Assembly (NCBI GenBank): GCA_036339465.1
Contig: JAYZAY010000079.1
Coordinates: 1-35,175 of the forward strand
Origin: Myxococcota bacterium
GTDB taxonomy: Bacteria; Myxococcota; XYA12-FULL-58-9; JABJBS01
DNA length: 35,175 bases
Reading direction: 5' to 3'
This document shows positions 1-35,175 of the stretch, piece by piece (positions within the stretch are counted from its first letter, which is position 1; each line of letters opens with the position of its first letter). Under the pieces are notes generated by a model, which was not told where the DNA came from, ran no database searches, and saw nothing but the letters and a program-made list of their open reading frames with translations. Made by a program: the position numbers and the translations under genes.

Positions 1-1
1 G

Positions 2-478
2 GCGGGGCTCAAGGGGGAAAATACTGCGGCGTCTCCGACGACGGCTACTTTCAGTGGTACTTATAAGGTTCTTCGTGACGTGGGGATTAAGTTGACTGCA
101 ACTGGCAGTTTGAGCATCGATGAGGGGATCTTCAAGGAGAAAGTAGCTGCGAATATTGATGATTTTAAGAAGCTTTTTGTTTCGCATACCCTTACTTCCG
201 GTGGAAATGACTACACCGTGAAATCTATTTGCGAACAAATGCAAAATGTTGCTTCAAAATATACAGATATTGTCGATGGTTTATTGACGGCGAAAATCGA
301 CGGGATTTCTAAGCAAACTAGAATGATCGATGATGACATCGCGGATATGCAAAGGGACTTGGTGAGTTACCAAAAAGGTTTAGAGAAAAAATTTACCCGG
401 ATGGAAACAACCATGTCAGAATTGAATTCGCAAAGTGCGTACTTAATGCAACTTGCGATGATGCCAACAGGGCAGTAG
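2..478 (+). CDS. fliD: Flagellar filament cap protein FliD, C-terminal part (5'-truncated by window edge)
   Basis: Frame open from position 2. C-terminus 'GLLTAKIDGISKQ...LEKKFTRMETTMSELNSQSAYL' matches the FliD C-terminal coiled coil. Directly upstream of fliS. Confidence 0.9.
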   Translation, partial: AGLKGENTAASPTTATFSGTYKVLRDVGIKLTATGSLSIDEGIFKEKVAANIDDFKKLFVSHTLTSGGNDYTVKSICEQMQNVASKYTDIVDGLLTAKIDGISKQTRMIDDDIADMQRDLVSYQKGLEKKFTRMETTMSELNSQSAYLMQLAMMPTGQ

Positions 479-489
479 GAGGGTTCGAA

Positions 490-900
490 ATGTACAGAAG
501 TAATGTCGGTCGTTACAAGCAGAATAAGGTGGTGCTGTCGACTCCAGAGGAGATCCTTATTGCACTCTATGACGGGGCAATTAAGTTTTCCAAACAAGCT
601 AGAGTGGCCATTGATAGCGGTGATACTGCCACAAAGGGGCAGAAGCTGGGGGGGGTGATGGCAATTCTAACGGAGCTTTCAGCGACGCTTGAGCATTCTC
701 GTGCGCCTGAGCTTTGTGAGAACCTCGCTCGGCTTTATGACTATATGATCGACCGTCTCCAGACGGCTGGGCTGAGAATGGATATAGAGCCTTTGGATGA
801 GGTCATTGGCCACCTTGAAAAATTACGTGCTACCTGGGTAGAAGCCATTGAGATCGCAGCTCGTGAGCGCAAGGGCGAGCAGGCTGTCAATGTCGGCTAA
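490..900 (+). CDS. fliS: Flagellar export chaperone FliS
   Basis: 'YKQNKVVLSTPEEILIALYDGAIKF' and 'NLARLYDYM...LRATW' are FliS motifs. SD GGAGG upstream. Confidence 0.95.
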   Translation: MYRSNVGRYKQNKVVLSTPEEILIALYDGAIKFSKQARVAIDSGDTATKGQKLGGVMAILTELSATLEHSRAPELCENLARLYDYMIDRLQTAGLRMDIEPLDEVIGHLEKLRATWVEAIEIAARERKGEQAVNVG

Positions 901-1243
901 AGCCGAACTTAAGCAATTCCTCGGCCTTCTTTGTAGTTCTACACCGAGTTTTGAGGCCGGTTTTGAGGCTTGGGAGTCATACTCGCAGAAGAGGGCCGAA
1001 TGGACGGAAGCTATTCGGCGGCTGATGATGCGTGTTGATCCTCTTGATGCAAAAGAGTTGCTGTTTGAATATCAGAGTAGGCTCTTAGGGCACGTGGCTG
1101 ATGTCAATGGTGGCGTCGAGGTTATTCGATGCCAATACTCGAAGAACAAGGAAGATTTGAACCGAGCAAAAGATTCCCACCGAAGGTTGGCGCAGAGAAT
1201 TCGGCCAGAGCAGCGTATCTCTACCATGGTGCGAATAGGCTAG
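890..1243 (+). CDS. Small helical protein, positional FliT-like chaperone
   Basis: ATG at 890 overlaps the fliS end. 117 aa, predicted helical. Position matches the usual fliD-fliS-fliT order, but there is no diagnostic motif. Confidence 0.5.
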   Translation: MSAKAELKQFLGLLCSSTPSFEAGFEAWESYSQKRAEWTEAIRRLMMRVDPLDAKELLFEYQSRLLGHVADVNGGVEVIRCQYSKNKEDLNRAKDSHRRLAQRIRPEQRISTMVRIG

Positions 1244-1320
1244 GAGCGTTGATGGATCAGGTTTGGTGCATCATGAGTGGCGAGATGGTGTGCGTGAAAT
1301 GATGCGATTGCGTCTCACAC

Positions 1321-2169
1321 CTACTTACGGTTTGGTGTCAGGATTTCCTCTATAAATGAAAAGGCTCTGCTGGCGTCTATGGGCCAGTATCTATTTGCCG
1401 GGTTTCGTTGCAATCCTTTCGTAAAATGACTGGGGCAGGGATTGATTTCGAGAATGGGAATCCCATTTCTTTGAGCTATTTGAAATAGCTGTTGTGGCAG
1501 TGACGTCGCGCCGGAGGTGCCGGCAATGATGAGTAAATCGGACATGGAGGCGAAGTTAACTGCGGATTGAGATCGGTAGATTTTTTCGTCATAAAATTCG
1601 TCGAACCATAAAACGTTGGGCCGATGCGAGGGAGTGCCCGTGGATGCGAAAATAGTTGACGCAAGAGCCTCTTTAATGGAAATCGAGGTCTCGTAAAAAA
1701 TATTGGGGACAAGTGTCCGCTCTTTTGTATCATGTCCGGCCTTCAGGGCTCGCATGTAACCGATATTTCCATGGATCTCATAAAGGGAAGTGGTAGGTGA
1801 GCCAGCTCGGATATGGAGACCGTCAACGTTTTGGGAGATCAAAGCGAAGTATTTTGCGCCCATCCTTTGCCCCATGCGGGCCAGTGACTTGTGCGCTGGA
1901 TTTATCGGGGCGGCGGCGCAGATCCGGAGGCGGTGCAGATACCAGGACCAGACTTCCAGCGGGTTTGATGAGAATTTTGCCAGGGTTGCCATTTCCATGG
2001 GGGAGTAGCTTGCGGAACCGATGGTCCAGTATCCCTCCGGGCCCCTGAAGGTTGGGATCCCACTTTCTGCTGAAACTCCGGCGCCTCCTACAACTGTTAT
2101 GCTTGGCTTGTCGTTAGAAAGCGACTGAAGCATCGTGAAGAATTCGTCGTGGTAATTTTGATTGGTCAT
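1321..2169 (-). CDS. cobB: NAD-dependent protein deacylase, sirtuin (CobB-like, class III)
   Basis: GAGVSAESGIPTFRG, QNVDGLH, HG, RPNVLWFDE and GTSG motifs. YxxR (WYLHR) is the acidic-acyl specificity motif. Start could extend to 2220. Confidence 0.9.
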   Translation of the reverse strand: MTNQNYHDEFFTMLQSLSNDKPSITVVGGAGVSAESGIPTFRGPEGYWTIGSASYSPMEMATLAKFSSNPLEVWSWYLHRLRICAAAPINPAHKSLARMGQRMGAKYFALISQNVDGLHIRAGSPTTSLYEIHGNIGYMRALKAGHDTKERTLVPNIFYETSISIKEALASTIFASTGTPSHRPNVLWFDEFYDEKIYRSQSAVNFASMSDLLIIAGTSGATSLPQQLFQIAQRNGIPILEINPCPSHFTKGLQRNPANRYWPIDASRAFSFIEEILTPNRK

Positions 2170-2247
2170 TGGGGTCAGTGTTAAAGGCAAGATGATAGAC
2201 GGATCAAGTTTTGGCAGCATTTGTTAGGGGAGTAGTTAGGAGAGCCA

Positions 2248-2874
2248 ATGCGAGAAGATGAGATGGTGATCGATTTCGGGTTTAGGCGCCGCGAGGGGGC
2301 CTGTTCTCGTTGTGGTTTTAAGATGGGGCTCTGTTTTTGTCGCGAGCTTCTGAGTGTTACGATACCTCTCCAGGTCGTTTTTGTTTGTCATCGGAACGAA
2401 CAGGGAAGGCAATCGAATTCCGCCAGGGTTTTTGCGGGCTGTGTTCCTGGGGCAGAAATTCACTGGTGGGGTCGTCAAGAAAGGCCCTTGCCGCAGGATT
2501 GGCTGGGGGAGCTTCAGGATCGACGTCTTGGGGTCCTCTTTCCCGACGAGCATGCAATGCCGATTCATCAATTGTCTCGGTTGGAGCGACCGGAGACGCT
2601 TGTTGTTCTAGATGGGAGCTGGCGACAATGTAAGAGTATGGTGCGACGAATCCCAGGGATTGATGGCCTTCCGAAACTCAGGTTGAGTCGTGACTATCTG
2701 CCCTCTGATTCGCTGCGACGGTCGCCAGGAAGGGGGCTCCTATCTACCTTTGAAGCTACGTGTTATGCTCTTGAGGAATTGCTGGAGACGCAATTTCCTG
2801 AGTTACATCGAGTTTGGGGGCGATTTGTGGGGCGATCTAGGGAACAGCGGCTTGGACGTGTTCAGGGCTCTTGA
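2248..2874 (+). CDS. DTW-domain protein, tRNA-uridine aminocarboxypropyltransferase (TapT/YfiP-like)
   Basis: N-terminal CSRC...CFC, H-x2-E, VLFP, LVVLDGSW (DTW variant) and LSTFEA. Start may be 2263. Confidence 0.85.
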   Translation: MREDEMVIDFGFRRREGACSRCGFKMGLCFCRELLSVTIPLQVVFVCHRNEQGRQSNSARVFAGCVPGAEIHWWGRQERPLPQDWLGELQDRRLGVLFPDEHAMPIHQLSRLERPETLVVLDGSWRQCKSMVRRIPGIDGLPKLRLSRDYLPSDSLRRSPGRGLLSTFEATCYALEELLETQFPELHRVWGRFVGRSREQRLGRVQGS

Positions 2875-2939
2875 ATTTCAAAGTATTTGGGCGCATGTTG
2901 TAGCCACTCGTGTGAGGGCACATATGGATAGGAGTTGTT

Positions 2940-3455
2940 ATGGAAGCCATTATTCGTTTGATTAAGGATGTTCCTGATTTCCCAAAAAAGGGAATTGTCT
3001 TTAAGGATATTACGCCGGTTTTAGAGGAGCCTTCCGCCTATCAGTTGTTGATGAAGACCTGGGCTGATCGTTATCGAGATTCTCCGGTAACGCACTTTGT
3101 TGGAGTTGAATCCCGTGGTTTTCTTTTTGCTTCGGTGCTGGCGTATGAATTAGGCAAAGGCTTTGTTCTGGCCCGTAAACCAGGCAAATTGCCTCGAGAC
3201 ACGATTTCGGCTTCCTACGCTCTTGAATACGGAGAGGATTCCCTTGAAATGCATCGTGATTCATTGGATGCCAACGCCCAAGTTGTGATTGTGGATGATT
3301 TGATTGCCACAGGTGGTACCGCGAAGGCTGTGGCAGACATGGTTTGCGAGCTTGGAGCCAAGGTATATGAAATCGCCGCAGTTATTGAACTGGGTTTCTT
3401 GGACGGGCGAAAAGTGTTGGAGCCTCTCGATGTTTACTCTTTCATTTCATATTAG
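2940..3455 (+). CDS. apt: Adenine phosphoribosyltransferase
   Basis: DFPKKGIVFKDITP, ESRGF, RKPGKLP, YALEYG and the PRPP motif VVIVDDLIATGGT. Confidence 0.97.
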   Translation: MEAIIRLIKDVPDFPKKGIVFKDITPVLEEPSAYQLLMKTWADRYRDSPVTHFVGVESRGFLFASVLAYELGKGFVLARKPGKLPRDTISASYALEYGEDSLEMHRDSLDANAQVVIVDDLIATGGTAKAVADMVCELGAKVYEIAAVIELGFLDGRKVLEPLDVYSFISY

Positions 3456-3469
3456 TGGGATTAAAGTGG

Positions 3470-3499
3470 TTGACCAAGGGATGGTTTTTGCCTTAATAG
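3470..3499 (+). promoter_or_regulatory. Candidate sigma70-type promoter for tRNA-Arg/ihfB
   Basis: TTGACC-N18-TAATAG upstream of the tRNA. Confidence 0.4.
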
Positions 3500-3536
3500 A
3501 CAGAAAAATGCAGTGATTTTAGGTGATTGCTCTTGC

Positions 3537-3609
3537 GCCCCCGTAGCTCAGTAGGATAGAGCTGGGGATTCCTAATCCCTGTGCACAGGTTCGATTCCTG
3601 TCGGGGGCG
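3537..3609 (+). tRNA. tRNA-Arg(CCT)
   Basis: Acceptor stem GCCCCCG/CGGGGGC; D arm GCTC-AGTAGGATA-GAGC (A20 Arg identity element); anticodon arm GGGGA-TT[CCT]AA-TCCCT; T arm ACAGG-TTCGATT-CCTGT. No encoded CCA. Confidence 0.95.
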
Positions 3610-3680
3610 CCGCGTAAGACGGTGTGGGTGTGGGCGGAGTTGTCTGTGGATTAGAAAACACTAAAGTAGGGTGATGAAAA

Positions 3681-3971
3681 GTGAACAAGTCCGATCTTAT
3701 TGAAGTTTTGTCTATGGAATCCGGACTGGACCGGAAAACCATTGACGCGGTGGTAAACGTAGTTTTTTCCAGTATGACCGATGCGTTGGTTAAGGGCGAT
3801 CGAGTCGAAATTCGGGGCTTTGGAAGCTTCGCCTGTAAAGAATATGAGGCCAGGCATGGTCGAAACCCGAAGACGGGCGCTCCGATCCATGTTCCCGCCA
3901 AGAAGCTGCCCGTATTTAAAGTGGGTAAAGAGCTCAGAGAGCGTGTGAATGCTGGCGGTAGCGGTAGCTAA
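3681..3971 (+). CDS. ihfB: Integration host factor beta / HU-family DNA-binding protein
   Basis: MNKSDLIE, GDRVEIRGFGSF, GRNPKTG and PVFKVGKELRERVN. Confidence 0.88.
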   Translation: MNKSDLIEVLSMESGLDRKTIDAVVNVVFSSMTDALVKGDRVEIRGFGSFACKEYEARHGRNPKTGAPIHVPAKKLPVFKVGKELRERVNAGGSGS

Positions 3972-4492
3972 TTCGTCCAAAGATCAAATTGGTACCGCAT
4001 GGTTAGCGTACCTTGAATCGTGCTGATAAAGCTCGTGTCCTCAGATAAGGTGGTGCCTATTTGGCTGACGAACGTGCTGCCGATCAGCCATTTTGGGTGC
4101 AAATAGTATTCTATTCCGGCACCGAGAGCAGCAGCGAGGTAGGCGGCCGAGTCATCAGTGAATCGGCCGCCTGTGGCCAATCCGGCTATGGCGAATGGAC
4201 TCCAGCCTGAGATTAATCCCGTAAACCGGTAGGTCGTGGAAGCTCGAAAATTTAGATTTCGGTACTCGCCCAGCAAGACCTCACAATCGAGAGCGACTGC
4301 CCAGGTTGGGTCTAGCGTATAATCGGTTCCGATTCCGAGGGTGAAATGTCCTGTGGTGACACCGCCAAAATGGCCCGCCCCGCCGGTTGTGACTTGCATC
4401 GACGAAGAGCCTGGGGTCCGAATACGGGCTTCACTGGAATTTCCGACGAGCAGCGGCCCTAATAGACAACAGAGAATCATGTAGGGCTTCAT
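3968..4492 (-). CDS. Small outer-membrane beta-barrel protein
   Basis: Signal peptide; alternating-hydrophobic Gly/aromatic strands (LGIGTDY, LGAGIEYY); last strand TLTMRYQF. Stop overlaps the ihfB stop. Confidence 0.65.
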   Translation of the reverse strand: MKPYMILCCLLGPLLVGNSSEARIRTPGSSSMQVTTGGAGHFGGVTTGHFTLGIGTDYTLDPTWAVALDCEVLLGEYRNLNFRASTTYRFTGLISGWSPFAIAGLATGGRFTDDSAAYLAAALGAGIEYYLHPKWLIGSTFVSQIGTTLSEDTSFISTIQGTLTMRYQFDLWTN

Positions 4493-4638
4493 GTTTAAAG
4501 CGTTACCACGGCGATTCCGAAAACACCAAAAACCGGCGAATACCCTAAGGGAGCTGAAGTAAAACCTCTTTTTCTAACTCCCCAAGGTTAAAAGAGTTTT
4601 TGATTGACATCGGTGTGCTCTGGTGGTTACGGGGCCCC

Positions 4639-5769
4639 ATGTATTTGGATTACAACGCCACGGCGCCGATTCGGCCTTCTGTATTGGGAACTATGGAGGA
4701 TATCGTTCTCGAATTACGTAACCCAATGAGTCTTCATCGTGGCGGGCGAAAATCTCGAGTGTTATTAGACCAGGCTCGTGAGACCATCCTTGAGTGTCTT
4801 GGCTTGCCGAAAGGAGAGGTCATTTGGACCTCTAGCGGAACGGAATCGGATTATTTGGCAATCAAGGGATTGGCACGGTTGTCTCGGTTTCGAAATCCGA
4901 AAGCCACTGAGATCTGGGTCTCCTCGTTTGAGCACCCGGCGGTAATGGCTTGTGCGCAATCCTTGTCTAAGGAAGGGTTTGAAGTCCATGTTATTCCGAC
5001 TGGGTTGGGACATTGCTTGGATTTTGATTGGGTCTCTGCGCGTCTAAGTGAAAAGGTCGCGGTGATTAGCGTGATGATGGCTCACAACGAAACAGGCGTC
5101 TTGTTACCTGTGGAGGAATTAACGGCGTTAGCTCAGCCATTGGGCGTGCCAGTACACACCGACGCTGTTCAAGCTGTGGGCAAGGTGCCGGTCTCTTTCG
5201 CCGACTTGGGTGTGGATGCATTGTCTATTGCGGCTCATAAGTTTGGTGGGCCACGGGGGATTGGAGCGGTTTTGGTGCCGAAGGGAATCCGGTTGGAGCC
5301 AATTTGGCGGGGGGGGGCACAAGAGGATGGGATGCGGCCAGGGACCCACGCACTTCCCTTGGTGATTGGTATGACGCATGCGTTGAAGGAAGCTTTGACT
5401 GAGATGGAGTTGGGTTATTCGGATGTTCGCGGGCAATTTGAAGAAAAGATTCGAGGGATCGATGGAATTCAGATTATTGGCGAGAGTTTTGAACGTTTGC
5501 CGAATACTTCACTGGTGGGGAGTGAGAATGCTGTAGGGGGGGATTTGATTGGGGCGCTAAATCATCGAGGAGTTTCAGTCAGTGGCGGCTCTGCGTGTCA
5601 TGGACATTTACAGGGTCAGGCTGGTTGGCTTAGCGCTTTTACTGCTGCTTGTTTTTCGAATGTTGGAAGGCTCAGGTTTTCTTTTGACCCGAGTGATAGG
5701 CAGTTGTCTCCAGCGGTTTTAGCGCGGCATTTAATACGGGCCATTGAGCAAGTGAGGAGTCAGGGATGA
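4639..5769 (+). CDS. iscS: Cysteine desulfurase (IscS/NifS group I)
   Basis: YLDYNAT, HNETG, HTDAVQ, PLP lysine AHKFGGP and catalytic SGGSACH. Coupled to mnmA by an ATGA overlap. Confidence 0.9.
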   Translation: MYLDYNATAPIRPSVLGTMEDIVLELRNPMSLHRGGRKSRVLLDQARETILECLGLPKGEVIWTSSGTESDYLAIKGLARLSRFRNPKATEIWVSSFEHPAVMACAQSLSKEGFEVHVIPTGLGHCLDFDWVSARLSEKVAVISVMMAHNETGVLLPVEELTALAQPLGVPVHTDAVQAVGKVPVSFADLGVDALSIAAHKFGGPRGIGAVLVPKGIRLEPIWRGGAQEDGMRPGTHALPLVIGMTHALKEALTEMELGYSDVRGQFEEKIRGIDGIQIIGESFERLPNTSLVGSENAVGGDLIGALNHRGVSVSGGSACHGHLQGQAGWLSAFTAACFSNVGRLRFSFDPSDRQLSPAVLARHLIRAIEQVRSQG

Positions 5770-6884
5770 GGGTGGTCGTGGCTATGAGCGGAGGCGTCGA
5801 CTCTTCTGTTGCCGCTGGGCTTATGAAAGAAGCAGGGCATGACGTTATCGGTTTGGCCATGAAGACCCATGGGATGGAACCGAAGGCCAATAGAGCCTGC
5901 TGTACACCCGACGACATGCGGGACGCCCGGACGGTTGCGGATATCCTTGATGTGCCCTTCTATCTATTACCGTACGAAAATGTTTTCGCGGAAGCCGTGA
6001 TTCGGCCTTTTGCGGAGGCTTATCTCATGGGTCGCACGCCAAATCCCTGCATTGAATGCAACGATAAAGTGAAGTTCAAGCCGCTATTAGAAAGAGCGAA
6101 AATGTTGGGGGCTGATGTTCTGGTGACAGGACATTATGCTCAAATCAGCACGGATCAGGGCAGACGGTATTTGAGGCGAGGGAGCGACCAAAATAAAGAC
6201 CAGTCTTATTTCTTGTACCGACTTTCCCAAGACCAACTGGCACGTCTCGAATTTCCGGTAGGGGCGATGTGTAAAGATGAAGTTCGCGAACATGCCAGCA
6301 GACTTGGTCTGCCCGTTGTGGCAAACAAACATGAGAGCCAAGAGATTTGCTTTGTGGGATCCCGTGGCTACGCAGCGACGGTTGAAGAGATCTTGGGGCA
6401 TGGTGGCCTATCGGGGAATTTTGTAAATGCCGCCGGTGAGGTCCTTGGCAAACATTCAGGTATTCATCACTATACATTGGGGCAGCGCCGTGGTCTTGGT
6501 CTTTCAGCCTCGGAGCCTCTTTATGTGCTGTCCATTGATGCTCAGACTGGTGATGTCTTAGTGGGGCCAGCTTCTCAACTTTCGGTGCGATTTGTAGATG
6601 TTGATGGTTTAACGTGGGCCGGGGACATTCCTGAATCAGGTTGCGTGTTTTTATTGCAGCAACGGTATCGCAGTAAGCCCTTTGAGGTTCGACTCGAGTG
6701 GCGGACTCACGAGAGACTGCGCTTGCACTTTTTGGAAGAGCGGGCGCCAGGGGCGCCAGGGCAGGCTGCAGTTTTGTATTGTGAAGAAAGGGTGGTTGGT
6801 GGTGGTGTTATTTGCGGGGATGAACGCTCAGTTGTATCCGAAGTAGCAAGTAATCGGCTTCCGATTGTGAATCAGCAGGTCTGA
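5766..6884 (+). CDS. mnmA: tRNA 2-thiouridylase MnmA
   Basis: SGGVDS, TPNPCIECN, TGHYA, KDQSYFL, ESQEICF, TLGQRRGLG and PGQAAVLY. Confidence 0.97.
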   Translation: MRVVVAMSGGVDSSVAAGLMKEAGHDVIGLAMKTHGMEPKANRACCTPDDMRDARTVADILDVPFYLLPYENVFAEAVIRPFAEAYLMGRTPNPCIECNDKVKFKPLLERAKMLGADVLVTGHYAQISTDQGRRYLRRGSDQNKDQSYFLYRLSQDQLARLEFPVGAMCKDEVREHASRLGLPVVANKHESQEICFVGSRGYAATVEEILGHGGLSGNFVNAAGEVLGKHSGIHHYTLGQRRGLGLSASEPLYVLSIDAQTGDVLVGPASQLSVRFVDVDGLTWAGDIPESGCVFLLQQRYRSKPFEVRLEWRTHERLRLHFLEERAPGAPGQAAVLYCEERVVGGGVICGDERSVVSEVASNRLPIVNQQV

Positions 6885-6893
6885 GGGAACACG

Positions 6894-7580
6894 ATGAGTA
6901 ACTCTTTAAAGTGCACGGATATTCAAGATTTACTAGGGTACCAGTTTACGACTGTTGCCTTCCTAGAAGAGAGCTTGACGCATTCGACCTATTCAAACGA
7001 ACATCCGGTTATTCCGCACCAGAGCAATGAACGGCTGGAATTTCTTGGGGATGCTGTGTTGAATTTACTGGCAGCAGAAACATTGCTTCGTTTATTTCCT
7101 GAAATGTCCGAAGGTCGAATGAGTCAAAAGCGTACGAAGCTTATCTCCAATAAAGCGCTTGGTCGCTTGGCGTTAGATATTGATATTGGAAACTATTTAC
7201 GACTTGGAAAAGGTCAGGCGTCCGAAACCGGTGAGGTCCCCAATTCCATCCTGGCCGATTGTGTGGAAGCGATTGCCGGTGCTATCTATCTTGATGGTGG
7301 CATGGGAGCGGTTCAGAGTGCTTTCAGAGAACGCTTTGAAGATGCCGCCAATGCTCTAACGGACCATTTAGACCATAAGTCAGCATTACAGCAGACGTGT
7401 CATCGGCTTGGATTGGCGCCTCCTCGTTACGAGATTATCGAGCAACGCGGTTTTTCCCATGATCCTGAATTTGTTTGTGTGGTGATGGTTGGCGAGTTAC
7501 ACCGGGCGCGTGCGTTGGGCCGGAGCAAGTCTCAGTCTCAGCAGGCAGCAGCGGAAAAGATACTGGATATTTTAAAGTGA
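6894..7580 (+). CDS. rnc: Ribonuclease III
   Basis: NERLEFLGDAVL signature, ADCVEAIAGAIYLD and a C-terminal dsRBD. Confidence 0.96.
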   Translation: MSNSLKCTDIQDLLGYQFTTVAFLEESLTHSTYSNEHPVIPHQSNERLEFLGDAVLNLLAAETLLRLFPEMSEGRMSQKRTKLISNKALGRLALDIDIGNYLRLGKGQASETGEVPNSILADCVEAIAGAIYLDGGMGAVQSAFRERFEDAANALTDHLDHKSALQQTCHRLGLAPPRYEIIEQRGFSHDPEFVCVVMVGELHRARALGRSKSQSQQAAAEKILDILK

Positions 7581-7595
7581 GAATTTGAAAGAGAT

Positions 7596-8540
7596 ATGAC
7601 AGATAACCAAAAAGAAGATTTCAAGTGTGGTTTTGTGGCGCTTCTAGGCAAGCCGAATGCAGGTAAGTCTACTTTACTCAATCGGGTGATTGGGGAAAAA
7701 ATTTCGATTGTGACGCCCAAGCCTCAAACCACTAGGCACCGTATCCACGGTATCCTCAATCACGATGCTGCGCAGATAGTCGTTGTTGATACACCGGGAT
7801 TTTGTGGGGGAGAGTCGTCCATGAAGAAGGTCCTTCGGAGGGTGGCCGGAACCAGTGCAGTTGATGCAGATATCACCGTTTTGATGGTCGAACTAAAAAA
7901 GAATATGCTAAAAACTTTTGACGAACTCGAAAGGGAAATCAGAGGAAAGGCGGAAGAGGCAAACGCGAAGTTGATTGTCGCGTTGAATAAAGTGGACCGG
8001 ATGGATGATAAAAGGGAAGTTTTGCCATGGATCGAACGCTATTCAAAGGAACTTCCTGTTGTGGCCATCGTGCCTATCTCAGCTAAGACAGGAGACGGTG
8101 TGGATTCACTTTTAGAGGTAGTGCTAGATGCTCTACCAAAGAGTCCACCGGTTTTTCCTCTAGACTTACATACAGATCAAGCCGAGCGTTTTATGTGTGA
8201 AGAACTTGTTCGCGAACAAGTTCTTTTACAGACCCACCAAGAGGTTCCCCATAGTGCTGCGGTAATTCTCGATGCATTTGATGATGAACGAAGGGAGGGT
8301 GGTGGCTTGTGTCGACTAAATGGTCGAATTATTCTTGAAAAGGAATCCCAGAAAGGGATCTTGGTTGGGAAGCAGGGGGCACGTATCAAAGAGATAAATA
8401 CCAAGGCGCGAAAAAGCATTGAGGAATTACTTGGGTGTAAAGTTTTTTTACAGATGATAGTGGTGGTGGATGATTCGTGGACCAAAAATGCCCGTTCAGT
8501 GAGAAAATACCGAATTGGGGAAGAATTGGATGGACAATAA
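7596..8540 (+). CDS. era: GTPase Era
   Basis: GKPNAGKST, PQTTR, DTPG, NKVD and KH-domain ILVGKQG. Confidence 0.96.
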   Translation: MTDNQKEDFKCGFVALLGKPNAGKSTLLNRVIGEKISIVTPKPQTTRHRIHGILNHDAAQIVVVDTPGFCGGESSMKKVLRRVAGTSAVDADITVLMVELKKNMLKTFDELEREIRGKAEEANAKLIVALNKVDRMDDKREVLPWIERYSKELPVVAIVPISAKTGDGVDSLLEVVLDALPKSPPVFPLDLHTDQAERFMCEELVREQVLLQTHQEVPHSAAVILDAFDDERREGGGLCRLNGRIILEKESQKGILVGKQGARIKEINTKARKSIEELLGCKVFLQMIVVVDDSWTKNARSVRKYRIGEELDGQ

Positions 8541-9930
8541 AATGCGTGTACCTTCAGTGGCATTGGTTGGACGACCCAATGTTGGGAAATCTACCCTATT
8601 TAATATGTTGATTGGGCGGCGTCGATCCCTCGTTTTTGACGAACCGGGCGTGACGCGTGATCGGATCATCGAACGGGTTGAATGTGATGGCAAGGTTCTC
8701 GAAGTTGTCGATACAGGTGGTCTCGTTGGGCCGGGGGAAGATGCTTTTAGTAAGATTGTGCACGAATTGACCGAAGAGACCATTGCTGAGTCGGATTTGG
8801 TGGTGGTTGTGTTTGATGGGGCAAGCGGTGTGATGCCTATGGATCACGAAATTATGTCATTAATTCGGAGGTCAGGTCGAAAAGCCATTTGGGTGGTCAA
8901 TAAAATTGATGCGCCTGGGCACCAAGACCGGATCGCAGAATTTTATGCCTTGGGGGTTGATAAGCCGATTGCAACAAGCGCAGAGCATGCATTGGGTTAT
9001 GAAGAACTGATCGATACGATTTTGGAAAATGTGGAGGCTCCATCGGTTGAAGATTACCGCTCAACTTACTCAGGGACACCTGTCTTGACTGAGGAAACCG
9101 ACGATTTTGGAACAAGGGTGGAGTGGGAAGGCAGTGAAATTCGTGTAGCCGTGGTTGGACGCCCGAATGCCGGTAAGTCAACGCTCGTAAACCAACTATT
9201 GGGACGTGAGCGGGTATTAGCCTCGAGTATCGCAGGTACCACGCGGGATAGTGTTGATGTTGAGCTGGAATATGATGGACAGAAATTTGTGCTTGTAGAC
9301 ACAGCGGGGATTCGAAGGAAAAGCGCGATTCATCGAAGGATCGAGAAACTTTCTGTCTCGTCGGCGGTGCGCAGCATTGAAGATTGTGATGTCGTGATTG
9401 TGGTTTTGGATTCCAGCGAAGCACCCACCGAGCAGGACGCAAGAATTCTAGGATTGGTCCAGAAGAGAGGAAAGGGGGTAGTCATCGCTGTAAATAAGTG
9501 GGATCTAGTACGTTCCGGAAACGCGGATGAGGATTACCTGGATAATTTGGTTCGCCGCTTTCCCTTTGTACGTTTTGCTCCGATGGTTCGAATATCCGCC
9601 AAGACCGGGCGAGGTATGAATCGACTTTTACCGGCGGTACAGACCACGCAAAATGAACGCTATCGTCGCGTGGGTACATCAGAGCTTAATCGTTTTTTCA
9701 ATGACGTAACAGCGATGACGCCACCCCGTAGTCAGGGGCAGCGTCCCAAATTGCTCTACGTATCACAACCCATGGTGGCACCACCGACTTTTGTTTTCAT
9801 GTGTCGGCGGCCGGAAGGACTCCAGGGGGCATATAAGCGATATCTCGAGAACAATCTTCGTGAGCGCTATGGATTTGGTGGTACCCCGATTTGGCTAAAG
9901 TTCCGTGAATCTAGCCAAAAAGGCCAATAG
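8530..9930 (+). CDS. der: Ribosome biogenesis GTPase Der (EngA)
   Basis: Two tandem G domains (GRPNVGKST/DTGG/NKID and GRPNAGKST/DTAG/NKWD) plus a KH-like tail 'YKRYLENNLRERYGFGGTPI'. Start 8530 or 8542. Confidence 0.96.
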   Translation: MDNKMRVPSVALVGRPNVGKSTLFNMLIGRRRSLVFDEPGVTRDRIIERVECDGKVLEVVDTGGLVGPGEDAFSKIVHELTEETIAESDLVVVVFDGASGVMPMDHEIMSLIRRSGRKAIWVVNKIDAPGHQDRIAEFYALGVDKPIATSAEHALGYEELIDTILENVEAPSVEDYRSTYSGTPVLTEETDDFGTRVEWEGSEIRVAVVGRPNAGKSTLVNQLLGRERVLASSIAGTTRDSVDVELEYDGQKFVLVDTAGIRRKSAIHRRIEKLSVSSAVRSIEDCDVVIVVLDSSEAPTEQDARILGLVQKRGKGVVIAVNKWDLVRSGNADEDYLDNLVRRFPFVRFAPMVRISAKTGRGMNRLLPAVQTTQNERYRRVGTSELNRFFNDVTAMTPPRSQGQRPKLLYVSQPMVAPPTFVFMCRRPEGLQGAYKRYLENNLRERYGFGGTPIWLKFRESSQKGQ

Positions 9931-9961
9931 GTTCTGATGTTCTAGCGGTCAATGAATCTCA

Positions 9962-10188
9962 CTAAATTTTAGGTCGAGGGCAATGCTCGTTTGGCGAGGG
10001 TGGAGATACCTTTGATAGGGCCTTGAATTTCCGTTCCGCTTCTTCAACGCGCTTAATGTTGTACGATGAGACCTTCGCTGTGTTTCCGCTCGCTGCCCAA
10101 CTTCTCCACCTAGGAAGTGCAGGCAACGGCGAGTATGAAGGGTGTTTGTGGAACAACGAGACGGTGCGCGGTGGGAGGTTGAAAACTC
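9962..10188 (-). pseudogene. Possible IS256-family transposase C-terminal scrap
   Basis: Minus frame reads VFNLPP...KHPSYSPLPALPRWRSWAA...IKRVEEAERKFKAL, resembling IS256 C-termini (FxFP..H..xRTTNPxESPFAAL...AExRFRRL). Confidence 0.35.
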
Positions 10189-10195
10189 ACATGAG

Positions 10196-12283
10196 CTAAG
10201 AGCGCTGATAACCCAAAATCCGTTTCAGCCAGGCGAAAAAACTGACGCGCGGCATGAGAGCCGGGGCCTGATTGGTCGGATTGTCGCTGGTATTGGGGGA
10301 TGCCGTTTGGGCGACACTGGCCGCAACTGGTTTCTGCGCTGATTCCGGAGTTACTGTGGTGGCGGCTGCGGCCATTTGTTCATTGTCCTCCTTGGGGCGC
10401 CGATTTCTATTTCGATTTCGATTCCTGTTACGGTTTTCTGAACGTCCACCGTTGTCTTCGGTGTTATTGCCGCGTTTGGTCCGGTGATTTTCTCTACCCT
10501 GGGGTGTGGCATTTGACTCTTTGTTGTCTTTGGTTCGTGGCTCCTTTCCAGGCAAATAAAAACCGAGCTTTTCTGGATTGAAAGACCGATATGTCGGCAG
10601 ATCGAAGTTGATGTCATCATCCAGGGAACCTTTGGATTGTCCAACGAATTCATAATTTTGTTTTTTCGGTGAGGTAGAGGACGGTGCTTCTTCCATTTCA
10701 TCCTCGTCTTCGAGGAGGTCATCATCTTCATAATCGTCTACATCTCCGGTATCGAACCGTGGTGTGGGTCCGAAATTAGGAGCTGGCAATTCGATGGGCG
10801 TGGCATCTGGGTTTGTTTGGAAACTGAAATCAACTTGTCCCGCTGCCATCTTATGGGCAATTTGAATTTCAACGCGAAGGTTAAATCGACTCTCAATGGT
10901 TTGGACCGTCGCCCAGCGTCTACTCTTAATATAATCCGCAGTTATGGGGCCAACGGTTATCTTAGCGGCGGTCAAATCACCGCGGGCAGCGCGGTCACTC
11001 AACTTCCTTAACACGGCCACGGCGTGGGATTCAGGGTTAATGACATAGCCGGTTCCGTTACATGAGGAGCAGCGTCTAAACATGCTCGCTTGGACAGAGG
11101 TTCGAATACGTTGACGCGTGACCTCTAAAAGGCCGTTTCGAGAGATTCGCGAACTTTTGACCCTAGAACGGTCATGACGGAGGGAATCACGTAAGGCTTT
11201 TTCGACCCTCTGCTGATTTCGGCGCTGAGCCATGTCAATAAAGTCAATGACAATGATACCGCCTAGGTCCCGCAGTCTTAGTTGCCTACCAACCTCAGCG
11301 GCTGCTTGGAGGTTCGTTTCTGTGGCGGTTTCTTCGTGGCCGCCTTCTTTACGTTTACCGGAGTTTACGTCGATAGCGACGAGGGCTTCGGTTTGTTCGA
11401 TCACCAAAGAGCCGCCAGAAGGAAGTTTAACCTTGGGTTGATAAATAGTATCTAGCTGATCTTCGATACCATAGTGGTGGAAAATAGGTCGTGATTCGAC
11501 GTAACGGGTTAGGGCGCCGCGATGTTTTGGCATGACCATTCGCATGTAATCACTGGCTCGGTCATAAGCTTCATCGGAATCGAGAACGACTTCATCGATT
11601 TCAGGTGTGAAATAGTCCCTGAGAGCGCGAATGATGACATCCTGCTCTTTGAAAATCAGAGATGGGGCCTTGGTTTTGGTTGCTTCTTTTTGGATATTAT
11701 CCCAGAGGCGCAGAAGCACCTTGAGGTCGCGACTTAAATCAGTTTTGGTCCGGTCTTTGCCTGCGGTGCGCACAATCACGCCGATCCCTTCAGGGATCCT
11801 CAATTTGTCGGTTGCTTCACGAATACGCTTGCGGGTTTCTTCGTCCTCGATTTTACGGGACACCCCAGAGCGGTTGGTATGGGGCATTGCGACCACATAA
11901 CGCCCAGCAAGGGCGAGATAAGTTGTAAGAACGGCACCTTTGGCCCCAACCTCGTCCTTCGTCACTTGGACAAGTATTTCTTGCTTGGGCTTAAGGAGCT
12001 TGGTGATAGGGGGGAGATTGTCAGGGTCAACGTCCCCCGCCCAGCCAACAGCTTTGGGGTTGACATCGTTTGCGGTTAGAAAACCCTGCTTTTCTGCACC
12101 GTAGTAAACAAAAGCCGCATTCAACGAGGGTTCTACGTCGATGACGACAGCCTTGTAGATATTGCCTGTGTTTGTGGCAGAGCCCCTGGTTTCTATGTCA
12201 AAGTCTTCTAAGCAAGCATTCTCGATAAGTGCGATACGTACCTCTTCTGGATCGATCGCGTTGATAATCATTTTGCGCGTCAT
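10196..12283 (-). CDS. rne: Ribonuclease E (Rne/Rng family with C-terminal disordered region)
   Basis: GNIYKA S1 start, IDVNSG, LRDLGGIIVIDFIDM and Zn-link CSSC, followed by an acidic tract, RNRNRN repeat and amphipathic C-terminal helix. Confidence 0.95.
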   Translation of the reverse strand: MTRKMIINAIDPEEVRIALIENACLEDFDIETRGSATNTGNIYKAVVIDVEPSLNAAFVYYGAEKQGFLTANDVNPKAVGWAGDVDPDNLPPITKLLKPKQEILVQVTKDEVGAKGAVLTTYLALAGRYVVAMPHTNRSGVSRKIEDEETRKRIREATDKLRIPEGIGVIVRTAGKDRTKTDLSRDLKVLLRLWDNIQKEATKTKAPSLIFKEQDVIIRALRDYFTPEIDEVVLDSDEAYDRASDYMRMVMPKHRGALTRYVESRPIFHHYGIEDQLDTIYQPKVKLPSGGSLVIEQTEALVAIDVNSGKRKEGGHEETATETNLQAAAEVGRQLRLRDLGGIIVIDFIDMAQRRNQQRVEKALRDSLRHDRSRVKSSRISRNGLLEVTRQRIRTSVQASMFRRCSSCNGTGYVINPESHAVAVLRKLSDRAARGDLTAAKITVGPITADYIKSRRWATVQTIESRFNLRVEIQIAHKMAAGQVDFSFQTNPDATPIELPAPNFGPTPRFDTGDVDDYEDDDLLEDEDEMEEAPSSTSPKKQNYEFVGQSKGSLDDDINFDLPTYRSFNPEKLGFYLPGKEPRTKDNKESNATPQGRENHRTKRGNNTEDNGGRSENRNRNRNRNRNRRPKEDNEQMAAAATTVTPESAQKPVAASVAQTASPNTSDNPTNQAPALMPRVSFFAWLKRILGYQRS

Positions 12284-12623
12284 TGAGCGTCCTTAAAGTT
12301 GTGTGGGTGAGATTGCCAGGTATGCGCTCGTCGAAATTATGACGATCTCCGCGGTTCGACTTGGTCAGGCAAGTGATTACCAAGCGCTGTGACAATTGCT
12401 TGAACCTCGGGGCTGCATACATGAGAAGTTAACCCGCTATACAGTTAATTTTTGGTGAATAGAAAAGCAGGGGCAGCGTAAGGGCTCTCTCCGTAGGGTT
12501 CACGTGGTAAAATACCAACTTTACCGACCATCTGGAACCCTCAACCCAACCTCTAACTAATTTTACCGGGTTGCTTGGCCTCTAGTTTTACTATCCTGAT
12601 ACCCTCTATGCGCTATATCTACC

Positions 12624-12656
12624 AAACTTTCAAGATTTTCAGAAACTTTCAAGTTT
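12624..12656. promoter_or_regulatory. Tandem pair of pseudo-palindromic sites in the divergent rne/yfgM promoter region
   Basis: AAACTTTCAAG at 12624-12634 and 12643-12653 (19-bp period). The second copy extends to the palindrome AAACTT-TC-AAGTTT. Confidence 0.5.
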
Positions 12657-12774
12657 ATTACGGCCTCTTTTGACGTATTTTAAGAACCCTTTTGTGTTTT
12701 GAAGCGTCACAGAGTTGCGAGTAGGCCTAGAAGCAGGTAAGTAGGCCAGCGCATTATTTCCTGGAGAGGATTCC

Positions 12775-13461
12775 ATGGCCAAAGCGAGCAATCGTAACAA
12801 GAAGCAAGATGTAACCGCCGACGACGCGTTTGTGGAAGCAGCCCAACAGAGTATTGCCTGGGTCGACCAGCACAAGAACACGGTTCTCGCGAGCATGGTT
12901 GGTGTAGCAATAATGGTATCTGCCGGTTTTGGCGGTAGCGTTTATCTAGACGATCGCAACACTGAGGCCTCGGGTATGCTTTACGAGGCAGTCGAGGGTA
13001 TTAGAGGTCAGGAAGATGCCGGTGATGAGGTGATCGATAGGTTTAATGCACTGAACCGACGATTTGACGGAAGTGCATTGTCAACCATGGGAAATCTCTA
13101 CGCGGCCGGATTAGAAGTCCAAACGGAGAAGTTTGACTCGGCTACCCAGAGGCTTAGAAAATTGCTCGAAGGCGTAGATTCTCACGATACACTCTATTTT
13201 CTCGGTGTGGAAAAACTCGCCAATATCTATGCTGACCGAGGCAAACTGGACGACGCTCTTAGCACGTGGGGCCGACTCAATTCTAACGAGGTCACTTTTT
13301 ATCGCGACCGGGCGTTGTATCAGATGGCGCGATTATCGAATATGAAAGGGGACGGCGCTCGGGCCCAAGATTATTTGAATGAGCTGACCAAGCTCTTCCC
13401 GGATACGACCATTAAGCCTGAGGCCGAAATATTGAGTGGCTTGCTGAAAGCTCAAAAATAA
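12775..13461 (+). CDS. YfgM-like membrane-anchored TPR protein
   Basis: N-terminal W-x3-K then one TM helix, followed by TPR-like helices (ALYQMARL...AQDYLNELTKLFP). Upstream of a BamB-like gene. SD GAGAGG. Confidence 0.75.
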   Translation: MAKASNRNKKQDVTADDAFVEAAQQSIAWVDQHKNTVLASMVGVAIMVSAGFGGSVYLDDRNTEASGMLYEAVEGIRGQEDAGDEVIDRFNALNRRFDGSALSTMGNLYAAGLEVQTEKFDSATQRLRKLLEGVDSHDTLYFLGVEKLANIYADRGKLDDALSTWGRLNSNEVTFYRDRALYQMARLSNMKGDGARAQDYLNELTKLFPDTTIKPEAEILSGLLKAQK

Positions 13462-13491
13462 CTGTTCGCCTTCTCCAAGGAGCTCAACGCG

Positions 13492-14649
13492 GTGAGAAAC
13501 GTTTCCCGTTTAGTTTTATTCGCTGGCTTCGCCGCTGTTACTTTTCTCTGTGGTCCGTCTTTTGCAGGAGATGGTTCCATGGAACGACTGTTAAAAGCAC
13601 CGCATCAAGAGCCCTATCGGCTTGTATGGCGGCAGCAGCTTATGCGGACAGGTTTTCACCGGGATATTGGATTGGCTTTCGGGGAACCGGAGTTCGTTAG
13701 CGCGAAAAGCCTTTTGATTGTGGCTGCTCCCGATGGTCGTGTCCAGGCGTTACGAGTCCAAACAGGTGAACTCATTTGGGATCTTGATTTGGGAGTCGAA
13801 CTCAGTGGTATCGTGAAGTATGCCAAAGACAACGAACGTGAATTACTGCTTGTCGCCGACCGACTTGGTTATTTACATGGGATTTCGCTTACGGGTAAAG
13901 AAGTGCTCTGGCGTGTGAAGATTGGTGCCTCAATCACGAATCTGTGGCCGGAGTCGCCGACCACGGCCTATTTAACCACCGATGACCATCGACTCATTGC
14001 CGTCAGCACCGCCACCGGGTTTCAATTATGGGAGCATCAGCGGACGGGCGTACCGATGATGACCATTCGGGGGGCGGGCCGGCCGCTGGTAGAGGGTGAT
14101 CGGGTCTATATCGGGTTTGCGGATGGTCACGTTGCAGCTCTCAACAAGAACAGCGGTGCTGTCATTTGGTCTCGGGATTTGTCAGTCGGAATATCTGGGC
14201 GCTTCAGAGATTCGGATTTCTCTCCGGTTCGGGCACCCTGTGGTATCCTTTTTGCGAACTATCAGGTGGGGCTCTTCTGTCTCGACAAGGAACATGGGGC
14301 AGTGGCATTTCGCGTGCATGCAAAGGGGATTACCTATTTTGAATCGACGCCCCAGGAACTCATTATGGGCACCCATGAGGGCAAGGTTTTTGCCATCTCA
14401 TGGGAGACCAAGAAAAAGAAATATTACTCGGATTTACGAAACGGGCCGGTACTCGGTTCTAATGAGATCGGATTAAGTGATACCGTGGTTTTGGCTGCTG
14501 CGGATTCGCTGACATTGATTCGCCGGGATTCTGGGCGTCCGATTCAGGCCTTTAAACTACCCGGTGAAATTTTGAATTCACCGGTTGTCGCTGGTGATTT
14601 TATTGGGTTAATTGATTCCGGTGGGGAGCTTTTTCTTTTTAGTCGCTGA
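13492..14649 (+). CDS. PQQ-like beta-propeller, BamB-like
   Basis: Repeated A-L-x3-TG-x3-W propeller blades (ALRVQTGELIW, AVSTATGFQLW, ALNKNSGAVIW); yfgM-bamB synteny. Confidence 0.75.
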   Translation: MRNVSRLVLFAGFAAVTFLCGPSFAGDGSMERLLKAPHQEPYRLVWRQQLMRTGFHRDIGLAFGEPEFVSAKSLLIVAAPDGRVQALRVQTGELIWDLDLGVELSGIVKYAKDNERELLLVADRLGYLHGISLTGKEVLWRVKIGASITNLWPESPTTAYLTTDDHRLIAVSTATGFQLWEHQRTGVPMMTIRGAGRPLVEGDRVYIGFADGHVAALNKNSGAVIWSRDLSVGISGRFRDSDFSPVRAPCGILFANYQVGLFCLDKEHGAVAFRVHAKGITYFESTPQELIMGTHEGKVFAISWETKKKKYYSDLRNGPVLGSNEIGLSDTVVLAAADSLTLIRRDSGRPIQAFKLPGEILNSPVVAGDFIGLIDSGGELFLFSR

Positions 14650-14669
14650 ACTGATGGGGGGATTAAATA

Positions 14670-15083
14670 ATGACCGAAACCTCGAAGAAGACCTTCCGGG
14701 TCGTCGCAGGAGTAATTGTCCGGGATGGGAAGTATTTGATCACCCAACGGATGAGCCATGCGGTCTTGGCGGACCTCTGGGAATTTCCCGGTGGTAAATT
14801 GGAGGAGGGGGAGTCAAATCAGGTGGCTCTGGCGCGAGAACTGGAATATAGAATTGGAGTCAGTGCCTCGGTGGGAGAATTGATTTCAGAAACTCATCGA
14901 GACTATGATGATTATCAAGTGCTCCTTACTTTGTATGAATGCGAAATTGGCTCGCAGCAACCAGTTCCTCTGACCGTTCAGGATATTTCCTGGTCATCGA
15001 TCGAGGATATGTCAAATTACGAGTTTGCACCTGCCGATAAGGAAAGTATGGACAAGCTGGTTCTTGCTCAACCCGATGAGTGA
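14670..15083 (+). CDS. MutT/NudG-like NUDIX hydrolase with atypical Nudix box
   Basis: LWEFPGGKLEEGES...ALARELEYRIGV and C-terminal FAPAD. Confidence 0.85.
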   Translation: MTETSKKTFRVVAGVIVRDGKYLITQRMSHAVLADLWEFPGGKLEEGESNQVALARELEYRIGVSASVGELISETHRDYDDYQVLLTLYECEIGSQQPVPLTVQDISWSSIEDMSNYEFAPADKESMDKLVLAQPDE

Positions 15084-18000
15084 TTACCACCGCCTGCAGT
15101 TGTGATCTCAAGTTCATCGCCAGGATTCAGTTGTAGGTAGGCCTTGCTCTGAATGGGTTGTGGTTTACCACTTTCCCGGATCAGTCTGGTGGTCCGAAAT
15201 TGTCCAGGTGTTGCACCATTCAAGCCGTAGGGGGGGATTTTTTGCCGGTCGCCGAGAATGGTGACTTTGGCCTCCGTGAGAAACTTGTAGTGGCGAATGA
15301 CGCCCGCCCCCCCGCAGTTTTCTAGCACATCAGGTTGTGTGAAAGGGGCGAGACTGTACCTCATGATGCGTACAGGGAAGAGTCGCTCGAGATCCTCAAT
15401 CGGGGTATTGAGGGTGTTGGTCATGTGGGCGTGCATGGCAGATGCTCCATGTTGAGATGCTGATGCGCCGTGTCCGCCACCGATGGTCTCATAATGTACG
15501 AAATTTTGTTTCTGCGGACCCGCTGTTTGGCCCCCAAATAGGATGTTGTTCATGGAGCCGCAGGACGCTGCTGGGATCTTGTTAGGAAAGATCTGGGCGA
15601 AAGCGCCTAGGATTGTATCGACTAGCCTCTGAGAGGTCTCCACATTTCCTGCCGACACGGCAGCAGGATACTCGGCATCGCAAATACTGCCCGGCCGCGT
15701 AACTATTTTGACGGCATCGATAATTCCTTGATTGATTGCGATGTCTTTAACCGATAGGCAGCCGAGCACGTAAAATACCGCGGCGGTCGTGACACTCCTT
15801 ACAGCATTGAGGCCTGAGGAAACCTGGTTGCCCGATTGCGAAAAATCGAATTCGAGTTCCGAACCGCCGACAGTGAGGCGAACACTAATGGGTATTGGCT
15901 CCTGTGACACACCATCGTCATCGAGGTGATCTGTGAATATATATTGGCCGTCCGGCATCGTTTCTATTAGTTTTTCTGTTTTGTGTTTAGAGTCGCAAAG
16001 TAGGAACTCGTTACGCTCTCGGATTTTGTCAGGATTCAGTTTGAGGAGGTATTGTGTGAGCTCATCTTTTCCTGTTTCGTTGGCTGCTTCCTGTGCCCTT
16101 AGGTCGGCGTAACGATCACTTGGGGTTCGCGAAGCGGTCGCGAAGCGTTCACGGGTGGCCGCAGTCAAGCAACAGGGTGGCAGGCGAATACCCTCGTCAT
16201 GGATCGTTAATTCGATGGGGTTTCCTTGTTCATCAAATGGGGCAGGCATACTTCCTGGAACGCGTCCCCCTATGTCTGCATGGTGGGCTCGACTGGCCAC
16301 ATAAAACTGAGGTGCGGCTTTGTCCTGTATAAATACGGGCGTGATGATGGTTACGTCTGGTAGATGGGTCCCACCTGAATAGGGGTCGTTAACAATGACA
16401 GATTCATTGGGTGTGAAACGGATGGTCTTAAGCGCCTGCTGAACGCAGGTGGCTTGAGAACCTAAGTGCACGGGGATATGGGCCGCTTGTGCGAGAAGTT
16501 GGCCGTCAGAATCGAAGATGGCACATGAATAGTCGCGCCGCTCTCGAATGTTGGCAGAAAAACTTGTTCTTTGAAGAACCGCACCCATGTCTTCGGCTAT
16601 AGATTGCAATTTGAGTTTGTGAATCTCTAGGTCGAGAGTGCTGGAAAAGAGCGCATTTAAACTTTTATCCGGTGGAACGAAAGAGCAGATCCAGTCACCC
16701 GTTGAAAATTTTTGAGCAATCCAATTGTCCGGTATCCAAAGCGTGCTGTCGTAGTTTGGGATTGTGGCTGGCCCGGTGGCTTGTTCGGTGGGTTCGGGCT
16801 CCTCGGGTGAACTGATGGAACCTTGTGCCTGACAATATAAGTTGATTCGGATGTCTGCTGCTTCAATGGTATATCCCTGCAAAACGTGACCGAAGTTTTT
16901 GTGATAGGCTTTGGTGAATTTATCTGACAACTTTTCTTCGGTGAGGGATGCATTGGCCGCGTCGGTCAAGATAGTTATCCCATTTGACGCGGTGATTTTA
17001 TCGCTAGGGAATTCACTCCGGATTAGCACAATGGGAATGGTGGAGGATTGTCCCTTGTAAGAGCAGTCGAAGAGAAGGGTAAAATGGGTGGTTGTATTTT
17101 GGTCATAAAGTTCGTCGATATATTTCACCCAAACTTCTCGAATATACTCAGCGAGGTTAAGCCTTTTGATTTTCTCGATGTTTTGGTGAATGGAACGAAC
17201 AGCACTTACGTGGTGCCGGGTTCGCTGAATTCCCGCTGCGGAAAGGACGCCTGAATGATTGGGGATCAGGACCTTTTTAATTCCAAGTTCCTCTGCGATA
17301 GCGCATGCATGGAGGCCTCCGGCGCCCCCGAATGCGACCATCGTGAGTTCGCGGGGGTCTACTCCCTTGGCGGCAGAAGCATTTTTACAGGCCTTCAACA
17401 TCTGGGCTTCAGCTAGGCGGATGATACCTTGCGCTGTTTCGATCGGACTTTTGTTTAATTTTTTAGCGAGCTTGTTGATTGCGGCGTGGGAATGCGCGTG
17501 GGATATCTCAAAAGCACCAGAGAGAAGTGTGTCGAGACGTCCTAAAACGATGTTCGCATCTGTTATAGTGGGACGGTCAATGAACCCATCTAAACCGTAG
17601 CAAGCCGGGCCCGGTTTGGCGCCAGCTGACTTTGGGCCGACCTGCAATAGCTTGGTCTCATCGGCAAAAGCGAGGGAACCCCCACCGGCGCCAATCGTGG
17701 TGATCTCCAACATCGGAAGATTGAGCCCTATGTCACCCACTTTACCTGTGGGGGACGGTTCTGGGAGGCCGTCGCTTAAGGAAATATCAGTAGAGGTCCC
17801 CCCCATGTCGAGGGTGAGGACTTTGTTGAACCCGAAACGCTGGGCCGCAAACCAAGCGCCCACAACCCCTCCGGAAGGACCAGATAACGCGGTCCTGATT
17901 GGTTCTTTAGCGGCCCTCTCTAATGGGATCAAACCTCCGGTAGAATCGCTTATCTGGATTCGAGCGGCCGTAGTTCCGAGTGCGGATCGAAGACGCCCTA

Positions 18001-18688
18001 GATATCGGGTCATGACGGGAGCGAGCCGAGCGTTCGCTGCGGTTGTTAAGGTTCGTTCGTATTCTTTGGCAAGGGGTATGAGAGAGCTGGAGGTTACAAC
18101 GAATAGCTCTGGGTGCATGGCGGAGACGACTTCGGCCAATGCATTTTCATTTTGTGGATTTCGGTAGGAATGCAGAAAACAGATCGCAACAGCTTTGGCG
18201 GATTTGAAGATTTCCTCGTGTTGGTGGACCCAGCCGGGAATGTCCGGAAGCTCGTGCAGTGAATGGCCTTGTGCATCGAGGCGCTCCGGGAAACCAAGAG
18301 TGAAAGGGCGTTCAATAATTGGCAGAGGTGCCACCGGCATTAGTTCGTAGAGTTCAGGGCGGTTTTGCCGAGCCAAAAGAAGTAAGTCTTCAAAACCTTC
18401 GGTGGTGACCAACACTGTGGGAGCGCCTGTGTTTTCCAGGAGGGTGTTGGTGGCAACGGTGGTTCCGTGGCGGAGTTCGAGCAGGTTTTCGCTAAAATAG
18501 TTCATTCCCTCTTGTACTGCTGCGACGACGGCCCGTTCGGGGGCCTCTGGGGTTGAAGGGATTTTAAAGTGATGGTGCCGGTCCTGCCCTAGGTGAGAAA
18601 CGACGACATCTGTAAAGGTCCCGCCCGTATCGACGGCTATTTTCAGTTGAGGTGCATTTGGATCCAATTTGTGATGATGTCGAAGCAT
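15068..18688 (-). CDS. Fused hydantoinase A/B (5-oxoprolinase-like) protein
   Basis: A part: DTGGTFTD, HGTTVATN, SGPSGG, DMGGTSTD, FGGAGGLH. B part: SANIRERRDYSCA, HIPVHLG, NDPYSGGTHLPD, HHADIGG, GNVETSQR, MTNTLNTP. Exact start uncertain (overlaps upstream gene). Confidence 0.92.
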   Translation of the reverse strand: MLRHHHKLDPNAPQLKIAVDTGGTFTDVVVSHLGQDRHHHFKIPSTPEAPERAVVAAVQEGMNYFSENLLELRHGTTVATNTLLENTGAPTVLVTTEGFEDLLLLARQNRPELYELMPVAPLPIIERPFTLGFPERLDAQGHSLHELPDIPGWVHQHEEIFKSAKAVAICFLHSYRNPQNENALAEVVSAMHPELFVVTSSSLIPLAKEYERTLTTAANARLAPVMTRYLGRLRSALGTTAARIQISDSTGGLIPLERAAKEPIRTALSGPSGGVVGAWFAAQRFGFNKVLTLDMGGTSTDISLSDGLPEPSPTGKVGDIGLNLPMLEITTIGAGGGSLAFADETKLLQVGPKSAGAKPGPACYGLDGFIDRPTITDANIVLGRLDTLLSGAFEISHAHSHAAINKLAKKLNKSPIETAQGIIRLAEAQMLKACKNASAAKGVDPRELTMVAFGGAGGLHACAIAEELGIKKVLIPNHSGVLSAAGIQRTRHHVSAVRSIHQNIEKIKRLNLAEYIREVWVKYIDELYDQNTTTHFTLLFDCSYKGQSSTIPIVLIRSEFPSDKITASNGITILTDAANASLTEEKLSDKFTKAYHKNFGHVLQGYTIEAADIRINLYCQAQGSISSPEEPEPTEQATGPATIPNYDSTLWIPDNWIAQKFSTGDWICSFVPPDKSLNALFSSTLDLEIHKLKLQSIAEDMGAVLQRTSFSANIRERRDYSCAIFDSDGQLLAQAAHIPVHLGSQATCVQQALKTIRFTPNESVIVNDPYSGGTHLPDVTIITPVFIQDKAAPQFYVASRAHHADIGGRVPGSMPAPFDEQGNPIELTIHDEGIRLPPCCLTAATRERFATASRTPSDRYADLRAQEAANETGKDELTQYLLKLNPDKIRERNEFLLCDSKHKTEKLIETMPDGQYIFTDHLDDDGVSQEPIPISVRLTVGGSELEFDFSQSGNQVSSGLNAVRSVTTAAVFYVLGCLSVKDIAINQGIIDAVKIVTRPGSICDAEYPAAVSAGNVETSQRLVDTILGAFAQIFPNKIPAASCGSMNNILFGGQTAGPQKQNFVHYETIGGGHGASASQHGASAMHAHMTNTLNTPIEDLERLFPVRIMRYSLAPFTQPDVLENCGGAGVIRHYKFLTEAKVTILGDRQKIPPYGLNGATPGQFRTTRLIRESGKPQPIQSKAYLQLNPGDELEITTAGGGNHSSG

Positions 18689-19485
18689 TCTTGTCGTTTC
18701 GTTTCGTTTAATATTTCGTGGAGCTCACCGCGACGAACAATGACTGTTTTGTCAGGGGTCTCAATTTTGTGAGCAACATATCTGTTGGCTTCTACAGAGG
18801 CAATGGGATCGGAATCGCTATAGAAATAGAGGAGGGGCACCGGGCATTTTGGGGTTTCCTTTACCCGTGATTGTGCGGCCTCAGCTTCATGAAACCATCC
18901 AGCGGTGGCGGTGGGGAAAATGAGAGGATCGCGTTCATACCGAGCGATTACACAAGGGTCATGGGAGAGGCCTGAAGTAGGCAAGCCGGAGGGGATCGAC
19001 AACCGTGGTGCATAAAATGCGGCGAGCCTACCTGCCGCTAATTTTGCCTTGGGCTGAGGAATGGATAAACCGAGATACGGATTGGTGAGCACGACCCCCT
19101 TAAAAGGTGATTCCTGGTTCTGGAGGTAATCCAAGACGACCAATCCACCATGACTATGGCCCAATGCGAACAGAGGGAGAGCATTATCGAGTTGCTGGAT
19201 GGCGCTTTCCAGATCGTTGTGGAAGTCAAAGAAGTTATCACAATAGCCTCTTTGTCCACCGGCATGCCCATGGCCGCGGTAATCAAACCCAATGGTTCGA
19301 AAACCTGAAGCCGCGAAATGATGTGCCAATTTTCGATAGCGGCTGCTGTGTTCAGCATAACCATGAACAATCAGGAGGTTTGCCTTGACCGGTATTTCGG
19401 CTGGGGTCCAAGTTTGAAAATAGATCTTGGTGTGATCAAAAGAGTAAATTTCGCGGTCTTCATGTCGCACGGGGCAGGTGTTCAC
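18643..19485 (-). CDS. Alpha/beta hydrolase, lysophospholipase/monoglyceride lipase (PldB-like)
   Basis: HGYAEHSSRY, DYRGHG, nucleophile elbow GHSHGG, D-P-I-A acid and HEILNE histidine. SD GAGAGGA before GTG. Confidence 0.9.
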   Translation of the reverse strand: MNTCPVRHEDREIYSFDHTKIYFQTWTPAEIPVKANLLIVHGYAEHSSRYRKLAHHFAASGFRTIGFDYRGHGHAGGQRGYCDNFFDFHNDLESAIQQLDNALPLFALGHSHGGLVVLDYLQNQESPFKGVVLTNPYLGLSIPQPKAKLAAGRLAAFYAPRLSIPSGLPTSGLSHDPCVIARYERDPLIFPTATAGWFHEAEAAQSRVKETPKCPVPLLYFYSDSDPIASVEANRYVAHKIETPDKTVIVRRGELHEILNETKRQECFDIITNWIQMHLN

Positions 19486-19516
19486 GTTGGTCCTCTCGTA
19501 GCTGAAGGGTCATAGG

Positions 19517-19545
19517 GAGCTATTAGACTGTTGGCTTGCTGTCAA
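19517..19545 (-). promoter_or_regulatory. Candidate promoter for hydrolase-oxoprolinase operon
   Basis: Minus strand TTGACA-N17-TAGCTC, about 30 nt upstream of the GTG. Confidence 0.45.
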
Positions 19546-19564
19546 TTGAGTGTGATTCGGTCCA

Positions 19565-20250
19565 TGTTACTTAGGGCGTTGGGAGGATTGGGTGGGTTTG
19601 TGGCGGCCAACGCGCAATGAAAGCAGCGCAGAAACCAAAAACCGATGGACCAACGAAATCGCCAGAGAGGCAACCACCCTTAGCACGATGTCCCTGATGA
19701 AAAAAGGCGCAAGAACCGACGCTATTCCCAAAACGAGCTTTCTGATATCCTTGCCCCTAGTGGGCCATGTTTTAAGGGCCGGATCTATGACGTTAGCGGC
19801 TAAGGTGGAAGCTGGGCAAAACAGGCCCTATGCTGCGACAAAAAGTTACTCAACACCGGCGCCTTGCTGACCACTGGCAACAGTGGCGCCGATGCTTATG
19901 GAAATGCATGGTGGGCGGCCAATCCCTTGGGGATCGTGGGATGTCGGCAGGCCGACGGCTTGGGATTCTGGGTAGCCATGCCCAAGAGAGGGTCGGATAT
20001 ATCATCTCGCCGTTGGCGATGACCGTGAAGGCACTTGAGCCATCAATCAACCCTAAATACCACACTGCTACCGGTTGAGGTGAATGCCAAGCCCCTCGGC
20101 AGCCAGCTTGTCTTGGCTTTTGAAGTGAATGAGTGGTTTGACTATCTCCCCCATGGCTCATGATTGAGTCAAAGGCACCGAAGAAAGGAATGGCAAAGAG
20201 GGAGGATCACGTAGAGGGGTTGGGCTGAGAGGTTAGAGATGGCAATATCG
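19565..20250 (+). mobile_element. Highly decayed IS1634-family transposase remnant
   Basis: Frameshifted motifs in the correct order: DVPDEKRRKNRRYSQNELSDI (19720-19749; cf. KRRxGYSRDKRSD), LAAKVEAGQ (cf. LAYEVxAGN), YGNA, GDRGM (19932-19943), VGYII..ALE. Confidence 0.55.
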
Positions 20251-20299
20251 CTTGTGTGCAGGGCCGCGCAAGGAGCAGAAAAAAGTAAGGGCAGGGTTA

Positions 20300-21036
20300 C
20301 AATAAGGACCAAAGCATCCCGTTGTTGTGCTTCTCACTCAGAAACACATTCTGGTTAAGCCCTGAGTTGTCAGAAGTAGGGTTAGTGCAATTGCCATCTG
20401 CGCTAGCCGATCTTTGAATCAAGAAATTTGGTGTGCCCCACGTGGTTATATGGGTTCGGTCAAAGTACGCTCTTTCCTTATAGGTGGGCTTTGCTTGGTC
20501 GAGAAGCTTTTTAGGGCATCGGGCCACGCTGTCTTCTCGAAATCAGTCCAAATCTTTCGTGGCACTTTGTTGACGGCCGCCTTTCGCTTTCGCACAACGT
20601 ATAAAAATTGCTCCCGTAGTTCTTGATGTTTTTGATGGCGCCAGGTTCTAGTCACTGCACCCCATTGTAATCCAGGGTCGCTTCTTTTCCTCGTTTGAAT
20701 GCGGGGTTTCGTTGATTTAGTACCCTTAGCCATCAAAAAATTTTTTTTAAGTACACCATAACACCGGCCTGATAGATGTGCGGCGTAATGGACCATATTT
20801 GTGGTCCATTAACAACGTAGCGGCAAAAGAGAATAACGGGGTCTTTGGCAAAGCCATCCACACGTCAAAGTCTTTAAACGGAGGCTAATACGTCCGATCC
20901 GAAATTGTGCCAAGTCACAATCACCCAGGAGGTTTTTGGTCGAATCCCTATTCTTTTGTTGGATGTTCGAGGGGTTTTTGATGAATCCTTTTGTGAGCAC
21001 AGTTCTTTGTCGGTCGTATTCGTGTTACTTATTCAT
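20300..21036 (-). mobile_element. Highly decayed IS256-family transposase remnant
   Basis: Ordered fragments across frames: IGRISLRL; LFCRY...IYQAGV (cf. LFxRYxR..xYxxGVSTR); FFDG; VVRKRKAAVNKVPRKIW (cf. CxVHxxRNxLxKVPRK); YFDRTHITTWGTPN. Confidence 0.5.
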
Positions 21037-21159
21037 AATGAAACCCCTTTGGCGACAATCTTACCTACTGGTTTATAGCGGTGCTCCTTTAGAACGAAAT
21101 CTATATGGGCACGGGGATTAACGATAAAATAACGTTCGGGTCCGTGCTTGCTCCGCGAT

Positions 21160-21389
21160 TTCAGTTGGGACTGTGGCGATCCATATGTAGGTGATTCAAT
21201 AGCGCTACTGCGGCGCTGGCGAACCCCTGATGTTTTGTCGTCTTTAATGCGACGAAATAGACCTTTAATCGAAGGTGTCTGTTCTGTGTTTTTCGAAAGA
21301 GTTTCTTGTTGGATTTGATTTATCGCTTCTGAACGTTCCCTTCTAGCCCAACCGGGTCCCCCTCTCAGCACGAACTCTTCGGAAGCCAT
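21160..21389 (-). mobile_element. Second IS256-like C-terminal fragment
   Basis: ASEEFVLRGG ... EQTPSIKGLFRRIK, then frameshift to KTTKHQGFASAAVALLNHLHM (cf. TTNxIEGLxRxIRKxTKxxGxFPxxxxLLKLLYL). Confidence 0.4.
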
Positions 21390-21411
21390 AAGAGGTCGTT
21401 CGGTCGACCCA

Positions 21412-21457
21412 GAAAAAACAAAGTAAGGCTGGTTGGATTTGTCCGAATTACAGCCTT
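21412..21457 (-). terminator. Probable intrinsic terminator downstream of the TAtT gene
   Basis: AAGGCTG/CAGCCTT stem (21425-21431 and 21451-21457) with inner GGA-TCC stem, followed on the minus strand by ACTTTGTTTTTTCT. Confidence 0.55.
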
Positions 21458-21479
21458 TATAGTATGAATGTTGGAGTTC

Positions 21480-22370
21480 TCAAAATGAGTCGACGATATT
21501 TTCTAGTAGTTGTTTGGCTTTTGCTTGCTCGAATTGTTGTTCGGCCTCGATATCCGCAAGGTCGGCTGCGTTCGCTTTAACCACCTGGTTTAGGAGATCC
21601 CGAAATAGGTCCTCTTCGTTTTCTTTGAGGGCCCAGAATTCAGCATAGAGAACCTTTGTCCCTAAATGAGTGGGGGCTATTTCTAACGCTTTTTTGAAGT
21701 GTTCTTCAGACTTACGCATATCCCCACCGGCAAACCCAGGTGCCTTGGCATAGTAGACTCCAAAATACCGGTGTGGCGCACCATAGAAATAGGTAGGGTC
21801 TAGCTTAAGAACTCTTTGCATTACTTTGAAAATTCGGTCCTTGTATCGGAGCAGGGTGGAGAATCCTTTTTCGTTGGCCCATTTGCCAATGCATACTGAG
21901 TACCAATACATCGCGGCTTGACCGCTTAAGGGTATACTCCCAACCGCATCTTCGACCGATTCACCGCCTTCGACGCGGGTTGCAAATTCCGCCGATGCTG
22001 CCATCATGGCACGTTCGCCCATTGCAACGCCCTTGGTGAAAAACTTCATCATACCATTTTTATCGCCTGCGGTACGGAGGTGGGTATCTCCGTAGAAGTA
22101 ATAGGCCCGGGCAAGCGCGGTTAGGATTGTTTCTTTCAAAGGCGCCTTTGTGAGAGCCTCCTCCCATTTTCGGATGGCGAGTTTTACCTTTCCCGCATCA
22201 CCACGGCCGGCCCAAGCCGTGTTTGCTTCTGCGGAAAGGGCTGTGGCTTCGGCGGCGGAGGCGGTGGAACTTGAGGCAATTGGTGTCGCATTCCAGAGGG
22301 CGGTGCCACAGCCAGCCGGGGTAATTGATAATGCGAAAAGTAGGGCAAAGCGAACTGCTTTTGTAAACAT
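21480..22370 (-). CDS. TRAP-transporter T-component (TAtT/TPAT) TPR lipoprotein
   Basis: Lipobox PAG-C21; helical repeats; C-terminal LDPTYFYGAPHRYFGVYYAKAPGFAGGD..KSEEHFKKALEIAP typical of TAtT. SD GGAGAA. Confidence 0.75.
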   Translation of the reverse strand: MFTKAVRFALLFALSITPAGCGTALWNATPIASSSTASAAEATALSAEANTAWAGRGDAGKVKLAIRKWEEALTKAPLKETILTALARAYYFYGDTHLRTAGDKNGMMKFFTKGVAMGERAMMAASAEFATRVEGGESVEDAVGSIPLSGQAAMYWYSVCIGKWANEKGFSTLLRYKDRIFKVMQRVLKLDPTYFYGAPHRYFGVYYAKAPGFAGGDMRKSEEHFKKALEIAPTHLGTKVLYAEFWALKENEEDLFRDLLNQVVKANAADLADIEAEQQFEQAKAKQLLENIVDSF

Positions 22371-22397
22371 CTGATTCTCCGATCCTCTTTGCTTGTC

Positions 22398-23462
22398 TGA
22401 GCTTTCTTTACAAAAGCGGCCCCTGTTTTAAGCCGCACAACGCTGTCTATGTTATCGAGCTCACGTATCCAAGTGAAGAATGAAGCCGGGCATAGTTATC
22501 ACCGTTCACACCGCCGAATCTCTCTTTTCGAGCCTCTTCCAGGCTCTCAAAACGCTCTTTGTCGAACGCTGGGTTTAGAGAGTGGAGAAAATAGTCGGTA
22601 AATGCGTAGCCATGGCAATGCGCCTATATTACATCGATTGGGTCATTCCAAAAATCCTCTAATTTTATCGAACCGTAGATGAACGATCCTCACCGCCCTG
22701 GTTAGAATGAAAGGCAAGGTCGTGGAGGGCTCCTGGATTGGCTTTGGCGGCCTCAATAAGAGTCTTCCTTGTAGTATTGGTGTCCCTGCCTCTGCTTTCT
22801 CGGTTGAAGAGGTCGATAACGATTACGAGGTATCAATAGCCTGGCCTCCCTAGGGATGGAAGCCAGGTCAGAGACCAAAACTTGATTCTTTTTCGATACT
22901 TCCTCGATTTTCAATTTGAATAGGAACAATCTTTGTTTTAAATCTCTCGTCGCTTTACGCTTGCGGTGGCGGTTTTCTGTTCGCCCAGTCATAAAAGCCC
23001 GACCACGACACGTCCAAATTCACAGAGCACGCCTTAACTGGAAACCCGTGGTTTTATTAGAATGCGATGCTTTGACCTTTGACCTTTGGCAGGTCAAGAC
23101 AAAGCAGGTATTGCGTTCTTGGGCAAATGGACCGACTTTTTTTCAGCCGCCGACTCTTTTTTTTATGCCTATTTTCAGTCTTAAGTCTCTCAAACTCCTG
23201 TGAACAGCGATTCTTAGAAACCAAGTTGTCAGAAGCAACCGATTCTCCGAGAGATTGCACGTTCTTAAGAACAAACTTCTGGATTGCCTCTTTGATACCA
23301 ATTTCCTTGGTGCGTTCAAGGCTTTGGCACATAAATTGGTGTGAACAAGTTTACCCTACTTTCTAGTTTATTATCAGGCGGCCTCTGCTTTCGAGGCATG
23401 CTCTTAATTAAGTGTCGGCTAGAGCTTGTGTGGCTAATGTCGGGAAGTATGGGGCGAGGTAA
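22398..23462 (-). mobile_element. Decayed IS3-family insertion sequence (orfA/orfB pseudogenes)
   Basis: orfA MPRKQ.../KEIGI.../EFERLKTENR...LKK with A7G slippery site (23136-23143). orfB fragments FPVKACSVNLDVSWSGFYDWANR, NQVLVSDL, YLVIVIDLFNR, FHSNQG, MTQSM, RFESLEEAR, RLHSSLGYVS. Degenerate ends TGAGCTTTC.. (22398) and TTACCTCGCCCC.. (23462, minus). Confidence 0.85.
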
Positions 23463-23875
23463 GTGTCGGAAATATCGTGACTTTTCGGTGGTGGTATTCT
23501 GAGTGGAAGTGGTGGGTGAAGATGGGAGGTGGGGGGGGATGCATAGGGTATTCCAACTTGGATGCCGAAGAGAACTGGAAGAGTAAAAAACCACAAGGTA
23601 GATTAATATTCAGGGTTTTACTAATGTTTTCCCTGGAGAATTATGAGGCTCAATTTCCGCGTCGCTGATGCTGTATCGCACTTTAAGACTGAGGAAATGT
23701 CTTGGAATGTCTTATACTAGTGGGTTATTGGGTTAAATTACTCAGTATTTCATCCTCCAGGTCGTGGCTGTCGATGGGAGTAGGGTGAGGCGGGTTTTTT
23801 GGGGCTACAAGATTTTCGCCGTTGCTACCTGCACCTTTTCGAATTAACTGCTATACCAAAGCGTAGAACGGAAGG

Positions 23876-23909
23876 GTAGGTTGACAACCTACATGTCGCA
23901 TTTTATCGG
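23876..23909 (+). promoter_or_regulatory. Palindromic operator overlapping a -35 box upstream of the 843-aa lipoprotein
   Basis: Perfect inverted repeat GTAGGTTG-A-CAACCTAC (23876-23892) contains TTGACA (23881-23886), followed by N17-TATCGG. Confidence 0.55.
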
Positions 23910-23961
23910 CCTGAACTAAATAACTTCGAGATGCCGAAGCATAAGGGAAGGGGTACCAAGC

Positions 23962-26493
23962 ATGAAATCCGAATTAAGATTGGTTGTCTGGTTTTGTACA
24001 GGGGTTTTTTTGGCCGCCTGTGGCGCAACAGGGGAGGGTTCGGGCTGTGCTTGTGACCCAGACTATGAATATCCGCGCGGACTTGCTGAGGCGGCACCGG
24101 CTGAAAATGCAGCGTTGTTTCGATTTACCCAGCACGGTCTCAATTCGGCTGTTTCACTTTTACCCAGTTTATTGGAGACCATTTGTAAACCATCTGAAGC
24201 CGGCGCTGCAGACTGTGAGGAAGTCGAGGTTAACGGCCAGCGGCGGGCTCGGTTTTATATCGGCTCGCCTTGCTTTCCTAAACGTTATGTTACCAATTTG
24301 GGGACGATTTTAGGCCAGGTGAACGCAGAAATTAGGTCCGGCGATTGTCGAGGGGAACCCTATTTTGCAAGTTATGTGGAGATTGGCCTGGATGGTCTTC
24401 TTGAGCCAGGTAATCTCGAATTGAGACTTTATGACGGGCCTGGGGTTTCGCCGGAACAGGCTGCTTTGGAATTGGTTCTGGGCTGTCAGGATGCATTAGA
24501 TGGTAATCTAGGCAATTGCTTTAGTGAACAATTCCTAAAGATGGACCTGGAGATGGTGTGGGAGTCGGAGTATGAGGTGGCTAGCTTTTTTGGCGGGGGC
24601 ATTATGGACAATGCTTGTTATATTAAAAAGGACGATGGTGAGGAATGGGCAGCTGAAATTCAAGGTATGAGAGTCCTTCTGAAACCTAAACTGAGACTTG
24701 ATGACCAGGGGAGACCAAAACTTGATTTCGCCTATGTTATGGCTGACTCAGAATTGAAATTGGACCTTCATTTAGAACAAGATTCGGCGGATGGGAATGG
24801 GAGCCCAAGTGACCCCGCTTGTGTCGGTGGAGGATGTGACGCTCTTTGTGAGAGTTCGGACTTTGTTGGAGAGGGAGCTCAGCTATTTCTAGAAAGTCGT
24901 CGGGTGGCTACATTGATTGCGGAGGCTGTGGTTGATGCCTTACTCGCTGAGCTGGTGGATATGCCCCTAGAGGCGCTTGGAGAGGTTAAGCTTACGGATT
25001 TTCTCCCAGTGGGAAATTCGCATGCTAACGCAACCGCGTTTTTGATTACGCCGCATTTAGATACGCCGACTGTTACAGGTACCGGTTTAGATAGAGGGGT
25101 GAATTTTTATTTTAAGGGTGGTTTCTTTGGCGAAGCCGATCCTTGTGTCCCTGAGGTCAGTCCTATGAATTGGACAGTACCGAGTTTTGTTTCAGAAACA
25201 TCGACTGTGCAGACTTCCTTGGGAGCGCCGGAAGGAGAAACGATTGGTGTCGGTTACGATGCCATGGTTGCTCTTAGTGAAGGGTTTTTAGAGAGAGCGG
25301 TCTACAACCTTTTTTCAACAGGTAATCTCTGTTTGGACCTTGCGGCAGGAGACCTCAGGGAATTGAGTGGTGGCGCATTTACCCCAACGGTTTCCTTTCT
25401 CTCTCTCCTGGCACCGGGGTTGGTCGACCTGGGTCCGCCAGAGACGCCCGTAATGATTTCTTTGAGTCCCAAGTTACCAATGCGGATAAATTTTCGTTCG
25501 GACTCAGAGGAGGGGCTTGTCCAGGTGATGTGGCCACAGGTGGAAGTCTCCCTTTACCCCCAAGTCGGCGATTCCAGTTTTCGTGCCGTTTCCTTTGGCT
25601 TTGATCTTCGGCTAGGTTTGGATTTGGCGCCGACCCCAGAAGGTGGACTTCGCTTTCTTATTAAGGAATTGGCCTTGGTTGACCTTCAGCCATGGTATAA
25701 CGAGGCCAATATAGATTTTAGTCCCGAGAATATATCTGAGTTGCTGGAATCCTTTTTGCCGCTTTTATTTAGCCAGGATGATCCCATAGATATTAATTTT
25801 GGTGAGGTGCTGGATGAGGTTGGCATGACTCCGCGTTTTCTAGCGATGAAAGCAGAGGAACCAGGGGAACACTTGGGAGTCTATGTTCGGCTCTGCTCAC
25901 GGGCAGCGACAGAGAATGAGAGTGATCCAATTTGTCATGGAGCGAACTTACTTGAAGGGGAAGCCGAGATGCACGGGGAGCGCGGTGGTAATTTTTATTT
26001 CCATGGGGGGGCTATTCCATCGCTACCTATTCGTTCGGGGGAGCAGGCCAGTGCGCTTCAGGTAGGGTATCGAATTGGTGGTAAAGGACCCTGGTATGGT
26101 TTCTACGATCTTGAGGAAGATGGCTCGTTGTTGATGGCGCATCCCTTGCTTAGGTATCCGGGAACCCACCGCGTAGACTATGTTACGAGAAATCGCCAAG
26201 ATGTCCATGAGTGGAGTAGGATGGAGACGGTTTGGGTCAATATTGATGCTCCATTTTGGCAAGGAACGAAAAAGGTCGAGAAGGGTGCTGGGGTTGCATT
26301 ATCGGACGCCCCGTCCACAGAAAACATCGATGGATTTCAGCGGTCGGATTTTGGGATTTATTCAGAACGAGATGCCGTCGAGGGCGGGTGCCGCCAGACG
26401 GGTGTTGAGGCACCCTGGTGGTTTATCTTGATGTTAGCGGGAGGTTCCATCGTTGGTCGACGACGCTCCGATCTCCGAGCGAATCGATTGTAG
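23962..26493 (+). CDS. Cys-rich lipoprotein with BPI/LBP-like (TULIP) domains and C-terminal MYXO-CTERM sorting signal
   Basis: Lipobox LAA-C20. RFTQHGL and the segment MVALSEGFLERAVY...FSPENISELLESFLPLL resemble the two BPI domains. Tail GGC-RQTG-(PWWFILMLAGGSIVG)-RRR. Confidence 0.75.
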   Translation: MKSELRLVVWFCTGVFLAACGATGEGSGCACDPDYEYPRGLAEAAPAENAALFRFTQHGLNSAVSLLPSLLETICKPSEAGAADCEEVEVNGQRRARFYIGSPCFPKRYVTNLGTILGQVNAEIRSGDCRGEPYFASYVEIGLDGLLEPGNLELRLYDGPGVSPEQAALELVLGCQDALDGNLGNCFSEQFLKMDLEMVWESEYEVASFFGGGIMDNACYIKKDDGEEWAAEIQGMRVLLKPKLRLDDQGRPKLDFAYVMADSELKLDLHLEQDSADGNGSPSDPACVGGGCDALCESSDFVGEGAQLFLESRRVATLIAEAVVDALLAELVDMPLEALGEVKLTDFLPVGNSHANATAFLITPHLDTPTVTGTGLDRGVNFYFKGGFFGEADPCVPEVSPMNWTVPSFVSETSTVQTSLGAPEGETIGVGYDAMVALSEGFLERAVYNLFSTGNLCLDLAAGDLRELSGGAFTPTVSFLSLLAPGLVDLGPPETPVMISLSPKLPMRINFRSDSEEGLVQVMWPQVEVSLYPQVGDSSFRAVSFGFDLRLGLDLAPTPEGGLRFLIKELALVDLQPWYNEANIDFSPENISELLESFLPLLFSQDDPIDINFGEVLDEVGMTPRFLAMKAEEPGEHLGVYVRLCSRAATENESDPICHGANLLEGEAEMHGERGGNFYFHGGAIPSLPIRSGEQASALQVGYRIGGKGPWYGFYDLEEDGSLLMAHPLLRYPGTHRVDYVTRNRQDVHEWSRMETVWVNIDAPFWQGTKKVEKGAGVALSDAPSTENIDGFQRSDFGIYSERDAVEGGCRQTGVEAPWWFILMLAGGSIVGRRRSDLRANRL

Positions 26494-26635
26494 GCTCTTG
26501 CTCTGAAGTCGTTTTGGGGACCATCTTTGTGTGTTAAAATCCACCAATGTTTTGATAAGGTCGGTCCAATAGTCCATGGGGAAATTGACCATTGTTTCAG
26601 TATGTTTAACCGAGATTACGCGCTTTGTTCACATT

Positions 26636-26683
26636 TGGGGCACTGTGGATTTCAACAATGTTGATGTTTGCCCCATTTTTTTT
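26636..26683 (+). terminator. Probable intrinsic terminator after the BPI-like gene
   Basis: TGGGGCA/TGCCCCA stem with inner TCAAC/GTTGA stem, followed by T8 (26676-26683). Confidence 0.5.
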
Positions 26684-26705
26684 CGGTTACCGACAGCATT
26701 ATCGG

Positions 26706-26756
26706 AAAAAAAAAAGAGGGCGATGGTTGACCCCCTTACGGATGGTTTCGTACAAG
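26706..26756 (+). promoter_or_regulatory. Candidate ppdK promoter with UP-like A tract
   Basis: A10 (26706-26715), then TTGACC (26727-26732)-N18-TACAAG, ending 7 nt before the ATG. Confidence 0.5.
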
Positions 26757-26763
26757 CCTGATT

Positions 26764-29442
26764 ATGAAATTATGGTATGCATTTTCTGAAGGCCGGACCG
26801 ATGGTAATCGCACCATGGTGGACTCTCTTGGTGGAAAGGGAGCCAACTTGGCTGAGATGTGTAATCTGGGGATACCAGTTCCTCCGGGTTTTACGTTGCC
26901 TGGCGAAATTTGCAGTCTTTATTACCATAATGCCCAAGAACTCCCAGGCCTTGTCGTGGAAGCGGTTCACGAAGGTATCTCTCATATAGAAAAGAAGGTC
27001 CCTGGTTTTATTTTCGGGGACAGGGAAAAGCCGCTCTTGGTTTCTGTGCGTTCGGGGGCGCGTGTGTCGATGCCTGGCATGATGGATACTGTGCTCAATA
27101 TTGGACTTACCGACGTTACGGTGGAGGGACTTGCGAAGAGTAGTGGGAATCGTCGATTTGCTCTTGATTCGTATCGACGGCTTATCCAAATGTATGGTGA
27201 TGTCGTCGCAGGCATAGACAGAGCCAAACTCGATGCGCCGTTGACGAAGATAAAGAGTCGGCTTGGTTACAACTCGGAGAATGATTTCAAGGAAGAGGAC
27301 TTGGGTTCTCTTATTGACGAGTTGAAATCGATTTATAAAACTGAGTCGGCTCAATCTTTTCCTCAAGATCCCGGAGAGCAATTGCTTGGGGCGGTGCGAG
27401 CGGTTTTCGGTAGTTGGATGACCAAACGTGCCCAGACATATCGAAAGTTGAATGGTATCTCGGCCTCTTGGGGTACCGCAGCAAATGTTCAGGCCATGGT
27501 CTTTGGTAATTTTGGGGAGGGGTCGGGCACAGGTGTGGCCTTCAGTCGGAATCCATCAACGGGAGAAAAAAGGGTGCTGGGCGAGTGGTTGCCCAATGCT
27601 CAAGGTGAGGACGTGGTCGCTGGTATTAGAACCCCGGGGGTCTTGCATCAAGCCGATGATCCGGATGGTTCGGTAGCGGGTTCCCTAGAGAAAGCCCTAC
27701 CCGGAGTGTATGCTGAATTGCTACGGGTTATTGAAGTGCTGGAGAAGCACTATGCGGATCTGCAGGATGTCGAGTTTACGATTCAGGATAGGGTGCTCTA
27801 TCTGCTACAGACTCGTAACGGAAAAAGGACGGCACAGGCCGCTTTGAAAATTTCTGTGGATATGGTTAAGGAGGATCTTATTGATATTCGGACGGCCCTC
27901 GGTCGAGTCACCTGTGAGCAGGTTGACCAACTCCTTCACCCCCAGCTAGATCGGTCGATGCTTTCTGCACCTGTGGCAAAGGGGCTCCCTGCATCTCCAG
28001 GGGCGGCAAGTGGTCGGGTTGTTTTATCCTCAGACAAGGCCGAGGAATGGTCCAACAATGGCTTCGATGTCATTTTGGTGCGCCGGGAGACAAGCCCAGA
28101 GGACATTCACGGAATGTATGCCGCAAAGGGAATTTTGACTGCGACCGGAGGGATGACCTCGCATGCAGCGGTCGTGGCACGGGGGATGGGTCGACCATGT
28201 GTGGCCGGTTGCGATTCACTCTTTATTGATGAGGTCCGAGGAACCATCCGCTTTATTGGGGATACTGAGTGTCGGTTTTTTAGAGAAGGGGATTCGATCA
28301 CCCTCGATGGGGCTGAGGGGACAGTTTTTCCTGACATTGTTCCCACCATAAAGGTTGGTTTGGACGATAATTTTGAAGAGTTTCTGGGTTGGGCTGATGC
28401 GGTCCGGGGTATTGAGGTCCGTGCCAATGCCGATACTCCAGATGATGCGAGAACTGCGGTTGAACAGGGCGCCCAGGGAATTGGGCTTTGTAGAACTGAA
28501 CATATGTTTTTTGCGCCCGAGAGAATCTTGGCCATGAGAGAGATGATCTTGGCTGGTTCGGAAGACAGTCGTAGAAAGGCGCTTGATAAGCTATTGCCTA
28601 TGCAGCGTGAGGATTTTGAGGGTATTTTTCGGGAGATGGGCGACTTTCCCGTAACGATTCGCCTTCTCGATCCACCGTTGCACGAGTTTTTGCCCCATTC
28701 CGAGGACGAATTGCTTGACTTGGCGACGCAAAGTGAGACGAAGCTCGACGATCTACGGATGAAGCTGGCGGGACTTAGGGAATTAAACCCCATGCTTGGG
28801 CATCGAGGATGCCGATTGGGCTTGGCATATCCTGAAATTATCGAAATGCAAACAGAGGCAATTCTTGAGGCAGCGGTTAGAGTTTCGCAGGAGGGGCTGG
28901 CGGTGAAGCCTGAAATTATGGTGCCGTTGGTGATGGAAGCCGAAGAGCTTCGTCGGGTTCGAGCCATTATCAAACGAGTCTCACTGGATGTGTTCGCCCG
29001 CTATGATTGTGCGGTTGAATTTCGGGTTGGTACGATGATTGAGTTACCGAGGGCCTGTTTGGTTGCCGATGAAATTGCTGAAGAAGCCGACTTTTTCTCT
29101 TTTGGAACGAATGATCTGACCCAGACGACTATGGGTGTATCGCGCGATGATGCGGGTAAATTTCTTCCCTTTTACATCGAGTCGGAGCTTTTGGAGCGGG
29201 ACCCTTTTGCCAGTTTGGATACGCAGGGAGTCGGTAAGTTGGTGACCATGGCATGTGCATTGGGTCGGGCAAAAAAGCGTGAAATCAAGATTGGGGTATG
29301 TGGTGAGCATGGTGGCGACCCTAAATCCGTCGCCTTCTTTGTGGAGGCAGGGCTTGACTACGTGAGCTGCTCGCCCTATCGACTTCCGGTGGCTCGGCTG
29401 GCCGCTGCACAAGCAGTGATTCGGCGTGCTGAGCCCAAGTGA
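26764..29442 (+). CDS. ppdK: Pyruvate, phosphate dikinase
   Basis: LGGKGANLAEM, VSVRSGARVSMPGMMDT, phospho-His GGMTSHAAVVARG, GLCRTEHMF, NPMLGHRGCR, FSFGTNDLTQ and CGEHGG. Confidence 0.98.
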   Translation: MKLWYAFSEGRTDGNRTMVDSLGGKGANLAEMCNLGIPVPPGFTLPGEICSLYYHNAQELPGLVVEAVHEGISHIEKKVPGFIFGDREKPLLVSVRSGARVSMPGMMDTVLNIGLTDVTVEGLAKSSGNRRFALDSYRRLIQMYGDVVAGIDRAKLDAPLTKIKSRLGYNSENDFKEEDLGSLIDELKSIYKTESAQSFPQDPGEQLLGAVRAVFGSWMTKRAQTYRKLNGISASWGTAANVQAMVFGNFGEGSGTGVAFSRNPSTGEKRVLGEWLPNAQGEDVVAGIRTPGVLHQADDPDGSVAGSLEKALPGVYAELLRVIEVLEKHYADLQDVEFTIQDRVLYLLQTRNGKRTAQAALKISVDMVKEDLIDIRTALGRVTCEQVDQLLHPQLDRSMLSAPVAKGLPASPGAASGRVVLSSDKAEEWSNNGFDVILVRRETSPEDIHGMYAAKGILTATGGMTSHAAVVARGMGRPCVAGCDSLFIDEVRGTIRFIGDTECRFFREGDSITLDGAEGTVFPDIVPTIKVGLDDNFEEFLGWADAVRGIEVRANADTPDDARTAVEQGAQGIGLCRTEHMFFAPERILAMREMILAGSEDSRRKALDKLLPMQREDFEGIFREMGDFPVTIRLLDPPLHEFLPHSEDELLDLATQSETKLDDLRMKLAGLRELNPMLGHRGCRLGLAYPEIIEMQTEAILEAAVRVSQEGLAVKPEIMVPLVMEAEELRRVRAIIKRVSLDVFARYDCAVEFRVGTMIELPRACLVADEIAEEADFFSFGTNDLTQTTMGVSRDDAGKFLPFYIESELLERDPFASLDTQGVGKLVTMACALGRAKKREIKIGVCGEHGGDPKSVAFFVEAGLDYVSCSPYRLPVARLAAAQAVIRRAEPK

Positions 29443-29465
29443 TAACTCGTTATCGTGAGGGTCTG

Positions 29466-30899
29466 ATGCGCCAAAAGATGCTCTTTTTAGGTTTTTTGTT
29501 GTTGAGTGGTTGTGTTTTGGAGTTGCCGGGGTCGGCTTCGCCTGATGCGGGCCTCTATTTTCCAACAGATCTGGAGGCTAGCCCTGATGGCCGCTTTCTC
29601 TATGTGGTGAATTCCAATTTCGATCAGAGGTATCAGACTGCCTGGCTCTCTGTTTTGGACATGGACCTGCTACTGAGTAAACCAAGCGGCTCCGAAGAGG
29701 TCGTTGCACCCGGCGACGTTCTGGGTTCGAGGGAACGAGGCTTTGGTATCCGAATCATGGGTCTACCAGGTGAGTTGGCCCTCGACAGAAGTGGGAAGCG
29801 AGGGGCCATAACCCACCGAGGATTTAATCATTTGGATGAAAGCCGGGTTACCTTTCTGGACTTCGCGGATGACGGTTCGACCGTCTCATGCGGGGACCCA
29901 GCATTTGTCGGGGATTTAACACTGAGCGAACAGGCTACGGATTGTGACGAAGACCATTTTTTGATGATTCGGGTCGATGGGGGAGACAATCGCGGGGGGG
30001 AGGCTCAGGATGACGTCTCTAAATACGCTTGGGAAAACCCTTATTCTTTGTCGTTTATGGAAGTATCGGAGTCGGAGCAATTACTGGGAATCGGCTTTTT
30101 AGGCGTGGACTCAATTTATCGGCAGGTTATAGCTGAGCGGGTCCGGCTTTATGGGGTATCAGATGCAGGTGTTGAATATAAAACATCCTATGAAATGTCA
30201 GTCGCAGGGGTTTCTTCTTTGGTGACTGTCGAGGATGGTAGCGATAGGTACATGGCAGTAACGAGTCAACTGGGGGCGGGAGTGGTGAGTTCGGTGAAAA
30301 TCGATGAGAGCTTCCTGAAAGGCACCAACAATGTTTCTCTTTCCGATATACAGGGTGATGCTGGCATCCAGGAGCTGGTCGGTATGGAGCGATCGCCACG
30401 AGGTGATGGTTACTACATCTTGAGTAAGCGGCCGAATGCCCTGTCTTTCGTTAAATTTTCTCGAGAAATTGAAGTTGAGACGGGAAAGCAAGGGCTGGAG
30501 GATGCGCCGGTGTCGGTGCTAAAAGCGGACGTATTTAATACTATTTCTCTTTTCGGAACACCCGGAGATTTAGTTACTTGGGAAGCAGACTCAGGTCATG
30601 AGTATGTCGCTATAAGCTCTTTTGGACGCGACCTCCTGCAGGTTTTTCTTCGAAAGGGAGATGGTTTCGAATTGGTATACCGCACGCCTGTTTTTGGCAG
30701 GGATTCGGATACTGGCGGTGTTGATGAAGGACCTTTTGCACTCCAATTGGTCCATCGGCAGTCCCGTTATTTTTTGGCCGTTACGCATTTCTTCGAGCAC
30801 GCTCTCTATCTTTATGAGGTAACTGGGGCACCGGATGCGTTTAAACTAGTTTATAGGATTCGAGATGAAGACTTTGAGAGCGTGGGCCGTTTCGATTAA
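29466..30899 (+). CDS. Lipoprotein, YncE/YVTN-like beta-propeller (unknown function)
   Basis: SD GAGGG, ATG 29466, lipobox LSG-C16; blades such as YFPTDLEASPDGRFLYVVNSNFD and GPFALQL..LAVTHFFEH. Confidence 0.65.
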   Translation: MRQKMLFLGFLLLSGCVLELPGSASPDAGLYFPTDLEASPDGRFLYVVNSNFDQRYQTAWLSVLDMDLLLSKPSGSEEVVAPGDVLGSRERGFGIRIMGLPGELALDRSGKRGAITHRGFNHLDESRVTFLDFADDGSTVSCGDPAFVGDLTLSEQATDCDEDHFLMIRVDGGDNRGGEAQDDVSKYAWENPYSLSFMEVSESEQLLGIGFLGVDSIYRQVIAERVRLYGVSDAGVEYKTSYEMSVAGVSSLVTVEDGSDRYMAVTSQLGAGVVSSVKIDESFLKGTNNVSLSDIQGDAGIQELVGMERSPRGDGYYILSKRPNALSFVKFSREIEVETGKQGLEDAPVSVLKADVFNTISLFGTPGDLVTWEADSGHEYVAISSFGRDLLQVFLRKGDGFELVYRTPVFGRDSDTGGVDEGPFALQLVHRQSRYFLAVTHFFEHALYLYEVTGAPDAFKLVYRIRDEDFESVGRFD

Positions 30900-33204
30900 T
30901 TTGTTGCTCCTATTCGGTGGGGTCGCATGTGAAACCAGGACCGAGCCCGTTGGAGCAGACCTTGAGCATTTGACCGACTTGGTGGTGGGCGGAACGTCGA
31001 CCAAGAAGCTCTTCTTCTTGGATAATGGCACCGAGATGATTCAAGCGTTGGATTTAGACGCGGACATGGCGATTTCCGATTGGGTTAGGAGCCCAAGCCA
31101 CTACCTCCCATTGCATATTTCGGTGGGGGAGCCGGCCTCAAAGCTTTCTGCTTCTTTGGATGGAAAATATGTGGTGGTGGCCACGGAGCGGGGGGAAAGT
31201 TTTAAGGTTTTGGATGCAGACACCTTTAAGTGGAAGACAGGTGTTGGTGGGCATACCGGCTTTTCTGTTCCGGGTTTGGATGGACTTGGCGAGTTGGTGG
31301 CCGTCCCCGGTGACTGTGGAAGTGACTGTCTGGCGCGCTTTCTTGGGGTCTCTGAGGTGAATTCCAAAGTTGTGTTGTTTTCGTTTGTTGCCGATGGAAA
31401 GAATCTTGCTCTTGAGATTGATAGCACATGGACATTTACTTCGACGCCCAACGATCTGGCGCTCCGCCCTGATGGTCAGGGAGTCTGGGTACTGCATTCG
31501 GCGGCCGGAAGCCTGTCGTTTATTGATCTGAAAACCAACACCAAGGAAGAGGCGGCTATTTCTGTAGGCTCTGGAGCTGTGCGTGCCGATTACAGTACCG
31601 ACGGGTCTTATCTTTTATTGATGAGGCCGGGGTTATCGGATTTTCTAGTCCTAAAGAGCGATACCACAGGGGGTGGGAGTGGATCACTTTCGAAAGTTGC
31701 ACTCAACGCGACCCATCTTCCTGACACCGAATGCCTAGAAACTTGTGGGGTTTCAGCCTCAGCCTGTGAATCGCTTCACCCTGCCAATGCTCAGCTTTGT
31801 GTTTCGGATGAAGGGTTTCAGACCGTGCCGGATAAAGACTATCAAGGACTCTATCTTGGGGGCGTACCATCGGATTTGGTGCTTTTAGGGGGAGGTGGCG
31901 GTGATGCGGCACTGAAAGTTGGTTGTAATCCGCAGGAAGAGGGGGAGACGATCTACGAAACTTATTCGGAATATGGCTTGGTGGTCGGATTGGATGGCTC
32001 GGTCATGTTTATTGGTCTGAAATTGGAAGATGGTACAGAGCAAATTAAATTGGTCGAACAGGGGTTTTGTCGGCAGGGAAGGGAGTTGGAGCAGCCCTAC
32101 GCGAGGTTACCATACAATGAGAAGACCGAATCCATGAAGGATATTTTGGATCCTTGTCTAACTATGCCCACCAACGATGCTAGATTTGAATGTATTTCCG
32201 TTGCCGACGATGCTGGAGTGTTGCTCTCCCACGGGATCACCAGTGAATTTCGACTTTATGCGACCTGGGAGGGAGTTGTTACTGGGCCCTTGGACCGGTC
32301 AAAGGGAGGTGGCGTTCTTAGCGTCTTATCAGGTGATACGGTTTTAACGGATGTGGGTGTCAATCTAGGAGACTACAAAAAGTATATTTTAGCGCGTACC
32401 GAGGCCGAAGCGAAAGGGCTGTGCTCATCGGAAGACTTGTATTGTGGCGACGTCGTTGAAATCCTAACGGCGCCGGTAGATTCGCCGGAGTGTCGGGAGG
32501 CGCTGGGTACTGACTTTGAGCGGCTTTGCGCCCTGGAACGGCGTGTGAGTCGCTGGGAAGCTGATTCGGAAGGCGAGGATGTCTTGGTTCTTGACCGGGC
32601 TCTCACTTTAGAATGTTTTATAGGGGGGGAGATTGCTTATAGAATTCGAGTCGGGGATGCATTTAGATTTGAAGTAAATGAACTTCCTGGGGTGTATGTA
32701 AGGCTCGCACCTGGGAGCAAGTTTGGTCTCGGGGGGATTCACGGGACGACCACCTCGGCTGCTTTTAAGCTCAAGGAGTTGGCCTTAGGTTCAGAAGGCT
32801 CCCTGCATTCCAAATCCGCTTGTGAGCGTTTCGATAAGGTAGGTAGTCCTCGGGATGAATTTTCCAGCATATTGTCACGTAGTGCTGAATATGGCCTGAG
32901 ACTGGAGGACCGTTATTCCGACAGCAACGGCAACAGGAATTTACTGGTGGATTTACAGGAGATGGCGGGATTTTTGGGCGTTTCGTGGACAGTGCCTGCA
33001 GGTTTAGCGACTTATCGTGTAAAAGCGGGGGCTATGCCACGGGTTTATCTTGGGTTTGGGTTCAGCTGGGCAAATACCGGTAGCCCTAGAGCAGCGGTGC
33101 TTGGATTTCAGCCCGAAGGTGGAACCAGCAAAGATGGTGAAAACTTCGATTTTTTAGATGATTATTGGTTCGTTGATCCCAGTCGATTCACAGTTATTCG
33201 CTAG
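30865..33204 (+). CDS. Large Cys-rich lipoprotein with N-terminal beta-propeller (unknown function)
   Basis: Lipobox GVA-C22; blades SASLDGKYVVV, PNDLALRPDGQGVWV, DYSTDGSYLLL; many Cys in the C-terminal half. Overlaps the previous gene by 35 nt. Confidence 0.65.
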   Translation: MKTLRAWAVSINLLLLFGGVACETRTEPVGADLEHLTDLVVGGTSTKKLFFLDNGTEMIQALDLDADMAISDWVRSPSHYLPLHISVGEPASKLSASLDGKYVVVATERGESFKVLDADTFKWKTGVGGHTGFSVPGLDGLGELVAVPGDCGSDCLARFLGVSEVNSKVVLFSFVADGKNLALEIDSTWTFTSTPNDLALRPDGQGVWVLHSAAGSLSFIDLKTNTKEEAAISVGSGAVRADYSTDGSYLLLMRPGLSDFLVLKSDTTGGGSGSLSKVALNATHLPDTECLETCGVSASACESLHPANAQLCVSDEGFQTVPDKDYQGLYLGGVPSDLVLLGGGGGDAALKVGCNPQEEGETIYETYSEYGLVVGLDGSVMFIGLKLEDGTEQIKLVEQGFCRQGRELEQPYARLPYNEKTESMKDILDPCLTMPTNDARFECISVADDAGVLLSHGITSEFRLYATWEGVVTGPLDRSKGGGVLSVLSGDTVLTDVGVNLGDYKKYILARTEAEAKGLCSSEDLYCGDVVEILTAPVDSPECREALGTDFERLCALERRVSRWEADSEGEDVLVLDRALTLECFIGGEIAYRIRVGDAFRFEVNELPGVYVRLAPGSKFGLGGIHGTTTSAAFKLKELALGSEGSLHSKSACERFDKVGSPRDEFSSILSRSAEYGLRLEDRYSDSNGNRNLLVDLQEMAGFLGVSWTVPAGLATYRVKAGAMPRVYLGFGFSWANTGSPRAAVLGFQPEGGTSKDGENFDFLDDYWFVDPSRFTVIR

Positions 33205-33210
33205 GATGTC

Positions 33211-33241
33211 TTGACAAGATAGGGGTGCCAAGAGATATAGC
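33211..33241 (+). promoter_or_regulatory. Candidate promoter of the rpsP operon
   Basis: TTGACA-N19-TATAGC (or N17-GATATA); SD GGGAG before GTG 33273. Confidence 0.5.
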
Positions 33242-33272
33242 GCCTCGCTAAATTAACACGGGAGTAAAGAAC

Positions 33273-33542
33273 GTGGCTGTTTCGATTCGTCTTCAGCGTT
33301 GTGGTCAAAGTCATCGACCTGTCTATCGTATTGTCGCCGCTGATGAGCGCGCACGTAGAGATGGTAGATTTCTTGAAAAATTAGGTACTTTTCACCCATG
33401 TGAGAGCAAAGAGCTCGAAGTGAATGTAGAGGTCGCTCAAAAATGGTTGGGCCGGGGTGCGAAGGTATCTGGGCAAGTGAAGGCTCTTTTCACCTCTGCT
33501 GGTGTCTATAAAGTGGCTGAGGCCCCTGCTGAGCAAGCATAA
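33273..33542 (+). CDS. rpsP: 30S ribosomal protein S16
   Basis: MAVSIRLQRCG..RPVYRIVAADERARRDGRFLEKLG and WLGRGA. Confidence 0.97.
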   Translation: MAVSIRLQRCGQSHRPVYRIVAADERARRDGRFLEKLGTFHPCESKELEVNVEVAQKWLGRGAKVSGQVKALFTSAGVYKVAEAPAEQA

Positions 33543-33576
33543 ACTCTTCTCCTACGAATAGGGTTCGGAGCGGGAT

Positions 33577-33804
33577 ATGAAAGAACTGATACATTATATA
33601 GCCACTGCTTTGGTCGACGACAAAGAGGCGGTCACCGTTAGTTTGTCCAGCGAAGATGATACTTGTTATGAGTTGCATGTTGCTCCCGATGATCGGGGTA
33701 AGGTAATCGGCCGTAAAGGACGTACTGCTCACGCAATTCGTACTTTGCTTGAGGCGGCGTGTGATCCTGGTGATGTGAAGCCTAGCCTTGAGATTCTTGA
33801 TTAA
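33577..33804 (+). CDS. khpA: KH-domain RNA-binding protein KhpA (YlqC)
   Basis: MKELIHYIATALVD and VAPDDRGKVIGRKGRTAHAIR; canonical position between rpsP and rimM. Confidence 0.92.
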   Translation: MKELIHYIATALVDDKEAVTVSLSSEDDTCYELHVAPDDRGKVIGRKGRTAHAIRTLLEAACDPGDVKPSLEILD

Positions 33805-33816
33805 AAGATTTCTGTT

Positions 33817-34380
33817 ATGCCGGTGTCTGTAGGTCGTAGTGAATTGGTCGAGATCGGCTTCGTAGAGAAGGCCCATGGCATACGGGGTGAAGTAAAGGTT
33901 CGTCCCTTTGTCGATGCGGCTCAGTCTTTTGTTACCGGGCGCATTCTTACCGTACGTTTAAAGGACGGTTCTTGTTTTTTCTCCAAGATCACACATGTGA
34001 AAAGCGACAAAGGGAATCTCATCCTTAAGCTTAGTGACGTGTTGGACCGCACTGCTGCCGAGGGTCTTAAGGGATCGAGCCTGAGTCTTGACGTGAGTGC
34101 TTTGCCCGCCGTGGAACACGGTGAATATTTCCTTTTTGAGCTTGAGGGCGTGACCGTGGTGTCAGTCGGGGGTGGTGTCATTGGGCAGGTCACCGGCTTT
34201 ATGGCACAGGGCGCGCAGTTCCTCTTGAGGATTTCCTCTGGCGACGTAGAACACCTCATTCCTCATACGATCCCATTTGTAGTTGAATTCCGGCGGGCGG
34301 ACCGAGTGTTGAGGGTAGATCTACCAGAGGGGTTTCTTGAGTTGGCAGCTCAGGTGGATGGGATCGAATCAAATCCATGA
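33817..34380 (+). CDS. rimM: Ribosome maturation factor RimM
   Basis: IGFVEKAHGIRGEVKV, DRTAAEGLKG, GEYFLFELEG and LIP; synteny. Confidence 0.93.
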   Translation: MPVSVGRSELVEIGFVEKAHGIRGEVKVRPFVDAAQSFVTGRILTVRLKDGSCFFSKITHVKSDKGNLILKLSDVLDRTAAEGLKGSSLSLDVSALPAVEHGEYFLFELEGVTVVSVGGGVIGQVTGFMAQGAQFLLRISSGDVEHLIPHTIPFVVEFRRADRVLRVDLPEGFLELAAQVDGIESNP

Positions 34381-35078
34381 CTTTTACGATACAAATTATC
34401 ACCCTTTTGCCGCAGTTCTGGGAGGTTCTTAGGACGCCAGGCTATGGTTTGGTTGGGCGCGCATTTGAGAAGGGGATGGCTGAGTTGGTCATTCACGACT
34501 TGCGCGAGTTTGGCCACGGAGTTCATCGTAGTGTCGATGATACGCCCTTTGGTGGGGGGCCGGGAATGCTTTTACGGGTAGGCCCAGTTCATCAGGCGAT
34601 TCAGAAGGCGCGAGCAAGAGCGACCAATCCTGTTTACCTCTTGTCCCCAGCGGGGACGCCATTTAAGCAGCCGGTGGCGTCCGAATTGGCTGAAACCAAT
34701 GGCTTTACCCTCGTTTGCGGACGTTATGAAGGGTTCGATGAGCGTATCCGATATTTTGTAGATGGAGCCATTTGTTTAATGGATGCAGTTCTGTCAGGGG
34801 GCGATCCTGCGGCACTTTGTGTCGTTGATGCCGCCATGCGGTTGCGACCAGGAGTTTTGGGGAACGAATGTTCGATTACTGATGAGTCCTTTACCGGGAC
34901 TGGCCTTGAACATCCCCAATTTACGAGGCCAGTGTCCTACGAGGGGTACTCAGTCCCTGAGGTCCTGCGCAGTGGTGATCACGGAGCTATCATGAAATGG
35001 AAGGTCCAAGCAGCCCAGGGTAGGACGGAAAAATATAGGCCTTCGCTCCTCGAACCTACGAATGAGGATACGGACTAA
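34377..35078 (+). CDS. trmD: tRNA (guanine37-N1)-methyltransferase TrmD
   Basis: VDDTPFGGGPGM, LSPAG, CGRYEGFDER, VLSGG, ESF, PQFTRP and SGDH. Confidence 0.97.
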   Translation: MTFTIQIITLLPQFWEVLRTPGYGLVGRAFEKGMAELVIHDLREFGHGVHRSVDDTPFGGGPGMLLRVGPVHQAIQKARARATNPVYLLSPAGTPFKQPVASELAETNGFTLVCGRYEGFDERIRYFVDGAICLMDAVLSGGDPAALCVVDAAMRLRPGVLGNECSITDESFTGTGLEHPQFTRPVSYEGYSVPEVLRSGDHGAIMKWKVQAAQGRTEKYRPSLLEPTNEDTD

Positions 35079-35084
35079 AAGGCG

Positions 35085-35117
35085 CGCGGCTCGATTTTTC
35101 AGCAAAATCGAGCCGCG
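35085..35117. repeat. Perfect 14-bp hairpin downstream of trmD
   Basis: CGCGGCTCGATTTT-TCAGC-AAAATCGAGCCGCG; no U tract on either side. Confidence 0.8.
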
Positions 35118-35175
35118 AGAGACTTGCGCGATGTTGAAGGCTTATGTTAGGTGCCGCGACGGTTTAGAAAAGTGT

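Follow-up and report, generated by a model that had tools for sequence, protein, structure and literature searches.

The 843-aa ORF at positions 23962..26493 (+ strand) of the window, i.e. the whole stretch of 35,175 nucleotides analyzed here, stems from an uncultured marine myxobacterium and encodes a protein with a two-domain TULIP fold of the BPI/LBP/CETP type. Probably, the product is an extracytoplasmic, membrane-tethered lipid-binding protein of this double-TULIP (BPI/CETP-like) fold, which would reach its site by a lipoprotein/MYXO-CTERM course; lipid binding and cargo are what we infer from the fold. The fold is not new to bacteria, since double TULIPs have already been published (DUF4403; Bdellovibrio TipA/TipB). 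Within this known kind of bacterial double-TULIP proteins, the protein represents a new, unnamed family and architecture.

Gene and domain organization

The ORF starts with ATG, and its coordinates, strand and length are exactly those given by an earlier reading made from the letters of the DNA (the sequence-only reading). The following features were assigned:

23943..23953, +: purine-rich Shine-Dalgarno-like stretch, read from the sequence, with the ATG 8 nt downstream
23962..26493, +: whole gene from the ORF list, 843 aa, with lipobox, double-TULIP, beta-sandwich and Cys-TM-RRR
23962..24021, +: residues 1-20, a signal peptide of lipoprotein type that closes with the lipobox L17-A18-A19-C20 (sequence)
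24022..24099, +: residues 21-46, a short acidic tether on the N-terminal side that carries conserved C29 and the motif Y-x-Y-P38
24100..24981, +: residues 47-340, the N-terminal TULIP barrel, made of a strand (47-56), helix A (57-74), a long twisted sheet and helix B (292-332)
24982..25917, +: residues 341-652, the C-terminal TULIP barrel, made of helix A' (440-452), a sheet, helix B' (588-602) and the closing strands (622-646)
25918..26031, +: linker, residues 653-690, mostly of low confidence (664-687, pLDDT <50)
26032..26256, +: residues 691-765, a beta-sandwich like those of fibronectin-III/Ig, carrying the family motif R-V-D-G-G-x-W
26257..26382, +: residues 766-807, a disordered tether (pLDDT 38-48)
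26383..26493, +: MYXO-CTERM-like tail (sequence): G808-G809-C810, R-Q-T-G-V-E-A-P, hydrophobic 819-832, R833-R835, eight residues, stop; model helix 819-842

The segments in which likeness to human BPI had been noticed were found again. The stretch ALFRFTQHGL is present at residues 51-60 (24112-24141); its start had been placed at 24121, which is 9 nt late and trivial. The second segment, from 25255, begins at residue 432 and in the AF2 model spans from the strand and helix opening barrel 2 (434-439 and 440-452) to its closing helix (588-602). Near-identical, indel-free pieces of the gene occur in three marine DNA runs. In addition, four 151-nt contigs from one oligo-dT marine RNA library lie within the gene; they could be carried-over DNA and are too little for a claim of transcription.

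Predicted structure

The AF2 model was built from a 128-row alignment, with sequences longer than 1010 aa left out, and reached a pLDDT of 83.9 and a pTM of 0.82. At the N-terminal tether, pLDDT climbs from ~43 to 87 near residue 30. The model consists of two tandem domains in BPI order, each formed by helices A and B with a long wrapped beta-sheet between them. Its strands 47-56 and 338-342 as well as 434-439 and 622-646 lie at the places expected for the central beta-meander, to which each domain would contribute one strand ahead of it and two behind it, and the end-to-end alignment with BPI fits this arrangement. Searching the PDB with Foldseek returned BPI first (1ewf, E 1.7e-17; 1bp1, E 4.5e-17, TM by target 0.59), followed by LBP, CETP and clostridial P47/OrfX. 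In a search independent of Foldseek against 48,161 PDB representatives, the best 12 rows were all TULIP-fold proteins, and a structure search of the ESM Atlas had eukaryotic PF01273/PF02886 clusters among the neighbours. The AF2 model, Foldseek and the Foldseek-independent PDB search thus agree on the two-domain BPI/LBP/CETP-like fold proposed by the sequence-only reading. The collinearity with human BPI noted there is supported structurally, model residues 47..647 aligning with BPI residues 1..456.

Two kinds of check had been proposed for this assignment, of which the structural one came out positive and the sequence ones negative: the protein has no significant match to Pfam LBP_BPI_CETP(_C). 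Searches of Pfam, NCBIfam and PDB sequences with the whole protein gave no match at E<=10. Over the whole genome, PF01273 and PF02886 yielded sub-cut-off matches elsewhere and none in the TULIP ORF. Homologues were likewise rejected as a source of sequence evidence for homology to the Pfam BPI models: among the 55 aligned sequences (query included), PF02886 matched two (best E 0.056) and PF01273 one (E 0.015), all three below significance, and none of 34 more distant homologues matched either model at E<=0.01. For PF14356 (DUF4403), nothing was found genome-wide at E<=10 or in any of the 55 aligned sequences, query included, at E<=0.1. A profile of the family alignment A1 searched against PDB sequences gave nothing but one chance-level row.

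The beta-sandwich looks FnIII-like, with a structural Z no higher than 5, and by itself it found nothing in NCBIfam. When the sandwich was docked to the TULIP body, the median ipSAE was 0.45 (runs 0.65, 0.45 and 0.23), and the best of three controls reached 0.00. Partner pLDDT was at least 66 and the runs shared at least 89% of contacts; this weakly suggests an association, for which no interface was returned; in the docking calibration, 18 of 157 solved complexes reached the mark with scores <=0.60, as did both of the two mismatched pairs (of 215) that passed.

Lipobox and C-terminal tail

Lipoprotein signals follow a PROSITE-style rule with a basic n-region, a hydrophobic h-region and [LVI][ASTVI][GAS]C, the Cys being located at positions 15-35. 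Residues 17-20 of the protein read L-A-A-C, follow K2/R6 and a hydrophobic stretch and satisfy this rule, with the Cys at position 20. The lipobox column holds Cys in 54 of the 55 aligned family members, so the motif, the rule and the conservation agree with the lipobox noticed earlier. The strict rule is satisfied by 16 of the 25 closest full-length sequences (query included), while the others show L/V/I-x-x-C by eye. Further downstream, C29 is Cys in 50/55 members and P38 is invariant in alignment A1. When searched alone against NCBIfam, the N-terminus gave only a sub-threshold LptM signal-like match. The genome encodes LspA (105.1 bits, above cut-off) and, adjacent to the LspA gene, an Lgt-like protein (110.8 bits, just under the cut-off of 118.9). 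Acylation of Cys20 is predicted.

At the extreme C-terminus, the tripartite tail is present as it had been noticed at 26383-26493: G808-G809-C810, eight polar residues, a 14-residue hydrophobic TM stretch (819-832) and R833-R835, then eight residues. By regular expression, such a tail occurs in 23 of the 25 closest full-length sequences, query included, and in 76/101 homologues of 600-1100 aa; the C810 column has Cys in 43 of the 55 members and a gap in 12. With an HMM made from 81 homologue tails, query excluded, this tail ranks first among 7,957 ORF C-termini of the genome (E 8.6e-6), and both TIGR03901-positive ORFs (C19, C54) are within the top seven matches. About a dozen ORFs of the genome have Cys-TM-Arg tails, two of them above the TIGR03901 cut-off. 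Other tail-bearing ORFs of the genome have type-I-looking signals, ~4/15 being lipobox-like. The myxosortase core model NF040914 has a single match in the genome (117.4 bits vs cut-off 100).

The MYXO-CTERM assignment of the sequence-only reading therefore stands as to the Cys/membrane-helix/Arg architecture, together with a myxosortase in the genome, but not as to a match with the curated HMM, which had been named as a check and does not recognize this protein. TIGR03901, TIGR03382 and TIGR04564 gave no match at E<=10 with either the whole protein or its last 50 residues, and the TULIP ORF is absent from the four genome matches to TIGR03901. Among the 55 aligned sequences (query included), two matched TIGR03901, two TIGR03382 and four Synerg-CTERM at E<=0.1. 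According to the author of TIGR03901, this model is hard to make sensitive. The TIGR03901 miss may be explained by the charged residues R811 and E816 in the stretch from the Cys to the helix and by the eight residues beyond the Arg cluster, or the tail may not be a substrate.

For M. xanthus, the available part of PMC11980579 describes a model in which Sec exports the proteins, the Cys is lipidated, MrtX cleaves off the tag and type II secretion takes the proteins to the surface. The GspD and GspF models had only sub-cut-off matches in the genome studied here, so that type II secretion cannot be separated from parts of a type IV pilus. Surface location, cleavage and the lipidation of Cys20 or Cys810 are predictions.

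Family distribution and charge

Among 1.84 billion representatives, 185 homologues were detected at E<=1e-3, and 178 of 301 genomes sampled from Myxococcota have a match. Named cluster members are labelled 'Myxococcota bacterium', and the Atlas taxa are Myxococcota as well. All public copies carry the name 'hypothetical protein', and no Pfam or NCBIfam model covers the family. A single-protein query of the genome contigs returned 30 pattern matches, none of which was confirmed. Lipobox and tail are traits of the family; the tail is found in none of 23 homologues of at least 1100 aa, which means that the fold can do without surface sorting.

The ectodomain holds 16 Cys, seven of which are kept in at least 50/55 members, in line with an extracytoplasmic site. 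With a pI of 4.3, the mature protein carries a net charge of -70, and in all 55 members the net charge of the TULIP region is negative. The LPS-binding N-domain of BPI is cationic. On charge, the BPI-like LPS binding that had been suggested earlier is hence unlikely, and this strong acidity speaks for a tethered protein that carries or exchanges lipids, in the envelope or at the surface, rather than for a killer that binds LPS.

Gene neighbourhood

Downstream of the TULIP gene, two large lipoprotein genes were found:

29439..30899, +: 486-aa lipoprotein (lipobox L-L-S-G-C), a possible YncE-like 7-bladed propeller, with ESM Atlas neighbours 'YncE family' as a lead only
30865..33204, +: 779-aa lipoprotein (lipobox G-G-V-A-C) without a Pfam family, next in a conserved string before rimM-trmD

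The order including both lipoprotein genes is kept in the window and in L018, L021 and L022, i.e. at four out of 21 loci, and the 486-aa lipoprotein gene directly follows the TULIP gene in two same-order relatives. As this linkage is confined to close relatives, no functional link is claimed. Two candidates were rejected: a tipB-like operon partner, since no small beta-sandwich gene adjoins the TULIP gene and its neighbours conserved in the four loci are the two large lipoproteins, and a remnant of the fatty-acid oxidation gene located upstream in three relatives, of which none was seen in the 1.5-kb gap. Rfam searches of the whole window returned only a tRNA at 3537-3609, and promoter and terminator scans of 22300-27000 stayed at shuffle level.

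Proposed course and alternative explanations

The protein would be exported by Sec, its N-terminal signal would be processed as a lipoprotein signal, and Cys20 would be acylated via the Lgt/LspA route. The C-terminal helix may first anchor the chain in the inner membrane; by analogy with the published MYXO-CTERM model, Cys810 would then be modified and the single myxosortase would remove the helix and the Arg cluster. Afterwards, the folded protein would be moved outward, most likely to the surface of the cell, and might hang there by two flexible tethers of ~26 and ~45 disordered residues that leave a BPI-sized tube at its waist. The first strand of double TULIPs and their last two strands lie in the central sheet (PMC6791001; available part of 10.1101/2025.09.09.675085), so both tethers should leave at the waist. 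The sequence-only reading had pictured the two potential anchors as lying at the two opposite ends of a lipid tunnel; this applies to the chain and probably not to the fold. The two putatively hydrophobic barrels could take up lipids or pass them on between the outer membrane of the cell itself and a second membrane or a vesicle. The cargo would be phospholipids or other hydrophobic molecules, not LPS bound via a cationic tip, and the tube may be a docking site for the fused FnIII-like sandwich, by analogy with TipB on TipA.

The tail could also have another fate. In a periplasm-spanning tether, the C-terminal helix would stay uncleaved in the inner membrane and the N-terminal lipid would go via Lol to the outer membrane, the double TULIP thereby forming an inter-membrane lipid bridge or shuttle analogous to SMP-domain tethers at eukaryotic contact sites. 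The TIGR03901 miss, the charged residues between Cys and helix, the different kinds of anchor at the two chain ends with long flexible linkers, and the missing tail in all 23 homologues of at least 1100 aa would fit this arrangement, and periplasm-scale lengths of TULIP assemblies are discussed by the TipA authors (available part of 10.1101/2025.09.09.675085). We nevertheless regard it as unlikely, since C810 is kept in 43/55, the HMM that matches the TIGR03901-positive tails also matches this one, a myxosortase is present, the M. xanthus tag is cleaved with the proteins surface-bound (available part of PMC11980579), and a BPI-sized tube is shorter than the periplasm-spanning systems of 250-260 A (available part of 10.1101/2025.09.09.675085). 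About as unlikely is a single anchor, i.e. signal peptidase I cleavage with Cys20 as a disulfide Cys, or a tail that is an ordinary stop-transfer helix. Just 16 of the 25 closest full-length sequences follow the strict lipobox rule, and the other tail-bearing ORFs are type-I-looking with ~4/15 lipobox-like; against a single anchor stand the Cys after the hydrophobic stretch in 54/55, with L/V/I-x-x-C by eye in the failing members, and, for the tail, its first rank with the tail HMM, C810 in 43/55 and the myxosortase in the genome.

Other alternatives concern the task of the protein. As a BPI-like weapon or sensor, it would bind LPS of prey or neighbours at the surface and permeabilise or recognize them, in line with BPI and LBP as best structural matches, with predators in the phylum and with the bilayer destabilisation by TipA, for which the authors suggest a BPI-like effect (available part of 10.1101/2025.09.09.675085); given the acidity of the TULIP region in 55/55 members, we rate this as quite improbable. 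Very improbable, in our view, is a TULIP fold put to non-lipid use, e.g. as an adhesin or structural surface rod. Function is deduced here from the fold alone, and many MYXO-CTERM proteins are adhesins or hydrolases (available part of PMC11980579), but all characterised fold members among the structural matches bind hydrophobic ligands and TipA holds lipids.

The tethered lipid carrier or exchanger remains the preferred reading, and it can be extended to a bolder, rather doubtful one. The family members could be phylum-wide surface lipid-exchange devices, each a BPI-sized tube with both chain ends lipid-anchored to the outer leaflet and with the sandwich as a TipB-like gate, by which lipids would be pulled from or pushed into prey, kin (outer-membrane exchange) or vesicles. 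Myxobacterial cells trade lipids and lipoproteins of the outer membrane with one another, and they prey on other bacteria for food. If true, this class would be a bacterial extracellular counterpart of the eukaryotic contact-site lipid transfer proteins, and the family could supply a lipid-carrying surface protein, none being described in the literature searched. The protein also offers a test case for whether one protein can take both the lipoprotein and the myxosortase route, and for the relation between beta-sandwich domains in fused form and the TipB adapter. In practice, the work yields a definition of the family that can be used in annotation.

Comparison with known systems

No paper on TULIP/BPI proteins of Myxococcota was found in the literature searched, and the Table S1 legend of PMC11980579, covering 35 M. 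xanthus proteins, names no BPI/TULIP domain. Human BPI (1BP1/1EWF), CETP (2OBD) and LBP (4M4D) are covered by PF01273 and PF02886. Compared with BPI, the protein described here shares ~12% identity without a profile match and has ~160 extra loop residues; it is strongly acidic, whereas BPI is cationic, and it is bacterial, with a lipobox, a fused sandwich and a C-terminal sorting tail.

DUF4403 (PF14356) has been predicted to be a bacterial homologue of full-length BPI, having two TULIP domains and a BPI-type beta-meander interface (Levine 2019, PMC6791001); its core of ~460 residues, compared with ~600 here, belongs to a different sequence family. Also bacterial and of TULIP fold are E. coli YceB (3L6I), which is likewise a lipoprotein, and clostridial P47/OrfX. 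TipA and TipB of Bdellovibrio bacteriovorus are encoded by bd2538 and bd2539 (10.1101/2025.09.09.675085). According to the available part of that report, TipA is the only bacterial double TULIP studied and holds lipids; it is described there with a signal peptide only, without lipobox or sorting tail. The PDB searches returned no TipA chain. By description, TipB is C2-like and a protein of its own, whereas the sandwich here is fused and looks FnIII-like.

With the MYXO-CTERM/MrtX system (M. xanthus TraA; TIGR03901; NF040914), the protein has the Cys motif, membrane helix and Arg cluster in common, and its genome carries one myxosortase-core gene. The local signature G-G-C-[QR]-Q-[TS] differs from the G-C-G-C type logo of MYXO-CTERM, as far as the available description of that logo goes, and is joined here to a lipobox.

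Gene and genomic context

The TULIP gene is a single long frame on the forward strand (ORF listing), which begins with ATG and encodes 843 residues, and the gene and its sequence features were confirmed as the sequence-only reading had described them. A purine-rich stretch is found 8 nt 5′ of the ATG, and the G+C content is ~50% along the whole window. Pieces of the gene, identical or differing by one letter and free of indels, were found in three DNA runs of marine or seawater origin, made in separate studies; the frame is therefore not an assembly artefact. The gene and its neighbors are:

21480-22370, TAtT-type TPR lipoprotein, upstream and divergent from the TULIP gene
23962-26493 (+), TULIP gene, 843 aa
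26764-29442, pyruvate phosphate dikinase, downstream of the TULIP gene
29439-30899, lipoprotein of 486 aa without Pfam family, after the dikinase
30865-33204, lipoprotein of 779 aa without Pfam family, after the 486-aa lipoprotein
rimM, then trmD, downstream of the 779-aa lipoprotein

The 1.5 kb upstream of the TULIP gene (22438-23961) holds no ORF larger than ~95 aa and matched nothing in Rfam, nor does it retain traces of the fatty-acid oxidation gene that stands here in three relatives. In these relatives, a FadB-like gene, in which 3-hydroxyacyl-CoA dehydrogenase and enoyl-CoA hydratase are fused, directly precedes the TULIP gene (L018 5770-7809, L019 5852-7903, L027 9721-10746); the window lacks it at this place. 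The only Rfam match of the window is a tRNA gene at 3537-3609.

For comparison of gene order, 21 loci were used, namely the window and another 20 taken from 18 further genomes. The order TULIP gene, 486-aa lipoprotein, 779-aa lipoprotein, rimM and trmD is common to four of them (the window, one relative of the same family and two of the same order); the dikinase interrupts this order in the window and its family-mate alone. Because this linkage is confined to close kin, no functional reading was built on it. As a lead, the 486-aa neighbor looks like a YncE-type propeller in the ESM Atlas. No tipB-like small gene was found beside the TULIP gene.

Family and fold

Searches of the protein against Pfam, NCBIfam and PDB sequences gave no match at E ≤ 10, and a word-indexed search recovered only one homologue. 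Exhaustive HMMER search of 1.84 billion representatives yielded 185 homologues at E ≤ 1e-3, of which 77 reach E ≤ 1e-10 and 27 reach E ≤ 1e-30; judged by these sequences, the protein is not an orphan. Two alignments were built, A1 with 55 and A3 with 128 sequences. The few named public copies are entered as 'hypothetical protein [Myxococcota bacterium]', and the ESM Atlas assigns the protein to a cluster of 96 members, with Myxococcota as the known taxa. Long homologues of 1100-1973 aa (P0035, P0062, P0065, P0071 and 19 others) have in common a region equivalent to residues ~210-740.

AlphaFold2 with A3 gave a model with a mean pLDDT of 83.9 and a pTM of 0.82, with low confidence only at residues 1-28, 664-687 and 765-818. 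The resulting architecture is:

residues 1-20, signal peptide with lipobox
residues 21-46, acidic tether with conserved C29 and Y-x-Y-P
residues 47-340, N-terminal barrel
residues 341-652, C-terminal barrel
residues 653-690, linker
residues 691-765, FnIII/Ig-like beta-sandwich
residues 766-807, disordered tether
residues 808-843, sorting-type tail

Foldseek of the model against the PDB placed BPI at the top (1ewf, E 1.7e-17; 1bp1, E 4.5e-17, TM by target 0.59), followed by LBP, CETP and clostridial P47/OrfX, and in a Foldseek-independent search of 48,161 PDB representatives rows 1-12 were all TULIP-fold proteins. Because both searches rank TULIP proteins top, the BPI-like fold and the collinearity with BPI segments claimed earlier were right. 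Identity to the structural relatives is ~12% in structural alignments. The proposed profile match to Pfam LBP_BPI_CETP(_C) was not obtained: neither these models nor DUF4403, searched over the genome, touched the ORF, and the BPI models gave only three matches, all below significance, in the 55 aligned sequences and none in 34 more distant homologues. The relation to BPI is at the fold level only.

N-terminal lipobox and C-terminal tail

The lipobox L17-A18-A19-C20 is preceded by K2/R6 and a hydrophobic stretch and satisfies a PROSITE-style rule; the Cys is present in 54/55 members of A1. The genome encodes LspA, which scores above its cut-off, and an adjacent Lgt-like gene, which falls slightly short of its own.

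The tail runs from G-G-C810 through 8 polar residues and a hydrophobic stretch of 14 residues to R-R-R and 8 further residues, matching the tripartite design described for MYXO-CTERM (PMC11980579). In A1 the C810 column holds Cys in 43/55 members and a gap in the other 12. By regular expression, a Cys/helix/basic tail was detected in 76/101 homologues of 600-1100 aa and in none of the 23 homologues of at least 1100 aa; the long homologues may represent a branch of the TULIP family that is not displayed at the surface. Curated tail models gave no score for the whole protein or its last 50 residues, and the query tail is not among the four genome matches to the MYXO-CTERM profile TIGR03901, two of which exceed the cut-off. 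With an HMM from 81 homologue tails (query excluded), the query tail ranked first of 7,957 genome ORF C-termini (E 8.6e-6), and both ORFs above the TIGR03901 cut-off fell within the top seven matches. The myxosortase core model NF040914 (10.1101/2023.06.07.544157) had one genome match with 117.4 bits (cut-off 100). The MYXO-CTERM assignment stood by tripartite architecture and genomic context and failed by curated HMM; we read the tail as a divergent MYXO-CTERM. For both anchor signals, the sequence-only reading was right.

Tails with a local motif, G-G-C-[QR]-Q-[TS] and then a helix rich in Trp/Phe, occur in at least six ORFs of the genome (contigs C60, C1, C27, C44 and C67, and window 26383-26493), and TIGR03901 misses most of them. 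Pairing of lipobox and tail extends beyond the TULIP family, with lipobox-like N-termini in ~4 of 15 tail-bearing genome ORFs.

Distribution and paralogues

In a sample of 301 genomes from across the phylum, the A1 profile had matches at E ≤ 1e-5 in 178; this tally takes in one unpublished genome with a weak match (G195), which enters no other result. The corresponding counts are 148/255 high-quality genomes and 94/137 genera. By hand count, 51 of the 178 matches are weak (E 1e-5 to ~1e-10), mostly in large genomes of one family, and ~127 genomes have solid matches. The profile is matched over its full length in the family and order to which the window belongs, as well as in several other families; genomes of two large families match it only at profile positions ~290-806, i.e., second barrel, sandwich and tail.

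The window's genome holds a paralogue on a different contig (C78, 35265-38298), with lipobox F-S-L-A-C and a Cys/helix/R-P-K-P-K tail. A frameshift near 36940-37115 divides this paralogue into two frames, which points to a pseudogene or else to an error of assembly. The TULIP gene is in tandem in one same-order relative (L021, G038:C54, 7881-12688), and the profile match table suggests a second same-order tandem pair (G101:C238, 1252-5897); some of the tandem copies contain in-frame stops.

Proposed mode of action and comparison with known TULIPs

Lipid binding, lipidation, cleavage and location are predicted only, from sequence and model. In the published MYXO-CTERM route, Sec export is followed by Cys lipidation, cleavage by the myxosortase MrtX and type II secretion to the surface; the transfer step was likened by the model's authors to the system's recognition of lipoproteins (PMC11980579). 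Combined with standard lipoprotein processing at Cys20, this route would give a BPI-sized tube on two flexible linkers. The genome's candidate type II secretion genes, secretin and GspF-like, scored under their cut-offs. In double TULIPs, the central sheet includes the strand that precedes helix A and the two that follow helix B (PMC6791001; 10.1101/2025.09.09.675085). Because these flanking strands sit there, both tethers should exit at the waist and leave both barrel tips free, so that anchors at opposite tunnel ends, as suggested earlier, were probably an overstatement. LPS binding was overstated as well. The protein is very acidic: its mature form has a pI of 4.3 and a net charge of -70, the N-terminal barrel carries a net charge of -29, and 55/55 members have a TULIP region with net negative charge. 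This acidity argues against BPI-style electrostatic LPS capture. Docking of the sandwich on the TULIP body is weakly supported by modeling (ipSAE 0.45; best control 0.00).

The family is new, unnamed and widespread, and its doubly tagged architecture is distinctive; the kind of protein is already known. Bacterial TULIPs include YceB and P47/OrfX and the predicted DUF4403, DUF2140 and DUF2993, with DUF4403 described as a full-length BPI homologue (PMC6791001, PMC5507252), and one Myxococcota cluster of the ESM Atlas has PF01273 on 30% of its members. Our literature search found no treatment of a Myxococcota TULIP or BPI-like protein, and the legend of Table S1 on 35 M. xanthus MYXO-CTERM proteins names no TULIP/BPI-like domain (PMC11980579). 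A crystal structure has been described for TipA, a bacterial BPI-like double TULIP with the adapter TipB (10.1101/2025.09.09.675085); with TipA and DUF4403 already published, the novelty claimed for the protein was too great. Two proteins shown in the TipA report call the fused sandwich to mind: the adapter TipB and a Planctomyces protein with a C-terminal sandwich (10.1101/2025.09.09.675085).
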